Source: Balneolaceae bacterium | Lineage (GTDB): Bacteria > Bacteroidota > Rhodothermia > Balneolales > Balneolaceae | NCBI GenBank assembly: GCA_007694095.1 | Contig: RECI01000207.1 | Location: forward strand, 3,217-67,216 | Length of the DNA stretch: 64,000 bases | Direction: 5' to 3' | Part shown: positions 1 to 64,000 of the stretch, one piece after another | Layout: the number at the start of each line of letters is the position of its first letter | How positions within the stretch are numbered: the first letter of the stretch is position 1 | Notes under the pieces: model-generated | The model's input: only the letters and a program-made list of their open reading frames with translations | What the model was told of the DNA's origin: nothing | Databases searched by the model: none | Program-made: the position numbers and the translations under genes

Positions 1-86
1 TTTTTAGTTTTATCAAATTCATATACGTGTTTGAAAAGTTTTGTAGAGGTAACCAGCCCCACATAATTGAGTCTTATGTTAACGGG

Positions 87-1079
87 TTAAACCTCGGAAG
101 AACTTCGGATAATAAGTTCAGGATCGTGAACAAAATCACAGATCGTCGCATCTGGATTTCCAATCCGTTCTATCAGGTGCCTGGTAGCATGGTAGCCCAT
201 TTCGTACATAGGCTGGTGCACGGTTGTGAGGCCGATATATTCTGAGATGGATAGATTATCATAGCTTACCATGGGCAGAGTGATATTTTCATCATTCATG
301 GCTTTCAGTGCGCCAATCGCCTTGATATCCGATGAGCAAAAAACAGCTTCGGGCAGTGGATCTGAGTTCAGAATCTTCAGCATCGCTTCGTATCCACTTT
401 TCTCCGTAAAACCATCCCGGTCCATAGAGTTTCCTAAAATAACCCGGTTATTTGAAAAAGGAATACGAGATTCTAAAAGGGCATTTTTATACCCCTGGAG
501 TCTTTCTTTTACCGGTTTCGCACTTAATTTACCGGAAAGAAATACGATGTCGTGATAACCTTTTTTTAATAGATAGGCAGTTGCTTTATAACCGCCGGCT
601 ACATTGTCAAATCCAACAGAATCGTACAAGGGTGAAACATCATCCAGCAGGCTCAGAGGAACATTAAATCGTTTCAGTTTTTTTAACTCCTGATCGCTAA
701 GATGAAGGGAAACCAACAAATAACCGTCTGCCCACTGACGTTTCAGGATTTGTTCTACCTGTCGGAATACACCCAGTTCCTGGTTCACGTTTTGTATGGT
801 TAATTCGATGTTAAGATCAACCAGGATATCTTGAGTCCCTTTTAAGATTTCGGTAAAAAAATGGTTCGACATAACCGGAACCAGCATCATGATGCTGTTT
901 TTCTTTTTGCTGGCCAGTCTTTGCGCGTAGGCCTGGGGGTGATAGCCCATTTCATCAGCGATGCTGAGAATTTTTTGACGTGTAGACTCCTTAACAGTAT
1001 TTGAGCTGTTATACACCCGTGATACGGTTGCAATACTTACACCTGCAGCTTTTGCGATATCATAAATAGTTTTAGGCAA
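87..1079 (-). CDS. LacI-family transcriptional regulator
   Basis: N-terminal HTH TIYDIAKAAGVSIATVSRVYN, hinge AQRLASKK, periplasmic-binding-like C-domain ending LTTVHQPMYEMG; TTG start. Confidence 0.93.
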   Translation of the reverse strand: MPKTIYDIAKAAGVSIATVSRVYNSSNTVKESTRQKILSIADEMGYHPQAYAQRLASKKKNSIMMLVPVMSNHFFTEILKGTQDILVDLNIELTIQNVNQELGVFRQVEQILKRQWADGYLLVSLHLSDQELKKLKRFNVPLSLLDDVSPLYDSVGFDNVAGGYKATAYLLKKGYHDIVFLSGKLSAKPVKERLQGYKNALLESRIPFSNNRVILGNSMDRDGFTEKSGYEAMLKILNSDPLPEAVFCSSDIKAIGALKAMNDENITLPMVSYDNLSISEYIGLTTVHQPMYEMGYHATRHLIERIGNPDATICDFVHDPELIIRSSSEV

Positions 1080-1136
1080 AACAGTAAGATTAAAAGTAGG
1101 ATAGTTTTGGGCATTAATTCAGCTAAAGTATAAACT

Positions 1137-1187
1137 ATCGGTAACATCAAAAAAAAATCTTTTACAACGCACTCATTATCGTTGTAA
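1137..1187. promoter_or_regulatory. Possible degenerate LacI-type operator half-sites upstream of the regulator
   Basis: TTACAACG (1162-1169) and CGTTGTAA (1180-1187) form an inverted pair; a nearby TATCGGTAACA resembles a LacI half-site. Confidence 0.3.
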
Positions 1188-1198
1188 TAAACCGGAAT

Positions 1199-1236
1199 AA
1201 AAAAACCCACCCACTCAAAAAGAGCGAGTGGGTTTT
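1199..1236 (-). terminator. Intrinsic terminator after the SusF-like gene
   Basis: Stem ACCCACTC (1209-1216) / GAGTGGGT (1226-1233), 9-nt loop; the A-run at 1199-1205 gives a U-tract on the minus strand. Confidence 0.6.
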
Positions 1237-1261
1237 AATTTATTCCGGTTGAGATCAACAG

Positions 1262-2416
1262 TTAGTTGATGGCTCCTTCGCCGGTCCTGAAATTCAGGTC
1301 GATCGTATACTCCCGCGACTCTTCAAGATTTACGCGATCCTGATCGCCTCCTGAACCCCTGAATTCGATTTCATTATCGAATATCATGAATTCTGACTGC
1401 CACCAGTCTGTAAACCAGCCTTTGTCGAACCATGCATACATTCTGAGTTCTGCAGCTTCAAGTTCCCTTGTAATGGTAATGAGTTCATTTTCATTATCTA
1501 CGTCAAACAGGGCTCCTTCTGCAGCAGTATCCCAGCTTTCGATGGTGTCGCCGATGAGATAAACCTGCGGGGCTGTTACTGCGATTTCCTGTGTTTCCAC
1601 ATTTACTACAACCATATAGTAACCTGCTTCACCGTGCGCAGGAAGATTGTCGCCTCCGAAACTGTAAATTTCGTCAACAGGATCATTTCCGTCATAACCA
1701 AAATCGTTCTGCCATGCTCTTTGAGGGGCAAACTTGAAACCGCCATCGGCTTCAATCCAAACGATTTTCCAGAACAGGTTGGGTTTGCTGGCCACCGGTA
1801 TCATAGGAAGATTCACTTCATCCCAGTCCCAGCCTCCTACAGCATCCCCAATCATAAACAATTCTTCAAATGCGGGTGGTTCGGGTTCATCAATCATTGA
1901 TTGATCACCCCAGTCACTGAAATAGTCACCACCGGATACGATGTCAACCGTTCTGTTCGGGTCTCCTTCCCATTCACCATAACCCCAGGTTGGTTCACTT
2001 CCTGGAACAATAAAGAATTTAAACTGCTCCGGGCCTTCGGCAATTGTAATACCGGGCTCTGCACCCTCTCTTGTCAATTCAAGGTTTGCCTGTGATCCCG
2101 GTTCTGGCCAATCAACTAACGAACCGGCTATAAACACTTTATGGTTGTTTGGATTAAATGTAAACACACTTCCGGTAAAATCATCCGGCAGGTCGTCGCC
2201 CTCGATGGTAGCACCGTCCATATCAACGGAAAATGTAAATGTTCCGCCACCGTCAACATTAAATGTAATTGAATATACAGTTCCCAGGTCATCGCCATTG
2301 TCATCACCATTTGGCACATCGATAATAGGTATACTATCATCACTGCAAGAAAACATGGTGAAGGCTACGAGAACTGAAAACAGTAGTATGGTATACTTTT
2401 TCATATTCTTACTCAC
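1262..2416 (-). CDS. SusF/SusE-like outer-membrane glucan-binding lipoprotein
   Basis: Lipobox FSC followed by acidic SDD; CBM-like module (TFSVDM..VFIAGSL.DW..FKFF..W..NR); two SusE/F-type repeats (LFMIGDAVGGWDW, VYLIGDTIESWD, DWWQSEF..IEFRG). Confidence 0.8.
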   Translation of the reverse strand: MSKNMKKYTILLFSVLVAFTMFSCSDDSIPIIDVPNGDDNGDDLGTVYSITFNVDGGGTFTFSVDMDGATIEGDDLPDDFTGSVFTFNPNNHKVFIAGSLVDWPEPGSQANLELTREGAEPGITIAEGPEQFKFFIVPGSEPTWGYGEWEGDPNRTVDIVSGGDYFSDWGDQSMIDEPEPPAFEELFMIGDAVGGWDWDEVNLPMIPVASKPNLFWKIVWIEADGGFKFAPQRAWQNDFGYDGNDPVDEIYSFGGDNLPAHGEAGYYMVVVNVETQEIAVTAPQVYLIGDTIESWDTAAEGALFDVDNENELITITRELEAAELRMYAWFDKGWFTDWWQSEFMIFDNEIEFRGSGGDQDRVNLEESREYTIDLNFRTGEGAIN

Positions 2417-2465
2417 TTATTTTGAATTATATTGATAATTGATTATTAACAACTTACGTGTAATT

Positions 2466-2496
2466 TGTAAGCGCTTACTGTAAGCGCTTACAGTAA
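2466..2496. promoter_or_regulatory. Tandem LacI-family operator
   Basis: TGTAAGCGCTTAC occurs twice in tandem (2466-2478, 2479-2491); the second copy lies within a perfect 22-bp palindrome TTACTGTAAGCGCTTACAGTAA (2475-2496), about 50-80 bp upstream of the SusF-like start. Confidence 0.85.
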
Positions 2497-2552
2497 TATC
2501 TGAAAAAAATTCTCACAAATCAACAATTGAAATGTAAAATTTTGGATAAAAA

Positions 2553-2601
2553 GATGTGAAATCTGGATCTATACTGATGTGAAATCTGGATCTATACTGA
2601 T
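2553..2601. repeat. 23-bp tandem duplication
   Basis: GATGTGAAATCTGGATCTATACT at 2553-2575 and 2576-2598, plus a further GAT. Confidence 0.95.
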
Positions 2602-2621
2602 TTGTGTGGATAGAAGAAGCG

Positions 2622-2811
2622 GGATACTGGATCGAACAGATCAGAGATCGTATATCTGAGATCAATCAGTCCGGTGAGGGATGGAGTGTGAGGGAGAGAG
2701 GAAGTGGCGGCGTTGGGTGAATAGGTACAATAACCGGAATTCGTCAGTCGGCAAATGCAGCCGACAGACGAGGTGACCCCGCAACCCGCATCCGGTATCC
2801 GGTATCACATT
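2622..2811. repeat. Heptamer-register intergenic element with an internal hairpin
   Basis: 7-nt units GGATACT GGATCGA ACAGATC AGAGATC GTATATC TGAGATC (2622-2663) and CCCCGCA ACCCGCA TCCGGTA TCCGGTA (2777-2804); hairpin TCGTCAGTCGGC..GCCGACAGACGA (2741-2771). Confidence 0.45.
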
Positions 2812-2813
2812 TC

Positions 2814-4049
2814 TTAAAATGAAAACAACTCACGGTTTTTTGAGTAGTTTTTCTTGATGTAGTCGTCAAGCATTTTCCTGAATTCTGCTCCTATATTATC
2901 ACCCCGAAGTGTTGAATGGTGCTCACCGTCGATATATACCGGTGCTTTAGGCTCTTCAAAAGTACCGGGCAAAGAAATACCGATATTTGCATGACGCGAT
3001 TCCCCGGGGCCGTTTACAACACATCCCATCACGGCTACATCCATCTCTTCCACACCTGGGTACATTTCTCTCCAGATCGGCATCATTTCTACGACATAGT
3101 TTTGAATTTCGTCAGCAAGTTCCTGGAAATAGGTGCTTTTGGTGCGTCCACAGCCAGGACAGGCAGTTACCTGAGGGATAAAGCTTCGTATGCCAAGTGA
3201 TTGCAAAATTTGCTGGCAAATGCGTACCTCCTCTGCCCTGTCGGCACCGGGCATTGGTGTAAGTGACACCCGGATGGTATCCCCGATTCCTTTTTGAAGA
3301 AGAACGGCAAGGGCAACTGAACTGGCAACGGTACCCTTCATGCCCATTCCGGCTTCCGTTAATCCCAGGTGAAGTGCATAGGGTACAACATCAGCAATTC
3401 TCTGGTATACATTGATCAGATCCTGAACACCGCTCATTTTGCAGCTCACGATAATTTTATCCGGCGGCAACCCTACATCCTCAGCCAGGGCAGTTGATCT
3501 CCGTGCGCTTTCAACCATTGTATCAAGCATCACTTCTTTGGCTGATTTTGGATGCGAAAGGGCATTATTGGCATCCATATATTGTGCCAAAAGCTGCTGA
3601 TCGAGTGAACCCCAGTTCACTCCGATACGAACCGGTTTGTCGTATCTAATTGCCTGTTCAACAATGGTGCAGAAGTTTTCGTCCCTTGCTTTGGTACCGG
3701 TATTTCCGGGATTAATCCTGAATTTGGCGAGCGATTTTGCCATATCAGGGTATTTCGTCAGGAGCAGATGGCCATTGTAATGAAAATCTCCAATAACAGG
3801 TACGGTAACCCCCCTGTTCAACAATTTTTCTTTGATATATGGTACAGCCTTAGCTGCCGAATCATTATTTACGGTTATCCTGACCAACTCAGACCCGGCC
3901 TGATTCAGGTGATCAATCTGGTCAACGGTTTCATCAATATCGGCTGTGTCTGTGTTCGTCATCGACTGAACAACAATTGGATTGTCACCACCTACAACAA
4001 CTTCACCAATGGTTACGGGAATGGATTTTCTTCGGGATATAGTGATCAT
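2814..4049 (-). CDS. ispG: (E)-4-hydroxy-3-methylbut-2-enyl-diphosphate synthase
   Basis: [58 protein letters not shown] and [10 protein letters not shown] motifs. Confidence 0.97.
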
Positions 4050-4081
4050 TTTTTGAATTTTATTTAAATGAAAATATTAAG

Positions 4082-4528
4082 AATCTGAAGCACCAAATCT
4101 CAAGCACCAAATCTCAAACGATCTTAGACTTATCTATTTTGTGTTTCCTAAAATTGCTGAAAAAATTAGTTTCAATTCTTCTGCCTCAACAGATAACGAT
4201 GTTATTTCATTTTGCAGATTGCGATTTGATTCGAATAACAAATCTAACCAGTATTTTGATTCCTTTGATTCTTTCCTGCATATTTTAATTCGATACCGGA
4301 AGTCTTTTTTACTTAAAGCTTCATTTGCTTCGATATAATTTGCTCCAATTGATCCAGATGAACGAATCAATTGTTTACAATCTTCAACGTTTATGAGTGT
4401 TAGTTTTATTTGTTTAACCAGTAACCGGCAATTTTTCGCAAAAATAAATGTACGCTCTTCCAGATCATAGTTCCCATTTCTCATCTTGTTTGTATTTCTG
4501 AATGTTTGACATTTGGTGCTTGATATTT
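4082..4528. mobile_element. Four-helix-bundle (IVS-like) cassette bounded by heptamer-register inverted repeats
   Basis: AAATCTCAAGCACCAAATCTCAAAC (4095-4119) versus the reverse complement of 4504-4528 (AAATATCAAGCACCAAATGTCAAAC), 23/25 identical, enclosing one ORF. Mobility is inferred; no transposase is present. Confidence 0.55.
4134..4484 (-). CDS. Four helix bundle protein (23S rRNA IVS-protein / Avd-like fold family)
   Basis: DLEERTFIFA, QLIRSSGSIGANYIEANE, KDFRYRIKICRKESKESKYWL, EAEELKLIFSAI. Confidence 0.92.
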   Translation of the reverse strand: MRNGNYDLEERTFIFAKNCRLLVKQIKLTLINVEDCKQLIRSSGSIGANYIEANEALSKKDFRYRIKICRKESKESKYWLDLLFESNRNLQNEITSLSVEAEELKLIFSAILGNTK

Positions 4529-4537
4529 GTTTTTTTC

Positions 4538-5410
4538 TTAGTTTCTCTTGCTTAGTTCAAACAGTTTTCTTTTCTCTTCTGCAGTGAGGCCATCGTAACC
4601 CTCTCTTGATATTTTTTCGAGGATTTTATCCAGTTCTTCCTGGCCGCCCTTTTCATCAATCACTTCTACATCGCTCACGGAATACATATTTTTATTTTTG
4701 GCCCTTTTCTTTTCCTTTTTTGGTGTTTCTTTCCATAATCTTTCCAGTGGCCGAACATATTTTGAAAGATCATGGCCACCGTAGTGAGCTTTTATTATCA
4801 AATAACCAATACCGGCACCTCCCAGGTGAACAAGCCTCGCAACACCATCACCTGCCCCTATGAATAAAACATCAAAAACTATCAGGCCGGCAACCACAAA
4901 ACGGGCTTCAATAGGTGGCAAAAAGATCAGCATGATAGGAGCCCTGGGGAACATATAGGCAAAAGCAACCATCACCCCGAAAACAGCGCCTGAGGCACCG
5001 ATCACTAAATTGGTTCCATATAGAAATGAAAAAGCGATATGGAAAAATGCCCCTCCTATCCCTGCACCAAAAAACAGCACTGCAAAGCTTCTTGGCCCGA
5101 TCGATTCTTCGACCGAACGGCCCATCCACCATAACCAAAGCATATTGAACAGCAGGTGGAACCCTCCTCCATGCAGAAACATATAGGTAACGAATCTCCA
5201 TGGTTGTGTAATTGATTTCCAAAGTGAAGGATCAAATGCCAGGTATTGAACAAAATGCCGGTTAATGCTCTGACCGCCAATTTGGATGTTGCCAATAACA
5301 ACCTGCAGGATAAAAATAATCACATTTATCGCGATGATTGTCCGGATTACCGGTGGAATCCTCATGAAACCACGTTTAAATGCGCTGCCAAAAGACTCTT
5401 GCTGATACAT
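4538..5410 (-). CDS. Rhomboid intramembrane serine protease with a soluble C-terminal extension
   Basis: QPWRFVTYMFLH, HLLFNMLWLWWMG, GASGA, VHLGG; C-terminal ELDKILEKISREGYDGLTAEEKRKL. Confidence 0.92.
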   Translation of the reverse strand: MYQQESFGSAFKRGFMRIPPVIRTIIAINVIIFILQVVIGNIQIGGQSINRHFVQYLAFDPSLWKSITQPWRFVTYMFLHGGGFHLLFNMLWLWWMGRSVEESIGPRSFAVLFFGAGIGGAFFHIAFSFLYGTNLVIGASGAVFGVMVAFAYMFPRAPIMLIFLPPIEARFVVAGLIVFDVLFIGAGDGVARLVHLGGAGIGYLIIKAHYGGHDLSKYVRPLERLWKETPKKEKKRAKNKNMYSVSDVEVIDEKGGQEELDKILEKISREGYDGLTAEEKRKLFELSKRN

Positions 5411-5442
5411 GAGACAATTAATTGAATAGTGGCATAGGGTGA

Positions 5443-6075
5443 TTAATAGTACTGGCTGTTTTCGCTTTTAAGCCCCCAATATTTAATCAGCAGAAAGCCG
5501 ATCACCATACCTCCAAGGTGTGCAAAATGGGCAATTCCGCTGTCGGGACGCATGATTCCGGAGAAAAGCTCAATTGCACCAAATATAGCGACAAAATATT
5601 TTGCCTTGATGGGAATAGGTGGTATCAGTAAAATGATATACCTGTCAGGGAACATCATGCCGAACGCAATCAAGATCCCAAAAACCGCACCTGAAGCTCC
5701 GACGGTTGGCGCTCCTGTACCGCTGATCCACATATGCAGTAATGCCGCCCCAATTCCGGTTAAAAAATAGTAAATCGTAAATCGCTTTGTACCCCAGTAG
5801 TTTTCAATCCCCTGACCAAATATCCAAAGAGCAAAAAGATTGAATAATACGTGACCAAAACCTGCATGCAAAAACATATAGGTTATCAATTGCCACGGTG
5901 CAAACATTCCTGAACCAATTGGCCACAGAGCACCATATTGAATCAGAAAGTTACCCATCACAGGATTTGTGAGAGCAAAAAATACGAGAAGATTAACAAT
6001 CAGCAGATGTTTTACCGCCGGTGGAAAAATGGAAAAACTTGTATTGGGTGAATAATTATCGCCTTGGTAATTCAA
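5443..6075 (-). CDS. Rhomboid intramembrane serine protease
   Basis: PWQLITYMFLH, HVLFNLFALWIFG, GASGA, AHFAHLGG; TTG start overlaps the upstream TGA. Confidence 0.93.
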   Translation of the reverse strand: MNYQGDNYSPNTSFSIFPPAVKHLLIVNLLVFFALTNPVMGNFLIQYGALWPIGSGMFAPWQLITYMFLHAGFGHVLFNLFALWIFGQGIENYWGTKRFTIYYFLTGIGAALLHMWISGTGAPTVGASGAVFGILIAFGMMFPDRYIILLIPPIPIKAKYFVAIFGAIELFSGIMRPDSGIAHFAHLGGMVIGFLLIKYWGLKSENSQYY

Positions 6076-7580
6076 TGATTCGAAAAATTTCTTAAATGTT
6101 TTACTGCCCTTAAATATACGTTAAACCCGCTTAAAGTTACGCCTGGAATTCCTTGTCCCGGGAAAACAGTATCACCGCAAAGAAAGAGTCCGGGAAACGG
6201 AGTCTGATTGGGTGTCCAGTTGAGAAGTGAACGCGACATACTTTGTGGAATTCCGCCAACCCTTCCCTTTTTACGGTAAACCCAGTTATTCCAGGTTACA
6301 GGGGTAGACGAAAATACCATTTTTATTGTTGCGTTTGAAAATCCAGGAAGTTTATGCCGCAATAATTCGATAATTGCATCCTGTGTTCTGTTTTTGACCG
6401 CTTCGTATTTGCCATTCAGACCAAACCAGTAATCTGGCAAAGCGTGTGCTGAAACATTTAAAACCCGGTCTCCGGCCTTGGCGCGAATTCTGTCATTATT
6501 ATCAGAAAAGGATACAAATACAGAGCCGGAATCAAGCCCATCCACACCAGCGGCATCATTCTCAAAATGTAACTGGTGGTGCAGGCTCATGTCGCCCGGA
6601 TAAACATCATCAGTAACCACTCCCATTGTAAATGCACCCCATGCTTTATCATACTTTGACGATTCACGGTAAAAATATTCTGAAATATCCCCGGAAGTGA
6701 GTCTGCCCATATTCCAAACCGGAAGATTTGAAATTACTGCAGAAGCGCTGTATTCACGTCCTTTCTGTGTCATTACTTTGTATTTCGCCCCATCCTTATC
6801 AATAGAAAGTACCCCTTCTTTTGTCTTCACTTGACCGCCCTTCTCATTTATGAAATGTGTGAGGGTATTCACCATTTCAATAAGGCCGCCCGGTACGTAA
6901 TAATTTGTGTAATTTGTATAAGTCATCGCAGGTGCACCAAACAAGAAAGGTGTGTCGGATGAAGGTGCCTGGGAAGAAATCATCAGTTGTTCATCCAGAA
7001 ACCGGAAAAAATCCGGATTGGAAATACCCATGCTGATTGCAGTTTCACGAACCGATCTAAAGGCATAAGGGAGTACCCAGACATCCATAGGGTTATTCCA
7101 TAACAGTTTTAACCAGTCTCTCTTTTCAATTGGCGGAAAAAAATTGTTCTTCGCCGAAACTTTCCATACAACATCTGAGACCTGATAAGAAAGTTTCCAA
7201 AACATTTCTTGCTCTGCCGGTTCACCAAAATGTTTAATGATTTCCCGGATCCATTTTTTACGATCTTGCCAGCGAATAATTTTTTTACCATCCATATAAA
7301 CAGTCATGGAAGGCTCAATTTTCTCTTTTGGAATTATAATACCAAGTTTTGATTCGAGTAGCCGGAGCGGTTGATTATCGTCAAACCCGATCAATGTGGT
7401 AGCGCCTGACTCGAAAATATACCCCTTCCTGAAATAAGATGAGCTGCAGCCCCCTGCAGCATGTGCCTTTTCCAGCAGCAGAACAGAATATCCGTCATTT
7501 GCAAGAAAACAAGCCGCACTCAGCCCGCCCATTCCGGCTCCGGCAATAATAACCTCATAATCGTTTTCACTTTTTATCAT
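6072..7580 (-). CDS. Phytoene desaturase-family FAD oxidoreductase (CrtD/CrtI-like)
   Basis: IIAGAGMGGLSAA dinucleotide fold, AGGCSS..FESGAT, YYVPGGL, C-terminal GLFLCGDTVFPGQGIPGV. Exact substrate not determinable. Confidence 0.75.
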   Translation of the reverse strand: MIKSENDYEVIIAGAGMGGLSAACFLANDGYSVLLLEKAHAAGGCSSSYFRKGYIFESGATTLIGFDDNQPLRLLESKLGIIIPKEKIEPSMTVYMDGKKIIRWQDRKKWIREIIKHFGEPAEQEMFWKLSYQVSDVVWKVSAKNNFFPPIEKRDWLKLLWNNPMDVWVLPYAFRSVRETAISMGISNPDFFRFLDEQLMISSQAPSSDTPFLFGAPAMTYTNYTNYYVPGGLIEMVNTLTHFINEKGGQVKTKEGVLSIDKDGAKYKVMTQKGREYSASAVISNLPVWNMGRLTSGDISEYFYRESSKYDKAWGAFTMGVVTDDVYPGDMSLHHQLHFENDAAGVDGLDSGSVFVSFSDNNDRIRAKAGDRVLNVSAHALPDYWFGLNGKYEAVKNRTQDAIIELLRHKLPGFSNATIKMVFSSTPVTWNNWVYRKKGRVGGIPQSMSRSLLNWTPNQTPFPGLFLCGDTVFPGQGIPGVTLSGFNVYLRAVKHLRNFSNH

Positions 7581-7888
7581 AAGCAGTTAAACAACTAAAA
7601 CTGCCGGTTGGTTCACTATCAATACAACTCTTTTTCGGTGTTAGATATAAGTGTGAGAAGTTTTTAGCAAATCAGATCAGACGGATATAAAGACTTAGAA
7701 TTGCTTGCCTATACACAAAGTGACTATGGCCTGTGTTGACTGGTTTCTAAATCTAATCATGATGGCACTCATTGGAAATATCGACCAGAAAGTCATAAAA
7801 AATATTATTCATTCATTTTATCAATGGCACCAGCATGTTCATGAAAATAAAAAAATAATCTTCTGACGAAAAATCGGGTATATCGGTA

Positions 7889-7920
7889 ATTATCGATTTG
7901 AAAATACAGATTATCGATTT
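7889..7920. promoter_or_regulatory. 11-bp direct repeat with 21-bp period (LytTR-site-like geometry)
   Basis: ATTATCGATTT at 7889-7899 and 7910-7920, in the AT-rich divergent intergenic region. Confidence 0.3.
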
Positions 7921-8326
7921 TCTGCCAACACATGATACTATTATAAATACATGAAATCGTGATATATAAACTGTAATGAATAACAATTTATATATCTATT
8001 TTTGTATACATTTTTGAAATATTTATAAACAAGTTATCTAATATTGATTATTTACGAAATATATCTCTATAGACTTCACAATTCAGACTAGCTTATCTTT
8101 TAATGTCTGTATTTATATACATTCCAATTTATAACTACCTTGCCTTTTATTATTAAAACAAAATTTATGTCTAATTTATAAATATAAATTAATTCATAAT
8201 CTTTTTACAATAGATTTTTAAATTTAATTTTACACATAATTTTATATTAATTTTTTTAATAATTATTCAAATCCGTTCATAATGAGGCCCATTTATCTCC
8301 CAAATACTAACTGAACTTGTATCAAG

Positions 8327-11266
8327 ATGACTAATGCAAAATTTACCTGCTCTTATTTAATTATAACGATTACAGCACTTTTACTACTTCCGAATTCATT
8401 GTCAGGGCAATGTAATACAGCTTCGTTCGGCGGAGGAGATGGAACTTCCGCTTCTCCTTATCTGATATCAAATTCTTCTCATTTAAATAATGTCAGAAAT
8501 TGCCTGAACAATGCTAATGTTCAATTCAGGCAAACAGCCCATATTGATTTGAATGTATCACCATACAATAGCGGGGCCGGCTGGGATCCGATAGGTTCAG
8601 AAACTCAAGCTGGAAATGAAGGTGGAGAGAACAGGTTCCGGGGAACCTATGATGGTAACGGTTATATGATTCAAAATCTTTTCATCAACCGGCCTACGCA
8701 GAATAATGTGGGTCTTTTTGGAGTTGTTGGAGCTTCGGGTGTAATAAGGAATGTGCATATCAGCGGTGTTAATGTAAAAGGGTCAAGGGGAACAGGAAGC
8801 CTTGCAGGCAGAACAAGAGGCCTCAGTACGACCATAATAGAGTTTTCTTCAGCAGTAAATGGCACCGTTACCGGCCATGCAGTTACAGGTGGCCTGGTAG
8901 GAGGCAACAATAGCTTCATAACTTCACCGGGTCAGGATTCGGACAGGCCTATTATCAGGAGATCTTACGCTATAATCGATGTGCGACATGAGTTCCAAAC
9001 GAATACTGGTGCCGGTATACTTGAAAAATTTGGCGGCCTGGTGGGCTGTAACCAGAAAGGCCTGACTCAAGACAGCTTTGCAAGGGGCAGTGTCGTCATC
9101 GTAAATACAAGCAGCCAGGAATTAAGACGGGTTGGCGGACTTGCCGGCTGTGCCGATGAAAGAGGCAGAGTTGAACGTAGCTATTCAACCGGCCAGGTTC
9201 AGGCATCCGTTGCGTCAGGTGCAACGGGAACCGTAGCACAAATAGGCGGTTTTTTAGGCAATTTATCGGGAACCGGTGGAGGAAATATCGGCACTGCCGC
9301 TGATAGTTACTGGGACACAGACACTTCAGGATTAACTGGCAGCGCGGGCTTAAATAATGGAGTATTTGCCCGAAATACAACACAAATGAAAACCCAAAGC
9401 AATTTTACGAACTGGGATTTCACCAATATTTGGCAAATAAACTCAAATATTAATGACGGATATCCCTTTTTGCGGGGGTTGAATATCCAGGCACTAGACT
9501 ACTTCTCCAGAAATAATGGTAACTGGACAAATCCGGTAACATGGTCGAATACATCCTGTGGCGGTTCTGCAGGATCAGGTACTCCGGGTCCTGATTCCAA
9601 CGTGATTATATGTTCAGGTACAACTGTGACCATAGAAACCAATGACACTGTGCAGGATTATGCATCTATTACAGTTGAAACGGGTGGAATTTTAACTGTT
9701 TCAAGTGGCGCAACTATTGGCAATGGTGATATCACATTAAACAGTGACGGCTTGTTCTGCAATTTCAGTTCCAGCAATCCGACGTTACAGCTCTTACGAA
9801 ACCTGAATGCCCGTAACAATAATAATGGTCAGGGTGAGGGATGGCGTTATCTTTCCAGCCCGGTATCCGCAAGCTATTCAGAACTTCTCGGCGGTATATG
9901 GACACAGGGAGCAACCGGGGCCAGTTTTGCTGGCGGAACACCTAATGTATACATATGGCCGGATAATCAGCAGATTGAACCACACCCGGAAACTTATCGC
10001 CCATTTTGGGCACCTCAAACAAATCTAAACAGTTCAATTCCTGCCGGAAGGGGAACTTTGGTATATGTTTATGAGAGTGATTTTGACGGTGCAAATGCCG
10101 GCTGGGGAAAAATATTAAGCGTCAACGGCCAGGAAAATGGTAATCTCAGTTTTTCTCCAAACAACACTACAGACGGGTGGAGCCTTCTTGGAAACCCCTA
10201 TGCATGTTCAATCAGTTATAGTGACTTGAATAGCGCAAGCTCAAATGGATTGACATCTGCAGTATATGTCTGGGACCCCAACACTGAGAGCGGTGCTGGC
10301 GGGCAGGATCCTGATCCTAATATAACACCAACCGGAAGCTGGCGTACTTATACAACAACAAATGGCGGGAACGGTGACCTAACAAATGGCATAATCATGC
10401 CCTTCCAGGCATTTTTTGTGCAGAATAATACAACGAATCCCACAGTGGTGTTTAACAATTCCGTTAAAGAAACAGAAACCCGGAATTTTTTAGGTAAAGA
10501 GGCCGAATCTCAAAATATGGTAAGGATGGAAGTGAATGGACAATCTATGAGCAACAGTACATGGCTATCATTTTCTGATTCAGGAGATATGAGAAACACT
10601 GACGGCGATGCGTGGCAGCTGCAGCCGATGTCTTCTGATTACGTCTGGCTTGCAAGCCGCAAAACTGACGGAATTTTTGATATTGGCCATTACCCTCTGC
10701 CGGAATATGAATTTTCTATGCCACTTGAAATACAAGCTACACGTCCGGGTAAATATACTATTACGGCTACTGAAGTCCGTCTTTCAGGATATAATATCAT
10801 ATTTCATGACCTTCATAACAGCTTTAGTGTTCCGATTGATGAATCTTTCAGTTACACTTTCACTTTAGATGTGGCTGCATCCAAACAAAGGGTGATTAAC
10901 CCATTTGAGTTGGCCAATAATGGAAATCTTAAAGCCAAAGCAGATGGTCAATCACGATTTCTGATCACAACTTTTCAAAAAGATTCTGTAAGTGCACTGC
11001 CTCAATATATCAAGTTAAACCAAAACTACCCGAATCCATTTAATCCATCCACAATAATTCGTTTTGAACTTCCAAACCAAAGTAACGTTCGTCTTGAAGT
11101 ATATGATATGACTGGAAGAATGGTGGCAATTCTCGCTGAAGGGCAACTGCCTGCTGGTGTGCATCACGTGAATTTTGATGGCACCAACCTCTCAAGCGGC
11201 ATCTATTTGTACAGGCTTGAGGCATCCGGTATTCAACTAACAAAAAAACTCACTCTTATTAAATAA
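8327..11266 (+). CDS. T9SS type A sorting-domain protein with GLUG-like beta-helical repeats
   Basis: Signal peptide; YLISN..HL..V, GWDPIG, FRGTYDGNG..IQNLFINRP..NVGLFG, repeated GGLVG; C-terminal LNQNYPNPFNPST..GIYLYRL..TKKLTLIK. Confidence 0.88.
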   Translation: MTNAKFTCSYLIITITALLLLPNSLSGQCNTASFGGGDGTSASPYLISNSSHLNNVRNCLNNANVQFRQTAHIDLNVSPYNSGAGWDPIGSETQAGNEGGENRFRGTYDGNGYMIQNLFINRPTQNNVGLFGVVGASGVIRNVHISGVNVKGSRGTGSLAGRTRGLSTTIIEFSSAVNGTVTGHAVTGGLVGGNNSFITSPGQDSDRPIIRRSYAIIDVRHEFQTNTGAGILEKFGGLVGCNQKGLTQDSFARGSVVIVNTSSQELRRVGGLAGCADERGRVERSYSTGQVQASVASGATGTVAQIGGFLGNLSGTGGGNIGTAADSYWDTDTSGLTGSAGLNNGVFARNTTQMKTQSNFTNWDFTNIWQINSNINDGYPFLRGLNIQALDYFSRNNGNWTNPVTWSNTSCGGSAGSGTPGPDSNVIICSGTTVTIETNDTVQDYASITVETGGILTVSSGATIGNGDITLNSDGLFCNFSSSNPTLQLLRNLNARNNNNGQGEGWRYLSSPVSASYSELLGGIWTQGATGASFAGGTPNVYIWPDNQQIEPHPETYRPFWAPQTNLNSSIPAGRGTLVYVYESDFDGANAGWGKILSVNGQENGNLSFSPNNTTDGWSLLGNPYACSISYSDLNSASSNGLTSAVYVWDPNTESGAGGQDPDPNITPTGSWRTYTTTNGGNGDLTNGIIMPFQAFFVQNNTTNPTVVFNNSVKETETRNFLGKEAESQNMVRMEVNGQSMSNSTWLSFSDSGDMRNTDGDAWQLQPMSSDYVWLASRKTDGIFDIGHYPLPEYEFSMPLEIQATRPGKYTITATEVRLSGYNIIFHDLHNSFSVPIDESFSYTFTLDVAASKQRVINPFELANNGNLKAKADGQSRFLITTFQKDSVSALPQYIKLNQNYPNPFNPSTIIRFELPNQSNVRLEVYDMTGRMVAILAEGQLPAGVHHVNFDGTNLSSGIYLYRLEASGIQLTKKLTLIK

Positions 11267-11344
11267 TCAGAGACACGTGGGTAGTCTTTTCATCTTATTA
11301 GTAATTGTGTAATAGAATACTGGACTCTATATAAATTTTACATC

Positions 11345-12883
11345 TCAAAACCCCGATACCGGTTCAGTAAGCACAGAAAGCACGGTAATGATACCCTCAT
11401 AAAGGTTTCCAACCCTTACATTTTCATTCGGGCTGTGCTGATTATTGTCATGATTCACGGTTGGAACTCCAACAGCATCTACATCCAGCGCGGATACGAA
11501 GGGTGCAATTGGCACAGAACCGCCAGAGGTTCTGATAAGAACAGGATCTGTTCCGAATGCCCTGAAGATTGCCCTTTTCAGCCACTCTCCCGTTGGTGAA
11601 TCAATTTCGGTTCTGAAGGCTTCGTATTCAAATTTGTGTGTCACTGTTATCAACCTGTCATATGAAAGGCGTTCCTGTTCGGTTGGTTCTCTATCGATAA
11701 TGTGGTAACCAAGCTCCCGTATGTGATTTTTAACAAGGTCAATCAGGCGGCACGGATCAGATTCTACTACGAGCCGTATATCTATTTCCGCTACAGCTTC
11801 TGACGGCACAATGGTCCTTACATCATCACCAATCCACCCGGAGGCCATACCCCGGATATTGAGCGAAGGATACTGCCTGGATGCCTGCAGAAATGTTGCT
11901 ACGCTATCCTGTCCGGCAACAAGCATATTTTTCTTTATGGCTTCTTCATCATCAGGAACTGCCTTAAGAATTTCGAGTGTCCTGCTGTCCAGTTCAACTC
12001 CATCATAAAAACCCGGAATCAAAACCCTGCCATGTTTATCCTTCATTGATGCCAGAACCTGTGAAAGGCGCAGTGCCGGATTCGGTATGTAATTGCCATA
12101 ATGGCCGCTGTGCTGGGGATTTACCGGCCCGTGAACTGTCAATGTCATTGTTTGGATACCTCTCGCCCCAAATGTTAATGTTGGAAGATTACCCGAATGG
12201 CGCGGCCCGTCAAGTATAATCATATGGTCAGCACTCAGTTGATCACGATATTTCAATACGGCATCAGGCAGATGCGGTGACCCTAATTCTTCTTCAAAAT
12301 CAAGTACTACCTTTACATTATATGCAGGCAAAAGATTTTCATCCTGAATGATATCCATGGCCGTTAAAAACATCCCAATCGGACCCTTATCATCCGAAGC
12401 AGATCTTGCAAAAATTCTCCATTCATGGTCAATATCTCCCTCAGTACTGCTCCAATTAATAATCTCCCACCCTCCATCATCTGTCCTTTTCTTCAGGACA
12501 GGAACAAACGGGTCGGGCTGATCCCATCTTGAAGGATCTACGGGTTGTCCGTCGGCATGCATGTAAAAAAGAACCGTAGCCAGGTTCTGATCAACTTCTA
12601 ATGTTGCCAGCATCAGTGGAGGCCCTTCTGTTTCAAGAATAGAGACATTGAAGTTCCGTTTTATAAATGCATCCTGCATCCACTCAACATTAGAAGATAC
12701 GTGTTCCGGAATGCTGCCTATATTTGGAATGGAGAGCATCTCCCTCAGTTCATCGATGGATTGCTTAAGATATTCACCTGTCTTCAGTTCCATCTCTGCC
12801 TTCGTAAAATTTTGTGCAGATAATGTAAAAGGAAACAGGGTAAGAAAAATAAGTGTAGATTTGATTCGGTGTGCCGTGACCAT
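11345..12883 (-). CDS. M20/M25/M40 family metallopeptidase (secreted)
   Basis: YMHADGQP, ARSASDDKGP, DFEEELGS, DQHSGHYG-like (PQHSGHYG), NQHSPNEN; signal peptide. Confidence 0.88.
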   Translation of the reverse strand: MVTAHRIKSTLIFLTLFPFTLSAQNFTKAEMELKTGEYLKQSIDELREMLSIPNIGSIPEHVSSNVEWMQDAFIKRNFNVSILETEGPPLMLATLEVDQNLATVLFYMHADGQPVDPSRWDQPDPFVPVLKKRTDDGGWEIINWSSTEGDIDHEWRIFARSASDDKGPIGMFLTAMDIIQDENLLPAYNVKVVLDFEEELGSPHLPDAVLKYRDQLSADHMIILDGPRHSGNLPTLTFGARGIQTMTLTVHGPVNPQHSGHYGNYIPNPALRLSQVLASMKDKHGRVLIPGFYDGVELDSRTLEILKAVPDDEEAIKKNMLVAGQDSVATFLQASRQYPSLNIRGMASGWIGDDVRTIVPSEAVAEIDIRLVVESDPCRLIDLVKNHIRELGYHIIDREPTEQERLSYDRLITVTHKFEYEAFRTEIDSPTGEWLKRAIFRAFGTDPVLIRTSGGSVPIAPFVSALDVDAVGVPTVNHDNNQHSPNENVRVGNLYEGIITVLSVLTEPVSGF

Positions 12884-12984
12884 TCTTTGGAATTGATTTA
12901 CAGTTGCAACTACTTGCTAAAAGTACTCATTCCGAATTAATAAAATGGGCAGAACAGTCATTTTTTTGATAATGTTATATCTTG

Positions 12985-13719
12985 TCAAACAGCTTCAGCC
13001 ATATCAAGATTACGATTGGCAAGAGCAGGTTTATCAACTTTTTCATCAACCTCAATTTTCCCGTCTTTCAGGCGTATAACCCTGCGTGCGTGTTCTGCTA
13101 TTTCATTTTCGTGGGTAACCAGGAGTATGGTATTTCCCTGCCTATACAGCTCTTCAAAAAGAAGCATGATCTCTATCCCGGTTTTTGAATCAAGATTTCC
13201 CGTTGGTTCATCAGCAAGAAGGATCGACGGATCGTTTACGAGTGCCCGGGCAATGGCCACACGCTGTCGCTGACCTCCGGAAAGTTCATTTGGTTTGTGA
13301 TCCATTCTGTCGGCAAGTCCCACTTTTGTAAGCGTTTCGATCGCTTTTTCTTTTCGTTTGGAGCTTTTCATTCCGGAATAGATTAACGGCAGTTCTACAT
13401 TGCTAAGACAGTCGGTTCTTGGGAGCAGGTTGAAAGTTTGAAAAACAAAACCGATTTCCCTGTTTCTGATCTGGGCAAGTTCAGAATCTTCGAGGTCACT
13501 AACTTTGTGTCCATTCAAGATGTACTCGCCTGAAGATGGTGTGTCCAGGCATCCTATCATATTCATCAGTGTTGATTTACCGGAGCCTGAAGGTCCCATA
13601 ATGGCAATATATTCATTCTCTTCTACATCAAAGGTTACACCATCAAGTGCTCGAACCAGTGTTTGCCCCATTTGGTAGTGACGTGTTAAATCTTTGATTT
13701 GAATAATTTTTTTTGCCAT
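12985..13719 (-). CDS. ABC transporter ATP-binding protein (MacB/LolD-like)
   Basis: [34 protein letters not shown]. Confidence 0.93.
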
Positions 13720-13740
13720 GATAAAATTTCAGATAAGTTA

Positions 13741-15081
13741 TTAGTTGTTTCTTACTAAGATTTTGTCACCATCTTCCAGTTCACGTGACAATACCCGGTA
13801 ACTGCCTGTTACGATTTCCATACCGGCATTCACTCCACTCATAATTTGCATATGGGTGTTATCGCTGATTCCGGTCTCCACTTCAACCCTTTTTGCAATC
13901 CCCTCATCATTCACAAATACCACTCTTCTGAAATCTTCACCATTCCCGGAACGTCTTGAACTATTTGAAGCAGACATGTTTGTTGTATCAGATTCTGATT
14001 TATCAAGAGAAAAATCCCGAACGGTAACCGCCTGTATAGGTATTGAAACCACATCGTAAACAGTATTCGTCCTGATATCCACAGTTGCCGACATACCTGG
14101 TTTAAAATTAGGTGCAATTTCCCTTTCCGGGGTTTCAGCTATATTCATTGCCAAAAATTCACCTGAAGTGTGATCCAGGTTATGAGAAGTGGTGATTCGT
14201 ATTTTCACCTTGTAGTTGGTAACCTGGTCGGCAGAGCCGGTTCCAGTTACATCAGCGGAGTTTGCAATTTCAGTTACGATGCCTTCGAATGAACGATTGG
14301 GATAAGCATCAACTTCGATCATGGATGTATCAGCCAGAGTAACATTTACAATATCGTTCTCATTTACATCTACAACAACTTCCATCTGCTCCATTCGAGC
14401 AATTCTCATCATTTCGGTACCGGCTGTTTGTGCCTGGCCAAGTACGCGCTCACCGCGTTCAACAGCCAGTCTGCTTATGGTACCGTTTTTGGGAGAACGG
14501 ATTACCGTCTGCTGCAGTTCTTCTTCGGCCCGTCTCAATTGTGCCCTTGCACTTTCAATTTGATACTCAGTTGCCCTAAAATTGGCTTTTTGAGCTTCAA
14601 GATTGTTATTTGATTGCAAATACTCGAGTTCTGAAATCAGGCCTCGATCATAAAGCTGCTTATTTTTCAGGTATTCGACTTCGGCCTGCAGCATCGTAGC
14701 TCTTGCTTGTTCCATTCTGGCTCTTTGGGTAAGTAATGAAGCGTTTAATTCGTCAATCCTGGCTTCATAAAGATCGGGTTTAATTCTGAGCAAAAGTTCG
14801 CCTTCCCGTACAAAATCGCCTTCTTTCACATTGAGTTCAATAATTTCACCCGATACATCGGGACGAATGATCACTTCAACTTCCGGCTGTATACGTCCTG
14901 ATGCAGAAACGATTTGTGTTATGGTGCGTAATTCAGCTATCTCGGTATCAACTTCCTTTTCACCAGATCCGCCATCAATCCAACCGGCCAGTTTTGCAAC
15001 CACTCCACCAACAATGATGATGATTACAAGAATTCCGAGAATTTTAAGTAGTTTTTTTGTTGCTGATTTATCTTTTGCCAT
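13741..15081 (-). CDS. Efflux RND/ABC periplasmic adaptor subunit (MacA-like)
   Basis: N-terminal TM helix, ASGRIQP..VSGEI lipoyl half, alpha-hairpin, IRSPKNGTI, FKPGMSATVDI, VETGISD. Confidence 0.92.
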   Translation of the reverse strand: MAKDKSATKKLLKILGILVIIIIVGGVVAKLAGWIDGGSGEKEVDTEIAELRTITQIVSASGRIQPEVEVIIRPDVSGEIIELNVKEGDFVREGELLLRIKPDLYEARIDELNASLLTQRARMEQARATMLQAEVEYLKNKQLYDRGLISELEYLQSNNNLEAQKANFRATEYQIESARAQLRRAEEELQQTVIRSPKNGTISRLAVERGERVLGQAQTAGTEMMRIARMEQMEVVVDVNENDIVNVTLADTSMIEVDAYPNRSFEGIVTEIANSADVTGTGSADQVTNYKVKIRITTSHNLDHTSGEFLAMNIAETPEREIAPNFKPGMSATVDIRTNTVYDVVSIPIQAVTVRDFSLDKSESDTTNMSASNSSRRSGNGEDFRRVVFVNDEGIAKRVEVETGISDNTHMQIMSGVNAGMEIVTGSYRVLSRELEDGDKILVRNN

Positions 15082-15109
15082 CTCTATGGAATGTAATTTT
15101 TATGTGATA

Positions 15110-16456
15110 TCAAAACTCTGTAAATGGATCAAGCTGTCCCAAAAAGTAATCCAATAACTGTTCCTGGAACACAAAATTGTAAATAGCCTGAACCCTGTTC
15201 GATTGAGCTTGTACGTAATTTGCGTTAGCAAGATTCAACTCAATTAGTGTGGATGAACCTATCTCATAACGCTGCTGTTCTGTTTCATATGCCCTTTCCG
15301 CTGCACGCAGTGCCTTCTCTGTTGATTCGAGTTCTTTTACAATAGACTGGTAATCACTATAAGCCTGCCTCACCTCTTCTGAAATCTGGAAACGGACATT
15401 ATCCAGCTGCAACTGACTGTTACGCAGCTGAACATGTGCCGCCTGTACGGTTGTACGTGTATTCCATCTGGTGAAGATTGGTATTTGTATGTTAAAACCA
15501 ATGTTGCGCGTAATGTTTTGATCAAAAAACTGATCGCTGAACGATACTGTTTCACCCATAAATGAAAACTGGTCACTATACCTGGCACTGATACCTGCAC
15601 TTGCGGTTATGGTAGGCAGAAATTGTGCCCTTGCAATCCGGTAATTTTGCTGGTTGCTTTCAATTTCGAACTCCTGTGCCCTGAAATCGCTGCGGCGTGT
15701 AAGTGCGGCATCCAGAAGATCATACAAGTCAAGTTCAACAGGAATCAGTGAAAGTTCGTCTATCGAAGGCATGCTTGTTTGAATTTCAGTTATGGTATCA
15801 TCCTGCATAATCCTGATCAGTTGGGCCTTACTGACAGCCAGTGCATTTTCACGCTGTATGACGGTCAATTCATCACTTGCAACAGAAGATTCCTGATTAT
15901 AAAGATCGACAATGGGCCTTGCACCCACTTCAACCTGTGCTCTTACCTGTTCAAGCTGACTCTCGGATGCCTGTAGGGTGCTTTCAGAAATTTTCAACAA
16001 CTCTTCATTTAATACGACTTGTAAATAGCGGCTGGCAGTATTAAACATGATGTTTTCCCTTAACCTCACCAGTTGAAGTTCTTCAGATGAACGGTCTGCT
16101 TCAACCATTCGCAAATTATAGATATTGCTAAATCCATTAAAAACTGTAACACTTGAATTAAGGCTCCCTCCAAGGTTATATGTTGTTCTGTCTTCAAATG
16201 CGAGATCTTCCTGGATAAACTGGCGGCCAACATTTCGGTTGCCTGAAAATCCTGCATTCAGATTCGGAAGAAAATCAGCCTGAGCATTTCTGATACGGGT
16301 ATCCGCAAGGCTCCTGTTGTTTTCAGCCTGTTTTATCTGGTAGTTATTTTCGAGTGCAATTTGAACAGCTTCTTCCAGCGTTATGGATTGCTGCTGTGCT
16401 TTCAGTAAAAATGGCACAAAAAATAAACAGGTTAGTAGAATAAATTTTCGCTTCAT
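15110..16456 (-). CDS. TolC-family outer-membrane efflux protein
   Basis: ITLEEAVQIALENN, FLPNL, ARAQFLPTI, QIPIF, RYEIGSSTLIELN. Confidence 0.92.
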   Translation of the reverse strand: MKRKFILLTCLFFVPFLLKAQQQSITLEEAVQIALENNYQIKQAENNRSLADTRIRNAQADFLPNLNAGFSGNRNVGRQFIQEDLAFEDRTTYNLGGSLNSSVTVFNGFSNIYNLRMVEADRSSEELQLVRLRENIMFNTASRYLQVVLNEELLKISESTLQASESQLEQVRAQVEVGARPIVDLYNQESSVASDELTVIQRENALAVSKAQLIRIMQDDTITEIQTSMPSIDELSLIPVELDLYDLLDAALTRRSDFRAQEFEIESNQQNYRIARAQFLPTITASAGISARYSDQFSFMGETVSFSDQFFDQNITRNIGFNIQIPIFTRWNTRTTVQAAHVQLRNSQLQLDNVRFQISEEVRQAYSDYQSIVKELESTEKALRAAERAYETEQQRYEIGSSTLIELNLANANYVQAQSNRVQAIYNFVFQEQLLDYFLGQLDPFTEF

Positions 16457-16705
16457 GGTTATCTGTAGTTTGATTTAATGAATTTACACGTAGAAGTGTA
16501 ACCAGAGTTTCAATAAAAAAACTCTGATTTTCCAAATAAAAACGATTTTTAACATTTGGAATGCTTTGTGACAGTTAGACGAAAGGGATAAACTGCCGTT
16601 TGATCTTGTTTGAGTCTATCCCGCAGAAAATCCTTACGATAAACATACCGGGTTACATTCGATGAGCATCCGATTACTGTCCATTTTCTTTTTGTGCGAA
16701 ATCAG

Positions 16706-17143
16706 TCAGAGCTGTCTCTTTTCAGAGAACTTCTGATCTACAAAGTCTGAAATATAAGATGCAGCTCTTGAGGCAGCTATTCTTTTCATTTCGTCAATCA
16801 ATAATCCTGTAAAACCGGGGCCGCTGTATCCTGTAGTGTTCTCCTTACGCTGATCCACCTTTTTCCCATTTCTACTTTTTTTAGAAAAGCCAAGTGCAAT
16901 GCCGGCTGCAACTGCAATGCCAATGGCAATAAATGGTTTATTTTTGATCAAGGAAACCGGCTTGAAAGGCCCTAAAAATCGCTCTTTTATTGATTGAATT
17001 CTTTTTTCAAAATTACCTTCAAGGAGTTCCAGGTCGTCCTTCACCTTTTTTTTCCGGATGCGAATCTCTTTCATAGTCATATTACTTTTATTCACGGTTC
17101 GCTTCTCCATTTTCTCCATCGGATTCATCTTCTTCCTTATCAA
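16706..17143 (-). CDS. Hypothetical membrane-anchored protein (YqjK/DUF883-like)
   Basis: Coiled N-terminus then KNKPFIAIGIAVAAGIALG; overlaps the upstream holin-like gene. Confidence 0.55.
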   Translation of the reverse strand: MIRKKMNPMEKMEKRTVNKSNMTMKEIRIRKKKVKDDLELLEGNFEKRIQSIKERFLGPFKPVSLIKNKPFIAIGIAVAAGIALGFSKKSRNGKKVDQRKENTTGYSGPGFTGLLIDEMKRIAASRAASYISDFVDQKFSEKRQL

Positions 17144-17495
17144 AATTTTCGAGTACTTTCGACATTAGAACGGCCTGAATCTTTTCAGTGAACCGTTTTG
17201 ACTTTCTCTTGCTGAAGATAAATCCGAAAATAAGAAGCGGCAATGCAGAAATGGCGAAACCGCCACCAATACTCCCAATTAATTCTCCCAGTAAATATCC
17301 CAATGCAAACCAAACAAATAAAAATCCTGCAGCGAGGATTAAGAAACCAAGGAACCGCTGGAAAGAGTGGGCAATCATCAGGGATATCTGTTCCGAAATT
17401 GTAATCACAAATAGCTCAACCCGTTTTTCAGCATATTCACGGATTTCCTTTCTCAGATCCTGCTTATCTTCGATATTATATTGATCATCTGACAT
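17088..17495 (-). CDS. Phage holin-family (YqjE-like) membrane protein
   Basis: EYAEKRVELF followed by two hydrophobic helices; sits between two DUF883-like genes. Confidence 0.65.
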   Translation of the reverse strand: MSDDQYNIEDKQDLRKEIREYAEKRVELFVITISEQISLMIAHSFQRFLGFLILAAGFLFVWFALGYLLGELIGSIGGGFAISALPLLIFGFIFSKRKSKRFTEKIQAVLMSKVLENFDKEEDESDGENGEANRE

Positions 17496-17505
17496 TATAA
17501 TAGAA

Positions 17506-17709
17506 TTATCTCAAAATTTTGCCAATCAGGTAACCGATCGCCACACCGATCGCCACACTACTAATGGGATGTTTTCTGATCAGTAATTCTGTTTCAGTTT
17601 TGAGTTCGTTAAACTTTTCTTCAAACTCCACATTTCTCAGCATGGAATGGCCTTCCTCCAAAACACCCTCAAGCTCATCATTCAGGTCATTAATAATATT
17701 CTCATCCAT
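17506..17709 (-). CDS. ElaB/YqjD/DUF883-like small protein
   Basis: C-terminal IRKHPISSVAIGVAIGYLIGKILR. Confidence 0.7.
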   Translation of the reverse strand: MDENIINDLNDELEGVLEEGHSMLRNVEFEEKFNELKTETELLIRKHPISSVAIGVAIGYLIGKILR

Positions 17710-17853
17710 AATTCAATCATTTAAATTGCAATTATCTTTTCAAGAGTTAAAATAACATCTTACCATCATAAGCGAAATAAATAGATGAAATATTACAAAT
17801 CTCTAAATAAATCGAATTGTCTTTCGGATCATTTGACTATATCTTAGACAGTT

Positions 17854-18126
17854 ATGGCAAAAACAAAACTGACATCATCAGAAACAGCTATCCTCAGAGA
17901 ACTGATTTTTCCTGAAACAGTTGATCATATTGTATCAGAAACCGGGCTTCCATTTGGCGCAATTCGTGATGATTTGATGAAAATGATCAACTACGGCTAT
18001 ATTGAAGTTTATGATGAAGCATCCTTGCGTTTGGTTTCACCGTTTTACGATTCCGACAATATCAGGAGCTTTACCTATAAAGCCACCAAATCCGGATTGA
18101 AATATATTCAAACCCATGCTTTTTAA
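17854..18126 (+). CDS. Hypothetical protein, possible winged-helix
   Basis: 90 aa, ETGLPFGAIRDDLMKMINYGYI..YKATKSG pattern; overlaps the next gene. Confidence 0.55.
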   Translation: MAKTKLTSSETAILRELIFPETVDHIVSETGLPFGAIRDDLMKMINYGYIEVYDEASLRLVSPFYDSDNIRSFTYKATKSGLKYIQTHAF

Positions 18127-18625
18127 AACCATCATAAACGACCAGGTATTTCATGTTGAGGTTGACCGGAAACGATCTGTTGCCCGAATCAATGATGAAA
18201 AATTGAAGTTTGAAATTGTTGAGCATAAAAACGGGAGAATTATTCTTAGATCAGGAACCAAACTATATAAATTTGATAACATCAGTGTGAACGGCAGCAA
18301 TGTATCATTTGCAATGAACGGTGCTTTTTTTGATGCCAAAGTTAAAGATGAAAAAGACCTGCTTCTTGAGAAACTCGGATTTGAAAATCATACAGAAAAC
18401 AAAGCTGGCGATTTACGGGCACCCATGCCCGGAAAAATCTTGGAAATCATGATTCAACAGGGTGATAAAGTGTCTGCCGGGCAACCGCTAATAATCCTGG
18501 AAGCAATGAAGATGGAGAATGAACTGAAGGCACCGGCCGGCGGGGAAATATCTTCACTGCTCGTTAATACCGGCGAAAACGTAGAAAAAAACCAACATTT
18601 ATTAGTCATATCTCCAAGTGGATAA
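18116..18625 (+). CDS. Biotin carboxyl carrier (biotinyl-domain) subunit of an acyl-CoA carboxylase
   Basis: RAPMPGKI..ILEAMKMENELKAP biotinylation motif with an N-terminal beta domain. Confidence 0.9.
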   Translation: MLFKTIINDQVFHVEVDRKRSVARINDEKLKFEIVEHKNGRIILRSGTKLYKFDNISVNGSNVSFAMNGAFFDAKVKDEKDLLLEKLGFENHTENKAGDLRAPMPGKILEIMIQQGDKVSAGQPLIILEAMKMENELKAPAGGEISSLLVNTGENVEKNQHLLVISPSG

Positions 18626-19886
18626 ATTTGTAATTGAAGGCCCGACACCATTAAAGGGCACCATACCTATCAGCGGGTCAAAAAATGCAGCATTGCCGCT
18701 GATGGCTGCAGCTCTATTAGGACATACCTCATCTCGTTTGTCTCTGATCCCGAGATTGCAGGATATTGACACATTCAACCGGGTAATCGCCGAAACTGGC
18801 ACAACAATCCATTTTAATGGGAAGGAAAACAGCCTTGTTATTGATCCCTCCGGCCTCAGCAATACCATTGCCCCTTACGATCTTGTGCGGAAAATGCGGG
18901 CGTCATTCTATATGCTTGGTGCTTTGATTGGCCATGCAGGTGAGGCAAAAGTTTCCCTGCCCGGCGGGTGCGCATGGGGGCCGCGTCCTGTTGATCTACA
19001 CCTGCAGGGTTTTGAAAAAATGGGTGTACGCATCAAACTTGACCAGGGTTATGTATTCGCTTCCATTCCCGGAAATTCTGTAGAAGGCGGTGAGTTTACT
19101 CTTGAACCCAGTAGTGTCGGAGCTACCATTAACCTTGTTTTGGGAGCGGTAAAACGTGCAAAATTTTTTGTAATAAAAAATGCAGCTCAAGAGCCTGATG
19201 TGGTATTATTGTGCAGAATGCTTCAAAAAATGGGTGCGGATATTGAAGGTATAGGTACCGATACGCTCACAATCAGGAAAGTCGAAAAACTGGAGGGTGT
19301 AGAATTTTCTAATGCCCCCGACAGAATCGAAACCGGGACATACATGATAGCAGCAGCTTTGCATCCCGAATCTGAAGTAACACTTACCGGCTGCAAACCC
19401 GAAGATCTTGGTGATTTCCCACGAACATTCAGTAAACTTGGTGTCGATTTTCAGATTGATGGCTCAACAATTTTCATCAGGTCAGCAGAAAACATACATC
19501 CCGTGAGTATTAAAACAAAAATCTATCCCGGATTTCCTACCGACCTGCAGGCACAGTGGGCTACCCTAATGACACAGGCAAACGGTTTAAGCACAGTTAC
19601 AGATACTGTTTATTTCGACCGCTTCAGTTATGTCCCGGAATTGAACCGCCTGGGGGCCAACCTTCGTGTGGAAAAAAATAATGTAACCATTCACGGGAAA
19701 ACTAAATTAATTGGTGCTGCGGTAATGAGCACCGACCTGAGGGCAAGTGTGAGCCTTGTAATGGCCGGGCTTGTCGCAGAAGGTACTTCTGAAATTCTGA
19801 GAGTTTACCATTTGGATCGCGGTTATGAAAAACTTGAAGATAAACTTAATCGCGTTGGCGCATCCATAAAAAGGGTTGTGCAATGA
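18618..19886 (+). CDS. murA: UDP-N-acetylglucosamine 1-carboxyvinyltransferase
   Basis: SGSKNAALP, MRASF, SLPGGCAWGPRPVDLH, DRIETGT, YPGFPTDLQ, DLRAS, HLDRGYE. Confidence 0.97.
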   Translation: MDKFVIEGPTPLKGTIPISGSKNAALPLMAAALLGHTSSRLSLIPRLQDIDTFNRVIAETGTTIHFNGKENSLVIDPSGLSNTIAPYDLVRKMRASFYMLGALIGHAGEAKVSLPGGCAWGPRPVDLHLQGFEKMGVRIKLDQGYVFASIPGNSVEGGEFTLEPSSVGATINLVLGAVKRAKFFVIKNAAQEPDVVLLCRMLQKMGADIEGIGTDTLTIRKVEKLEGVEFSNAPDRIETGTYMIAAALHPESEVTLTGCKPEDLGDFPRTFSKLGVDFQIDGSTIFIRSAENIHPVSIKTKIYPGFPTDLQAQWATLMTQANGLSTVTDTVYFDRFSYVPELNRLGANLRVEKNNVTIHGKTKLIGAAVMSTDLRASVSLVMAGLVAEGTSEILRVYHLDRGYEKLEDKLNRVGASIKRVVQ

Positions 19887-20353
19887 ACTGAACCCAATAC
19901 CCCCCGGGGGGGGCATGCTAATCCGCATCAGATCTGTTTTTCAACCCTGTAACAGGATTGCAAAAAAATGATGTATTTTTAGATAGAATCCATATTTAAT
20001 AATTAAATAACTTTACACTATATTACCTTTGGACAAAAATTTGTGTGAAGTTTTTATTGAAGTGACATTGAAGTCTTTATTATACAATATTATAGAATCT
20101 ATTCTAACCATTTTTAATCATGCTCTGCCGGATAAAAACAGCCGGGAGTATGCCTATGATTTGATTGAAGACGATGGCTTTCGCACAAACCAATCTTTTT
20201 TAAACGAGAATTATAACATTACAGCATTTCGCACTTCCATTACCGGTAATCACTCCTGCCAGTACTTTTATTCTAATACCGGTTTGAAACCCCGCTTCTT
20301 TTTAATTTTGGAAAGAAAACTGCGCGATGTGCTGATGAAATTTCATTTTTTGC

Positions 20354-22090
20354 ATGAAGAACCAAATTATTATACACAGTACGGGCAAACAGACCCGTGT
20401 TGCGCTTTTAGAGAACGGAGAATTAGCACAGCTTTTTATAGAATCAGAGGATAACCAGCGAACTGTTGGTGATATCTACCTTGCAAGGGTCCATAAGGTG
20501 ATGAGTGGAATCCGGGCTGCATTTATTGATGTTGGCATGGAAAAAGATGCCTTTCTCCATTTTTCTGATGCCGGAGACCATCTTGGCTCATACCTGATGA
20601 TGTTAAATGGGGAAAAGAGTGTGCCGGCTTCTGCCCGTGAAGAACTGCAGAATTTCAATAAGCTTTCTAATAATGATAAGCAGATTCTTGCCGGGAAAAT
20701 GCTGAAAAATAACCAGAATCTGCTGGTTCAAATCGTTAAAGAGCCGATCGGCTCCAAGGGTCCGCGTGTATCTACAGACATCACCATTGCGGGACGTTTC
20801 CTGGTGTTAATCCCTATGGGAGAATATATCGCAGTGTCGAAAAAAATCTCCCATAACAGCGAACGCAGGCGTTTAAAGAGTACCGTTGGCGCCATGCTAC
20901 CGGAAGGTTTTGGCGTTATAATTCGAACGGTTGCCCAAAATCAGAATAAGGAATCACTTGAAGAGGATATGAGAACCGTTCTGAAAAAATGGGAGCGTAT
21001 TCTCAATAAACTCGAAAATGCCAAGCCACCTGCACTGCTTTACAAAGACCTGGATATCACAGAGAGCCTGATCAGAGATCTTTTTGCTAAACAATACGAC
21101 AGGGTGTTAATAGATGATTACCAGCTTTATAAATCCGTTAAAAGCTATGTTTCCCAAATCGCCCCGAAAATGCTTCCTGCAGTACAGCTATATAAAGGAC
21201 GCGATCATATATTTGACCATGTAAAAATTGGCCAGGATGTAAATTCAATTTTTAGCCCCAGAGTCAGAATGCAATCAGGCGGCTACCTGATTTTTGAACA
21301 GACCGAAGCCATGTACGTGGTTGATGTAAATTCCGGCCCCTACGCCGCCAAGGAAAAACAGGAAGACAATTCACTGAAAACTAATCTTGAAGCTGCCCGT
21401 GAAATTGCCAAACAGCTCCGCCTTCGGGATATTGGTGGTATCATAGTAGTGGATTTCATTGATCTGCGTGATGCCAAAAACCGAAAGAAAATTTATGATG
21501 AACTAAAAAAAGAGTTCAAAAAAGATCAGGCTAAAACAAATGTAATTGGCATGAGCGATTTCGGGTTGATTCAAATCACCCGCCAGAGAATCAGGCCGAG
21601 TGTTGTTAATTCAGTATCGAAGGTATGCCCGATGTGCGGTGGCGCAGGAAGCGTGGTCAGCCAGGATACCATTATTACCGATCTTGAAAGCTGGCTCAGC
21701 AAGTTCAAGTACAGTACTGAATATCGTGCAGTCGATGTTTATGTGAATCCCTACCTGCGGTCATTCCTGTGCAAGGGGTTCTTCAGCCAGCGATGGAGAT
21801 GGATGTTTAAATTCAAAATAAGAATTTCGTTTATTGCAGATAATACAATATCTCTCAACGAATTCAAGGCAACTCTTGCAGGCTCCGACCTCGAAATTAC
21901 CGATGTAGTGCTCCAGGGACAATCTTTAGACGAAGTTCTTGAAGCCCACCAGGTACGAATCAATGAAATCGAGTTAAATCAAAAAGCAGATACCCTTGAT
22001 TTTTACTCCAAAGATGAACAATCTGCAGACGAAACAAAACAAGAGCAATCCCGCAGGCCCAAACGTCCGAAGGTTCAGAATCACGGGTAA
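20354..22090 (+). CDS. Rne/Rng family ribonuclease
   Basis: VGDIYLARV S1 domain, AAFIDVG, VDVNSG, QLRLRDIGGIIVVDFID, CPMCGGAG. Confidence 0.95.
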   Translation: MKNQIIIHSTGKQTRVALLENGELAQLFIESEDNQRTVGDIYLARVHKVMSGIRAAFIDVGMEKDAFLHFSDAGDHLGSYLMMLNGEKSVPASAREELQNFNKLSNNDKQILAGKMLKNNQNLLVQIVKEPIGSKGPRVSTDITIAGRFLVLIPMGEYIAVSKKISHNSERRRLKSTVGAMLPEGFGVIIRTVAQNQNKESLEEDMRTVLKKWERILNKLENAKPPALLYKDLDITESLIRDLFAKQYDRVLIDDYQLYKSVKSYVSQIAPKMLPAVQLYKGRDHIFDHVKIGQDVNSIFSPRVRMQSGGYLIFEQTEAMYVVDVNSGPYAAKEKQEDNSLKTNLEAAREIAKQLRLRDIGGIIVVDFIDLRDAKNRKKIYDELKKEFKKDQAKTNVIGMSDFGLIQITRQRIRPSVVNSVSKVCPMCGGAGSVVSQDTIITDLESWLSKFKYSTEYRAVDVYVNPYLRSFLCKGFFSQRWRWMFKFKIRISFIADNTISLNEFKATLAGSDLEITDVVLQGQSLDEVLEAHQVRINEIELNQKADTLDFYSKDEQSADETKQEQSRRPKRPKVQNHG

Positions 22091-22120
22091 TTCCCTTCTG
22101 CTTATTAAACCAATATTTTT

Positions 22121-22672
22121 ATGAACAGTTTGAAAAACCTACACGCAACCACTGTTGTTGGCGTAATTCATAATGGAAGTGTAGCTATTGGTGGTGACGG
22201 CCAGGCTACACTCGACAAAACCGTAATGAAGTCAACAGTAAAAAAAGTTAGAAAACTGCAAAACGGCAAGGTTCTTGCTGGATTTGCAGGTTCAACCGCC
22301 GATGCATTTACATTATTTGAGCGGTTTGAAGAAAAATTGAACAGTTATAATGGAAATTTGCAGCGCGCTGCCGTGGAACTCGCAAAAGAATGGCGAAAAG
22401 ATAAATATCTTCAAAAACTGGAGGCTCTTTTGGTTGTGATGGATTCTGATACATCCCTCCTCATATCCGGCCAGGGTGATGTGATTGAACCCGATGACCA
22501 GATTCTTGCCATAGGCAGCGGCGGGTCGTACGCACTTGCTGCTGCCCGCGCACTGAAACTGAATTCACCGAATTTATCTGCAACAGAAATTGTTGAGAAA
22601 TCATTAAACATAGCTGCGGACATTTGCATTTACACGAATCACAATTTGACCATTTTAGAAATAGACAAGTAG
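22121..22672 (+). CDS. hslV: ATP-dependent protease subunit HslV
   Basis: [41 protein letters not shown]. Confidence 0.97.
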
Positions 22673-22676
22673 TAGT

Positions 22677-24083
22677 ATGAAACAATCCACTGAACAAAAT
22701 TTAACACCAAGGCAAATTGTGGTCGAACTTGATAAATATATCATCGGCCAGAAAGACGCTAAACGCTCGGTGGCAATTGCCCTGAGAAACAGGTGGCGAC
22801 GGATGAAATCCGACCCTGAGATACGGGAAGAAATCATACCAAATAATATTTTGATGATAGGACCTACCGGTGTTGGTAAAACAGAAATAGCGCGGCGGCT
22901 TGCCAAATTGTCAGGAGCACCATTTATCAAAGTTGAAGCCAGTAAATTCACTGAGGTTGGTTATGTTGGCCGGGATGTTGAATCAATGATTAGGGACCTT
23001 ACCGATCTCGGGGTGAACATGGTAAAAATGGAAATGCAGGAGCGGGTAAAAGAGAAGGCAGCGGAAATTGTTGAAGAAAAAATCCTCGATATTCTTATTC
23101 CCCCTGTACGAAAAAGTAACCCTGTAAACAGTTCCGCCCTAGTTGGTGAAGTTGGTTTTAACCCCGATACCGCCACAAGTGATGAGCTGAATGAGCGTAC
23201 TCGTGAACGTTTCAGGGAAAAACTAAAAAACGGTGACCTCGAAGACCGCGAAATCGAAATAGAAGTTGACAGTAAAAAAACGCCCATGATGCAGGTGTTT
23301 GGCCCCCAGGGAATGGAAGAAATGGGTGTAAATCTGCAGGATATGCTTGGCAACCTTACCCGTGGCGGCAGAAAAACAAAACGGAAAATGCCAATTAATG
23401 AAGCAAGGGAAGTGCTCCTTGAACAGGTATCTGAAAATTTAATCGATCACGAGGCTGCCGTTCAGGAGGCACTGGAACGTGTTCAAAACCAGGGTATCGT
23501 ATTTATTGATGAAATCGATAAAGTAGCAAGTGACTCTTCATCCCATAAAGGCGGCGCAGATGTTAGCCGACAGGGTGTACAGCGCGACTTGCTACCGATT
23601 GTTGAGGGAAGTACTGTGAACACTAAACATGGTATTGTAAAAACAGAACATATTTTATTTATCGCATCTGGTGCATTTCATGTATCAAAACCTTCTGACC
23701 TGATCCCGGAACTCCAGGGACGTTTCCCGATCCGTGTGGAATTGAGTTCTCTGTCAGAAGAAGACTTCTTCGATATTCTCACTCAACCTAAAAACGCCCT
23801 TACCAAGCAGTACCAGGCAATGCTACAATCTGAAGGTGTGACAGTACACTTCACCACGGAAGCGATCAGGGAAATTGCAAAACTTGCCGCCCAGGTAAAC
23901 AACCAGGTCGAAAATATAGGAGCCCGCCGCCTTCATACCATTCTCTCATCCCTTTTGGAAGAACTTTTATTTGCAGTACCTGACGATATTGGTTCCGGTG
24001 AAATTACCATCGACAAAAACTATGTACATAAACAACTTGATGGGCTTGTAAAGAATAAAGATCTGAGTCATTATATATTATAG
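22677..24083 (+). CDS. hslU: ATP-dependent protease ATPase subunit HslU
   Basis: LTPRQIV, GPTGVGKTEIARRLA, FIDEIDK, GVQRDLLP, NIGARRLHT, DLSHYIL. Confidence 0.97.
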   Translation: MKQSTEQNLTPRQIVVELDKYIIGQKDAKRSVAIALRNRWRRMKSDPEIREEIIPNNILMIGPTGVGKTEIARRLAKLSGAPFIKVEASKFTEVGYVGRDVESMIRDLTDLGVNMVKMEMQERVKEKAAEIVEEKILDILIPPVRKSNPVNSSALVGEVGFNPDTATSDELNERTRERFREKLKNGDLEDREIEIEVDSKKTPMMQVFGPQGMEEMGVNLQDMLGNLTRGGRKTKRKMPINEAREVLLEQVSENLIDHEAAVQEALERVQNQGIVFIDEIDKVASDSSSHKGGADVSRQGVQRDLLPIVEGSTVNTKHGIVKTEHILFIASGAFHVSKPSDLIPELQGRFPIRVELSSLSEEDFFDILTQPKNALTKQYQAMLQSEGVTVHFTTEAIREIAKLAAQVNNQVENIGARRLHTILSSLLEELLFAVPDDIGSGEITIDKNYVHKQLDGLVKNKDLSHYIL

Positions 24084-24120
24084 TAACTTTTAAATTTATA
24101 ATCTGACCAAAAATGGTAAA

Positions 24121-24260
24121 AAATTCAAATTTCAAGCACCAAATTTCAAACAATTATTACCCACAATTCAAGCCTCAACGTTCCGAAAAAATCAAATAAG
24201 AAATGATATCAACTTTTTGGAATTTGTGATTTTTAAAAATTCCGGTTTATCCGGGTTAGG
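24121..24260. repeat. ORF-less relic of the heptamer-IR element plus a short CCGG-rich repeat
   Basis: AAATTTCAAGCACCAAATTTCAAAC (24127-24151) is 23/25 identical to 4095-4119; TTGGAATTTGTGATTT follows about 65 bp later, then CCGGTTTATCCGGGTTAGG. Confidence 0.6.
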
Positions 24261-24537
24261 TAATTGTAGAATATAATACTTGCTGCTGATGCGTTAGAGT
24301 CGGGCATCAAATTATTACCTGCTGAGCAGCATGTCTCAGCTTTACCGGCAGCAAAAGAATGTAAATATTTACTCATATCACAATTGATTTTTGCAGAGTT
24401 TAACAGAAATATTTACTGTTGAGGAAACGTTCAGCGTTAATCTGCGTTTATCTTTTAGATTGGCACAATGATTTGTGATTTTGTATAATCTTTGGTGCTA
24501 AAAAATCGTTAAAACGAATAATCATCGAAAAATAAGA

Positions 24538-26415
24538 ATGTCCGTGAAAAAATTTATTGCCCCCCAGCTTGCACTCTTGCTTATCCTCTCAGCTATCTGG
24601 TTAGCAGGAATAGATAATGTAGTTGTTCAGAAAGGACTCCATCAGGACAACCTCCATAAATATCTCCAGGTACAGCGGAGAGTGATTGACAATTACTTTG
24701 GCGAAACAAGCATCGACATTCTTTTCGAAAAGAGCATTCACGGAATTTTAAAAGTAGTCAAAACTGGCGGCCAGGATATTACCGGAACACCGATTGATAC
24801 AACTATGGATTTTTCCGTACGTAATCTCAGGGATTCTTATAACCGTTATGAAGAGGCGTACCTCTACGTGGCAAATAATTTTCCCGAAACCGATATGGGT
24901 AAAGTTGTTGAATCTTCCATAAGGGAAATGCTGAAAACTCTTGATCCGCATTCCGTTTACATCGAAGCGAGGGAAAGCGAACTGATACAGGAACAATTTG
25001 CTGGCAAATTCCAGGGAATCGGCATTCAATTTAACATCATCCAGGATACCATTACTGTAATTACCCCTATTTCCGGTGGCCCCAGCGACCAACTTGGAAT
25101 TATGTCTGGCGACAGAATTGTTGCAATTGATGACACAAACGCCGTTGGTTACAATAACGAAGATGTTATAAGCAGGCTCAGGGGAGAAAAAGGGACAACG
25201 GTGGATGTTCGTATCATGAGGCCTCGTAACCCGAATCCCATAAATTTCACAATTACCAGAGATGATATTCCAATAACCACGATCGATACTCATTATATGA
25301 TTGATGAGAAAACCGGATACATTAAAGTAAACCGGTTTGCAGCAACAACCCATGAAGAATTCCTCGTATCCGCCGAAGACCTGAAAAATCAGGGTATGGA
25401 AAGACTGATACTCGATCTCAGGAACAACCCGGGTGGTTACCTTAGCCAGGCCATCGCAATGGCAGAAGAATTTTTCCCCCGTGGCACAAAAATTGTATCT
25501 ACCAAAAGCCGTCATACACGATTTAACTCCGAAGTGCATTCACGCAAGAATGGTGCACTTAAAGATATCCCGGTCATTACCCTCGTAAATGAAGGATCAG
25601 CTTCTGCCAGTGAAATCGTCAGCGGGGCAATCCAGGACCATGACCGTGGCCTGGTTGTAGGGCGAAGGACTTTTGGTAAAGGTTTAGTCCAGCAACAGTA
25701 TGAACTTATTGATAACAGTAACATACGCGTTACAATTTCCCGGTACTATACGCCGTCAGGAAGGCTTATTCAAAAACCATTTGAAGATGGTGGTGAATAC
25801 TTTGCTTACGAGCTGGAACATACTTCATCAAATACAACTGTTGAAGCAACAGACTTTAAAGATATTATTCCAGATTCACTCAAGTTTAAAACTGCAGCCG
25901 GACGTGATGTGTTTGGTGGTGGTGGAATCGTGCCAGACATCATAGTCCAGGAAGATACAACTGCATCGCCTTACCTCTTCAACTTTATGCTGATAAATCG
26001 TGTTGATTTTGATTTTGTGAGAGATTATCTCGACAGTAAAGGTGAAGACTTCCGCGCAAACTGGGAAGATCGCTACCAGGAATATCGAACTGATTTCTCC
26101 TGGAGCGGCACTGATGAAGAGAGGTTCATCAGCATGATGAAAAACGAAGGAATGGTAATGTCTGATGATGTAGCCCGGCCTACTGTTGAAAACAATACTT
26201 TAATATTGTCAAAAGAAAATTTCGATGAGTTAAAGTGGATGAATTACGCAAGAATGAAGGCTGAATTAGCACGCCAGGTATGGGGTTCCGAATATTTCTA
26301 TCCGGTAATTAATGACTATCTTAATACTGAACTTCGTGAAGCGATAAACCTGTGGGATGAGGCTGAAAAACTTGCAGTTTTTGTTCAGTCCCAGGCTGAA
26401 GCGCGAAGAAATTAG
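24538..26415 (+). CDS. S41 family C-terminal processing peptidase
   Basis: LDPHSVYI, PDZ (FQGIGIQF), LILDLRNNPGGYL, SASASEIVSGAIQD, TFGKGLVQ, RYYTPSGR, GGGIVPD. Confidence 0.95.
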   Translation: MSVKKFIAPQLALLLILSAIWLAGIDNVVVQKGLHQDNLHKYLQVQRRVIDNYFGETSIDILFEKSIHGILKVVKTGGQDITGTPIDTTMDFSVRNLRDSYNRYEEAYLYVANNFPETDMGKVVESSIREMLKTLDPHSVYIEARESELIQEQFAGKFQGIGIQFNIIQDTITVITPISGGPSDQLGIMSGDRIVAIDDTNAVGYNNEDVISRLRGEKGTTVDVRIMRPRNPNPINFTITRDDIPITTIDTHYMIDEKTGYIKVNRFAATTHEEFLVSAEDLKNQGMERLILDLRNNPGGYLSQAIAMAEEFFPRGTKIVSTKSRHTRFNSEVHSRKNGALKDIPVITLVNEGSASASEIVSGAIQDHDRGLVVGRRTFGKGLVQQQYELIDNSNIRVTISRYYTPSGRLIQKPFEDGGEYFAYELEHTSSNTTVEATDFKDIIPDSLKFKTAAGRDVFGGGGIVPDIIVQEDTTASPYLFNFMLINRVDFDFVRDYLDSKGEDFRANWEDRYQEYRTDFSWSGTDEERFISMMKNEGMVMSDDVARPTVENNTLILSKENFDELKWMNYARMKAELARQVWGSEYFYPVINDYLNTELREAINLWDEAEKLAVFVQSQAEARRN

Positions 26416-26456
26416 GTTATTTGATTAACCCATAGTATGCGTTAGATCTTTTTTTT

Positions 26457-26533
26457 GCCACTAAGGCAGTATGACCCAACTGTGTGCAGAAGCACTTCGG
26501 TGCGCAGGCACAATACAGCACAAAGGTAGTGGC
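26457..26533. repeat. Small structured intergenic element between convergent genes
   Basis: GCCACTA (26457-26463) / TAGTGGC (26527-26533) bracket a GCAC-TTCG-GTGC tetraloop hairpin (26492-26503). Confidence 0.4.
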
Positions 26534-26550
26534 CACGGGAGCCTAACTTT

Positions 26551-27246
26551 TTATCCCATACTCTTGAAGTGATGTGTAATAACGATTGCGGCAGTTTCAG
26601 TTCGCAGACGCTTCTTACCGAGTGAAAAATGAACAGATGCTTTACGATTCAGCAACTTACGCTCTCCATCCGAAAAGCCCCCTTCAGGGCCAACCACAAG
26701 AAAATAACTTTTTGATTTTTTCAATTCACTGAAACCGGAACTTGTAGTTTCATCCGCAACAATCAGCATGGAAGAATCATTGTAATGATTTAATGCCCGT
26801 TCAAGAGAATTTTCGATAATTATTTTCGGAATCCATGTTCTGAGTGATTGTTTTACAGCGGATTGCGCAGCAGCATCGAGACGTTCCATACGAATATTCT
26901 CTTTCAGGCTGTACTCACCGCGAAAAAGGATGAGCTGATCCACTCCAAGCTCAACGGCTTTTTCAACTGCAAATTCTAGCCTGTCCCGTTTTTTTATGAT
27001 ACCCATACAAAGTGTAAGGTACGGTAAAGGTCTCTCTTCATTCTCCGATTGCCGGATTTCAGCACTCACCTCTTGTTTAGAAACCCGGTTTATAACACAA
27101 ATATATCGGTTACCATTACCGTCAGTAACCTGGATTTCATCACCTTTGTCAAATCTTAATACCCGGGAAATATGAACCGCTTCCTGTCCCCTGATTGTGA
27201 GTTCATCTTCATAAATATCTTCAGGGCTTGCAAAAAAAAGATACAT
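26551..27246 (-). CDS. rsmE: 16S rRNA m3U1498 methyltransferase
   Basis: HISRVLR, EKAVELGV, VGPEGGFS, LGKKRLRTETA. Confidence 0.95.
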   Translation of the reverse strand: MYLFFASPEDIYEDELTIRGQEAVHISRVLRFDKGDEIQVTDGNGNRYICVINRVSKQEVSAEIRQSENEERPLPYLTLCMGIIKKRDRLEFAVEKAVELGVDQLILFRGEYSLKENIRMERLDAAAQSAVKQSLRTWIPKIIIENSLERALNHYNDSSMLIVADETTSSGFSELKKSKSYFLVVGPEGGFSDGERKLLNRKASVHFSLGKKRLRTETAAIVITHHFKSMG

Positions 27247-27257
27247 AACAGACCAGC

Positions 27258-27452
27258 TTAATATTTACCAAAGGGAAAGGAAACCTGCCCGGTTTCAAGC
27301 ATTTTTCTCAGATAAGGTTCACAAAGTTTACATTGAGTGCTTCCAAGATTTTCTGTTTGAAGTTCCTCAACAGTTTTCAGTCCTTTTTCCCTGGCAATGT
27401 GAAGCAGCTCTTCAAAGGTAATTTTGTGACAAATACAACGATCAATTGGCAT
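27258..27452 (-). CDS. BFD-like [2Fe-2S]-binding small protein
   Basis: IDRCICH..F..L..A and CKLCEPY cysteine pairs, 64 aa; tightly spaced between dcd and rsmE. Confidence 0.75.
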   Translation of the reverse strand: MPIDRCICHKITFEELLHIAREKGLKTVEELQTENLGSTQCKLCEPYLRKMLETGQVSFPFGKY

Positions 27453-27467
27453 GGTACAGTGTCCGGC

Positions 27468-28679
27468 TCAGGTTTGCCTGAAATGTTTACCAAGTTTGAG
27501 CCCTTGCCCCTGGTAATTGCTATTGATTTCTGCACCATAAACAAAATCCGGTATTTCAGTATTTGGCTCGAATTTCATGCTGCAAAATGTCTGCCCGTGT
27601 TCAATTAAAAAGGGTACATCATGAGAACGAACTTCAAGTACGGCACGGGCCCCCTTGTCCTCCACTTCACCGCCAAAGCCACTGTCAAAAAAACCGGCAT
27701 AATGGGTTCGAAGTTCACCAGATCCGGTGTCATAAGCGATCATTTCAGCAGCAAGGTGTTTCGGTATCCGGCATCGTTCACTAGATGCAAAAATATAAAA
27801 TGCCTCCGGTTCAAGAATAAGATGGCCGGAGTTGCCTGCGTAAATCGGCTCCCAAAAATCGGAAATCTCGTAGTGGTTAATGTTTTCCAGGTCAATGATG
27901 TCTCGGTGCTTTTTCGCCTTGTAGCCAAGAATGTCATTGTCATCCCCTTTCAGATTCACACTCATAAAGAGGCCATTGTTCACATTAAGAGCGTGAAGGG
28001 GTAGTGGTGTGCCGGTTTCATCAAACAGAATTGGATCACTGTTATGGGTTCGGAGGATATCCTGATCGGTTAAAACGGTATGGCCATGCCTGATGCGCAA
28101 TTGGTTGAGGCGCTGGCCCGTTCTTACTTTAATCGGAAATGATTTAGGTACAACCTCCAGATAGAGCCTTCCTTTAAATCCCTGCTCTATCTCTTCAAAC
28201 CTGTGTGAATAATCTGTAATCACCCGTGTAAAAATATCCAGGCGCCCGGTTGTGCTTTTTGGATTGGCTTTGGCGGTAAGATTTTCTTCCGCAAAGAGCC
28301 GGATCTCTTCCCCATCGGCACCATTAAACAGGTTTTTTTGCATCGGGTAGTGTGACGAAGGGAGGTTCAGTTCTTCAAGAAGCGGGATGATGTAAACACA
28401 ATTCGGTTCAAGTACAGCACCTTGCTCAATAGAAAAAGAGTATTGATGAAGCTTGTTAATTTTTTGTTGAACCGTTTCATTTTCAGGCAGAAAACTGCTT
28501 CGTACGCGGTGCGCAACTTCCCCAAGCCTCAGGTCGATTGAATTTGGCTGGTACTGGTTTTCAGTTATAGGATACCCTTTTACGCCCCTGATGATACCGG
28601 CTTCACTTAAAACTTTTAATTTCTGAACCGGCAAAATACCCTTGGTTCTTAAAATTACATCATTACATTTTTTACTCAT
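27468..28679 (-). CDS. dcd: Long (two-domain) 2'-deoxycytidine 5'-triphosphate deaminase
   Basis: QPNSIDLRLG, ANPKSTTGRLDIFTRVITD, GELRTHYAGFFDSGFG, LEVRSHDVPF, SNYQGQGLKL. Confidence 0.88.
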   Translation of the reverse strand: MSKKCNDVILRTKGILPVQKLKVLSEAGIIRGVKGYPITENQYQPNSIDLRLGEVAHRVRSSFLPENETVQQKINKLHQYSFSIEQGAVLEPNCVYIIPLLEELNLPSSHYPMQKNLFNGADGEEIRLFAEENLTAKANPKSTTGRLDIFTRVITDYSHRFEEIEQGFKGRLYLEVVPKSFPIKVRTGQRLNQLRIRHGHTVLTDQDILRTHNSDPILFDETGTPLPLHALNVNNGLFMSVNLKGDDNDILGYKAKKHRDIIDLENINHYEISDFWEPIYAGNSGHLILEPEAFYIFASSERCRIPKHLAAEMIAYDTGSGELRTHYAGFFDSGFGGEVEDKGARAVLEVRSHDVPFLIEHGQTFCSMKFEPNTEIPDFVYGAEINSNYQGQGLKLGKHFRQT

Positions 28680-28939
28680 ACATAGTTTTGCTTAATCTGC
28701 TTTGCGAAGTTAAGAATTTATGATGTGTTTTGAAGAGAAAGTTGCCTCATTTTTATTTCAGAAAAAATCAATGGCAATGTATTAAAGATTTTAAAAAAAA
28801 GGCCACAATCTTCCTCTCTCCCACTTGCCGAAAAAAATAAAACAACTTCATCACCAAAAACCTGCCACCACTCTTTCTAATCGAATTAAAAAAGGTTACC
28901 TTTCCTGCTTGCCCAAAAACATTAATTCACAATATTCAC

Positions 28940-29653
28940 ATGAAATACCTGATCTGTTCAGTTTTCTTATTTACCGGCATGCTTTTGGCTTTTTCCGGGT
29001 GCGGTGATCCATATAAGTCCGCAAAGGCAAGTTTTAGTAACCAGGCCGACTCTATCAGTTACAGCTTCGGCTATTTATCAGCCGCCAATCTTGCTGGAGA
29101 AGGCATTAAAGATATTGATATTGAAAATTTTATTGCCGGTTTTAACACCGGTTTGGAAGAAAATGAAGCCCTCATTGATGAAATGGAGATGCAAATGCTG
29201 CTTCAGACATACTTCCAGGATCTGCAGATGAGACAAATGGAAGAACGTGCAGCTCAGTCTGATGTTAATATCCAAAGAGGCAGGGCTTTTCTTGAAGAAA
29301 ATCTCAACAATTCTGATGTATTTGAAACCAATTCCGGGTTGCAATACCGTGTGCTCAGGGAAGGTGATGGCCCCAGGCCATCGGCCACAGACAGAGTCCA
29401 GGTTCACTACCACGGAACCCTTATTAATGACACCGTTTTCGACAGTTCAGTTGACCGTGGTGAGCCTGTAACGTTTGGCCTGAACCAGGTAATTCCCGGT
29501 TGGACTGAAGGCGTACAGCTAATGAATGTGGGTTCAAAATACCAGTTTTTCATTCCTCCAGACCTGGCTTATGGTAACAACCCGCCCCCGGGCAGCCCAA
29601 TCGAGCCTGGTTCTGTTCTGATATTCGAAGTGGAATTACTGGATATCAGATGA
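28940..29653 (+). CDS. FKBP-type peptidyl-prolyl isomerase (lipoprotein)
   Basis: SGC lipobox, DSISYSFG, SGLQY, VHYHGTL..FDSS, QVIPGWTEG, LAYG, LIFEVELL. Confidence 0.95.
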   Translation: MKYLICSVFLFTGMLLAFSGCGDPYKSAKASFSNQADSISYSFGYLSAANLAGEGIKDIDIENFIAGFNTGLEENEALIDEMEMQMLLQTYFQDLQMRQMEERAAQSDVNIQRGRAFLEENLNNSDVFETNSGLQYRVLREGDGPRPSATDRVQVHYHGTLINDTVFDSSVDRGEPVTFGLNQVIPGWTEGVQLMNVGSKYQFFIPPDLAYGNNPPPGSPIEPGSVLIFEVELLDIR

Positions 29654-29721
29654 GGCACTTCCGGCTCAAAATGATGAGTCAACAGGATTATTTTATTGTT
29701 TTCATTACAATAAATTCTAAA

Positions 29722-29756
29722 AAAAAAGCTTTCCATACTAAATGGAAAGCTTTTTT
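29722..29756. terminator. Bidirectional intrinsic terminator
   Basis: AAAAAAGCTTTCCAT-ACTAA-ATGGAAAGCTTTTTT between the convergent FKBP and trpB2 genes. Confidence 0.8.
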
Positions 29757-29827
29757 CATTTGAAGTCTATACAATATCAACTACTATAACTCCCAGGCAG
29801 CTATAACAGCATGCCTGATCCGGTTTT

Positions 29828-31189
29828 TTATAAGGGCTGCAGTTCCCGGATTTCTTTTAAGCCTTCTTTTAGTTCATTTTCAGTAAAGCTGTGATCAGTA
29901 AGTTTGCCGGCAAAGTAGTCGTCATAAGCCTGCATGTCAACATAACCGTGGCCGCACAGGTTGAACAGGATCGTTTTTTCAACACCTTCTTCTTTTGCCT
30001 GGTTTGCTTCCCGAATCACCTGGGCAACAGCGTGAGTGGCCTCGGGAGCTGCAATGATTCCTTCCGATTTGGCCAACATAACACCTGCTTCAAAACACTC
30101 AAGCTGCTGGAGAGCTACAGCTTCAATCAACCCGTCTTTGAGCAGCTGACTGCACAGCACACTTGCCCCATGATATCTCAGGCCGCCCGCATGAATGGCT
30201 GCCGGTTTGAAATTGTGGCCTAGGGTGTACATCGGAAGCAATGGGGTATATCCGGCCGAATCACCAAAATCATACATAAATTCACCCTGGGTCAGTTTGG
30301 GGCATGATGCCGGTTCAACTGCAACAAACCGGGTATTTTTTCCTTCAGTTAAATTGTTTTTTAGAAATGGAAATGATATTCCTGCAAAATTCGACCCCCC
30401 GCCAAGCGGTGCAATTACCACATCGGGATAATCCCCGGCATACTCAAGCTGCTTTATGGCTTCCTGGCCAATTACTGTCTGATGCAATAAAACATGGTTG
30501 AGTACCGAACCCAGGGAATATTTGGTATCGTCGTCCATAACAGCCCGTTCGATAGCCTCAGAAATTGCAATACCAAGACTGCCGCTGGTTTCAGGATCTT
30601 CGGCCAATATTCTTCGCCCCGCTTCAGTCCGGTCACTCGGTGAAGGATACACCTCGGCACCAAATGTATTCATCATCACTTTCCGATAAGGCTTTTGATC
30701 ATAACTTATTCGGACCATATAAACCTCACACCGGATGCCAAATTGGGCGCATGCAAAGGCGAGTGCGGTTCCCCACTGGCCGGCTCCTGTCTCAGTAGTA
30801 ATACTTTTCACCCCCTCCTGTTTATTATAGTATGCCTGAGGCACAGCGGTATTTGGCTTATGTGAACCGCTGGGACTCACTCCCTCGTACTTGTAATAGA
30901 TTTTTGCCGGTGTACCAAGCAATTTTTCAAGACCAGTAGCACGGTACATCGGTGTCGGTCGCCAAATTTTGTATATCTCTCGTACTTCATCGGGTATTTC
31001 TACATATCGCTCTGTTGAAACTTCCTGCATGATGAGGCCCATAGGAAAAATTGGGCTTAGGTCACCGGGCCCTGCAGGCTGACCGGTTTTGGGATTCAGG
31101 GGAGGCAGAGGTTTATTGGGCATATCTGCCATGATGTTGTACCAATGCGTTGGAATGTCGGATTCATCTAATAAAATTTTTCTGTTCAT
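29828..31189 (-). CDS. TrpB-like PLP enzyme (TrpB2 type)
   Basis: [60 protein letters not shown]; start set at the ATG at 31189 (ORF track extends to 31219). Confidence 0.93.
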
Positions 31190-31445
31190 GAGATCATTTT
31201 TGATTTGAGGTATCACCATTTTTACAGGGAGATGATACGAATTTTTTGAATATGGGAATGATGTGTATCCAAAAAGTTTTCCTGCCTGCTGGGATGAAAA
31301 CCCCCTAAGACAAGTAGGCAGCTTATACTGTAGAATCCGAATAAACTCCGAGATATTCCTTGGCTCCGCGGCAACGATTCAACCTTCGTTTTAATTCACA
31401 AAATTGATACCTTGTCACAAAATTTTTGATGAATATTCTATCTTC

Positions 31446-32603
31446 ATGAATAACCCGCTTTCTTCTGATTTTGTAATCGGTTTCCTGGGTGCAGGTCAAC
31501 TTGCCCGTATGTCGGCGCTTCAGGCATTTCGTTTTGGGATGCAGGTTGCCGTATTTTCAGACCGTCCCGAAGATGAACCTGTACAATTCATGACTCCCCG
31601 CTCTTACAGCGGCTCTTTTTCTGATGTGGAATCCATGTTGGAATTTGCCCGATCCTGTAATGTAATTACCCTCGAAAATGAATTCATCGACTCCGGTATC
31701 CTGCAGAAACTTAGAAATCTGTCGGGAACCCCCATGTTCCCTTCCCCCGAAAGTTTTGCACTAATTGAAAATAAGAGGATTGAAAAAGAAACTTTTGAAA
31801 AAGCCGGGATACCGGTCACCCCGTACGAAATAGTTGAGACTTCTGACGATCTAAGCAGATTCGGTGAACTCCACGGCTGGCCCTATCTACTCAAATCTTC
31901 AAAAGGAGGTTATGACGGTTATGGCAATCAGACTGTAAAATCACTGGAAGAAGCGCTGAATGCATTTCAAAATCTGGGTGGAAATACCGGTCACGAAATT
32001 CTTGCTGAGGCGTTCGTGGATTTTACCCACGAACTGGCAGTTCAGGTAGCCCGCAACGAGACCGGACATATAGTGTATCCCTGCTGTGAAACCGTGCAGG
32101 AAAACCATATCTGTGTAGCCGTAAAAACCCCTGCCCCGGTTAGCCTCGATATTCAAAAACGTGCACAGGAACTGGCCATCCGTGCCACGGAAGCCATCAA
32201 TGGTAAAGGAATTTTTGCTTTTGAATTTTTTCTCACCAGGAAAGGTGAGTTACTTCTAAACGAGTCGGCCCCACGTCCACACAATTCCGGCCATTACAGC
32301 ATCGAAGGGTGCGTCACATCACAATTCGAAAACCATATTCGTGCAGTTTGCGGTATGCCTTTGGGCAACCCTGAACTTATTAAACCGGCGGCTGTGATGA
32401 TCAATTTACTTGGTACCCAAAATCGGCCAACAGTAATTGAAAATTCGGAAGCAGCGCTCTCTGAACCCAATGGGCACATGCATCACTATGGCAAACTTCA
32501 CAGCAAACCGGGCCGAAAAATGGCCCATTATACGCTGCTGGGGAATCATGTGGAAGTGACATACTCAAGAGCAAAGAAACTGACCTCAAACATTGAAATT
32601 TAG
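31446..32603 (+). CDS. purK: 5-(carboxyamino)imidazole ribonucleotide synthase
   Basis: GAGQLARM, ITLENE, GGYDGYG, NESAPRPHNSGH, SQFENHIRA, GRKMAH; start set at the ATG at 31446. Confidence 0.92.
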   Translation: MNNPLSSDFVIGFLGAGQLARMSALQAFRFGMQVAVFSDRPEDEPVQFMTPRSYSGSFSDVESMLEFARSCNVITLENEFIDSGILQKLRNLSGTPMFPSPESFALIENKRIEKETFEKAGIPVTPYEIVETSDDLSRFGELHGWPYLLKSSKGGYDGYGNQTVKSLEEALNAFQNLGGNTGHEILAEAFVDFTHELAVQVARNETGHIVYPCCETVQENHICVAVKTPAPVSLDIQKRAQELAIRATEAINGKGIFAFEFFLTRKGELLLNESAPRPHNSGHYSIEGCVTSQFENHIRAVCGMPLGNPELIKPAAVMINLLGTQNRPTVIENSEAALSEPNGHMHHYGKLHSKPGRKMAHYTLLGNHVEVTYSRAKKLTSNIEI

Positions 32604-32834
32604 CAGCCATTCGGATGAGGAACGATTTTGGAGTTTCCGGCTATTCAATAGAAGAGAACATTATAATATGAGGTATCTTGCGTCTTTATTTACAAAATCT
32701 CAAAAGAGCCCGGAACATTGTACGGAATGACATTTTTAGTCCAAGATTTACTGAAGAATCTGTCATGAAATATTATTACTATCCAATTCATTAATAAATA
32801 TTCTTTTATATAAATTTATCATTTACTTCCGTTT

Positions 32835-34481
32835 ATGGAAAATACGGGAACTCGCTTAAACGAAGCCGCTATAGATTTTAAAGAACAATTTGAAGTCAAC
32901 GGTTTTGCAGGCCCGGTAAAAATTTTTCCGGGTGCCCTGGCGGAAAAATTATCAAAGCAATTATCAAGGCAATTATCAAAATCACCCTCACCGGTGTGGT
33001 CAAAGGGGCATGCAGTTTCATCGAGAGATTATTATGATATTGCAACCAATCCAGCTATCCTGGATCGTGTATCTGCAATTTTGGGTGAAGATGTTATGCT
33101 ATGGGGTGCAAGCATGGTGAGCCGGCAGCCCGGCAATGTACATCCCTGGCATTCTGATATGGAAACTGTTGGAGGTATAGGCCGAACCGTTTCTGTTTGG
33201 TTGGGCCTGGATAATGTTAACTATAACTCATCACTGCAGGTTATCCGGCACTCCCACAAATTTGGTGTTACCGTCCAGGAGATGAGGCACAAAACCGGAA
33301 TCGACCGTTTAGATGTAAAACCGGAAATAGTGCTGAAATGGGCCAAAGAAATAAATTCCAGGGCAGGGCTTCTTACCTGTTCAATGAATAATGGTGATGC
33401 TATTTTCTTTGATGGAAACCTATGGCATGGAACAGACAACCTAAACCTGACAGGAACCAGAAAAGCGTTACTCATACAATATGCTACACCCGACCGTCTT
33501 ATTCAGGCTCCATCATACAAACATCTTGACTGGCCATTTCAGTTTCGGGATGATATTCGACCACCCTGTCTGATCGTAAGAGGCTCCGATAAATTTGGCG
33601 TTAACGATATTGTGGAACCTCCGTCTTCATCCAGTAACATCAAAAGCTGGATTGTACAACTGGATTTACCGCTTCAGGATGACAAAGAAAAAGGTTGGAA
33701 ACCTCACCATATACATCACGGATTTTCTCCGGCGATGGAAACTCTAACATGCCATGTATCCGTATTGAGCCCTGGCCGAACACCTCATCCGCCTCACAGG
33801 CACCCTGAAGAAGAGATTTTGATTGTGCTCGATGGTAAAGCCACTATTTTGATTGGTGATGACGTTGATCAGCAATCAAAGACCATGCACCGGGGTGAAT
33901 TTGTATATTATCCCGGCGGCCAAACCCACACCATCCGGAATGATTCCAATTCCAACATCACATATCTGATGTTCAAATGGCATAATAAAAACGTAAAACA
34001 ATCCGGCGATTTACTCCAAACCTCGATAGTTAACCAATCAAATGAGAATGGCCCAAGCCGGAATTTCGAATCCCGGTCATGGACTGTGAGAAGGTTATTA
34101 CAGGGCAAAACTGAACACCTTTCAAAATTACACTCTCATATGAGTATACTTAAACCGGGTGGTGGTTATGAACCTCATGCTGACAATTATGATGTAGCAC
34201 TTCTTGTTTTAAGCGGTACTGTGGAAACGCTTGGCCGAAAAGTTGGGCCTAATGGTGTAATATTCTATTTTACCGGAGAACCTCATGGAATAAAAAATAT
34301 TGGTGATGAAAATGCTTATTATCTCGTTTTTGAATTTCATGCCGGTACACATCAGAAGAATTTAAAACGTCTTATTAAAAAAGCTGTCTGGATAATACTG
34401 GGATACACTTCCCGGATTTTACCGACACCAATGCGCATTAAAGCAAGGAAAACACTTTCATCTCTTCGGGTCAAAACCTGA
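32835..34481 (+). CDS. PhyH-type Fe(II)/2-oxoglutarate dioxygenase fused to two cupin domains
   Basis: ILDRVSAILG, PWHSD, SVWLGLD, LWHGT..R; cupin 1 HPPHRHPEEE..QTH; cupin 2 EPHADNYD..EPH. Confidence 0.8.
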   Translation: MENTGTRLNEAAIDFKEQFEVNGFAGPVKIFPGALAEKLSKQLSRQLSKSPSPVWSKGHAVSSRDYYDIATNPAILDRVSAILGEDVMLWGASMVSRQPGNVHPWHSDMETVGGIGRTVSVWLGLDNVNYNSSLQVIRHSHKFGVTVQEMRHKTGIDRLDVKPEIVLKWAKEINSRAGLLTCSMNNGDAIFFDGNLWHGTDNLNLTGTRKALLIQYATPDRLIQAPSYKHLDWPFQFRDDIRPPCLIVRGSDKFGVNDIVEPPSSSSNIKSWIVQLDLPLQDDKEKGWKPHHIHHGFSPAMETLTCHVSVLSPGRTPHPPHRHPEEEILIVLDGKATILIGDDVDQQSKTMHRGEFVYYPGGQTHTIRNDSNSNITYLMFKWHNKNVKQSGDLLQTSIVNQSNENGPSRNFESRSWTVRRLLQGKTEHLSKLHSHMSILKPGGGYEPHADNYDVALLVLSGTVETLGRKVGPNGVIFYFTGEPHGIKNIGDENAYYLVFEFHAGTHQKNLKRLIKKAVWIILGYTSRILPTPMRIKARKTLSSLRVKT

Positions 34482-34511
34482 CAACATCCTACCTTTTGCA
34501 GATGAAATATC

Positions 34512-34638
34512 GCATTAAGCAATAGGCGAAAAAGACTTCCGAAGTCTCTCTTCATTTTTTTAAAACTTCGATTGTTTAATCTATACGGTATTCTTTTGCA
34601 AGTTCGAAAGACTTCGGAAGTCTATCGCTTAATCCGGG
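34512..34638. repeat. REPIN/MITE-like element, copy 1
   Basis: AGACTTCCGAAGTCT (34533-34547) and its reverse complement AGACTTCGGAAGTCT (34609-34623), 61 bp apart; flanks match 46420-46545 in inverted orientation. Confidence 0.85.
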
Positions 34639-34791
34639 ATAAGATCATTTCTCATCGGAAAGACATCTCCACAGCCTCGTTTCAAACATAACGAGCAGGT
34701 CTCGGGCCATCCTGGCTGACCACATCAGCCAGAGTACTGTTTACAACAGATAATCTCGGTCCTTGGTCTTTCCGGGTTGAAAAAACATTAC

Positions 34792-36372
34792 TCATGCCTG
34801 TTTTACATGCTGATTTACCATCCGCTGTATGCCCAAAGGATTGCCTTCTTTCAGTTCATTGGGAAGCATGGCATCGGGAAAATCCTGGTAGCAGACAGGC
34901 CTGCTGAACCTGTAGATGGCTGCTGTTCCTACGGAGGTGGATTGTGACGAAGTACTGGCCGGGTATGGACCACCATGCATCATTGAAGAACATACTTCCA
35001 CGCCGGTAGGATAACCGTTAAAGATCAGGCGGCCTACCTTGCGTTCAAGAATCCGGATGAGTTCTTCATACGCGGCAAATTCTTGTTCTGAACCGTGGAT
35101 GGTAGCCGTTAAGTGGCCCTGAAGCTTTCCGGCGATAGTTAACATCTCTTCCTTCCCGGATACATTTACAAGAAGTGTGGAAGGACCAAAGATTTCCTCA
35201 TCTAGCTTATCATGACTTTGGAATGTTTTGTAATCTGTTGTATAAACGCATGCCGAGACCTGGTTGTCTTTTTCTGATAACCGGCCGTCTGCAGTTTTTT
35301 CAATACCGGGAATTGTTTCAAGTTTTTGCAATCCTGTAATGTAATCATCTTTAATTCTCCCGGAGAGCATTGTTCCTGCCGGGATAGCCGCTATATTATT
35401 TTGCAGATTATTCAGAAATGCGTCAGCCTCATCAGATTTTTTTGTAATAATCAATCCGGGACTGGTGCAAAACTGGCCAACACCAAGCGTTACAGAATTG
35501 GTGATTCCGGAAGCGATTTTTTCACCCCATTCTTTTAAGGCTCCCGGTAAAATAAATACAGGATTGGAACTTCCCATTTCTGCAAAAACAGGAATCGGTA
35601 TCTCCCGTTGATTGGCAGCATCAAAAATAGCCTTGCCCCCTTTGAAAGAACCTGTAAACCCAATTGCGGTTATTTTTGGATGTTTCACAACATCCATACC
35701 CACCTGATTGGAAACACCCTGCAACAGTGAGAAAACACCGTCCGGCATGTTTGATTTTACAGCTGCTTTCAGGATTGCTTTCGCAACAATTTCTGAGGTG
35801 CCCGGATGCAGGGGATGTGCTTTTACAACTACAGGACAGCCCGCTGCAAGAGCCGAAGCCGTGTCACCACCGGCCACGGAAAAAGCCAATGGAAAATTGC
35901 TGGCACCAAAAATTCCTGCAGGCCCAAGGGGAATCTGCATGTAGCGCAGGTCAGGTTTCGGCACCGGTTGCCTGCCGGGGATGGCCGTATCTATTCGGGC
36001 ATCAACCCAGGAACCTTCACGTACTACATCAGCAAATAATTTTAACTGGTTTACGGTACGCCCCCGTTCACCTGTAAGCCGGGCTTCAGGCAGGGCAGTT
36101 TCCAACATACAACGTTGAATGAGCTCATCGCCAAAATTCAGTATTTCATCAGCGATAGCTTCCAGGAAAGAAGCCCGCTCCTCATTCGATTTCATCCGGT
36201 ATGGTAAAAATGCTTCGTCTGCCTTGGATACAGCACGTTCAACTTCATCCGGTGTGGCTGATTTAAAGTGTGTTTCAAGCAGGGATTGGTCAGCGGGGTT
36301 TACAGCCTGGAATGTTTCCGATCCCTGTCCTGAATGATCAAGTCCAATAAAGTTAAGGCCTGTTAAAGTCAT
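34792..36372 (-). CDS. NADP-dependent aldehyde dehydrogenase (alpha-ketoglutaric semialdehyde dehydrogenase-like)
   Basis: ASNFPLAFSVAGGDTASALAAGCPV, FTGS..GG, EMGSSNP, GVGQFCTSPG, EEIFGP, HGGPYPAS, RPVCYQ. Confidence 0.9.
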   Translation of the reverse strand: MTLTGLNFIGLDHSGQGSETFQAVNPADQSLLETHFKSATPDEVERAVSKADEAFLPYRMKSNEERASFLEAIADEILNFGDELIQRCMLETALPEARLTGERGRTVNQLKLFADVVREGSWVDARIDTAIPGRQPVPKPDLRYMQIPLGPAGIFGASNFPLAFSVAGGDTASALAAGCPVVVKAHPLHPGTSEIVAKAILKAAVKSNMPDGVFSLLQGVSNQVGMDVVKHPKITAIGFTGSFKGGKAIFDAANQREIPIPVFAEMGSSNPVFILPGALKEWGEKIASGITNSVTLGVGQFCTSPGLIITKKSDEADAFLNNLQNNIAAIPAGTMLSGRIKDDYITGLQKLETIPGIEKTADGRLSEKDNQVSACVYTTDYKTFQSHDKLDEEIFGPSTLLVNVSGKEEMLTIAGKLQGHLTATIHGSEQEFAAYEELIRILERKVGRLIFNGYPTGVEVCSSMMHGGPYPASTSSQSTSVGTAAIYRFSRPVCYQDFPDAMLPNELKEGNPLGIQRMVNQHVKQA

Positions 36373-36424
36373 ATTTTTAAATTTTTTGTTGAAAAAAAGA
36401 ATAAGTACTTAAAATGTAAAGTTT

Positions 36425-37258
36425 TCAGTTACCAACATAATTTACCAAAGTTCCGATATGGTCAATCGTTATTCGTACTTCATCACCTGTTTCAAGGGTA
36501 AAATTGTCTGGCGGAACAATACCGGTTCCGGTCATCAGTAAACATCCGTCAGGAAAAGTAGTTTCCATGTACAAATAACGTACCAGATCCTTGAATTCAC
36601 GCTTGATCTGGCTTACATCCGTTTCGCCTTCAAATACTATATTTCCACGAATAATCTCCAGGCGAATACGCGTGTCATTCGGTAAAGCGGCTCCCGGCAC
36701 ATAAATACATGGGCCGATGGCAGCTGCCCGGTCGTAGCTTTTTGCCTGTGGCAGGTAGAGTGGGTTTTCCCCTTCTATATCCCTGGAACTCATATCATTG
36801 CCTATAGTATATCCAATAATTTCTGCATCTGAGTTTATCAGCAGAGTTAGCTCCGGTTCCGGGACATTCCATCGTGAATCTTTTCTGATTCTTACTATCT
36901 CCCCGGGGCCTGCTGCCCGAAAAGCCATAGATTTGAAAAACAGTTCAGGCCGGTCAGCATGGTAAACACGGTCATAAAAATTGCCTCCGCCCGAATGTTT
37001 GGATTCATCCATTCGTGCCTCCCTGCTTCTATAATATGTGACACCTGCAGCCCATATCTCCTGGCTGCCAATAGGTGCGATTAATTCATTTTCAATTCGT
37101 TGACCGGCATCCGGAAAAGGGGAAAGATCCCTGGTAATATCTTTTAAATAGTCGTGCAGGTTGCCCCTGTTTATTAATTTATCCCAGTTTTCATTGAAAA
37201 GATAATAGTTCAGTTCATGTTCGACCAGAATTCCACTTTTTGTGTTATATATTTTCAT
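36425..37258 (-). CDS. Fumarylacetoacetate hydrolase-family protein (2-keto-3-deoxypentonate dehydratase-like)
   Basis: QEIWAAGVTYYRSREAR, RPELFFKS, WNVPEPEL, GNDMSSRDIEGENPLYLPQAK, LMTGTGIVP. Confidence 0.85.
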   Translation of the reverse strand: MKIYNTKSGILVEHELNYYLFNENWDKLINRGNLHDYLKDITRDLSPFPDAGQRIENELIAPIGSQEIWAAGVTYYRSREARMDESKHSGGGNFYDRVYHADRPELFFKSMAFRAAGPGEIVRIRKDSRWNVPEPELTLLINSDAEIIGYTIGNDMSSRDIEGENPLYLPQAKSYDRAAAIGPCIYVPGAALPNDTRIRLEIIRGNIVFEGETDVSQIKREFKDLVRYLYMETTFPDGCLLMTGTGIVPPDNFTLETGDEVRITIDHIGTLVNYVGN

Positions 37259-37290
37259 AGGAAGGAAGGTTGTATAAAGGCGTGGTTCAA

Positions 37291-38628
37291 TTATAAAATA
37301 ATAAATCTCAAAATGGTCAGGAATATCATAGCCGAAAAACCGAGCACCGCCGATCCAATGGTTTGAAGCTGATATCCCTGGCTTACACTCATTCCACTCA
37401 TTTGTGTAACTACCCAGAAGAAGCTGTCGTTGGCGTGAGATACCACAGCCGATCCTGCACCAATGGCAATTACCATCATCGCTTTAGCCAATTCGGTCTC
37501 CAGGCCCATATCAGGTACCAGGGGAGCAAGTATGGATGCAGTAGTGATAAGTGCTACAGTGGATGAACCCTGTGCTGATTTAATGGCCGCAGCTGTGAGG
37601 AAAGGCAGCCAGATACCGAAACGGGATCCTCCGATCATTGTCCCTAAAAGAACACCTATGTCGGAACTTTGCAAAACTTTGCCGAATGCACCACCCGCAC
37701 CGGTAATCAGTATAATAATGGCTGCGCTTTGAAGTGCCTTGCCAACCCAGCCGCTGGCACCGAACATGGATTTATCCAGCTTTTTTGGCAGCAGAAAAGC
37801 GAAAAACATACCCACACATAGTGCTGCCACAGGGTGGCCAATGAAACCGATGAACGTTTTAAATTGACCGTCGCCGAAAGGTTCTGTGGGATAGTTGCCA
37901 ATGGATCGCAATACGATAAGGATGATGGGAATAACAATTGGCAGAAACGATTTAAAGGGAGATGGGGCGCCAATGATTTTTTGTTCTACCTCTTCTTTTT
38001 GCAGTTCTGGTTCGGGGTCTATATACACTTTCTTTCCTATGTATTTAGTAAAGAAAATGATAACAACAAGGGCGCCTGTACTGGTAAATAATCCCAGCAG
38101 CATAACCATGCCGAGATCAGCCTGTAGGAGTCCTGCCGCAGCGATAGGCCCGGGAGTTGGCGGCACCATGGTATGAGTGGCAGTTAACCCCATGGAAAGT
38201 GCAATGGCCGTGCCGGCAATGGACAGGTTGGCTTTTTTTGTGAGCGCCTTGTTAAGTGAAGCCAAAATAACAAACCCGCTGTCGGCAAATACAGGGATCG
38301 ATACGATATAACCGATCACAGCCATGGCCGTGTGTACACTTTTTTCCCCGATCCAAATCAATATCCGGTGTGCCAGGGCGTATGCCCCACCCGAATTCTC
38401 AAGGAAAACCCCGATAATAATGCCGATGATGATAATAAGGCCAATTTGCCCTAAGGTACCGCCAAATCCCTCATTGATGGCAAGTATTATCTGCTCTGCA
38501 GGCATACCCGAACCTATTCCAAATAAAAATGCAGCGGTTAACAATGCGAGAAAAGGATGCAGGTTATACCGGGCTGTGGAAACAACTATGAAAACTATGC
38601 AAAGCAGAATCAGGATTACGGTGAGCAT
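37291..38628 (-). CDS. GntP-family sugar-acid permease
   Basis: LHPFLALL, GFGGTLG, HTMVPPTPGP, TGAGGAFG, AQGSSTVA, SHANDSFFW. Confidence 0.93.
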   Translation of the reverse strand: MLTVILILLCIVFIVVSTARYNLHPFLALLTAAFLFGIGSGMPAEQIILAINEGFGGTLGQIGLIIIIGIIIGVFLENSGGAYALAHRILIWIGEKSVHTAMAVIGYIVSIPVFADSGFVILASLNKALTKKANLSIAGTAIALSMGLTATHTMVPPTPGPIAAAGLLQADLGMVMLLGLFTSTGALVVIIFFTKYIGKKVYIDPEPELQKEEVEQKIIGAPSPFKSFLPIVIPIILIVLRSIGNYPTEPFGDGQFKTFIGFIGHPVAALCVGMFFAFLLPKKLDKSMFGASGWVGKALQSAAIIILITGAGGAFGKVLQSSDIGVLLGTMIGGSRFGIWLPFLTAAAIKSAQGSSTVALITTASILAPLVPDMGLETELAKAMMVIAIGAGSAVVSHANDSFFWVVTQMSGMSVSQGYQLQTIGSAVLGFSAMIFLTILRFIIL

Positions 38629-39032
38629 GGTTCTGTGTGTTTTTTTAGTTGCTTGATTAAGCTGTCCTCAATCGGCTGAAAAAAAAAGACGGCTCGGTTA
38701 CTATCCTTTTTAAGAAACTGACATCATTATGGATATTGTTTTTATAATGACGGCGTGTTCAGGTTAAGGTCAATTCCCAATCCTGTCAAGTATTATTTTA
38801 ACGGGTATCGCAGGGTTAAATCAATTTTCACGAATCGAACCATGGCTGCCTGAAACGGGCCGATTTTTTATTATAATTTTTTAATTATCATTTGAATAAC
38901 TCAAGATTTTTATGCACTTTCGGTTTTTGAAATAAACAAAAAACAATCTCACTTTTCTAAAAGGCATGCCTGTTTTGAGAAGTAAAGAGGTTTAGAGGGA
39001 ATGCCTGGCGAAAATTCTAAACGGAGAAAAAC

Positions 39033-39431
39033 ATGGTTCCACAGCCTGTTACGCAACGAAGAAACGAGAAGCAGTCAGATTTACCCGTCATACGTTTTAC
39101 GCGGTTTCATTGTCGGCAAACAAAAGCTTTCCTTTTTGTTTTTTTGATCATCATACCTTTCTCTTCCGGGTGCTACCATTACAGGGTAATTGCACCTGAT
39201 CCTGAACCCGCAACAGACTATGAAAAGCGTACGGTGCACTCCCTTTTCTGGGGCTTGATGCAGGCCAGGGACATTTCTGCCGATGACTGTCTGAGCAACG
39301 CCCTCGACGAGATCCGAATAACCACCAACCTTGGCTACTCTGTAATTTCGGTGGCTACAGTCGGAATCTGGATGCCGATGGATTTGCGATGGCGATGTGC
39401 AAAAGAACCACTGTTTGAAGGTGAAATTTAA
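39033..39431 (+). CDS. Bor/Iss-like outer-membrane lipoprotein
   Basis: Hydrophobic stretch plus SSGC lipobox; HSLFWGL, C..N, VATVGIWMP..RWRC match the Bor pattern; the true start may be downstream. Confidence 0.7.
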   Translation: MVPQPVTQRRNEKQSDLPVIRFTRFHCRQTKAFLFVFLIIIPFSSGCYHYRVIAPDPEPATDYEKRTVHSLFWGLMQARDISADDCLSNALDEIRITTNLGYSVISVATVGIWMPMDLRWRCAKEPLFEGEI

Positions 39432-39446
39432 ATCGGGATACATAGC

Positions 39447-40973
39447 ATGGCCAGTAAACTGAAAGCACGAATAGTTAAGAAAAAGCCGGGAAAATGGACC
39501 AATAAACATGAGAACTTCAGTATACAAATTTCCGGTCTCTACGATATCTGGAATCCCAGCGTATCAGCAAACCGGCAGCTTGAAGCATACAATGCCACTA
39601 CAAAATCTCTTCAGAATCTGATCGGCACAGTATCAAAAAAAGGTGAGCGCATCAGGGCATTAGGCAGTGCATGGTCGATCTCCCGGGCCGCAGCCACCGA
39701 TGGCAGACTCATCAACACCAAGCCGCTGAACCGCCTTTTTCGTGTCAGCGACCCAAGTATTTCTGACAGCTATACCGGAGATTCCAAAAACCTCTATTTT
39801 GTTCAGTGCGGGGTTTCGATTGGCGAATTGAACCGTTATCTGCGGCTGCAGGGCAAATCGCTGAAAACATCAGGCGCCAGCAACGGCCAAACCATTGCAG
39901 GGGCACTTTCCACCGGAACTCATGGCTCAGCCATTGATACAGGGTCTGTCCAGGATTTTGTTAAAGGTCTTCACCTCATCACAGGGCCAAACCGCCATGT
40001 GTGGCTGGAACGAGCCTCCGATCCGGTAACTACACCTGGTTTTGCTGATCGCCTGGAAGCGGAAGTGATCAGGGATGATAACACCTTTAATGCCGCTCTC
40101 GTCAGCTTTGGCAGCTTCGGGATCATTCACGGTGTACTCATCGAAACCGAAGATATCTACCTGCTGGAAGCAAGCCGCATTAAACTGCCTTTTAATGATG
40201 ACCTCAAGCAAGTGATTCATACGCTGGATTTTAGCCGTATACCCCTGCCTGAACCGGAAAACCGGCCATACCATTTCGAAGTTGTGATTAATCCGCACGC
40301 TGCTGATGATCAGGCATTCAGTACGGTAATGTACAAGAGACAGTACCAGGAAAATAATGCAGAACGACGGAGGGCTTCAGGCGGTTTTCAGCCGGGTGAT
40401 GATTTCCTGGGAGTGATCGGGACTCTGCTGGATATTGCACCTTCTGCTATTCCCACAGCGGTAAACCAGCTCCTCGCTTCCCAATACCGCGAATATTCGG
40501 GACGAACCGGCACACTTGGCGACATATTTTCGGCCACGGGTATTCGCGGCAAAGCAACCGGTGCGGCTATGGGTGTACCGCTGGAGAAAACCCTGCAAGC
40601 CCTCGACGCAATACTGAAAGTTCACAACCGGAGTAAAAATTTTCCCGGGGTTATTGCACTCAGGTATGTAAAAAAATCGGATGCATTACTGGCATTCACC
40701 CGCTACCCCCCTACCTGTATCATCGACCTGGATGCAGTAGATAACCAAACTGCCCGCAATTTTTTCAGGGGCGTGTGGCGGGAATTTGAAATGCAAAACA
40801 TCCCATACACCCTGCACTGGGGCAAGGCTAATGAACTGACCTCCGAAAATTTACAAAATATGTACGCCGACGATCTCGATATCTGGCTGAACATTCGCCG
40901 CAGCCTGCTGGATGAAGAAAACCGCTTCACATTTTCAAGCCCGTTTACTGATCAATGCGGTTTATCAGAATAG
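39447..40973 (+). CDS. VAO/PCMH-fold FAD-binding oxidoreductase (ALO/GULO-like)
   Basis: IRALGSAWS, QTIAGALSTGTHGS, VSFGSFGII, C-terminal LHWGK. Confidence 0.85.
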   Translation: MASKLKARIVKKKPGKWTNKHENFSIQISGLYDIWNPSVSANRQLEAYNATTKSLQNLIGTVSKKGERIRALGSAWSISRAAATDGRLINTKPLNRLFRVSDPSISDSYTGDSKNLYFVQCGVSIGELNRYLRLQGKSLKTSGASNGQTIAGALSTGTHGSAIDTGSVQDFVKGLHLITGPNRHVWLERASDPVTTPGFADRLEAEVIRDDNTFNAALVSFGSFGIIHGVLIETEDIYLLEASRIKLPFNDDLKQVIHTLDFSRIPLPEPENRPYHFEVVINPHAADDQAFSTVMYKRQYQENNAERRRASGGFQPGDDFLGVIGTLLDIAPSAIPTAVNQLLASQYREYSGRTGTLGDIFSATGIRGKATGAAMGVPLEKTLQALDAILKVHNRSKNFPGVIALRYVKKSDALLAFTRYPPTCIIDLDAVDNQTARNFFRGVWREFEMQNIPYTLHWGKANELTSENLQNMYADDLDIWLNIRRSLLDEENRFTFSSPFTDQCGLSE

Positions 40974-41077
40974 TCAGTTTTTTTCCGGGATGTGATGCCG
41001 GAATTCATCGGGACAAGCGGACAATTCTGATCTGAAATTGAAATTTGAACAATCTGTTAAAACCTAATCCAACAGCC

Positions 41078-42670
41078 ATGAATCGACTGATTATTGACCT
41101 GCATGCCCATCCACAAATGAAACCGATCAATTCAAGTGATGCAGAACGTGAAATGAAGGGAATCTGGAAAAAATTCGAAGAATCACAATATTGCGGTGAA
41201 TTGAACAGGCAGCTCAGAAATTCCCTCAGTGAAACCAAGAAAAAATCCCAGGCCAATTTTGAACAGGCAATTGAAGGGAACGTGCGTGGTGTTTTCCTGG
41301 CGATGGGGCCGGTAGAGAGGGATTTCTTCAAGCCCGATCCACGCCATTTCCTGTTAAAACTGATCTTAAAAAGAAGACAGTACAGAAATCTTGCGGCATG
41401 CATTACTGCTTTTGATATTCAAAAAGTTGACAAGATATTCACTCGCATTGAAAACAAAAAAGGGGTGAATTATTTCAACGAAGAGCTTATGGAAGAGTAT
41501 AAATTCCTAATTGATCAAGTTAAAAAAAGCCAAAATCAGCCCAATAAAATGGTAATTGCCGGCGATTACACAGAATTTCAAAAACACATCAGAGATGAAA
41601 ACACCATAACCACTGTACTAACCGTTGAGGGGGCACATTCGCTGGGCAATTATGCCGAAGATGAAGATTTCTCAAGGAACATCCGTGAAGCTAACAGCGA
41701 TATTCTCTATAACCGCCTGATGCCTGATTTTGAAAAAAACATCGAAAAAATGAAAACGTGGGGAGGCGGTCGGCATGCTCCATTTTTTATTACCATCTGC
41801 CATCATTTCAGCAACCTCCTGGCGGGCCATGCTAAAAGCTTTTCTCCACGCCAGGGCCTGTTAACACCTGGAATGGATGACCTTCTCAACCAAAAAGCGG
41901 GTAAAAATGAGGGATTTTCACGTCTTGGCAGGGATGTAACTGAACTGCTGCTCAGTAAAGAAAACGGCAGAAGAATTCTGATCGACGTAAAACATATGAG
42001 TGTAAAAGCACGGCTGAAATTTTTCAGAATGGTTGAAGAAAAGTATTGGTCTAGGGGTGAAGAGTTACCTCTAATCTGCAGCCATGCTGCACTAAGCGGG
42101 TATAAAACTATCGAAGAATCAAACAGGAGCGATACCTTCCGACGGTGGCGAAATCACTACTTGAGCCGCCAGTCCATCAATATGAGTGATGAGGAGGCCC
42201 GGATTATTGCACGCTCGAACGGACTTGTGGGAATTGTGCTGCACGGCGGGCGTCTGCCCGGTGGCCGCGCCAAACAGCAAATAGACAATGCCACTAATGT
42301 TGACAATGACAGGCTCAGGGATGAAAGCATCAGGCTGATCATGAGCAATATTTTTCAGTTTGTAAGGGCTGCAGGCGATAAAAAAGCGTGGGATTGCCTT
42401 TGTATCGGTACAGATATGGACGGTGTCATTGTTCCGTTCAAGATTTATCCGAATTATTCTCAGATGCAGAATCTTGCCATCCACTTCTATCAGTTCTTTA
42501 CCCGTCCTCTCGACCTCAGCGAAATCGAAATGGATAAAGAACAGGTAAAAGAGTTCATGTACGGATACGATGCGGAGGAGCTCACCGAAAAACTGATGAG
42601 CCAAAATGTTTTGAACTTCATGGAAAAATATTTCCATGAAGGTTATCTGAGTCGTGGGGCAATCGTATAA
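41078..42670 (+). CDS. M19 membrane-dipeptidase-like amidohydrolase
   Basis: DLHAHP, TVEGAHSL, ITICHH, LIDVKHMS, ICSHAA, GLVGI, IGTDMDG; start set at the ATG at 41078 (ORF track TTG at 41045). Confidence 0.8.
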   Translation: MNRLIIDLHAHPQMKPINSSDAEREMKGIWKKFEESQYCGELNRQLRNSLSETKKKSQANFEQAIEGNVRGVFLAMGPVERDFFKPDPRHFLLKLILKRRQYRNLAACITAFDIQKVDKIFTRIENKKGVNYFNEELMEEYKFLIDQVKKSQNQPNKMVIAGDYTEFQKHIRDENTITTVLTVEGAHSLGNYAEDEDFSRNIREANSDILYNRLMPDFEKNIEKMKTWGGGRHAPFFITICHHFSNLLAGHAKSFSPRQGLLTPGMDDLLNQKAGKNEGFSRLGRDVTELLLSKENGRRILIDVKHMSVKARLKFFRMVEEKYWSRGEELPLICSHAALSGYKTIEESNRSDTFRRWRNHYLSRQSINMSDEEARIIARSNGLVGIVLHGGRLPGGRAKQQIDNATNVDNDRLRDESIRLIMSNIFQFVRAAGDKKAWDCLCIGTDMDGVIVPFKIYPNYSQMQNLAIHFYQFFTRPLDLSEIEMDKEQVKEFMYGYDAEELTEKLMSQNVLNFMEKYFHEGYLSRGAIV

Positions 42671-42958
42671 GCGGCGGATATTCAGGGTTTTGGAACCTGT
42701 CATTACAAATACGACAGTGGCCGGGAAGGAGATTGGTTTTTGACAGGTTTCTCACCAAGGAAACAAGCCCTAGCCATTTACATCATGGCGGGGTTTGATG
42801 ATTTTCATGATATCATGGAAAAACTTGGAAAGTATAAAACCGGTGTATCCTGCCTTTAAGTGAAAAAATTGGGCGCCATTAACCTGGAAAAATTGAGAGA
42901 ACTTTCAGTTAAATCACTCGAAGCCATGAAGATAAGGTATCCGTGTGATATCTGGTAA
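42671..42958 (+). pseudogene. 5'-truncated DUF1801-like gene with an internal stop
   Basis: Manual translation GFGTCHYKYDSGREGDWFLTGFSPRKQALAIYIMAGFDDFHDIMEKLGKYKTGVSCL*VKKLGAINLEKLRE; TAA at 42857-42859 where Tyr is expected; no start codon upstream. Confidence 0.8.
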
Positions 42959-42966
42959 AACAGCGG

Positions 42967-43557
42967 CTACTGCAGAATGTTGTTGGCATCATTCTGTTTT
43001 CTTCGCAGTTCAAATATGGTACGGGTATCGGGGCTAACCTCACCATATATCCATAAAATGATGCTTACCTCAATAAAGGCCACCGTATAGGTAAATACAA
43101 TGAATCGTATCACCAATGTTGTATCCATAAAAAAGGATGCCAGCACCCCAAAAAAGAACAGTACACCACTCGATCGGCTGAGATGGGTATGCAGAAAAAG
43201 AATTTTTCCGATTTTAAGCTGTGAAATCAGCATTGAAAAGCCGAAAATGACAATGCAGAAAACTACATACGGAATATTTGGTACAAGGTATTCCGGAAAA
43301 AGATAAATCAAAAACCAGGCGGCGGATATATAATATGCAACATCAGCTACGGCATCAAGCATGGAACCGAAATCTGTGGTTTGATTCCACCGGCGGGCCA
43401 ACAGACCGTCAAAGTAATCTGTAAACCCTAAAAAGATAAACCAGCACACGAACCATAAAGGAGATTCGAAGTGAACAAATATAAAAAGCAGAGGAACACC
43501 CAATAGCCGTATCATCGAAAGGGCATTGGGAATATTGATATATTCGCGGGGGATCAT
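42967..43557 (-). CDS. CDP-alcohol phosphatidyltransferase family protein
   Basis: NIPNALSMIRL, TDYFDGLLARR..TTDFGSMLDAVAD. Confidence 0.9.
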   Translation of the reverse strand: MIPREYINIPNALSMIRLLGVPLLFIFVHFESPLWFVCWFIFLGFTDYFDGLLARRWNQTTDFGSMLDAVADVAYYISAAWFLIYLFPEYLVPNIPYVVFCIVIFGFSMLISQLKIGKILFLHTHLSRSSGVLFFFGVLASFFMDTTLVIRFIVFTYTVAFIEVSIILWIYGEVSPDTRTIFELRRKQNDANNILQ

Positions 43558-43771
43558 AGGCAGTTGTTACTATCGTGGAAATGAAACGGCATCTGGTTGG
43601 TTGCGGTAAAAATAACCCTTGCAGCTTATAAAACAATAAAAATCTTTTAACCGGTTTAAATTAATCCCAGTACCGGATATGAAACAATCGCATCCTTTTG
43701 ATCTGATTTTACTATATTGGAATCACACGACTCTGAATAAACATTCGTTATTATCTTAAAAAAGCGCTTTT

Positions 43772-44716
43772 ATGGACACCCGGGAAAAACTTGATGCATT
43801 TCAGAAACGGATCGATAACGATGAAAAAATTGAACCGAAAGACTGGATGCCGGATCGTTATCGAAAGCAGTTGATTCGCATGATGAGTCAACACGCACAT
43901 TCTGAAATTGTGGGAATGCTACCGGAAGGCAACTGGATTACCCGTGCTCCGTCACTTGAACGCAAACTCGTGCTGCTTGCCAAAGTTCAGGACGAAGCTG
44001 GTCACGGATTGTACCTGTATAGTTCAACAGAAACACTGGGTGCGCGCAGGCAGGAACTTGTGGAAGATTATATCTACGGTACTGCTAAATATTCCAGTAT
44101 TTTTAATTATCCAACCCTTACGTATGCGGATATCTGCGTAATTGGCTGGCTGGTGGATGGTGCGGCTATTGTAAATCAAACCATGCTTGCAAAATCTTCG
44201 TACGGACCGTATGCAAGGGCAAATATCAGGATCTGCAGAGAAGAGAGCTTCCATAAAAAACAAGGGTATGAAATGCTCGCTAAAATGGCAGCCGGTACTC
44301 CCGAGCAGCGAAGAATGGCACAGGATGCTGTAAATCGCTGGTGGTGGCCAACCCTGATGATGTTCGGCCCCCCCGATGATGAGTCGCCCAACAGTGCTGA
44401 ACTGATTAGATGGAAAGTAAAAACCAAAACCAATGATGAATTGCGCCAAAGTTATGTTGACCAGATGGTAATGGAGGCTGAGGCTATTGGGATAAAACTC
44501 CCTGATCCCGAATTAAAGTACAATAATAATACCGGTCACTGGGATTTTGGCGAAATTCCCTGGGACGAGTTCTGGAATGTGATAAAAGGCAACGGCCCAA
44601 TGAACCGTGAACGGATAAAGGCCCGGCGTAAAGCCTACGAAGAGGGTGCCTGGGTGAGGGAAGCAGCCATGGAATATGCCAGGAAGAAACAACTTCGTGA
44701 AGAAAAAGCATCCTGA
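43772..44716 (+). CDS. paaA: 1,2-phenylacetyl-CoA epoxidase subunit A
   Basis: [59 protein letters not shown]. Confidence 0.96.
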
Positions 44717-44723
44717 AAAACAG

Positions 44724-45044
44724 ATGAGTAAGAGTAACAGCAAGCCGATATCACACTATCAAAACGAATGGCCGCTTTGGGAGGTATTTTACCAGCCCGG
44801 GAACGGAAAACCGTTTGAACATGCGGGTAGTGTGCATGCTCCAGATGCCGAAATGGCCCTTCAAAATGCACGTGATACGTATGCACGCAGAAATGAGGGA
44901 ATTGCCATTTGGGTAGTACCGACTGATCAGATCACCGCAACAACACCAGAAGATTCCGAAGCCTTTTTTGATCCCGCAGGAAATAAACCCTACCGGCATC
45001 CCCAGTTTTACTCAACACCCAGAGCCGTCAAGAAAAGGAAATAG
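44724..45044 (+). CDS. paaB: 1,2-phenylacetyl-CoA epoxidase subunit B
   Basis: WPLWEVF, HAGSVHAPDAEMALQNARDTYARR.EG..IWVV, KPYRHPQFY; start set at the ATG at 44724. Confidence 0.93.
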   Translation: MSKSNSKPISHYQNEWPLWEVFYQPGNGKPFEHAGSVHAPDAEMALQNARDTYARRNEGIAIWVVPTDQITATTPEDSEAFFDPAGNKPYRHPQFYSTPRAVKKRK

Positions 45045-45060
45045 TCGTGAAACTAAACAA

Positions 45061-45849
45061 ATGAGTACACTTGAAACTATCCCTAATTCCAAAAAAGAAG
45101 TCCTGGTCGAGATTTTGCTTCGCCTGGCAGATGACAGGCTGATTCTAGGTCACCGGCTTTCGGAGTGGGCAGGCCACGCTCCTGAACTGGAGGAAGACCT
45201 GGCCCTGGCGAATATTGCACTGGATATGATCGGGCACGCCTCGGCCCTGTATGGGTATGCCGCTCAGCTGGAAGACAAACCGGATGAAGACCATTATGCA
45301 TATTTTCGGGACGATATCGATTTTAAAAACATTGCCCTCACGGAACTGCCACGCGGTGATTTCGCCTTTACAACAGCACGCCTTTTTCTTTTCAGTACTT
45401 TCAGTTATCTGTTATACAATAATATAACTCAAGTTATTGAAGAAGAACAGTTTAACGGAATTATTAAGAAACATTTTAATGAAATAAAGTATCATCTCAG
45501 GCACAGCAGGGAGTGGGTACTCAGGCTTGGTGATGGTACAGATCTGAGTAAACTTAAGATTCAACAGGCGATAGATGACCTTTGGATGTATACAGGTGAA
45601 ATGTTTGAAACAGATAAAACTGAAAACCTGGCTGCCGGTTATAATCTGTTTATTGATGTTCCGGTTTTGAAAAATGAATGGATGAAATGGGTTACAGAAA
45701 CCCTTGAAGAAGCGACGCTTAAGACCCCCGATAACAATCAATATATGTTTACAGGCTCAAGACAAGGACGCCACACTGAACACCTTGGCAGGCTGCTTGC
45801 CGAAATGCAGTTTTTAAGGCGCTCTTACCCTGATGCGGATTGGAAATAA
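45061..45849 (+). CDS. paaC: 1,2-phenylacetyl-CoA epoxidase subunit C
   Basis: LADDRLILGHRLSEWAGHAPELEEDLALANI, EIKYH, GRHTEHLG.LLAEMQ; start set at the ATG at 45061. Confidence 0.94.
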   Translation: MSTLETIPNSKKEVLVEILLRLADDRLILGHRLSEWAGHAPELEEDLALANIALDMIGHASALYGYAAQLEDKPDEDHYAYFRDDIDFKNIALTELPRGDFAFTTARLFLFSTFSYLLYNNITQVIEEEQFNGIIKKHFNEIKYHLRHSREWVLRLGDGTDLSKLKIQQAIDDLWMYTGEMFETDKTENLAAGYNLFIDVPVLKNEWMKWVTETLEEATLKTPDNNQYMFTGSRQGRHTEHLGRLLAEMQFLRRSYPDADWK

Positions 45850-45861
45850 TCAAAGATTATC

Positions 45862-45896
45862 AAATTCCAAATCTCAAATCTCAGGTCTCAGGACTA
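45862..45896. repeat. Heptamer-register tract between paaC and paaD
   Basis: AAATTCC AAATCTC AAATCTC AGGTCTC AGGACTA. Confidence 0.6.
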
Positions 45897-45901
45897 AACA
45901 A

Positions 45902-46414
45902 ATGAAAATAAAACAACCCATTGCAGAATCACAGATCTGGTCATGGCTGGAAGAGGTTACAGATCCGGAAATCCCCGTACTGAATGTGGTGGAGATGGGT
46001 ATTGTGAGAAACGTTGAAATAGGTAAATATGACGAGATCACCGTTAAAATTACTCCTACCTACTCCGGTTGCCCGGCGATGAATGCAATTGAAAATGAGA
46101 TTCACAAAAAGCTTCTGGATAAAGGAGCCTCAAACTATCGCGTTGTTACCGACTATAAAGAGATTTGGACAACAGACTGGATGACAAACAATGCAAAACA
46201 AAAACTGAAGGAATACGGCATCGCACCTCCGGAAAAAACACCGGCCGGTAAAGATTTTCTCACATCCCTGAAAAGCCAGCAAAAAATTGTACCCTGCCCC
46301 TGGTGCGACTCTATGGAGACAGAACTCCAAAGCGAGTTTGGATCCACCGCCTGTAAGGCTCAATATTATTGCAACGAATGTTTACAACCATTTGAATATT
46401 TTAAGTGTATATGA
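45902..46414 (+). CDS. paaD: 1,2-phenylacetyl-CoA epoxidase subunit D
   Basis: VTDPEIPV, TPTYSGCPAM, WTTDWM, CPWCDS..SEFGSTACKA.Y.C..C.QPFEYFKCI; start set at the ATG at 45902. Confidence 0.94.
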   Translation: MKIKQPIAESQIWSWLEEVTDPEIPVLNVVEMGIVRNVEIGKYDEITVKITPTYSGCPAMNAIENEIHKKLLDKGASNYRVVTDYKEIWTTDWMTNNAKQKLKEYGIAPPEKTPAGKDFLTSLKSQQKIVPCPWCDSMETELQSEFGSTACKAQYYCNECLQPFEYFKCI

Positions 46415-46419
46415 TTCAA

Positions 46420-46545
46420 CCCGGATTAAGCGACAGACTTCCGAAATCTTTCGGGTTCGTGAAAGAAGCCCTTAAAGATGAAAAGACCGAAGTATTAGAA
46501 AATGAAGAGAGACTTCGGAAGTCTTTTTCGCCTATTGCTGAATGT
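46420..46545. repeat. REPIN/MITE-like element, copy 2 (inverted relative to copy 1)
   Basis: AGACTTCCGAAATCT (46435-46449) and AGACTTCGGAAGTCT (46510-46524); ends CCCGGATTAAGCGA and TTTTTCGCCTATTGCT are shared with copy 1. Confidence 0.85.
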
Positions 46546-46550
46546 GGGTT

Positions 46551-46825
46551 AATCTGACTCTGACAGGAGCTGGCGCACTCTGTCAAAATCAAACCTAAAT
46601 CTGACTCTGACAGGAGCTGGCGCACGCTGTCAGGTCTAATCATAAGCATAAAGCTGTAAGGTACCGTCCACTCGGTTTACCCACCGGAATTACCTTATCG
46701 GGATCTCGGTGGAATCAGTTTTGTGAGGGTTGCAACCCCGGTGAAGATTTGCCTGCGACTCTGGCAGGAAGTCCGCAAAAGCAGCGGACTACTCTGCCAG
46801 GTCTTGAATCTAACGCTGTCAGGTC
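46551..46825. repeat. Cluster of REP-like CTGACAG/CTGTCAG hairpins
   Basis: 35-bp direct repeat AATCTGACTCTGACAGGAGCTGGCGCAC(T/G)CTGTCA at 46551-46585 and 46598-46632; variant CTGGCAG..CTGCCAG at 46761-46800; partial copy at 46814-46825. Confidence 0.75.
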
Positions 46826-46834
46826 AAAAACCGG

Positions 46835-48445
46835 TTACACCTGTATCACACCTGTCTTGAAACCAGGGATTTCAGGGTTTTGATTGGCGCATTCTATGGC
46901 GTTGGAAATAACTTTCCTCGTATCGTAGGGTGATATGATGGCATCCACCCATAATCGCGCGGCAGCGTAACGCACATCGGTCTGGCGGTCATAACGGCTT
47001 TTGATTTTTTCAAGGATGCCCGCCTTGTCATCATCGCTCAGTTTTTTCCCTTTTTTCTCCAACGAAGAAACCTGGATTTGTGTCAACACTTTTGCTGCCT
47101 GTGTACCACCCATAACGGCAATTCTGGCCGTTGGCCAGGCATAGATAAACCGCGGATCATAAGCCTTGCCACACATTGCATAATTTCCTGCGCCATAACT
47201 GTTCCCAATTATCACTGTAATTTTTGGCACAGTGGAATTGGCTACTGCATTCACCATTTTTGCACCGTCTTTAATGATGCCGCCATGTTCGCTACGTTTA
47301 CCGATCATGAAACCGGTTACATCCTGCAGAAACAGAATCGGTATCTTCTTTTGATTGCAATTCAGGATAAACCTCGTTGCTTTATCGGCACTGTCGGAAT
47401 AGATGACTCCCCCGATCTGCATCTCCCCTGTTTTGCTGCGCACTACACCACGCTGATTGGCCACAATTCCAATGCTCCATCCGTCGATTCGTGCATAGCC
47501 GGTAATCAGTGTTTGGCCATACCCTTTTTTATATTCCGTAAAACTGCCGTTATCTGCCAGACTTTTAATGAGGGGATAGGTATCGTAGGGCCTGGTGCTG
47601 TCATCCGGAAAACTTTCAACGAACTGCCGAATATCCAGTTCAGGTTCAAGCGGTTTTTTTCTGTTGAACCCGGCTTCATCAAACGGGCCGAGTTTGTCTA
47701 ATAACTCACGAACAGTAAACAGGCATTCGGTATCACTTTTTACCTTATAATCTGTAACCCCGCTGATTTCAGTATGGGTGGATGCACCTCCAAGGATTTC
47801 ATTATCCACATCTTCTCCGATAGCTGCTTTCACAAGGTAACTCCCGGCAAGAAATACACTGCCGGTTCCCTCTACGATAAGCGCTTCATCACTCATTATC
47901 GGAAGATACGCGCCACCCGCAACGCAACTGCCCATGATTGCTGCAATTTGCGGAATACCCATTGCACTCATCACCGCATTATTGCGGAAAATTCGACCAA
48001 AATGCTCCTTATCCGGAAAAATTTCATCCTGCATGGGCAGGAATACACCGGCTGAATCCACGAGATAGATAACAGGCAGGCGGTTTTCCATGGCAATTTC
48101 CTGAGCCCGAAGGTTTTTTTTTGCCGTCATCGGAAACCATGCTCCCGCTTTTACAGTGGCGTCATTGGCAATAATCATGCAGTTTCTGCCGCAGATTTTT
48201 CCTGTTCCTGCAATTACACCGGCAGAAGGACACCCTCCCTCCTCTTTATACATGTCGTTAGCTGCCCATAAACCAATTTCAAAAAAATCGGAATCCTCGT
48301 CCAGGAGCAGGTTGATTCTCTCCCTGGCCGTCAGTTTCCCTTTAGCGTGCTCATTCTGAATCCGACTAATCCCTCCTCCTTTTTTTATCCTCGCTGCTTC
48401 TTTTTCAAGGATTTCCAGCAGTTCATCAACCCTGTTTTTATTCAT
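46835..48445 (-). CDS. Acyl-CoA carboxylase carboxyltransferase (beta) subunit, methylcrotonyl-CoA carboxylase-like
   Basis: GKLTARERI, ANDATVKAGAW, KNLRAQEIA, LVDSAG, CVAGGAY, LQDVTGFMIG, SYGAGNYAMCG, ARLWVDAII. Confidence 0.93.
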   Translation of the reverse strand: MNKNRVDELLEILEKEAARIKKGGGISRIQNEHAKGKLTARERINLLLDEDSDFFEIGLWAANDMYKEEGGCPSAGVIAGTGKICGRNCMIIANDATVKAGAWFPMTAKKNLRAQEIAMENRLPVIYLVDSAGVFLPMQDEIFPDKEHFGRIFRNNAVMSAMGIPQIAAIMGSCVAGGAYLPIMSDEALIVEGTGSVFLAGSYLVKAAIGEDVDNEILGGASTHTEISGVTDYKVKSDTECLFTVRELLDKLGPFDEAGFNRKKPLEPELDIRQFVESFPDDSTRPYDTYPLIKSLADNGSFTEYKKGYGQTLITGYARIDGWSIGIVANQRGVVRSKTGEMQIGGVIYSDSADKATRFILNCNQKKIPILFLQDVTGFMIGKRSEHGGIIKDGAKMVNAVANSTVPKITVIIGNSYGAGNYAMCGKAYDPRFIYAWPTARIAVMGGTQAAKVLTQIQVSSLEKKGKKLSDDDKAGILEKIKSRYDRQTDVRYAAARLWVDAIISPYDTRKVISNAIECANQNPEIPGFKTGVIQV

Positions 48446-48689
48446 AACCCTTATTATTCAGTTAAATTACTGAAACTTATAATAGTGAATACCGGCTTCA
48501 CGTTCCAAATTGTAAAGGTATTTGTTTCTTTAAAGTGTACTTTTTTTATAAAATTGAACCAAACCAAGACGCTTAAGGTTATTTAAACGTTTAATTAATG
48601 GCTCAACACCCATGTGTTGAAAAATGCCACGTTTTATAAATAATTATACCCTGTTTTTTCAAAATTATTTGATCCAAAATCACAATCTC

Positions 48690-50078
48690 ATGTACAGAAT
48701 ATCATATTTATTGGCAGTGCTTTTCATATTTTCTATTGCTGATGCCGATGCCCAGCGCCGCGCCACAACCTACGAATCACTGCTTCAGCGAACCGATCAG
48801 CCTTCCTCCTACATTGATCAAATTGTTATTCCAAAAAGCGATACAGAAAGTATGTTTGCCGTTTTTTTCCGGCTTGATTATGATTTTCTTCCATTTCTTC
48901 GCAAGCGTCCGGATATGACGACACCAACCCCGGATGCCGAATACTTTTCCACATTGCGGATGGGAGTAGAAGTTTTCGAGGGGCCGGCCCCCTCATCACG
49001 CAGGTCATCCGGGGCAATATCGGTATTTCGTGACAGCTGGCAGGATACGATCTGGGTAGATTCTTTTGAAGCCACCAAATCCCGTTTCGATTATGTTCAA
49101 GGGTTCATCAGCACGGAGTTGGACAGTGGACAATATCACTATGAACTGCAATTGGCCCGGGTACAATCTGTACGTGAACAGTCTTCAAGCCGCAGAACTT
49201 TTCGTGTTTCCAACCCGGAAAATACAACTGAAGCCAATTTTATCATCCTGAGCCAAAACCGGATTGATGGTGACAAACTGCATGCTACACTGATGAATTA
49301 CGGCAATAATGTTCTGTACGGACAGGATTACAGCCTGCTCATCCGTATACCGGAAAAAGAAGAGCTGCAGGAAAAAACCCTGACACTCAATCTATACATG
49401 CTTGGTGCCGGACAGGATTCAGAAGAAGGTGAAATCCGCCATAGTATTGAGATTACCAATGATCATACTGTACATATCAAAAATCCGGCACTCTCAAGAG
49501 TTGATAATAAAGTTATTTTAACGGCGGAAATCACTGACGACGGATACAAATATGCATATGTGGATATCCCAAACCAGGATTTTGAAAACGCCAGATTCCG
49601 GTTGAGCCTTATGGCAGAAGGGCGTGAAAAGCACATAGGTGAGCGTATTATCAATTCACAATGGCTGGATATGCCGGTAAGCCTTTACAACCTCGATGTA
49701 GCTATAGGTATGCTGAGATTTATTGTAAGTGACCAGGAACTGCGAAGAATAAATTCCGGGTCAACAGCCGAGAAAGAACAAAAATTCAGGGAGTTTTGGG
49801 CACAGCGCGACCCTACACCCGATACCGAATTCAACGAGCTGATGGCTGAATATTACAGGCGTATTGACCATGCCTACAAAAACTTCACATCCCTGCAATC
49901 ACCCGGTTATGATACCGACCAGGGAAAAGCATACATCGTTTACGGGCCTCCTTTGAACGTTGAACGAAGACTGCCAACCAATGCTCCGACCCGGGAAATC
50001 TGGCAATACCCGAATCGTACACTTATTTTTGAAGCAACCACCGGCTTTGGGGATTTCAGGCTGATTTCAGAATCTTAA
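48690..50078 (+). CDS. GWxTD domain-containing protein
   Basis: Signal peptide; FREFWAQRDPTPDTEFNE..EYYRRI.HA..NF, GYDTDQGKAYIVYGPP, REIWQYP; start set at the ATG at 48690. Confidence 0.88.
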   Translation: MYRISYLLAVLFIFSIADADAQRRATTYESLLQRTDQPSSYIDQIVIPKSDTESMFAVFFRLDYDFLPFLRKRPDMTTPTPDAEYFSTLRMGVEVFEGPAPSSRRSSGAISVFRDSWQDTIWVDSFEATKSRFDYVQGFISTELDSGQYHYELQLARVQSVREQSSSRRTFRVSNPENTTEANFIILSQNRIDGDKLHATLMNYGNNVLYGQDYSLLIRIPEKEELQEKTLTLNLYMLGAGQDSEEGEIRHSIEITNDHTVHIKNPALSRVDNKVILTAEITDDGYKYAYVDIPNQDFENARFRLSLMAEGREKHIGERIINSQWLDMPVSLYNLDVAIGMLRFIVSDQELRRINSGSTAEKEQKFREFWAQRDPTPDTEFNELMAEYYRRIDHAYKNFTSLQSPGYDTDQGKAYIVYGPPLNVERRLPTNAPTREIWQYPNRTLIFEATTGFGDFRLISES

Positions 50079-50178
50079 TCTTTAAAATTCTTTTTATAAA
50101 CCGGCCGAAATAGTTTAGTGAAGCGTAAACGATTAAACAGCCGGCAAAACATCACCATATATGGCAGGTGTAGAATAA

Positions 50179-50462
50179 AGTCATCAGACGAGTTTTTCGG
50201 AAAATGAGCCATTATAGATGATTGGGATGGTTTCGGGGTGACTCGTCAGATGACTCCACTGCCAGTGCACTTACTGAAAATAGTCATCAGACGAGTTTTT
50301 CGGAAAATGAGCCATTTAAGACGATTGGGATGGTTTCGGGGTGACTCGTCAGATGACTCCACTGCCGGTGCACGTGCAAAAAAAAGTCATCAGACGAGTT
50401 TTTCAAATGAATATTCCATTTAATAAGATAGGTATGATTCCGGATCGACTCGTCAGATGACT
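50179..50462. repeat. Three tandem long-hairpin units, 103-bp period
   Basis: Each unit is AGTCATCAGACGAGT-(47/47/48 bp)-ACTCGTCAGATGACT; units start at 50179, 50282 and 50385. Confidence 0.92.
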
Positions 50463-50571
50463 CCTGTGCTATTTTTCAGATGTCACGATATTGTAATGCT
50501 TGCAATAAAAAATATCAAAAATTGAGAGTCCAGTTATTTTGCTGCGGCTGCGTAAATAGCTATTATTGAGG

Positions 50572-51573
50572 ATGAAACCGATTATTGCCATAAGTATGGG
50601 TGACTATAACGGCATTGGACCGGAAGTAACCCTTAAGGCACTTGCCAGGATTGACACACAATATTCCACACCCGTCTGGATCGGCAGCACGTCTGTACTC
50701 CGGTATTATTCCGACAGTCTGAATCTTCCTTTCACCTTTCATCAAGTTGATAAAACAGGGTCTGTTAAGGATGGTGTATGTAATATTTTTGACCCATTTC
50801 CTGATGAAGAACTGCATCCTGAAGCCGGTGTTATATCCGCTGTTGCGGGAATGGCCGCCATGAGGGCATTGGAGGCAGCAATCCGGCTGTGTATGAATAA
50901 AAGGTATCAGGCACTTGTCACTGCTCCCATCTCTAAAGAAGCGATCTCCCTCGCCGGCTACAACGTGCCGGGGCACACCGAATTCCTGGCTCAGCAAACA
51001 TCAGCCAGTGATGTTGTAATGATGCTGGTAAACGAAAAACTTCGGGTTGCTCTTGTAAGTACACATCTCCCGCTGAAAGAGGTTGTCAATGATATTTCAA
51101 CGGATAAGATCATAAATAAAGCTGGTATCCTTCATCAAAGCCTTATCAGGGATTTTGGTATCCAATCGCCAAAAGTTGCAGTTTTAGGGCTTAATCCCCA
51201 TGCAGGTGATGGTGGTGTACTGGGGATGGAAGAAATTGAAATCATTAGACCTGCCATTCAGTCACTACGGGAAAAAGGCATCAAAGCAGACGGTCCTTTC
51301 CCTGCCGACGGATTTTTCGGAAGCCGCCTGAACAACGCTTATGATGCCATATTGGCTATGTATCACGATCAGGGCCTTATTCCCTTCAAAACACTTTCAT
51401 TCGGCAAAGGAGTAAATTTTACTGCCGGGCTGCCTATTATCCGAACATCCCCCGATCATGGTACGGCCTTTTCCATTGCCGGAAAAAACAAGGCGGATGA
51501 AAAATCCTTCCTGGAGGCATATAAACTGGCAGTTACCATGGCAGAGAAACGAATTTCCACCTACAAGGTATGA
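50572..51573 (+). CDS. pdxA: 4-hydroxythreonine-4-phosphate dehydrogenase
   Basis: SMGDYNGIGPE, VTAPISK, PGHTE, GLNPHAG, GPFPAD, AMYHDQGL, RTSPDHGTAF. Confidence 0.96.
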   Translation: MKPIIAISMGDYNGIGPEVTLKALARIDTQYSTPVWIGSTSVLRYYSDSLNLPFTFHQVDKTGSVKDGVCNIFDPFPDEELHPEAGVISAVAGMAAMRALEAAIRLCMNKRYQALVTAPISKEAISLAGYNVPGHTEFLAQQTSASDVVMMLVNEKLRVALVSTHLPLKEVVNDISTDKIINKAGILHQSLIRDFGIQSPKVAVLGLNPHAGDGGVLGMEEIEIIRPAIQSLREKGIKADGPFPADGFFGSRLNNAYDAILAMYHDQGLIPFKTLSFGKGVNFTAGLPIIRTSPDHGTAFSIAGKNKADEKSFLEAYKLAVTMAEKRISTYKV

Positions 51574-52346
51574 AGCAAACACAGGTTACAAAACCACCCT
51601 ACTCCTCACTGGCTGATATATACGACGAGGTAATGCATAATGTAGACTATGAATCATGGGCCGATTATCTTGATGAAATCATACTTCAGCACCAGCCTGA
51701 GGCAGCCGAAATTCTTGAGCTTGCATGCGGTACAGGGACAATTGCCCTGTCTCTTGAAGAACTCGACTGCTACAACATCACCGCAACAGATGCTTCGGCT
51801 GATATGATCCGGATTGCCAAAAAGAAAGGGGTTCAGGTAAACTCAGAGATTCATTTCCACACAATGGATTTCCTGAACATCAATCTCGCAAAAACATTTG
51901 ACGTAGTTTTTATGGTGTTCGACAGTTTGAACTACCTTCACAACGGTGATGAAATTATAAAACTACACAATGAAGTAAGAAAAGTGTTGAAGCCTGATGG
52001 AATTTTTGTTTATGACTTTACTACCCCGCGAAATTCCAGAAAGGCCATTAGCTACCTCAATAATGAATCTAAAACTATTGATAGAAAATTTCGCTACTTC
52101 AGAGAGAGTTCTTTCGATGGGAAAAACCGCATTCATACAAACCTTTTCCGGATTCAATACCTCAATCACAAAAACGGCTCTGTTGAATCAACCCATGAAG
52201 AAATTCATCACCAAAAAATTTATACTATTGATGAAATGGAAACAATTATTAAGCAAACAGATTTTACTATCTTGCAGGCTTACGACGGATTTGAACTGAA
52301 ACCGGCTCACGAAAAGAGCCTGAGAATTACGATGGTGCTTCAATGA
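51570..52346 (+). CDS. Class I SAM-dependent methyltransferase
   Basis: YSSLADIYD, ILELACGTG, DASADM, DSLNYL, LKPDGIFVYD. Confidence 0.9.
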   Translation: MKQTQVTKPPYSSLADIYDEVMHNVDYESWADYLDEIILQHQPEAAEILELACGTGTIALSLEELDCYNITATDASADMIRIAKKKGVQVNSEIHFHTMDFLNINLAKTFDVVFMVFDSLNYLHNGDEIIKLHNEVRKVLKPDGIFVYDFTTPRNSRKAISYLNNESKTIDRKFRYFRESSFDGKNRIHTNLFRIQYLNHKNGSVESTHEEIHHQKIYTIDEMETIIKQTDFTILQAYDGFELKPAHEKSLRITMVLQ

Positions 52347-53023
52347 CGGGAAACGGCGTTATCCAGCTTCACAATGTATCGGTTACCTATAATGGAAATA
52401 ACCGTGTTCTAAACAGTATCGACTTTCACCTTGATACCGGTGAGTTTTGCTATGTAATCGGAAAAACCGGTTCCGGAAAAAGTTCTTTGCTAAAACTGCT
52501 CTACAGTGATGTAAAACCCGATAAAGGGTTGGTTTATGTAGCAGATTATGATGTAACAAACATACCGGAAAAAATGGTACCCTACCTCAGGCGCAGGCTT
52601 GGGGTTGTTTTCCAGGATTTTCATTTGCTCCCCGATCGTAGTGCATTCGATAATGTTGCTTTCGCTCTGCGGGTAACCGGCCATGGCAATCGTTTCATCA
52701 AAAACCGGGTTCTCGAAGTACTTGGCCTTGTTGGGCTCAGTCACAAAAGAAACGCGATGCCCAACGACCTTTCGGGAGGAGAAAAACAACGGGTTGTTAT
52801 TGCACGGGCACTTGCAAACGAACCCCGGCTTCTCCTCGCTGATGAGCCAACAGGCAACCTTGATCCAGAAGCAAGTGCTTCAATCATGGAGCTTCTTCAG
52901 CACATAAATAACCGGGGGATGGCAGTGCTGATGGTTACTCACGATTACGATGTTATCAGGAAATTTCCTCACAGGACAGTTCAGATTTCAAATGGCGGTC
53001 TGCAGGATGTAAAGGTTATTTGA
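52343..53023 (+). CDS. ftsE: Cell division ATP-binding protein FtsE-like
   Basis: [48 protein letters not shown]. Confidence 0.85.
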
Positions 53024-53140
53024 TCACCTGAACAATTCACTAACCTGCCTCAAGATCTGTAAACCTGATAACTAACCCGGAATTTCCCACAAAGTGATCC
53101 CTTCGGGGCAAAATTTATAGACCCTAATAATTTGCGATAG

Positions 53141-53170
53141 ACCGAATAACCGATAAACCGAATAACCGAT
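53141..53170. repeat. Octamer-register tandem repeat
   Basis: ACCGAATA ACCGATAA ACCGAATA ACCGAT between the convergent ftsE and btuB genes. Confidence 0.7.
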
Positions 53171-53306
53171 TTTTTTCCTATTCGTAAATTAGTCATTCAG
53201 TTCATCGCAAATAAAATGATGATTAACATGTTGGTATTATCAGCGCTCTAAGCAATTAATTTACATCTACCTCCAATCCAGTGTAATACTGTTTTTTTTG
53301 GCATCA

Positions 53307-55208
53307 TCATAATCGGAAGCGCAGCCCGGCGTTTGCATGCAGTCCCATGGTATTGAAACCGTATACCTCGGTAAAATCGGTATTCAAAAGGTTCCGGATA
53401 TTGCAAAAAATAGCCAGGGATTGGTCAAAAATTGAAAATTCAGCGTATGCGTTCACCAAAAAATAGGACTCGAGAATTACATCTTCAGGCATGAAATTAT
53501 TCTCAGGATTAAAAAACAGGTCGGTGCGCTCACCAACAAATTCACCATCGAGCTGCACAAACAGGCCATTGCCAAAACGGTACGATCCATAAAATCCCAT
53601 TGCATGTTTCGGTTTCCGGATCAGCCCATCGGCCGAAAGGCGGTTTCCGGATCCGTCAAGGGTAATTGTTTCGCCTGTGAGATAGTTATAATGACCGCCA
53701 AATGTAAAAGCCGGTGATAAAATCCAGTTGGCTGCCACTTCAAAACCGGAAGCTTCTTCACGGTCCCGGTTAATGTATCCCGGATCAAATGTGTAAACAA
53801 TCAGGTTTTTTATATCTCTTTTAAAATAGTGGGCTTCCAGTTTTAGTGACCGGTTCATGAAATAACTTTCCGCGCCGAAGCGAAATTCCGAGCTTGTTTC
53901 AGGATCAAGGTTAGGATTCGGGCCAAACGGGCCGAACAGCTCATTCAGGGTTGGCGCTTTAAAACCGGTGCCGTACGATGAATGCAGCTTCAGCCTGTCA
54001 TGAAACGAGTAGGAAGGAGCCAAACTAAATGTTGAATTACTGCCGTATTCTGAATGATTATTGAGCCTGTATCCGGCTTCCATTGAAATTCCCCGCAAGT
54101 TCCTCATCAGAACAGTAGCGTATGGACTTGTGAAAGATGCTGTGGCCTCATCAGCGAAATCTGTTTCAGGCAGGCTTCCATCCTGTACATTTACGCCGGC
54201 CAGGATTGTAAAAAATTGGTTCAGCCGGTAGGAGCCAAACAGGTCGGCGTTATGAAACCTCCCTTCAAATTCACTCTCACCAAACTGGGATGAAAAAAGC
54301 CTGTCGGTATAGGTATAGCTATAATTTCCGTTGAAACGAATATCACCTCTTTCGAACAAAATCCGGGCGCCCGGGTTGAACATATCCAGCGAAAAAGTGT
54401 TCGGGGCATCCATAAATGCATCCGCATCAAATTCCCCGTCATAAGAAGTTACATTCAAAAATGGAGTGATTGATAAACTTTTTGTCGGTTGAAATGTCAC
54501 TTTGCCGTAAAATGAATCAAGCTGAAAGCCGTCGTTTTCAAATGAGCCGGCCCCCGAAGGGTCGGCAGCAGCACTAATACCGTCACTCGATTCCCGGTTG
54601 TAGCTTGCGTAATACCTTACCCGGTCGCTCAGCGAACCGTTCAAACCCAGTGTTCCCGTAAAGGTGTTGTAAGCACCATAGGAGATGCGTCCTTCCGTTT
54701 GTATGAGATTCTCTGACCCTTTTTTTGTGATGATATTGATAACTCCTGCAAGCGCATCTGTTCCATAGAGTGCAGACTGATTACCCTTGAGGATTTCAAT
54801 TCGTTCGATATTGTTTACAGGAAGCAGCCTGAGATCGATTGCACCACCAACACCAGACGGATCTTTTACCGCCATGCCATCGATTAATATGAGGGTATAT
54901 TCGCCGCCTGCTCCCTGCAGAAAAAGGCTTTGATTGGTGCCTGGCGTTCCCTGGGAGTTATTGACCCGGATTCCGCTCTGCCTGTTTAGAAGCTGGCTGA
55001 AATCACGTGCTGCACTCTGTTCAATCTCCTGCCTGTTTATAACTACCACCGGACGGGTGGTTTCGCGCAGTGATACGGGAATTTTTGTACCAGTGATAAT
55101 GATGTCGTCCAGTTGAAGGGTATCGGAAATGAACGGTGTGTTTTGTGCATTCAGTGCCGGGACACTTAAAAATGTCACAATAATCAAGAAAGTTAAGATT
55201 TTGCTCAT
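53307..55208 (-). CDS. btuB: TonB-dependent cobalamin receptor
   Basis: TonB box (LDDIIITGTK), plug LILIDG..NIERIEILKG..ALYG.DALAGVINIITK, GFKAP.L.ELFG, C-terminal F/L-rich strand; directly downstream of a B12 riboswitch. Confidence 0.88.
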   Translation of the reverse strand: MSKILTFLIIVTFLSVPALNAQNTPFISDTLQLDDIIITGTKIPVSLRETTRPVVVINRQEIEQSAARDFSQLLNRQSGIRVNNSQGTPGTNQSLFLQGAGGEYTLILIDGMAVKDPSGVGGAIDLRLLPVNNIERIEILKGNQSALYGTDALAGVINIITKKGSENLIQTEGRISYGAYNTFTGTLGLNGSLSDRVRYYASYNRESSDGISAAADPSGAGSFENDGFQLDSFYGKVTFQPTKSLSITPFLNVTSYDGEFDADAFMDAPNTFSLDMFNPGARILFERGDIRFNGNYSYTYTDRLFSSQFGESEFEGRFHNADLFGSYRLNQFFTILAGVNVQDGSLPETDFADEATASFTSPYATVLMRNLRGISMEAGYRLNNHSEYGSNSTFSLAPSYSFHDRLKLHSSYGTGFKAPTLNELFGPFGPNPNLDPETSSEFRFGAESYFMNRSLKLEAHYFKRDIKNLIVYTFDPGYINRDREEASGFEVAANWILSPAFTFGGHYNYLTGETITLDGSGNRLSADGLIRKPKHAMGFYGSYRFGNGLFVQLDGEFVGERTDLFFNPENNFMPEDVILESYFLVNAYAEFSIFDQSLAIFCNIRNLLNTDFTEVYGFNTMGLHANAGLRFRL

Positions 55209-55342
55209 GGTTTAATAGATTATAAGTTGAACCTATGAGCTTTCGTTGAAAAAAAGATTGGGTATAGCTGCACTTTCTGCAAGCAGAAGTGATATGCATT
55301 CCCGGCCTTTCCTCCGAAAGCCTGTGAAATAATAAGTGGCAG

Positions 55343-55516
55343 ACAGGCAGGTCTTCTGGCTTGCTCAGTGCCGGCAAGCCTTCCCATCCCGGCAAATCTG
55401 TCGGGACAGTGGCAAAGATCGGCTGACACATTTTTATGAGCTTACAGCTACGGGGATAGCTCCGGATTTAAACCGGATTCCCTTTTCATCCCATCCGAGA
55501 AAGAGAGGAACCTGTT
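55343..55516 (-). ncRNA. Cobalamin riboswitch
   Basis: Minus strand: AGGTTCC..AAAAGGGAATCCGGTTTAAATCCGGAGCTATCCCCGTAGCTGTAA..GCCACTG..GGGAAGG..AGCCAGAAGACCTGCC (B12 box). Confidence 0.93.
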
Positions 55517-55641
55517 GCTGATAGATAGTACAGTGATTTAGGCTGGATGTCAACGCCAATTTTTCCCCATGTAATCAACATCATTTTTATAAAGATCTGA
55601 TTTCCATTATTTTTTAGTGTCAGAACTAACTAAATAGCAGT

Positions 55642-56949
55642 ATGGAGATTAAACAACAGGCAACAGAAATTTTCAAATCGACGCTTAAACTCGTAAATCC
55701 AGAGGAATTTTTACCGGAAATATTATCCTGGAATAAGGGTGAAAGGGTGCTCAGGATTTATGACCGGGCATTTGAATTACAGCAAGAAACCGGAATTTTT
55801 GTCATCGGAACCGGGAAAGCTTCACCGACTATGGCAGCAGCTTGCGAAAAAATACTTGGCCAGGATCTTGCTCAAGGAATGATCATAGCACCACCTGACT
55901 CTAAAATAAAACCCGGCCTCGTAACCATGCTGGAAGGTTCCCATCCCCTTCCGGATGGGAAAAGTCTCGCGGCATCTGAAGAGCTTCTTGCATTCATTGG
56001 CAAAATACCTGACGGTTCTGTCGTCATAAATGTACTTTCCGGAGGTACTTCATCTCTTCTGTGCCTGCCGGCAGAAGGAATCAGCATTGCCGAGATGCGT
56101 AAAGTTTATAAGTTGTTACTCGAATCAGGTGCATCCATACACGAAGTAAATACTGTAAGAAAAACACTGTCGCAGATTAAAGGTGGTCAATTGCTGAACC
56201 ATCTGAGGCAAACAATCCTTCTGGACCTTGTAATTTCTGACGTTCCTGATGATGATCTCCGCTACATTGGCAGCGGCCCCACAACCGCGCAGGAAATTTC
56301 ATTTACTGACGCAAAAGAAATAGCTGATAAGTATGATATCTGGAAACAATTTCCTGGATCAGTAAAAGCTCACATCCTGAAAAAGATGGAAAAAGATGGC
56401 ATAACAGTTACACAGGACTTTAAAACCCATCAAACCTGGATTGTTTCATCAGCATCAAAAGTTGCGAACAGGACAAAACTGCTGCTAGAAGAAAATGGTT
56501 ATGAGACAGAATTAATCCATCCCGCCTGGACAGGACTTATCGATGATTTTGAAGAAAATATAATGGATTCTATTCGAAATAAGATTTATGACAAAAGAGG
56601 AAGAAAAGCACTTGTTTTCTATGGTGAATGCACTGTTAAAGTAACAGGCCAGGGGCTGGGGGGCCGAAACCAGGAGCTGGCATTGAGGCTGGCCAGGCAT
56701 TTAAAAGATTGCGGGCAAAATATCGCTTTCCTGAGTGCCGGAACAGATGGAATTGACGGACCCACAGATGCGGCCGGATCAGTGGTGGATCAAAACACCT
56801 GGAATAAGGCAGAAGAGAAAGATCTTGATCCAGAATATTTCATCAGAAATAATGACAGCTACAACTTCTTCAAGGAAGCAGGCGGACATATCATTACCGG
56901 ACCAACAGGAAACAATGTGATGGACATCCAGATTGTACTAAAGGTCTGA
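55642..56949 (+). CDS. Glycerate 2-kinase (TtuD/MOFRL family)
   Basis: GTGKAS, GSHPLPD, LSGGTSSLL, VRKTLSQIKGG, SDVPDDD..IGSGPT, GGRNQE, GTDGIDGPTDAAG, GPTGNNVMD. Confidence 0.93.
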   Translation: MEIKQQATEIFKSTLKLVNPEEFLPEILSWNKGERVLRIYDRAFELQQETGIFVIGTGKASPTMAAACEKILGQDLAQGMIIAPPDSKIKPGLVTMLEGSHPLPDGKSLAASEELLAFIGKIPDGSVVINVLSGGTSSLLCLPAEGISIAEMRKVYKLLLESGASIHEVNTVRKTLSQIKGGQLLNHLRQTILLDLVISDVPDDDLRYIGSGPTTAQEISFTDAKEIADKYDIWKQFPGSVKAHILKKMEKDGITVTQDFKTHQTWIVSSASKVANRTKLLLEENGYETELIHPAWTGLIDDFEENIMDSIRNKIYDKRGRKALVFYGECTVKVTGQGLGGRNQELALRLARHLKDCGQNIAFLSAGTDGIDGPTDAAGSVVDQNTWNKAEEKDLDPEYFIRNNDSYNFFKEAGGHIITGPTGNNVMDIQIVLKV

Positions 56950-57276
56950 AATCCCATCCGGGCTCCAGAAATGTTTTTCGATATTAACGGTATAGTCTTC
57001 CGTAAACTCAACTCCCTCCTGCTGAAGCCGTTCGCGCATGGAATCACCGGGAAACCATCCCCTGCCGGTCAGCTGACCCAAACGGTTTACAACGCGGTGA
57101 GCCGGAACCTTTTCGCCACCGGGATTATGTACCAGGTTATTCAGTGCGTAACCCACCATCCGCGCCCCGCTCTCCACGCCCAGGTGCCGTGCAATTGCCC
57201 CATAGGTAGTCACTCTTCCAAAGGGAATCTTTGCCACAACCTCATATACACCGAAGTAAAAGTCCATTTTTTTCAT
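56938..57276 (-). CDS. Alkyltransferase-like (ATL, MGMT family) protein
   Basis: IPFGRVTTYGAIA, ARMVGYAL, PAHRVV (Ala in place of the acceptor Cys), LQQEGV. Confidence 0.9.
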   Translation of the reverse strand: MKKMDFYFGVYEVVAKIPFGRVTTYGAIARHLGVESGARMVGYALNNLVHNPGGEKVPAHRVVNRLGQLTGRGWFPGDSMRERLQQEGVEFTEDYTVNIEKHFWSPDGISDL

Positions 57277-57414
57277 CTATGGAAAGTAGTAAAAAAAATA
57301 AATGTGAGTATGTGTTACCATAATCACCCGCATCATCCCTGGCATACCCTGGAGTCTCCAAACTTTACCATGTTATGATCTATATCAACATCATTAGATT
57401 TCAGCGCAGGTTTG

Positions 57415-57486
57415 AACCCAAAAAAGCCGTTAGGCCTTTTTTGCCCTCCGGGCAAAATTGTCATTGGTCAATGACAATTTTGGGTT
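57415..57486. repeat. Nested palindromic element upstream of the TA module
   Basis: AAAATTGTCATT-GGTC-AATGACAATTTT (57454-57481), TTTGCCC-TCC-GGGCAAA, outer AACCCAAAA / TTTTGGGTT. Confidence 0.55.
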
Positions 57487-57565
57487 GAAAATCTTTTCAG
57501 GTAGTGACCAATGGCAGTTCGTGATAGCAGCGTATGGACGAGCCAAATAAAGAATAACAAAAAAC

Positions 57566-57601
57566 TTTACTTATTCACATAAATATGCTAATATGTGTAC
57601 A
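57566..57601 (+). promoter_or_regulatory. Sigma70-like promoter with an overlapping inverted-repeat operator; probable leaderless start
   Basis: TTTACT (57566-57571)-17 bp-TAATAT (57589-57594), ATG at 57601; CACATA (57576-57581) / TATGTG (57592-57597). Confidence 0.55.
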
Positions 57602-57864
57602 TGAGAACAACGATAGATCTTCCCGATCCTCTAATGAAAAAGGCCAAAATGAAGGCTATTGAGCGTGGTGTAACATTAAAAGAACTCTTTACCGAAATGC
57701 TTGAAAACGAATTGCAGGAACCAACAGAAATAAAAACAGAAGCCCCCTGGAAAGCTTTGCATGGAAAAGGTTCAACTTCAGGTCTTCAGCCAGATGATAC
57801 ACCATTCGATGACTACTCAGGCCCCGATTGGCTGCAGTCAGTACAGGTTAATGAACCCGATTAA
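57601..57864 (+). CDS. Ribbon-helix-helix antitoxin (VapB-like)
   Basis: MRTTIDLPDPLMKKAKMKAIERGVTLKEL; 2 bp upstream of a PIN gene. Confidence 0.8.
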   Translation: MRTTIDLPDPLMKKAKMKAIERGVTLKELFTEMLENELQEPTEIKTEAPWKALHGKGSTSGLQPDDTPFDDYSGPDWLQSVQVNEPD

Positions 57865-57866
57865 TT

Positions 57867-58268
57867 GTGGTACTGCTCGATACTCACATCTGGCTTTGGT
57901 GGCTGCTCGGAGATGGCAACCTGAAAAAACATGAACGCGAAGCACTTGATAATCTGGCTGCCAAAAAAAAGCTTTGCATCTCATGGACCACCCTCTGGGA
58001 AGCCGAATTGCTTGAAAGAAAAGGAAGAATTACCCTGTTACCCGATTTTCAAAGTTGGATTCTCAAGGCAACGGACCCATCCTTTCTGACGGTGCTTCCG
58101 GTTGATCTCGATGTTATCCTTGCCCAGCGCAAACTGCCAGGTTCTTTTCATGCAGATCCTGCCGACCGCCTGATTGCTGCGACAGCCCTTCTTTCAGGAT
58201 ATGAACTTGCTACGTATGACGGACGCATCCGTGATTCTGAATCGTGCAAAATCTGGAAAGCCCAATGA
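57867..58268 (+). CDS. PIN-domain type II toxin (VapC-like)
   Basis: LLDTHIWLWW, TLWE, FHADPADRLIAATA, LATYD. Confidence 0.9.
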   Translation: MVLLDTHIWLWWLLGDGNLKKHEREALDNLAAKKKLCISWTTLWEAELLERKGRITLLPDFQSWILKATDPSFLTVLPVDLDVILAQRKLPGSFHADPADRLIAATALLSGYELATYDGRIRDSESCKIWKAQ

Positions 58269-58282
58269 CGGTTTTCTGGATA

Positions 58283-59152
58283 TCATTCTGAGAATGCTTC
58301 CAACATCTCCCCAATCACATCATTTGAAACCTCTCCCCTCACTTTGGCAATCTCAACGGCTTCTTTTCCGAGTATTTGATAAATCCTGAGTATCTTATCA
58401 TTTGATTTTAATGAGTTAAGATGTTTCCGAATTGAAGTTATATCCCCCCTGGCAACTGGACCGGTCAACGAGTCGACAGCCCCATTTTTTACGATATTCT
58501 GAGCCGTTTGCAATATGAGCGGCTTTAGGATTTTGATTCCCTCTTCCATTCCCTCATTTGCAAGATATTCTACGGCTGTGTACATCAGTGCACTCATGTA
58601 ATTCGAGGCAAAAACTGCCGCAATATGCATTACTCTTTTTTGCTCTTTACTAAGATGGATAGGATTGGCATTCATCAAAGCAACCAGTTTTTTCAGGCCA
58701 TCCGTTGTCCTCATATCTCCCTCTAGGCTAATATTGATTCCCCTGAACCGCTCTGCACTGTCTCCCTGTTTAAAGGTTTGTATCGGGTGCATGGAAGCTG
58801 TTCCTGCACCTGCCTTTGCAAGTAAAGAGAGCTCCTCAGAAGTTAGATTACCGGAACAATGAACAACTGACCTGTTTTTCCATTCAGTATTAGTGACTGC
58901 AAGTTTATTGGCAACGGTTGAAATCAAATCGTCCGGTGTAGTAATAAAAACGAGCGCACCGGTTTGATCATCATTTTCAGGGAGATTTGATTGAATTCTC
59001 AGGTAATCCCCAGTTTTCGTTCGTATTCGTCCGGACCTGCTGCCCCATACTGACTGAATCACCATTTCCTGATTTTGAAAAAAATCGATCAATGCTGTTC
59101 CTACAGCTCCCGTTCCAATGATTGTAACTGAATTCCAGTCTGACTGATCCAT
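58283..59152 (-). CDS. Rossmann-like plus DUF2520 protein (PanG-like ketopantoate reductase candidate)
   Basis: IIGTGAVG, FITTPDD, VVHCSG, MHPIQTF, HIAAVFASNY, LTGPVARGD. Confidence 0.85.
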   Translation of the reverse strand: MDQSDWNSVTIIGTGAVGTALIDFFQNQEMVIQSVWGSRSGRIRTKTGDYLRIQSNLPENDDQTGALVFITTPDDLISTVANKLAVTNTEWKNRSVVHCSGNLTSEELSLLAKAGAGTASMHPIQTFKQGDSAERFRGINISLEGDMRTTDGLKKLVALMNANPIHLSKEQKRVMHIAAVFASNYMSALMYTAVEYLANEGMEEGIKILKPLILQTAQNIVKNGAVDSLTGPVARGDITSIRKHLNSLKSNDKILRIYQILGKEAVEIAKVRGEVSNDVIGEMLEAFSE

Positions 59153-59155
59153 ATT

Positions 59156-59923
59156 TCAGAATACAGGCTGAAGTTTCATGACTGCATAACCGCTTATCAG
59201 ATTCTTAAACTCTATTTCATTTTCAGAAAATGCAGGAAAGTGAATTTTTAGACCCCATTTTTTTGCCACAAGAAGCCCGGTAACAAACGAACTGACTCCC
59301 TTTATATTAGAATTGCCACCGTTAAGATAATTCATCAGGCCCGATTCATTTCCGGTATCAAAGAGATGCTTTACCCGGTTTAATTCTTCAGTATGAGATG
59401 CATCAAGGTCACAACAAAAAACGACCAGTGCATTTTTAGATGCTAAAATTTCTTCTATGGCGAAAGCCAGTTCTCTCACAATGAATGAATTTTCATCCGT
59501 AATTTGAATACTAAGGATCTCAAAACCGTCCAATGCTGTCTGAAGCATCATCAACTGATTATAAAGGCTCACATCATCATCAAATGCCTCATCATCGATA
59601 AAAAAATCATCATCCTCATCAGCAAAGTCGTTACGTAATTTATCGTTGGCATTTACATCGCCTAACGGGGTTTTCAGAAATTTAAATGATGGCATTGGAA
59701 GCTTCTTTGATGCACTACCCGGGTGAGATTCAACAACTACAACCGTATCGTAATTATTTTTTTCCAGGCGGGAATAAATAAGGCAGGCTTCATCAAAATT
59801 ATGGTTATTAATCTCGAAAGGAGAAAACATAAGCCTGACCGTTTCGTCCGGTTCTGGTGTATGGTTGCGGGCTTTCATTAAACCTTCTTCAATTTGCTCT
59901 CTTTTAAATGATGTGATATTCAT
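59156..59923 (-). CDS. Memo-like (AmmeMemoRadiSam protein B-like) protein with degenerate motifs
   Basis: DTVVVVESH, TPLGDV, SL..QL..LQ, ALVVFCCDL; overall Memo motif spacing. Confidence 0.65.
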   Translation of the reverse strand: MNITSFKREQIEEGLMKARNHTPEPDETVRLMFSPFEINNHNFDEACLIYSRLEKNNYDTVVVVESHPGSASKKLPMPSFKFLKTPLGDVNANDKLRNDFADEDDDFFIDDEAFDDDVSLYNQLMMLQTALDGFEILSIQITDENSFIVRELAFAIEEILASKNALVVFCCDLDASHTEELNRVKHLFDTGNESGLMNYLNGGNSNIKGVSSFVTGLLVAKKWGLKIHFPAFSENEIEFKNLISGYAVMKLQPVF

Positions 59924-59953
59924 AGTTAGTCCTGTTTATGGCAGTCGAAATTA

Positions 59954-60526
59954 TTATTGGAAACAAACAGATATCCAATGCTCTTTATACTGAAAACTAC
60001 AAATTTTTGCACGTTTTCCATCATGAAACTCAACACTAAAAAGATGGCGGGTTTTCTGTACAATTTTAACACCGTTCATCGGTTTTCTCAGCCCGGATCC
60101 GATCATCTTTAAACCTGCTTCTTTGATGGTCCATATCCGAACCGGGGGAATAGTTATATACAGGCTCCTGTCTTCATCAGGATGTTGAATACGTTTAACC
60201 AGTGTATCGCTCACATCACGATTAACTGATTCAATATCGCAGCCTACATTGAGATGAAGAGACATTGCAGCACTGATTGCCATGCGGGTATGTGAAAAAC
60301 TTACCGATACTTCGCGCCCGTTTATCCAAACTCTTGGTTTTTCATTTTTCGGGGTGTGTATTATAGGATTTGCTTCTTCAAACCACAACCCAGCCATTTC
60401 TCTTATAAGAACATTGCCACGATGGCTCTCAATAGATTCCATATCTCCAGCTGGTGGTAAATCAAGAAATTTGAAGCAGAGCAGGATCTCGTCGGGTAAA
60501 TCCTGGTGTTGAATGTTATCCGGCAC
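59954..60526 (-). CDS. 4'-phosphopantetheinyl transferase superfamily protein
   Basis: NEKP, VSFSHT, VGCDIE, WTIKEAGLKMIGSGL. Confidence 0.88.
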   Translation of the reverse strand: MPDNIQHQDLPDEILLCFKFLDLPPAGDMESIESHRGNVLIREMAGLWFEEANPIIHTPKNEKPRVWINGREVSVSFSHTRMAISAAMSLHLNVGCDIESVNRDVSDTLVKRIQHPDEDRSLYITIPPVRIWTIKEAGLKMIGSGLRKPMNGVKIVQKTRHLFSVEFHDGKRAKICSFQYKEHWISVCFQ

Positions 60527-60686
60527 AGATGATTATTTTGAGGTTTCTGAGAAAACTACCAATATTTCATGTCTATCTGCAATTAATTTCGGAATCAAAT
60601 CAACAGGTTAATCCAATACAAATTGAACCAAGATTTCTTATATTTTTAAGCTTGAATCAAAATCAATCAACCGATCAATGTAACAA

Positions 60687-62213
60687 ATGGATAACAGTGA
60701 AACCTCTCTGAGTGAACAGCAGCAAATTAGGCTCGAAAAGCTCAGACAACTGAGAGAACTTGATATCAACCCTTACCCCTACAGTTATGATGTAACACAT
60801 TTTTCAACGAATATATTGGGTAATCCGTCTCTGGTCACAGAAGTGCCGGATGATAATACACCAAGGGTCGCAATAGCAGGACGGGTAATGACCAGGCGTA
60901 TCATGGGAAAAGCCTCATTTTTTACATTGCAGGATTCAAAAGGAATCATACAGGTTTATATACGAAGAGACGATATTGGAGTTGAAACATACAACACCCT
61001 CTTTAAAAAACTGGTTGATATTGGTGACTTTGTTGGGATTAAAGGATTCGTCTTCAAAACCAGAACTGGTGAAATCACTGTTCATACAGAAGAGTTTACA
61101 TTTTTGGGTAAAACAGTGCGCCCTCTTCCAACACCGAAAGAAGTGGAGAATGAAAAAGGTGAAATGATGACCTTTTCGGCATTTTCTGACAAAGAGCTGC
61201 GTTATCGCCAGCGATACGTTGACCTGGTTGTGAATCCGGAAGTGAAAGAAACTTTCATCAAGCGGACAAAAATAGTACAGGCCATGCGTAACTTTATGAA
61301 CCGTTGCGGTTACCTTGAGGTTGAGACCCCGATTTTACAGCCTGTTTACGGTGGTGCAGCGGCAAGGCCTTTCGTAACACATCATAATGCACTGGATATG
61401 CAGTTATACCTGCGGATTGCCAATGAACTTTACCTGAAACGGCTGATCGTAGGCGGTTTTGATGGTGTATATGAATTTTCAAAAGATTTCAGAAATGAAG
61501 GGCTTTCCCGTTTTCACAATCCTGAGTTCACACAGGTTGAGTTATACGTGGCTTATAAAGATTATCACTGGATGATGGGATTCATGGAAGAGATGATTGA
61601 GCATGTGGCTCTTGAAATTCACGGCTCAACAAAGATAACTGTCGGCGAAACTGAGATCGATTTCAAACGCCCCTGGCCCCGAATCCCTATGTATGAAGCT
61701 ATCCTGAACGAAACAGGATATGACCTGTACGGAAAAACGGAAGAGGAAATCCGTACTATTGCAAAGAAACTTCATATCGGTATTGAAGAAGGAATGGGCA
61801 AAGGAAAACTTATTGATGAGATTTTTGGAGAGTATGTGGAGCCGAAGCTGATACAACCAACATTTATTACCGATTACCCGGTAGAAATGAGTCCGCTGGC
61901 AAAAATACACCGTTCAAAAGAGGGGCTGGTTGAAAGGTTCGAGGCAATATGTAACGGCAAAGAGATCGCAAATGCCTTTTCTGAGCTAAATGATCCTATT
62001 GACCAACGAAGACGATTTGAAGACCAGGTGCGTTTGAAGAACGAGGGTGATGAAGAAGCAATGGCTCTTGATGAGGATTTTCTTCGCGCCATCGAATACG
62101 GAATGCCTCCAACGGCTGGTATTGGCATCGGCATCGACCGTCTTGCAATGATTATGACCAATTCCGAGTCCATAAGGGATGTACTGTTCTTCCCGTTAAT
62201 GAGGCCGGAGTGA
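60687..62213 (+). CDS. lysS: Lysine--tRNA ligase (class II)
   Basis: [10 protein letters not shown] fold, [45 protein letters not shown]. Confidence 0.97.
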
Positions 62214-62287
62214 GGTTAAATTAAAAGACAATATTTAGAAGAGAATAGGAACGTAAAAATGCGCAATAAAAAACCCGAAACCCGTAA

Positions 62288-63514
62288 ATGAAGTTCACCT
62301 GGTACATAGCGGGCAAGTATTTTAGAGGAAATAAGCGTGAGTCCCGGTTTCTTTCTTTTATAAAAATTATGGCTATAGGCGGGGTTGCTATTGGTTCGGC
62401 CGGGCTTTTGATTGCACTCTCGATCGTTCATGGCTTTAAGTCTACAATCAACGAAAAGATTGTGGGATTTGCGCCGCATATCACAGTAAACTCATATATG
62501 GGCGATCCTCTGTTCAGGGCTGATACCCTGCAGACTTTTATCAGCAGAATTGATGGTGTTGGTAAAACCCAGCCAGTTGTACTGGGACAGGTCATGATCC
62601 AGTCATCCAGAGATGTGAGTGGTACATTAATCAAGGGAGTACCTCCAGAGGGTGATGTTACGAACCTCAGGAGCTATATCGTTCAGGGTGACTATAATGT
62701 GAGTATGCAGGAAAGCGGGCTTCCGGGAATAATTATCGGAACAGCCCTCGCCCGAACAATTGGAGCCGGTATTGGTGACCGGGTAACGGCCTATGCGATT
62801 GAGGGTATGCCAACTCCTTTTAACTCACCTGAGATACGTCAATTCACATTAACTGGAATTTATCAGACAGGTATCGCCCGATTTGATGATAATTTCGCCT
62901 TAACCAATATCGAAACCGTTAGACGGCTCTTCAATCTTGGCCCTCAAAAAGCGAGCGCCATGGAAATCAACGTGGCTGATCCCAATAGAATTGAACAGGT
63001 TTACACAAGCGTCAGGGATCAAACCAGTTTCCCTTTTGTAACCGAAAGCATTTACCAGCGTTACCGTAATATATTTGCATGGGTCGATTTGCAGGAAGAG
63101 ACTATACCGCTGGTAATTGGCGTGATGATAATCGTGGCAGCGTTCAACCTCATCGGTACTGTTTTGATGATGGTGCTCGAACGGGTAAAAGATATCGGCA
63201 TTCTTAAAACCATCGGGGCAAAAAGTAAAGCTATCCGTCAGATTTTCCTGCTTGAAGGGCTCTTTGTTGCCTTCACCGGTCTTATTTTGGGAATTGCAAT
63301 TTCCCTCCTGTTTTACTGGCTTCAAATAACCTATCAGATCATCCCTCTTTCTGAAGAAAATTACTATATGAGTACTGCACCTGTTGAACCACATTTTATC
63401 GATTTTGTGATTGTTACAGTTGTTACCATATCACTCTGCGCGCTTGCCTCCTGGCTGCCGGCCCGAATTGCCGCGAAAACGGATCCCGTCAAAGTACTGA
63501 GTTTTGGAAAATAA
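62288..63514 (+). CDS. LolC/E-family (FtsX-like) ABC permease
   Basis: SRFLSFI..IAIG-like TM1, GF...I..KIVGFAPH, AAFNLIGTVLMMVLER.KDIGILKT.GA, LPARIAAK. Confidence 0.88.
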   Translation: MKFTWYIAGKYFRGNKRESRFLSFIKIMAIGGVAIGSAGLLIALSIVHGFKSTINEKIVGFAPHITVNSYMGDPLFRADTLQTFISRIDGVGKTQPVVLGQVMIQSSRDVSGTLIKGVPPEGDVTNLRSYIVQGDYNVSMQESGLPGIIIGTALARTIGAGIGDRVTAYAIEGMPTPFNSPEIRQFTLTGIYQTGIARFDDNFALTNIETVRRLFNLGPQKASAMEINVADPNRIEQVYTSVRDQTSFPFVTESIYQRYRNIFAWVDLQEETIPLVIGVMIIVAAFNLIGTVLMMVLERVKDIGILKTIGAKSKAIRQIFLLEGLFVAFTGLILGIAISLLFYWLQITYQIIPLSEENYYMSTAPVEPHFIDFVIVTVVTISLCALASWLPARIAAKTDPVKVLSFGK

Positions 63515-63543
63515 CGATCCGGTAGGGGTACGGTTCTCTCTTT

Positions 63544-64000
63544 TTATGTGGAACGAATATTGATCCTGATATTAAACCGTATATCGTGTGTGGTACGTTT
63601 GAATGTACGCGATGATTTAGGTAAAATCTGACTGAAAGCATACTCAAAATTTGCCTGGACGGTTGTTGAGAAGCGATAACCCACAACCATGCTGGTATTG
63701 ATCCGAGACTGGCCTGTTGGCGGGCTTGGGGTAAACGAATACACCGAAGGATCGCGCTCTATATTTTGGCTGTCTTGCTGAAGTGCACGGTCGAGATCCG
63801 CATCGAGTAAAAAACGCTGTTCTGTATCTTCAATAAAACTTCCATTTAGTGTCAGGTCCACATTACTGGCCAAAGTTCTCACAAATGGTATCCTGAAATT
63901 ACGCAGGGTATATGCCATCGAAAGACGCATCCCTTTCGATACCCGCTCAATAACTTGTGTATTCGAAAGCGAGAGGCTGGTGATATGGCTTGTTTCATAA
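63544..64000 (-). CDS. sprA: C-terminal fragment of cell surface protein SprA (T9SS translocon); continues beyond the window
   Basis: The frame is open to the window edge (..TSLSLSNTQVIERVSKGMRLSMAYTLRNFRIPF..) and ends in beta-strands ANFEY....PKSS..RTTHDIRFNIRINIRS. Confidence 0.72.
   Translation of the reverse strand, partial: YETSHITSLSLSNTQVIERVSKGMRLSMAYTLRNFRIPFVRTLASNVDLTLNGSFIEDTEQRFLLDADLDRALQQDSQNIERDPSVYSFTPSPPTGQSRINTSMVVGYRFSTTVQANFEYAFSQILPKSSRTFKRTTHDIRFNIRINIRST

Follow-up and report, generated by a model that had tools for sequence, protein, structure and literature searches.

We analyzed a window of 64,000 nucleotides of a Balneolaceae bacterium (assembly GCA_007694095.1, contig RECI01000207.1, positions 3,217 to 67,216 of the forward strand), to which all coordinates below refer unless a contig is named. 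At the locus of interest, four genes lie on the minus strand, namely two rhomboid genes (6075..5443 and 5410..4538), an ORF of 116 aa (4484..4134), and ispG/gcpE (4049..2814). The second rhomboid gene encodes a rhomboid protease with a C-terminal DUF6576 (Pfam Rhomboid, 6.4e-29; DUF6576, 8.5e-10), and the downstream gene matched Pfam GcpE with an E-value of 2.6e-113. The 116-aa ORF matched both PF05635 (E-value of 5.8e-13, 49.4 bits against a cut-off of 33.8) and TIGR02436 (E-value of 2.4e-17, 63.1 bits against a cut-off of 24), the family first found inside the intervening sequences (IVS) of ribosomal RNA. The AlphaFold model of this protein is a confident four-helix bundle (4HB) with a pLDDT of 94.3 and helices at residues 8-25, 30-54, 59-86, and 88-115. 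In the Foldseek search, the best structural matches were BT_0352 (2RLD) and Xcc0516 (2GSC), each listed with chains A-E (TM of 0.75-0.83), followed by Avd, the accessory protein of diversity-generating retroelements (DGRs), alone and within the DGR ribonucleoprotein (4DWL and 8UB7; TM of 0.69-0.72). The protein is basic (pI of 9.0) and bears the motif RxxxSxxxNxxE noted for the family (PMC3936711), as R41, S45, N49, and E52 lie in QLIRSSGSIGANYIEANE, and the latter three residues are invariant in 34 members of the clade described below. PADLOC and PHROGs gave no hit.

The ORF is bracketed by an inverted repeat. The two arms, 4094-4119 and 4504-4529, are 26 nt long, 92% complementary (24 of 26 positions), and 384 nt apart. 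The 5' arm on the sense strand (4504..4529) reads CAAATATCAAGCACCAAATGTCAAAC and begins 8 nt after the stop codon of the rhomboid gene; its heptamers are of the class nAAAtnn, with one AAGCACC unit and an inner end AAAC. The 3' arm on the sense strand (4082..4119) reads GTTTGAGATTTGGTGCTTGAGATTTGGTGCTTCAGATT, comprises about 5 heptamers, and ends 33 nt before the ATG of ispG. This low-coordinate arm is a tandem 14-mer, that is, alternating AAGCACC/AAATCTC heptamers. Altogether, the cassette (4050..4537) fills the entire spacer of 488 nt between the rhomboid gene and ispG, in which neither a terminator-like site nor an excess of promoters was found. The local alignment of the upstream flank against the reverse complement of the downstream flank scored 42, while 1,000 dinucleotide shuffles gave 17.4±2.3 with a maximum of 33, and the 99th percentile of mismatched flanks from other loci was 30. 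The same 692 nt were found with 0-1 differences in four other, independent metagenome assemblies, and the cassette is thus not an assembly artefact. The earlier note described heptamer-built inverted repeats with 23/25 identity around this gene, and that description proved correct, with only the trivial difference from the 24/26 given above. Low-complexity, AT-rich spacers can give spurious repeats, but the reading that an ordinary small gene happens to lie between chance or terminator-type hairpin halves is very unlikely, as it is contradicted by the shuffles, by the lack of a terminator-like site, and by the recurrence of the design at most paralogues and across phyla (see below).

The genome under study (G000) possesses four TIGR02436 genes that are only 24-33% identical to each other, and each of them is bracketed by inverted arrays of different units: GGATGCT, GGTTTGA/GGTTCAA, CCGAATNA (a complete hairpin on each side), and AAGCACC/AAATCTC. 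In 61 genomes of Balneolaceae (G000-G060), the copy number of the family ranged from 0 to 19. Of the 33 loci sampled in Balneolaceae, 26 exceeded the 95th percentile and 23 the 99th percentile of a control that pairs the flanks of different loci. Period 7 was the best period in 19 of 23 arms, and the median length of the arms was 28.5 nt, corresponding to 4.1 units.

The relatives of the 116-aa protein with 56-70% identity were found in Balneolaceae, Flavobacteriia, Bacteroidales, Deltaproteobacteria, Gammaproteobacteria, Planctomycetota, Verrucomicrobiota, Patescibacteria, Omnitrophota, Cloacimonadota, Calditrichota, and others, and this clade carries nAAAtnn arms in more than 15 phyla. The arms in this clade are again 7-periodic (44 of 49 arms) and share a single profile with A frequencies of 0.87, 0.85, and 0.67 at positions 2-4, while the other positions vary from cassette to cassette. 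An AAGCAC unit recurs upstream in 20 of 57 independent contexts and never as its reverse complement, and the arrays often end in AAAC next to the gene. In contrast, the other clades in Balneolaceae use nAGnnnt. Protein identity and the similarity of the heptamer profiles correlated with one another (Spearman of 0.64 over all pairs and 0.45 within the other clades), and 0 of 500 Mantel permutations reached either value. Thus, the arms travel with the gene, and we rejected the idea that the gene inserts into the loop of a pre-existing hairpin. A periodic conserved core is not what a stem needs if pairing is its only role, and points to a factor that reads every seventh position.

We next examined the history at this site. 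The order of the rhomboid gene followed by ispG was seen in 28 of 30 related loci, in which the spacer was 9-36 nt (13 loci), 74-102 nt (8 loci), or 157-216 nt (4 loci). Orthologous cassettes with homologous arms were found at the same site in three other species of Balneolaceae, namely those represented by the loci L065/L075 (rhomboid 71% and 4HB protein 70% identical), L067/L076 (84% and 66%), and L077 (79% and 62%, the 4HB gene being interrupted by a stop codon). In the rhomboid phylogeny, these species and the two genomes of the same genus formed a clade with support of 89/92, albeit its internal order was unresolved. Within this clade, the genome G038 (locus L007 on contig C3) has an empty spacer of 74 nt, which holds two TAACTGA units 14 nt apart, TAACTGA being the heptamer reported as abundant direct repeats in Beggiatoaceae, cyanobacteria, and some Bacteroidetes (PMC4679880). 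On the other hand, the genome G058, a sister species (locus L006 on contig C57), holds a different 4HB gene with at least two frameshifts in a spacer of 715 nt, flanked by three upstream copies and one downstream copy of a 45-nt unit that is itself a hairpin (GTTGACAA...TTGTCAAC) and is not built of heptamers. None of the 27 genomes outside the clade has a gene at this site, but one of them, G041 of another genus (locus L031 on contig C17), possesses a gene-less hairpin of GCTCCAN heptamers, with arms of about 37 and 30 nt and a loop of about 60 nt, in a spacer of 216 nt. The most parsimonious reading is a single insertion in the ancestor of a genus-level clade, followed by vertical descent with loss, replacement, and decay. 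The comparison with the orthologues gave a dN of 0.24-0.37 with saturated dS; dN/dS could thus only be bounded, but is far below 1, and the protein is under purifying selection. The arms of the three orthologues have decayed (scores of 21-26 against 42), while two of the three retain an intact ORF.

Filled, empty, and differently filled alleles therefore exist at this site, and paralogues bear analogous flanks; fixation of the gene at this locus and the lack of such flanks around paralogues, which had been set beforehand as observations against the note's reading, were not what we observed.

In Balneolaceae, the clade was detected in 15 of 61 genomes, each with a single match, and occupies at least 6 different contexts among 12 genomes. 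Among the 80 named loci, 12 share rpsP-rimM-[4HB]-trmN6 and 8 share DUF1599-[4HB]-membrane protein, both in Flavobacteriia, while about 50 others are singletons. A 72%-identical relative with CAAAT-type arms lies between the cox4-like and cox2 genes of a cytochrome oxidase operon (loci L068-L074), and was seen on 19 Logan metagenome contigs from one study. After collapsing shared contexts, both neighbours were co-directional with the gene at 39 loci and antisense at none, while five loci were (+,-) and three were (-,+). In the other Balneolaceae clades, the corresponding counts were 17 and 10; as 10 of 27 cassettes lie antisense to both neighbours there, read-through in sense orientation is not a general requirement. 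Those clades also have a longer leader (median of 75 nt against 24 nt), which leaves room for a promoter of their own. No rRNA was found next to any of 20 clade loci scanned with Rfam.

The rimM-trmN6 spacer was examined in the 30 Flavobacterium species closest to one carrier (loci L155-L184). The cassette was present in 2 of the 30, and 16 of the 28 gene-less spacers contained a 7- or 8-periodic array, against 6 of 150 shuffles. The spacer is hypervariable, nearly every array being the species' own, and many of the gene-less heptamer arrays are not hairpins. Between two species with RimM proteins 99% identical, homology stops exactly at the stop codon of rimM and resumes at the ATG of trmN6; one species has the cassette of 589 nt and the other has 144 nt with unrelated arrays. 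Thus, whole spacers are exchanged, and no target duplication is visible.

The note proposed that the repeats would pair in the polycistronic transcript and loop out the ORF, so that this could be an RNA-level intervening sequence or a transposase-free mobile unit. This interpretation is only partly supported. In its favor, the 491-nt sense RNA is predicted to fold with the bracketing stem in both the MFE and centroid structures (z = -2.63), neither a terminator nor an excess of promoters is present inside, both neighbours of the clade's gene are co-directional with it at 39 loci and antisense at none, the insert is discrete in an otherwise tight junction, and the architecture matches the Coxiella 23S IVS. 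However, G·U-type pairs were not favored over A·C-type pairs among the arm mismatches (14 vs 20 in the family sample and 55 vs 64 in the clade), although an excess would be expected if pairing in the sense RNA were what maintains the arms, and the arms decay in old copies. Covariation between the arms among orthologues gave no usable signal, as group A keeps the same AAATTCC unit and the arms of this site's group are too decayed. There is also no sign of recent mobility, as there is one copy of the clade per genome, the nearest relative is 72% identical, and no target duplication is visible.

Heptamer arrays are abundant in the genome under study. TRF found period 7 to be the commonest period, with 480 arrays against 86 for period 6. 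About 50 inverted pairs of arrays with loops of 17-1469 nt exist (e.g., C22:2320-2450, C287:23851-24080, and C132:1999-2179), of which the four 4HB genes are the only recognisable cargo, and the largest family (AAAAGTG, about 20 hairpins) has no cognate 4HB gene in this genome. C7:24117-24404 is a gene-less, degenerate second copy of another 4HB cassette (C323:17330-17930), with the same (GGATGCT)n arms, the same 90-nt leader, and the same first codons (MSYK), after which it diverges; this is a pair of copies within one genome that do share arms. The arm core of the cassette under study, GCACCAAATTTCAAAC, occurs 83 times in the genome, 29 of them in full copies of a dispersed, modular element of about 190 nt (e.g., 24085-24275, or C62:27301-27491 on the contig of the window), which was not found in the 60 other Balneolaceae genomes, including the two of the same genus, and is missing from three genomes that carry the orthologous cassette. 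This element has a left arm of the same class as that of the cassette (AAGCACC-AAATTTC-AAAC), a conserved loop of about 65 nt, a right arm of (GGAATTT)n, and an optional GC-rich hairpin module, with neither an Rfam match nor an orientation bias. Its restriction to this genome weakens the idea that it is mobilised by the cassette. The idea that RAYT-like transposases explain the heptamer hairpins was also rejected: of the five RAYT-like Y1 transposase genes (PF01797; C125:4712-5056, C287:21717-22061, C236:14323-14664, C77:18872-19213, and C132:4689-4898), two are bracketed by long GC-rich inverted repeats of their own (44 and about 108 nt), which are not heptamer arrays, and none lies next to a 4HB gene.

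Across the 61 Balneolaceae genomes, the number of GAGT-phased arrays rises with the number of TIGR02436 genes, with a Spearman of 0.63, or 0.46 after controlling for genome size. The 17 genomes without the gene have a median of 2 such arrays (maximum of 7), against a median of 26.5 in the 44 genomes with it. AAAT-phased arrays away from the cassette occurred in 10 of 15 genomes with the gene of this clade and in 9 of 46 without it (Fisher p = 0.0012). These counts use overlapping windows and are not corrected for phylogeny, there are clear exceptions (G041 and G047 with 14 and 11 AAAT arrays, respectively, but without the clade gene), and a general tolerance of some genomes for repeats would give the same trend.

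We tentatively regard the locus as an IVS-type gene cassette, in which one 4HB gene and two inverted arrays of about 4-5 heptamers are inherited and transferred as one unit. The analysis itself establishes that arms and gene belong together, that the cassette fills the spacer between two co-directional genes in sense orientation without a terminator, that every insert at this site lies within one genus-level clade, and that the protein is under purifying selection. What we infer, from sequence and by analogy alone, is that the gene is transcribed by read-through from the rhomboid gene, that the arms form a 26-bp duplex in that transcript, a plausible substrate of RNase III as demonstrated for the Coxiella 23S IVS, and that cleavage would release the 4HB message and separate the neighbouring cistrons without polarity, which would explain why such cassettes are tolerated in operons and in rRNA. 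More speculatively, the (probably pentameric) protein may recognise the conserved 2-3-nt core that recurs every 7 nt, and this pairing of protein and array, rather than RNA pairing as such, would be what keeps the arms and underlies spread. The arms are 4.1-4.9 units long, and the match of five subunits to 4-5 heptamers per arm is suggestive but only an inference.

A close rival, albeit one we consider doubtful, is a DNA-level mobile or formerly mobile element, in which the arms are terminal inverted repeats bound at both ends by the cassette's own 4HB oligomer or by a host factor, movement uses host recombination or replication enzymes, and any RNA stem is incidental. The lack of G·U bias, the 7-nt recurrence of a conserved core together with the AAGCAC unit, the 6 or more sites within Balneolaceae and about 50 further contexts across phyla, the gene-less copy of the C323 cassette, the replacement of the whole spacer in Flavobacterium, and the co-occurrence of arrays and genes fit this view. 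On the other hand, the protein has no catalytic domain, no transposase or integrase gene lies next to the cassette, neither target-site duplications nor several near-identical copies were found, cassettes stay at one site over genus-to-family depth, and the RAYT-like genes have their own non-heptamer repeats. A host regulatory module is less likely still. In this view, the 4HB protein would bind heptamer arrays in many transcripts in the manner of TRAP or CsrA, its own arms would be an autoregulatory operator, and the cassette form would reflect horizontal transfer of regulator plus operator. Purifying selection, the enrichment of arrays in genomes carrying the genes, and the frequent position of gene-less arrays just after stop codons and before start codons of co-directional genes are consistent with it, and TAACTGA arrays have been read this way (PMC4679880). 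However, the gene is dispensable, as sister species lack it or carry it broken, each cassette has its own heptamer variant, the AAAAGTG family has no cognate gene, and the association of AAAT arrays with the clade gene has the strong exceptions given above. Finally, a broader and doubtful hypothesis is not excluded, in which the 4HB proteins are sequence-specific binders of heptamer arrays, one subunit of a pentamer per 7-nt unit, and each protein with its arms forms a transposase-free, self-propagating cassette. The same system would then have seeded the ORF-bearing IVSs of rRNA genes and would produce much of the long-noted excess of heptanucleotide repeats in bacterial genomes, in the way RAYTs produce REPs.

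In the literature searched, we found no description of this class outside rRNA, although one paper noted such genes between cmr3 and cmr2 and read them as cas-associated (PMC3936711); members of this family annotated as 'cas-associated' or 'operon' genes may simply be inserted cassettes. Three old puzzles meet at this locus, namely where the ORF-bearing IVSs of 23S rRNA come from, what the thousands of PF05635/Avd-like proteins outside DGRs do, and why 7-nt tandem repeats are the commonest long simple repeats in bacteria. The cassette shows that the IVS design is not tied to rRNA, and the heritable, horizontally spread unit of gene and arms, together with the clade-specific heptamer core, names a concrete candidate ligand for the protein.

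The cassette can be compared with several known systems. Avd shares the predicted fold and the Pfam family, and is a small basic protein that works bound to nucleic acid, but the sequence identity is only about 10%, no pair of template and variable repeats was seen, and reverse transcriptase genes (PF00078) were found only on contigs C306 and C133, not on that of the window. In REP/REPIN sequences with their RAYT transposase, a single gene is likewise flanked by inverted copies of a short repeat, and gene and repeats co-occur at the genome level. The gene-less, dispersed occurrence of the repeat in the same genome may also be shared, with the arm core occurring 83 times here, but 29 of these lie in the element that is missing from three genomes with the orthologous cassette. 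However, the 4HB protein is not a Y1 (HUH) transposase and has no recognisable catalytic motif, every cassette has its own heptamer variant, and the RAYT-like genes of this genome carry different, GC-rich repeats. The heptanucleotide tandem repeats of bacteria (STRR of cyanobacteria, TAACTGA arrays, and GGGNATC arrays) are 7-nt arrays of about 4 units that lie between co-directional genes, are patchily distributed, and are unexplained (PMC4679880; PMC4692102), but they are described as direct arrays without an enclosed gene and have not been linked to PF05635. Integron gene cassettes are promoterless ORFs in sense orientation with imperfect inverted repeats built of 7-nt boxes, and the inner ends AAAC...GTTT seen here resemble the AAC/GTT core of attC, but the arms here bracket the ORF instead of following it, and there is neither a cassette array nor an integrase gene next to the cassette. 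The closest published parallel is the ORF-bearing IVS of 23S rRNA (Coxiella burnetii S23p IVS; Leptospira). The Coxiella IVS comprises a PF05635 ORF of about 120 aa inside an element of roughly 430-490 nt, terminal inverted repeats forming a stem of about 26-28 bp (28 bp in Coxiella) with RNase III cuts mapped in vitro, and tandem GACAGAT heptamers in the arm next to the start codon, is sporadically distributed, and has been proposed to be a selfish or mobile element (PMC4990558). The cassette here shares the enclosing stem as a prediction, with RNase III cutting inferred only by analogy, but it sits in the spacer of a protein-coding gene cluster instead of helix 25 or 45 of 23S rRNA, and its ORF is under purifying selection, whereas the Coxiella ORF is described as decaying.

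Follow-up and report, generated by a model that had tools for sequence, protein, structure and literature searches.

On the forward strand of the window (the whole 64,000-nucleotide stretch of a Balneolaceae genome that was analysed), one open reading frame joins a PhyH-type Fe(II)/2OG dioxygenase to two cupin barrels and a basic C-terminal tail. This raises two questions: whether such a fusion is genuine, and what a protein with three predicted metal sites on a single polypeptide would do.

Gene, domains and predicted metal sites

The coding sequence spans 32835..34481 (+) and encodes 548 residues plus the stop codon, exactly as first called; it is a single-copy gene in its genome. The gene is real and intact, and encodes an uncharacterised but widespread bacterial enzyme. 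The AF2 model of the full protein is confident (mean pLDDT 91.5, pTM 0.78), with the three barrels packed together. Conservation was assessed in an alignment of 118 full-length homologues (41–95% identity), in which all of the proposed metal ligands, together with R209, are invariant (118/118), far beyond what chance would give. The three-site architecture, one PhyH domain and two cupins, that the sequence-only reading had proposed is real.

The N-terminal domain (approximately residues 10–262, 32862..33620, + strand) is of the PhyH type, with Pfam PF05721 matching residues 61–202 at 54.2 bits (cut-off 22). Its invariant residues include the HxD/E...H facial triad: two ligands of the 2-His-1-carboxylate iron site, the proximal His and the Asp, in H106-S-D108 (PWHSD, 33150..33158, +), and the distal His, H198, in the LWHGT motif (33426–33428). 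The basic residue that binds the 2OG C5-carboxylate, expected some 10–11 positions beyond the distal His, is predicted to be R209 (H198 to R209, 33426..33461, +), and in HMMER alignments H198 and R209 align with the His and Arg of EctD. Profile searches matched the domain to ThoJ (4e-10), EctD (5e-10) and human PhyH (1e-7), and Foldseek matched it to ThoJ (6zyl, TM-score 0.66 normalised to the target). The first 120 residues also align with the halogenases SyrB2 and CytC3 (TIGR01762, 8e-6; CytC3 profile, 4e-7), in which the carboxylate ligand is replaced by Ala or Gly; here, in contrast, Asp108 is invariant, so hydroxylase-type coordination is expected. The presence of HxD, and not the HxA/G of halogenases, thus argues for hydroxylase chemistry, as had been suggested from the intact triad.

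Three more specific assignments were considered and rejected: a halogenase (Asp108 is invariant and TIGR01762, with a cut-off of 226 bits, scores only 25.4), an EctD orthologue (NCBIfam EctD TIGR02408, 32 bits against 336.5) and a HEPD-like phosphonate enzyme (no such fold and no such neighbours were matched). The nearest solved relatives (EctD, PhyH, ThoJ and SyrB2) act on small molecules, CoA esters and peptides, not sugars, an observation that runs against a glycan substrate.

Downstream of the PhyH domain, Pfam Cupin_2 (PF07883) matched two separate stretches (79.9 bits against a cut-off of 27.2), and both the AF2 strands and the Foldseek matches of residues 285–505 to bicupins (E ~1e-13 to 1e-14, target-normalised TM-score 0.64–0.71) likewise give two barrels. 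Cupin barrel 1 (approximately residues 285–392, 33687..34010, +), with its best Cupin_2 stretch at 310–379 and profile matches to MncA and OxdC, carries both canonical cupin motifs, HxHxxxE and the downstream His. Its predicted site is H321-R-H323-PEE-E327...H365 (33795–33815 and 33927–33929, +), the full constellation anticipated for this barrel; the nearby H318 is also invariant. Cupin barrel 2 (approximately residues 410–505, 34062..34349, +) takes in the other Cupin_2 stretch, and JmjC_2 matches it weakly at 437–462. Its putative site, H448-A-D450-N-Y-D453...H484 (34176–34193 and 34284–34286, +), is non-canonical; the variant set already noted by eye is nonetheless fixed across the alignment, along with G444 and Y445. 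Assignment as an (S)-ureidoglycine aminohydrolase was rejected (NF008376/TIGR03214, 34.1 bits against 338 and 28.7 against 200). Catalysis by the cupins is a matter of inference: the bicupin could equally serve as a metal-stabilised binding module, and the idea that all three sites perform successive steps of one pathway is purely conjectural.

Distribution and authenticity of the fusion

The PhyH-bicupin architecture is not rare. At least 504 species genomes contain it; they span more than 12 phyla, and the proteins, which fall into 363 clusters at 50% identity, go by the database name 'cupin domain-containing protein'. In the host's own taxonomic family the gene occurs in 0/80 sampled genomes, and the window copy is a rare accessory gene; in an empty-site comparison with three genomes of the same genus, the purK region that adjoins it was not syntenic.

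Split versions are on record (P0146 and P0144) in which the PhyH and bicupin parts are overlapping adjacent ORFs, as would be expected if an assembly or gene-calling artefact had joined separate genes; at the split-gene loci (L092 and L094) the two halves still lie adjacent and overlapping. Against an artefact, the uninterrupted fused ORF recurs across the 363 clusters in independent assemblies and cultured isolates, one confident AF2 model holds all three barrels, and residues of the linker (for example P226, P234, G250 and N257) are invariant. Recurrence of the same fusion in so many species genomes excludes the artefact, which had been named beforehand as the finding that would sink the proposal, and we regard its probability as negligible: the fusion is genuine.

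The accompanying supposition that no protein of this architecture has been characterised also held, as no solved structure (searched in the PDB by sequence, profile and fold), NCBIfam family or published paper was found for the whole architecture. No whole-length structural analogue was detected, with query-normalised TM-scores of at most 0.35 in the PDB and 0.30 in a viral library, and searches for named stand-alone relatives of the PhyH half or the bicupin half returned nothing beyond fragments and split copies belonging to this family.

Tail, repeat and genomic surroundings

The C-terminal tail (residues 506–548, 34350..34478, +) is predicted by AF2 to form two helices (508–528 and 531–547, pLDDT ~68–80), and residues 503–548 contain 12 K/R against 1 D/E. 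Across the family the tail has a median length of 45 aa and a mean net charge of +7.4, and contains no TM-like stretch; in 73 of 108 members its amphipathicity is significant. The tail of the window protein shows no excess amphipathicity over its own shuffles (muH 0.42, z 0.3). The description of a basic amphipathic tail therefore stands for its charge, and its amphipathic part applies to the family but not to this protein. The basic, amphipathic character of the tail in the family counts for the glycan reading; that the window protein's own tail is not demonstrably amphipathic is a point against it.

The 12-bp triple repeat reported near the N terminus (32947..32982, +; KLSK-QLSR-QLSK) was recovered by TRF (32947–32980, period 12, 2.8 copies, 90% matches). 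It represents a lineage-specific four-residue insertion in helix 33–49, unique to the window protein and missing from all relatives compared, even the 95%-identical P0002.

As had been described, the gene stands alone; its neighbours are purK and a set of genes for an aldehyde dehydrogenase, a GntP permease and a member of the FAH family. It is preceded by an AT-rich intergenic gap (32604..32834, +; GC 0.33 against ~0.44 in flanking coding sequence), also recognised at the outset and presumed to hold its own promoter; scans for sigma-70 promoters and terminators gave nothing above shuffles, and the flanks contained no riboswitch or other RNA matching Rfam. Downstream, between the convergent gene ends, lies a dispersed REP-doublet or MITE-like element (34531..34626, unstranded) that is not part of the enzyme. 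It comprises the paired palindrome GACTTCSGAAGTC, 76 nt apart, at 34534–34622; the pair recurs at 46436–46523 and occupies 29 places in the 4.56-Mb genome, compared with 0 for a control pattern, bearing out the suggestion of a REPIN-like element.

The window surroundings bear on one alternative to a role in glycan assembly, that the protein is soluble and oxygenates some small metabolite in free form (a sugar acid, a compatible solute, a derivative of an amino acid or the like) and that glycan contexts are secondary recruitments. The aldehyde dehydrogenase, FAH-family enzyme and GntP permease suggest sugar-acid catabolism, a relative (L002) likewise has a GntP permease in its vicinity, together with a KDPG-type aldolase, ~85–90% of loci have no glycan genes, and the relatives of known structure that come nearest (EctD, PhyH and GriE) are small-molecule hydroxylases. 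However, the aldehyde dehydrogenase operon of the window is convergent with the gene and not co-transcribed, no partner gene for catabolism or biosynthesis is shared across phyla, and the independent fusions of family members to a sulfotransferase and to glycosyltransferases of at least five families would be hard to explain for such an enzyme; we consider this alternative unlikely. The sequence-only reading had also mentioned a small amine as substrate, and nothing in the evidence points there. The window and its syntenic relatives L001 and L012 have no glycan genes beside the gene, and a glycan context was seen at only ~10–15% of loci; both observations weigh against the glycan reading.

Glycan context in relatives and comparison with known systems

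The link to surface glycans, raised initially from the tail, gains its support from relatives. Most of the 27 members that are unusually long for the family carry an extra glycosyltransferase (GT) domain, drawn from several unrelated families (Glyco_tranf_2_4 in 5, GT2 in 4, GT4/GT1 in 3, TOD1/MUCI70 in 3 and GT92 in 1), and a sulfotransferase, a methyltransferase and an ABC ATPase were each found once. The partners occur at either end of the proteins, as in the architectures PhyH-bicupin-TPR-GT4 (P0251), PhyH-bicupin-sulfotransferase (P0250) and GT2_4-PhyH-bicupin (P0099, 45% identical over 495 aa); the fused long proteins are metagenomic gene predictions, a point against the glycan reading. 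Glycosyltransferases also head the list of the 131 nearest-neighbour ORFs in 80 genomes (GT2, 5; GT4/GT1, 4; GT8, 2), whereas among 131 control ORFs located 6.5–10 kb away no GT family reached 2 members. Coupling to glycosyltransferases, through fusion and through neighbour enrichment over the control, is therefore seen at the level of the family.

Individual loci display the association most clearly. In Bauldia (L074), a complete polysaccharide locus reads initiating sugar transferase, epimerase, amidotransferase, GT4, Wzm, the PhyH-bicupin gene, a Wzt/TagH-like ATPase, GT2, GT4, GT4 and GT2, and wzm and wzt directly flank the gene, stop and start codons overlapping by 4 nt on both sides. In L030, Wzm, Wzt, GT2 and the PhyH-bicupin gene follow one another on one strand, and in L092 the genes around the split copy comprise three for GT2s, one for capsule synthesis and one for a UDP-xylose-synthase/ArnA-like dehydrogenase. 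The GT2s next to the gene belong to the TuaG/WcaA/EpsE/PglI type. The gene lies in a wzm/wzt locus in L074, L030 and L057; in the window the corresponding places are taken by purK and the aldehyde dehydrogenase set. Two candidate partners were rejected: a cluster of ABC ATPases (13 loci, mostly generic and distant, with Wzm/Wzt sets only in the three loci just named) and the unannotated neighbours of 335–566 aa, which are unrelated to each other by all-against-all BLAST except for two syntenic Acidobacteria copies.

Together, these data favour, with a probability of about 0.55, a cytoplasmic, non-heme-metal, three-barrel enzyme whose family, widespread but uncharacterised, takes part in the assembly of glycans (polysaccharides or glycoconjugates). 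The enzyme is probably a glycan-tailoring hydroxylase, and because it is repeatedly fused or adjacent to sugar-chain-building enzymes in other bacteria, a cell-surface polysaccharide is most likely the thing modified. For the stand-alone copy in the window, we infer both the hydroxylation chemistry and the glycan substrate. The PhyH domain would hydroxylate a C–H bond of a sugar residue, or of a substituent on a growing lipid-linked or nucleotide-activated glycan; the bicupin would bind the carbohydrate substrate and possibly perform a second metal-dependent step; and the basic helical tail would probably tether the protein to an anionic surface, either the inner face of the membrane or a polymer.

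The fusions could also be read in terms of protein chemistry. Hydroxylase-glycosyltransferase fusion is a hallmark of hydroxylation-primed glycosylation (LH3/PLOD3), and the same logic operates in the collagen lysyl hydroxylase/glycosyltransferase LH3 and in the pairing of Skp1 prolyl hydroxylase with Gnt1. These fusions would fit an enzyme that hydroxylates a side chain of a protein or peptide, which the fused or neighbouring glycosyltransferase or sulfotransferase then decorates, or an enzyme that tailors a RiPP. Such a role would also fit the best N-terminal sequence and fold match, ThoJ (deposited as a non-heme monooxygenase and a member of the thioholgamide RiPP pathway), the Radical-SAM/SPASM domains fused or adjacent in a few members, and the very basic tail, for which nucleic acid or an acidic protein could be a binding partner. 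The resemblance to ThoJ is remote, however (~19% identity, profile E 4e-10), no precursor-peptide or target-protein gene recurs nearby, and the clearest operons (L074, L030 and L092) serve the export of lipid-linked polysaccharide and include Wzm/Wzt and an initiating phosphoglycosyl transferase, making a protein or peptide target rather improbable. A broader scheme is a bacterial 'hydroxylate-then-decorate' class, in which the PhyH domain adds a hydroxyl to a glycan residue or to a protein side chain, the fused or neighbouring glycosyltransferase or sulfotransferase uses that hydroxyl as acceptor, and one or both cupin metal centres perform an extra redox or isomerisation step. We hold this scheme as speculative and doubtful; if true, it would describe a three-metal, single-polypeptide tailoring machine without a characterised counterpart, a bacterial analogue of LH3/PLOD logic.

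What is defined here is a conserved family, spread over more than 12 phyla, whose three predicted metal sites are invariant and which is recurrently tied to glycosyltransferases, a sulfotransferase and Wzm/Wzt exporters. With it come test systems in the form of a compact wzm-gene-wzt locus and of cultured carriers, among them Oceaniferula spumae NT6N, Pseudohoeflea suaedae YC6898 and Aporhodopirellula rubra CECT 8075. Should the preferred reading, glycan hydroxylation, be true, it would represent a new tailoring chemistry in polysaccharide biosynthesis, give a function to hundreds of 'cupin domain-containing protein' genes, and provide a reason for the permanent coupling of a 2OG oxygenase to a two-metal bicupin.

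Each part of the protein has known relatives. EctD, PhyH and ThoJ share with the N-terminal domain the double-stranded beta-helix fold, the HxD...H triad and an Arg ~11 residues past the distal His, but identity is only ~19%, they are single-domain proteins of ~300 aa without a bicupin or basic tail, and their substrates are small molecules, CoA esters or peptides. The bicupins 1sq4/YlbA (ureidoglycine aminohydrolase family), BacB, OxdC and MncA have the same tandem two-barrel fold as residues 285–505, and OxdC and MncA have the canonical HxHxxxE...H site of cupin 1; however, identity is 12–18%, the H-x-D-x-x-D...H set of cupin 2 is unusual, and none of them is fused to a 2OG oxygenase. Few cases of Fe(II)/2OG oxidation of bacterial surface glycans are known, KdoO and LpxO among them. 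The likeness of KdoO (Kdo 3-hydroxylase), LpxO and the collagen enzyme LH3/PLOD3 to our proposal is conceptual, in that each uses Fe(II)/2OG chemistry to hydroxylate a building block of a glycoconjugate, or couples hydroxylation to a glycosyltransferase; all belong to 2OG-oxygenase subfamilies other than PhyH, none has a bicupin, and no search in this analysis gave a sequence match to them. In genomic setting, the closest parallel is with the WbdD-type enzymes that tailor and terminate chains in Wzm/Wzt-dependent O-antigen pathways, through the L074, L030 and L057 genes beside wzm/wzt and the fusions with GT and TPR modules. WbdD is a kinase/methyltransferase with no sequence relationship to the family, and the wzm/wzt context is missing from the window; its membrane anchor is a basic amphipathic helix, which the family tail resembles.

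A conserved three-site enzyme in an isolated gene

The studied open reading frame (32835..34481, + strand) is uninterrupted and encodes 548 aa, in which Pfam recognizes PhyH at residues 61-202 (54.2 bits against a cut-off of 22) and Cupin_2 in two stretches (79.9 bits against 27.2), bearing out the architecture of PhyH plus two cupins proposed by the sequence-only reading. The motifs quoted there are all present at the implied codons: H106-S-D108 and H198 in PhyH, H321-R-H323-PEE-E327 and H365 in cupin 1, and H448-A-D450-N-Y-D453 and H484 in cupin 2. NCBIfam gave matches below threshold only (ureidoglycine aminohydrolase, 34 bits vs 338; ectoine hydroxylase, 32 vs 336.5; "chlorinating enzyme", 25 vs 226). 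Aligned with MAFFT, 118 full-length members all keep every proposed ligand (118/118), along with W105, E110, N202, R209, H318, G444 and Y445. R209, 11 residues past H198, pairs in HMMER alignments with the Arg after the distal His of EctD; its equivalent in PhyH-type enzymes binds the 2OG C5 carboxylate. Because residue 108 is Asp, neither Ala nor Gly, and is so in all 118 members, the predicted iron site is hydroxylase-type, not halogenase-type, as had been suspected. Sequence and structure make a strong case for the N-terminal domain as a putative active Fe(II)/2OG hydroxylase.

The gene stands alone in the window, as previously described, beyond a 231-bp AT-rich gap after purK (GC 0.33), and its flanks match no Rfam family. 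Two genes upstream lies a PLP-dependent (PALP) enzyme similar to long-type TrpB2 (29828-31219, − strand, 463 aa), conserved in relatives at about 93% identity. Downstream, the gene converges on a co-oriented set (34792-38628, − strand) of aldehyde dehydrogenase (526 aa), FAH-family enzyme (277 aa) and GntP permease (445 aa), a set that resembles a non-phosphorylative route for oxidizing sugar acids or pentoses to 2-oxoglutarate.

Both repeats reported earlier are real. The 12-bp tandem repeat (32947-32982) is a recent, lineage-specific duplication, in-frame and adding four residues to helix 33-49; no relative has its extra QLSR/LSRQ unit, not even one that is 95% identical, so its copy number varies between close strains. 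The REPIN-like element belongs to a dispersed family of about 90-125 nt, composed around two GACTTCSGAAGTC palindromes 55-70 nt apart and having a conserved AT-rich core. Both window copies (34531-34626 and 46436-46523) lie between convergent genes, and the exact pattern has 29 matches in the 4.56-Mb genome vs 0 for a control pattern.

Breadth and divergence of the family

At least 440 proteins were retrieved by a word-indexed search, and the best 120 of these are nearly all 500-600 aa, annotated PhyH + Cupin_2 and 41-95% identical. Scanning one genome per GTDB species identified at least 504 that encode a relative, three of them from cultured isolates, in groups that include Balneolaceae, Rhodothermales, Saprospiraceae, Gemmatimonadota, Acidobacteriota, Verrucomicrobiota, Planctomycetota, Actinomycetota, Chloroflexota, Dormibacterota, Myxococcota and Alpha-, Beta- and Gammaproteobacteria; an HMMER search through all 1.84 billion cluster representatives yielded 363 clusters at E <= 1e-30. 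The fusion is neither an artefact nor rare. With the joined architecture recurring in these species genomes and clusters, the false joining of separate genes, which the sequence-only reading had allowed for, is scarcely credible. In two loci the gene appears split (L092, 5199-6762; L094, 5234-6708), the PhyH and bicupin reading frames still being adjacent and overlapping by 4-23 nt; either the splits are genuine, with coupled translation, or the long-read assemblies contain frameshift errors. The family is large and uncharacterised; the superfamilies it draws on are known, and their strictly conserved combination is new.

The window's genome holds one copy. A sample of 80 genomes from the same GTDB family, including three near-complete ones from the same genus, revealed no copy, so the gene is a patchy accessory gene in this lineage. 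In the closest syntenic relatives (L001, 8001-9638; L012, 10001-11578) the neighbouring genes are 80-93% identical to those of the window and the PhyH-bicupin gene only about 71%; it therefore evolves markedly faster than its neighbours.

The family tail, which starts past a conserved E500-F-H502, has a median length of 45 residues and a mean net charge of +7.4; its sequence is not conserved, and 0/118 members have a membrane-crossing hydrophobic stretch. In 73/108 tails the best 18-residue hydrophobic moment (median 0.57) is higher than in 95% of shuffles. The tail described earlier as basic and amphipathic is indeed basic, and helical, in this protein, but amphipathic at family level only, since its own moment is 0.42 (z = 0.3 vs shuffles).

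Association with glycosyltransferases

The strongest clue to function comes from natural fusions. Most of 27 members far longer than 548 aa, all metagenomic gene predictions known at protein level, carry an additional glycosyltransferase domain (Glyco_tranf_2_4 in five, GT2 in four, GT4/GT1 and TOD1/MUCI70 in three each, GT92 in one); sulfotransferase, methyltransferase and ABC ATPase domains occur once each and radical SAM twice. The partner may sit at either end, as in GT2_4(-GT92)-PhyH-bicupin (P0099, P0230, P0270, P0294), TOD1/MUCI70-PhyH-bicupin (P0254, P0277), PhyH-bicupin-GT4 (P0285), PhyH-bicupin-TPR-GT4 (P0251, 1293 aa) and PhyH-bicupin-sulfotransferase (P0250). Independent joining to glycosyltransferases of unrelated fold argues for a PhyH-bicupin module that works on the molecules these transferases handle.

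Neighbourhoods of relatives are mostly unconserved, with a consistent minority signal. Glycosyltransferases account for all of the commonest Pfam families among 131 nearest-neighbour reading frames from 80 genomic loci (GT2, 5; GT4/GT1, 4; GT8, 2; Glyco_tranf_2_4, 2), and no glycosyltransferase family reaches two members in a matched control of 131 frames from the same loci at a distance of 6.5-10 kb. In Bauldia (L074), an ABC-2 permease and a TagH/Wzt-type ATPase flank the gene with 4-nt stop/start overlaps, in a locus with an initiating sugar transferase, an epimerase/dehydratase, an AsnB-like amidotransferase, three GT4 and two GT2. An acidobacterial locus (L030) reads Wzm, Wzt, GT2 and PhyH-bicupin on one strand, and the split gammaproteobacterial gene (L092) lies amid three GT2, a UDP-xylose-synthase/ArnA-like dehydrogenase and a capsule-synthesis gene. 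The adjoining GT2s resemble TuaG, WcaA, EpsE and PglI, extenders of lipid-linked oligosaccharides.

These fusions and neighbourhoods give moderate support to a hydroxylase that acts, at the cytoplasmic membrane face, on sugar residues or on substituents of glycan intermediates. The bicupin would bind two more metals and help to bind the substrate, and it might also catalyse a second step; the tail may attach the enzyme electrostatically to membrane or polymer. We put this mechanism as a whole at roughly 55%. The earlier interpretation is partly upheld, its glycan link having gained from the fusions, the neighbours and the Wzm/Wzt loci of relatives; an oxygenase of small metabolites is an unlikely alternative given the fusions. 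Radical-SAM/SPASM domains are fused or adjacent in a few members (P0138, 370 aa; two matches among the long members), which may reflect a link to peptide modification in a few lineages, or read-through by the gene caller. Somewhat less likely still is a hydroxylase of proteins or peptides, serving to prime glycosylation or to tailor a RiPP. Glycan hydroxylation is the preferred reading, and the family gains a specific, testable link to glycan biosynthesis.

Predicted fold and nearest solved relatives

AlphaFold2 (109-sequence alignment; mean pLDDT 91.5, pTM 0.78) predicts a mixed alpha/beta barrel at the N terminus, followed by two all-beta barrels and a two-helix tail (508-528 and 531-547, pLDDT about 68-80). 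The earlier impression that no characterised protein has this architecture held: nothing covering the full combination was found among the solved structures of the PDB, the curated families of NCBIfam or the literature. Foldseek against the PDB matched single modules only, with no whole-length analogue (query-normalised TM-score <= 0.35), as did a viral structure library. The C-terminal half resembles the bicupins 1sq4, YlbA, BacB, OxdC and AerE, and the N-terminal half resembles ThoJ (6zyl). Searching the PDB by sequence and by profile likewise gave ThoJ (4e-10), EctD (5e-10), PhyH (1e-7), and CytC3 and SyrB2 (about 1e-6), with cupin 1 matching MncA (5e-7).

Follow-up and report, generated by a model that had tools for sequence, protein, structure and literature searches.

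The three genes between positions 39033 and 42670 of the window (the whole stretch of 64,000 nucleotides analysed here, from a Balneolaceae bacterium) are best explained as an accessory cassette in a variable hotspot, with a core module formed by a predicted outer-membrane lipoprotein of the Bor family and a Trp-type flavoenzyme and with an M19-like hydrolase gene as an optional add-on. We assign a probability of about 60% to this reading. As the earlier note had described, the three open reading frames are co-oriented, all on the + strand. The first gene of the conserved pair encodes the lipoprotein (39033-39431; 132 aa, lipobox FSSGC with Cys47) and is followed after a gap of 15 bp by the second, the flavoenzyme gene (39447-40973; 508 aa, Pfam FAD_binding_4 and ALO). 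The M19-like gene (41078-42670; 530 aa, PF01244) lies outside the conserved core. Its open reading frame has two candidate starts, TTG 41045 (541 aa) and ATG 41078 (530 aa), the latter being the start common to the M19-like homologues in our alignment, and the gap from the flavoenzyme gene is 71 bp to the TTG or 104 bp to the ATG. Upstream of the lipoprotein gene, a divergent intergenic region of 404 bp (38629-39032; about 400 bp in the earlier note) extends from the start of a GntP permease gene on the - strand (38628) and presumably holds the promoter. The single sigma-70-like match in this region (38850-38877) is no better than expected by chance, and when 38400-43800 was scanned with Rfam for riboswitches, which could have indicated a ligand, no family matched at E <= 1.

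The suggestion that the block is an acquired cassette was borne out by comparison with relatives. The closest relative, G017, has an empty site where the flanking cupin and CDP-alcohol phosphatidyltransferase genes are only about 119 bp apart, the latter encoding a protein 87% identical to that of the window, and for this reason we regard the block as an accessory cassette in a variable hotspot. At another locus (L084) the same three genes occur in the same order between different flanking genes. Both the flavoenzyme and the M19-like gene are missing from a first sample of 40 relatives, save for one of them (G024), where 60 aa of the flavoenzyme are encoded at the end of a contig. The cassette would thus have been inserted between the gene for a PhyH and double-cupin fusion protein, the conserved left flank (32835-34481, + strand; assigned with Pfam and syntenic with L002 and G017), and the CDP-alcohol phosphatidyltransferase gene, the conserved right flank of the variable site (42967-43557, - strand; Pfam). 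Its right edge is a DUF1801 pseudogene relic (42686-42958, + strand), which is 5'-truncated as previously stated: the frame 42671-42958 has no start, contains an internal in-frame stop, and matches positions 24-80 of the 85 in PF08818. An intact spermidine-synthase-like gene is found at the position of this relic in L002. Inverted repeats of 125 bp located nearby were considered as cassette ends and rejected, as they belong to a genome-wide dispersed repeat with at least 40 copies.

The genes for an aldehyde dehydrogenase, an FAA-hydrolase-family protein and the GntP permease (34792-38628, - strand; Pfam) constitute a separate insert outside the module. Their divergent position beside the block had given rise to the idea that the block feeds this sugar-acid operon by converting a lactone or sugar to an aldonate, and SGL (gluconolactonase-like) domains do occur in two of the 134 neighbour clusters collected around the pair. 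However, the idea does not hold, as the operon is missing from L002, which has the trio at the same locus. Furthermore, none of the three operon genes was found by tblastn of the other pair loci, and G017 lacks both the trio and the operon. We consider a feeding role to be highly improbable and close to refuted by synteny.

A Bor-like gene was found directly upstream of the flavoenzyme gene, on the same strand, in 77 of the 78 loci where 420 bp or more of upstream sequence was available (median gap about 19 bp; flavoenzyme identity 43-81%). This count overstates the independent observations because a few lineages dominate the metagenomes and genomes sampled. With a Bor HMM, the pairing was also detected at five distinct genomic loci with 34-48% flavoenzyme identity (L185, L186, L187, L190 and one region that bears two labels, L175 and L178). 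Across the whole range of flavoenzyme identity (34-81%) the pairing is near-obligate, and the named relatives belong to several bacterial groups. The identities of the lipoprotein and the flavoenzyme to the window copies correlate across loci (r = 0.84), and the two genes are inherited together. Relatives of the flavoenzyme are encoded on at least 565 metagenome stretches, the named ones belonging to Balneolaceae, Saprospiraceae, Myxococcaceae/Stigmatella and Longimicrobiales, while 6 of 201 genomes of the family and 7 of 400 genomes of the phylum contain the enzyme. The cross-phylum conservation of the first two genes had been overlooked in the earlier note, and no description of the Bor–flavoenzyme pair was found in full-text literature searches.

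The genes surrounding the pair are variable. According to gene calls made in the fetched loci with a simple ORF caller, in 19 of 64 loci the pair is followed by a gene of opposite orientation, and the remainder carry clade-specific genes. Depending on the clade, the third gene encodes an OMP-like protein without a Pfam match, a DUF1080 protein, a TPP enzyme or the M19-like protein, or there is none; the most common third gene product is a secreted protein with an OMP-type C-terminus. No family occurs more than three times in the Pfam tally of the 134 neighbour clusters. The lipoprotein and flavoenzyme genes form a self-contained two-gene module.

The window lipoprotein scores 21.5 bits against Lambda_Bor (PF06291), below the gathering score of 25, and 54 of its 55 relatives match the same model at E <= 0.01 (best 2.1e-10). 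Alignment of the family profile with phage lambda Bor using hhalign gave a probability of 94.4% and an E-value of 8.4e-8 over 90 columns, which span residues 5-96 of the 97 in Bor; the cysteine of the lipobox, the internal Cys and the TLGI[YW]xP...C stretch at the C-terminus all fall in register. Seven positions are invariant in the family alignment (C47, Y48, W73, G74, C86, G111 and C122), and the three cysteines among them uphold the Bor/Iss Cys pattern noted before. On sequence grounds, Bor homology holds at the family level. It is visible to profile methods only, as BLAST of the protein against phage records gave no meaningful match, and a search of PDB sequences with the family profile returned nothing. 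The protein resembles lambda Bor and E. coli Iss in being a small lipoprotein with these aligned features, whereas the window gene is chromosomal and lies outside any prophage. Other Bor-like genes in the same phylum are solitary, in contrast to the window sub-family, which is almost always followed by the flavoenzyme gene. As virulence-associated lipoproteins, Bor and Iss are cited widely, and to our knowledge no molecular mechanism has been described for them. Our search of the literature on Bor lipoproteins yielded one Leptospira paper, which merely lists a Bor-domain lipoprotein among regulated genes.

The flavoenzyme matches the Pfam families FAD_binding_4 (PF01565; 50.9 bits, cut-off 26.4) and ALO (PF04030; 37.7 bits, cut-off 23.1), and its NCBIfam scores are far under the cut-offs for both TIGR01679 (bact_FAD_ox; 93.7 versus 292.25) and TIGR01678 (sugar 1,4-lactone oxidase; 68.4 versus 396.8). 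The reported ALO/GULO motifs TIAGALSTGTHGS and HWGK are both present, and so is the reported GSAWS in place of GxGHS. When GSAWS is aligned to the GSGHS of alditol oxidases, W76 stands opposite the covalent-FAD His; the histidine that forms the 8-alpha-N-histidyl covalent FAD in ALO, GULO and AldO oxidases is absent. W76 is invariant across the 27 family members aligned, and eight of nine further homologues, more distant or fetched separately, have Trp as well. In a comparison of ten rows, GxxWS is present in all seven Bor-linked homologues whereas L189, a distant homologue without a Bor gene, has Leu. The Trp signature tracks Bor pairing.

The enzyme has no signal peptide but a conserved N-terminal extension of about 45 residues, in which W17, H21 and N36 are invariant. 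Its AF2 model (pLDDT 88) has L-galactono-1,4-lactone dehydrogenase (GalLDH), alditol oxidase (AldO) and DprE1 as the best Foldseek matches, with 15-19% identity and TM-scores of 0.62-0.70 normalised to the query, none of the three being clearly closer to the predicted fold than the others. The two-domain fold, the FAD-binding motif STGTHGS and the C-terminal HWGK are shared with GalLDH, alditol oxidase and DprE1, whereas the N-terminal extension, the fixed lipoprotein partner and a linkage position occupied by Trp rather than His or Leu set the window enzyme apart. These features point to a distinct Trp-for-His family in the aldonolactone/alditol/DprE1 branch of the VAO superfamily, with FAD probably bound non-covalently.

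In the earlier note the block had also been read as a protective or detoxifying module. As a defence module against phage, serum or predation, it would use the flavoenzyme to make H2O2 or a toxic product and the Bor protein to shield the envelope. Bor and Iss have been linked to serum resistance (in literature cited in PMC8638967), and Tle1-like, patatin-like, caspase-like or papain-like hydrolases adjoin some of the pair loci. On the other hand, a PADLOC-DB 2.0 scan of all three proteins gave no match at E <= 0.1, the neighbours are a heterogeneous mixture of housekeeping and metabolic genes, and no flavoenzyme relatives were found on IMG/VR viral contigs or PLSDB plasmids. The covalent His that is common in oxidases of the same branch is, moreover, absent. 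We find a defence role very unlikely.

The M19-like protein scores 52.7 bits against PF01244 (cut-off 26), over profile positions 135-318 only, and is matched by no NCBIfam model. It begins directly at DLHAHP and has no signal peptide. Seven residues (D7, H9, H11, E184, H306, H336 and D446) are invariant across 24 homologues; among the candidate metal ligands, which are all of these except D7, H306 and D446 align with M19 motifs, and the putative first motif is HxH where M19 enzymes have HxD. The motifs, the great length and the missing signal peptide recorded in the earlier note are all upheld by these results. In the AF2 model (pLDDT 94), the best 20 Foldseek matches are all of the M19 type (renal-dipeptidase family), with 12-15% identity and TM-scores of 0.54-0.75 normalised to the target. 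The protein shares the TIM-barrel fold with the M19 dipeptidases DPEP1, Sco3058, GliJ and PvdM, and its stretches DxKHMS and GSDxDG can be aligned with M19 structures, one from Listeria among them. It differs from these dipeptidases in its length (530 aa versus 310-400, with extra helical segments), in lacking a signal peptide or anchor, in the low identity, in the HxH motif and in matching the second half of the Pfam profile only. We predict from the alignments and the model that it is a divergent, cytoplasmic, catalytically intact binuclear metallo-amidohydrolase.

The proposal that all three genes make up one system did not survive an analysis of neighbourhood linkage. The other two genes were found nearby at only one of 80 genomic loci with M19-like relatives, the sole case being a same-genus relative, and four whole genomes with the M19-like gene contain no flavoenzyme. 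Conversely, the M19-like gene is absent from over 70 loci with the pair. Among close relatives, G120, a 99% complete genome of the same genus, has retained the pair and has the M19-like gene nowhere, and G057 (same family) retains only a decayed copy in three pieces with an internal deletion. The three-gene linkage is limited to a 7-member clade and one distant locus; in a flavoenzyme tree from a quick IQ-TREE run, the M19-linked flavoenzymes fall in one clade with 100% support, with the exception of L091.

These findings also weigh against the narrower view that the trio is one integrated pathway in this lineage, with the M19-like protein and the flavoenzyme acting sequentially on one small molecule and coupled to the lipoprotein. 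Such a pathway would agree with the equal gene order and ORF gap (69-71 bp) in the window, L002 and L084, the last with different flanks, and with the spacer between the second and third genes (40974-41077), where no terminator-like site was found. It would also agree with L086, in which the trio is rearranged yet still linked, and with the independent association of a 28%-identical M19-like gene with the pair in L091, which belongs to a distant flavoenzyme clade; chance proximity is unlikely there because both families are rare. Given the absences in G120 and at 79 of the 80 M19-like loci, we nevertheless judge an integrated pathway to be unlikely. Somewhat less unlikely is that the M19-like gene has no functional link to the pair and merely happened to travel with it in one lineage as an unrelated neighbour. 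No conserved neighbours of its own were found for the M19-like family, members of the same clade have lost the gene or retain it in decayed form while keeping the pair, and what follows the pair varies in general. Against this stand the second co-localisation in L091, the linkage left intact by the L086 rearrangement, and the observation that the nearest M19-like genes (80, 76 and 69% identity, plus a 65% pseudogene) all adjoin the pair. For one further gene with 67% identity, at which the contig ends, the 6 kb upstream contain no pair.

We therefore prefer the reading of a core pair with an optional third gene. The M19-like gene may have joined the pair at the root of the soda-lake clade of seven members that includes the genome of the window, and would since have been lost or inactivated in some members. 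Its second, independent association in a distant clade suggests that it can serve the process of the pair as an optional step, for instance by releasing or trimming the substrate, without being required. The lipoprotein and flavoenzyme genes are probably co-transcribed. The flavoenzyme may oxidise a hydroxyl or hemiacetal carbon of a sugar-like substrate such as a polyol, an aldonolactone or a lipid-linked sugar. GalLDH and DprE1 also have no covalent His and work as dehydrogenases, and by analogy with these non-covalent relatives the flavoenzyme probably acts as a dehydrogenase. The process would concern the cell envelope, because the fixed partner is a predicted outer-membrane lipoprotein and the product most often encoded by the third gene is secreted, with a C-terminus of the OMP type. 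It counts against this explanation that the flavoenzyme has no signal peptide whereas its lipoprotein partner is exported, which leaves a physical interaction unexplained.

A more specific proposal, which we hold tentatively and think rather unlikely, is that of an obligate two-component envelope system made up of the Bor lipoprotein and the Trp-type flavoenzyme. In such a system the flavoenzyme, which like DprE1 has no signal peptide, would work on a lipid-linked sugar or glycolipid of the envelope; the Bor protein would be its outer-membrane receptor, anchor or beneficiary, and the clade-specific hydrolases and the OMP-like protein would be optional parts. The locus illustrates that a plausible three-gene "system" seen in one window can resolve to a conserved pair and a lineage-specific passenger. 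The flavoenzyme defines a large uncharacterised clade with a diagnostic Trp at the FAD-linkage position, situated between vitamin-C-type dehydrogenases, polyol oxidases and the tuberculosis drug target DprE1. If true, the two-component envelope system would be the first biochemical context for the Bor/Iss family, and a deep-branching non-phage Bor sub-family tied to one flavoenzyme offers a testable lead to Bor-type function.

Three co-oriented open reading frames were found in the window, encoding a Bor-like lipoprotein (39033-39431), a flavoenzyme (39447-40973) and an M19-like hydrolase (41045/41078-42670). The first two genes are separated by 15 bp and the last two by 71 bp or 104 bp, according to which start codon is taken, the ATG at 41078 being the start common to 23 homologues in the alignment, and no terminator-like sites were found between the three genes. 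A region of 404 bp separates the Bor-like gene from a divergent GntP-permease gene, and positions 42671-42958 contain a fragment of DUF1801 that lacks a start and is interrupted by a stop. In Pfam, the first protein matched Lambda_Bor with 21.5 bits, which is below the cut-off of 25, the second matched FAD_binding_4 and ALO, and the third matched the second half of the Peptidase_M19 profile only; no NCBIfam model qualified for any of them. In an alignment, GSAWS of the flavoenzyme falls on the GSGHS motif found in two alditol oxidases, and Trp76 takes the position of the covalent histidine. The M19-like protein begins at DLHAHP without a signal peptide, and 24 homologues show no variation at its candidate ligands (D7, H9, H11, E184, H306, H336 and D446). 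The coordinates and gaps confirm the three co-oriented frames described in the earlier note, and the motifs quoted there are all present (GSAWS, the M19-like ligand set and the DUF1801 relic). None of the three proteins matched a PADLOC model, a riboswitch search found none, and no copy was found in viral contigs and plasmids.

The conserved unit is the Bor-like gene together with the flavoenzyme gene, as their pairing is near-constant while linkage of the M19-like gene is rare. Seven assemblies carrying the flavoenzyme were retrieved by exact protein look-up, all with a small gene directly upstream of the flavoenzyme gene; its product was Bor-like by tblastn in all seven, five of them having a recorded Lambda_Bor Pfam match. 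A metagenome scan for the flavoenzyme gave at least 565 matches, from which 80 further loci were taken. Its relatives include a protein of Stigmatella hybrida with 50% identity. A Bor-like match was observed immediately upstream and on the same strand in 77 of the 78 fetched loci with at least 420 bp 5' of the flavoenzyme start (71 by a strict filter and six more where the Bor match abuts the flavoenzyme start), L114 being the only locus without one. The gap within the pair has a median of about 19 bp and flavoenzyme identity ranges from 43 to 81%. The pairing was also found, with an HMM of the Bor-like proteins, at five distinct genomic loci where the flavoenzymes are 34-48% identical. Identities of both proteins to the window copies co-vary across loci (r = 0.84). 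One distant homologue (L189, 31% identity) has no Bor-like gene and carries leucine instead of tryptophan at the linkage position, and in the same comparison GxxWS was present in all seven Bor-linked homologues.

A sample of 40 relatives, of which 24 belong to the same genus, yielded neither the flavoenzyme nor the M19-like gene; the one exception was a flavoenzyme fragment of 60 aa where a contig of genome G024 ends. When the M19-like alignment was scanned against 185,579 species genomes, 235 stretches encoding relatives were obtained and the best 80 were fetched. Only one of these best 80 of 235, the Balneolaceae MAG locus L002 with an M19-like identity of 80%, has adjoining Bor-like and flavoenzyme genes by tblastn. 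The remaining 79 (identity at most 60%) have neither gene by tblastn and no conserved neighbour in common, and the flavoenzyme was not found anywhere in four whole genomes carrying the M19-like gene. The interpretation in the earlier note was therefore partly supported: its observation of the genes stands, but a three-gene system conserved across genomes does not, with linked homologues at one of the best 80 of the 235 M19-like stretches.

The M19-like gene is clearly dispensable. It is absent from the whole of a same-genus genome (G120, 99% complete) in which the pair is present in a different genomic context. In genome G057 it has decayed into three ORFs (L087:822-1791, equivalent to G057:C193:8667-9615) with residues ~230-434 missing, and an intact Bor-flavoenzyme pair lies 4 kb downstream. 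The order at L086 is rearranged to Tle1-like, M19-like, two small ORFs, Bor-like and flavoenzyme, and L201 shows a Tle1-like gene followed by the M19-like gene, as at the start of L086, before the contig ends. In a distant clade (L091), a full-length M19-like gene of 28% identity is located two genes upstream of the pair. Since the M19-like and flavoenzyme families are both rare, this second co-localisation is unlikely to be due to chance, and the M19-like gene is therefore treated as an optional accessory that was recruited more than once and not as a pure hitch-hiker. Tle1-like (DUF2235, PF09994) hydrolase genes recur beside the M19-like gene or the pair (L201:4885-5991, L086:1-906 and L097:2033-3283), the assignment being made by a Pfam match for the L097 gene and by BLAST clustering with it for the L086 copy. 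The Tle1-like to M19-like order is common to L201 and L086, with a gap of ~10 bp in L201.

The gene after the pair is variable. Among 64 loci that extend 1 kb or more beyond the flavoenzyme gene, the next gene is on the opposite strand in 19, belongs to a family termed C2 in another 19 (L101:4785-6119 and 18 others), is M19-like in three and is one of various other genes in 23. At individual loci the flavoenzyme gene is followed by an M19-like gene (L084), a 1448-aa TPR protein and a patatin-like protein (L087), a caspase-like protein (L090), unannotated proteins (L091) or a gene on the other strand (L088 and L089). The C2 proteins are ~440 aa long (mostly 380-475 aa), have an N-terminal signal peptide and no Pfam match, and end in ...GIPFSKIAF/Y, an ending typical of outer-membrane beta-barrels. 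A quick maximum-likelihood tree built from 85 flavoenzymes restricts C2 to one clade of 34 rows from soil metagenomes (support 96), throughout which it directly follows the flavoenzyme gene. Small clades likewise account for DUF1080 and for a TPP enzyme, and the window flavoenzyme falls in a seven-row clade (support 100) comprising all M19-linked loci except L091. The cases of G120, G057, L086 and L201 described above all come from this seven-row clade. No Pfam family was found in more than three of 134 neighbour clusters around the pair.

This locus is a variable gene-content hotspot: at least three states occur in a single genus, as both L002 and G017 differ from the window at this site. Synteny with the window, at a DNA identity of 72-77%, was seen in L002 (genome G202), which lacks the aldehyde-dehydrogenase/FAA-hydrolase/GntP block and has a spermidine-synthase-like gene at the place of the DUF1801 relic. 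Judged by flanking genes, the closest relative is G017 (phosphatidyltransferase, 87%; carboxyl-transferase, 88%); its matches to the cupin fusion and the phosphatidyltransferase are separated by ~119 bp, all eight features that the window has between them being absent, and paaABCD is also missing on the other side of the phosphatidyltransferase. The blocks that are extra relative to G017, 34482-42966 (sugar-acid genes, the trio and the DUF1801 relic) and 43558-46834 (paaABCD), flank the phosphatidyltransferase gene. On its left the variable site is bordered by a fusion protein of 548 aa (32835-34481), conserved in both G017 and G202, that joins a PhyH-type Fe/2OG dioxygenase to two cupin domains. 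At L084 the trio is flanked by unrelated genes and keeps its 69-71 bp spacing. Six of 201 family genomes and seven of 400 phylum genomes were found to carry the flavoenzyme. Inverted repeats of ~125 bp at 34513-34638 and 46420-46544 (46 nt at 98% and 83 nt at 78% complementarity) were considered as cassette termini and ruled out, as they belong to a dispersed repeat that is present at least 40 times in the window genome, at least 40 times in G202 and six times in G017. This repeat resembles a MITE/REP-like element that multiplied in certain species of the genus.

The lipoprotein is a real, remote Bor homologue as judged by profile comparison. A 55-member profile matched phage lambda Bor over almost its entire length (probability 94.4%, E 8e-8), with the lipobox cysteine, the internal cysteine and TLGI[YW]xP...C in register, and 54 of the 55 members matched PF06291. 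BLAST of the Bor-like protein against 50,697 phage records gave no meaningful match. Other Bor-like genes occur in about 22 of 400 phylum genomes (L203-L232), where they are solitary, have varied neighbours and show no linkage with the flavoenzyme, so that a chromosomal Bor-family lipoprotein is no rarity outside the prophages of enterobacteria.

The AlphaFold model of the flavoenzyme is confident (pLDDT 88) and about equally close to L-galactono-1,4-lactone dehydrogenase, alditol oxidase and DprE1 (TM-score 0.62-0.70, identity 15-19%); the family invariants include W76, GASNGQT, STGTHG, R406 and HWG. The M19-like model is very confident (pLDDT 94), and its significant matches are nearly all M19-type, the top 20 included, at 12-15% identity. 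The three structures nearest to it suggest that the flavoenzyme would act on a sugar-like substrate, oxidising a secondary alcohol or a hemiacetal, and, without the covalent histidine, it presumably resembles the dehydrogenases GalLDH and DprE1 and not the oxidases. As the fixed partner is a predicted outer-membrane lipoprotein and the commonest third partner resembles an outer-membrane barrel, the partner types point to an envelope-related role for the pair. The flavoenzyme has no signal peptide, and this envelope reading leaves its meeting with outer-membrane partners unexplained; DprE1 offers a precedent for this puzzle.

Full-text literature searches found no description of the Bor-flavoenzyme pair. 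Known superfamilies cover all the components, and the novelty lies in the Trp-type clade and in how nearly obligate the pairing is. The value of the finding is moderate and lies in pointing towards what the Bor family does, not in a three-gene system.
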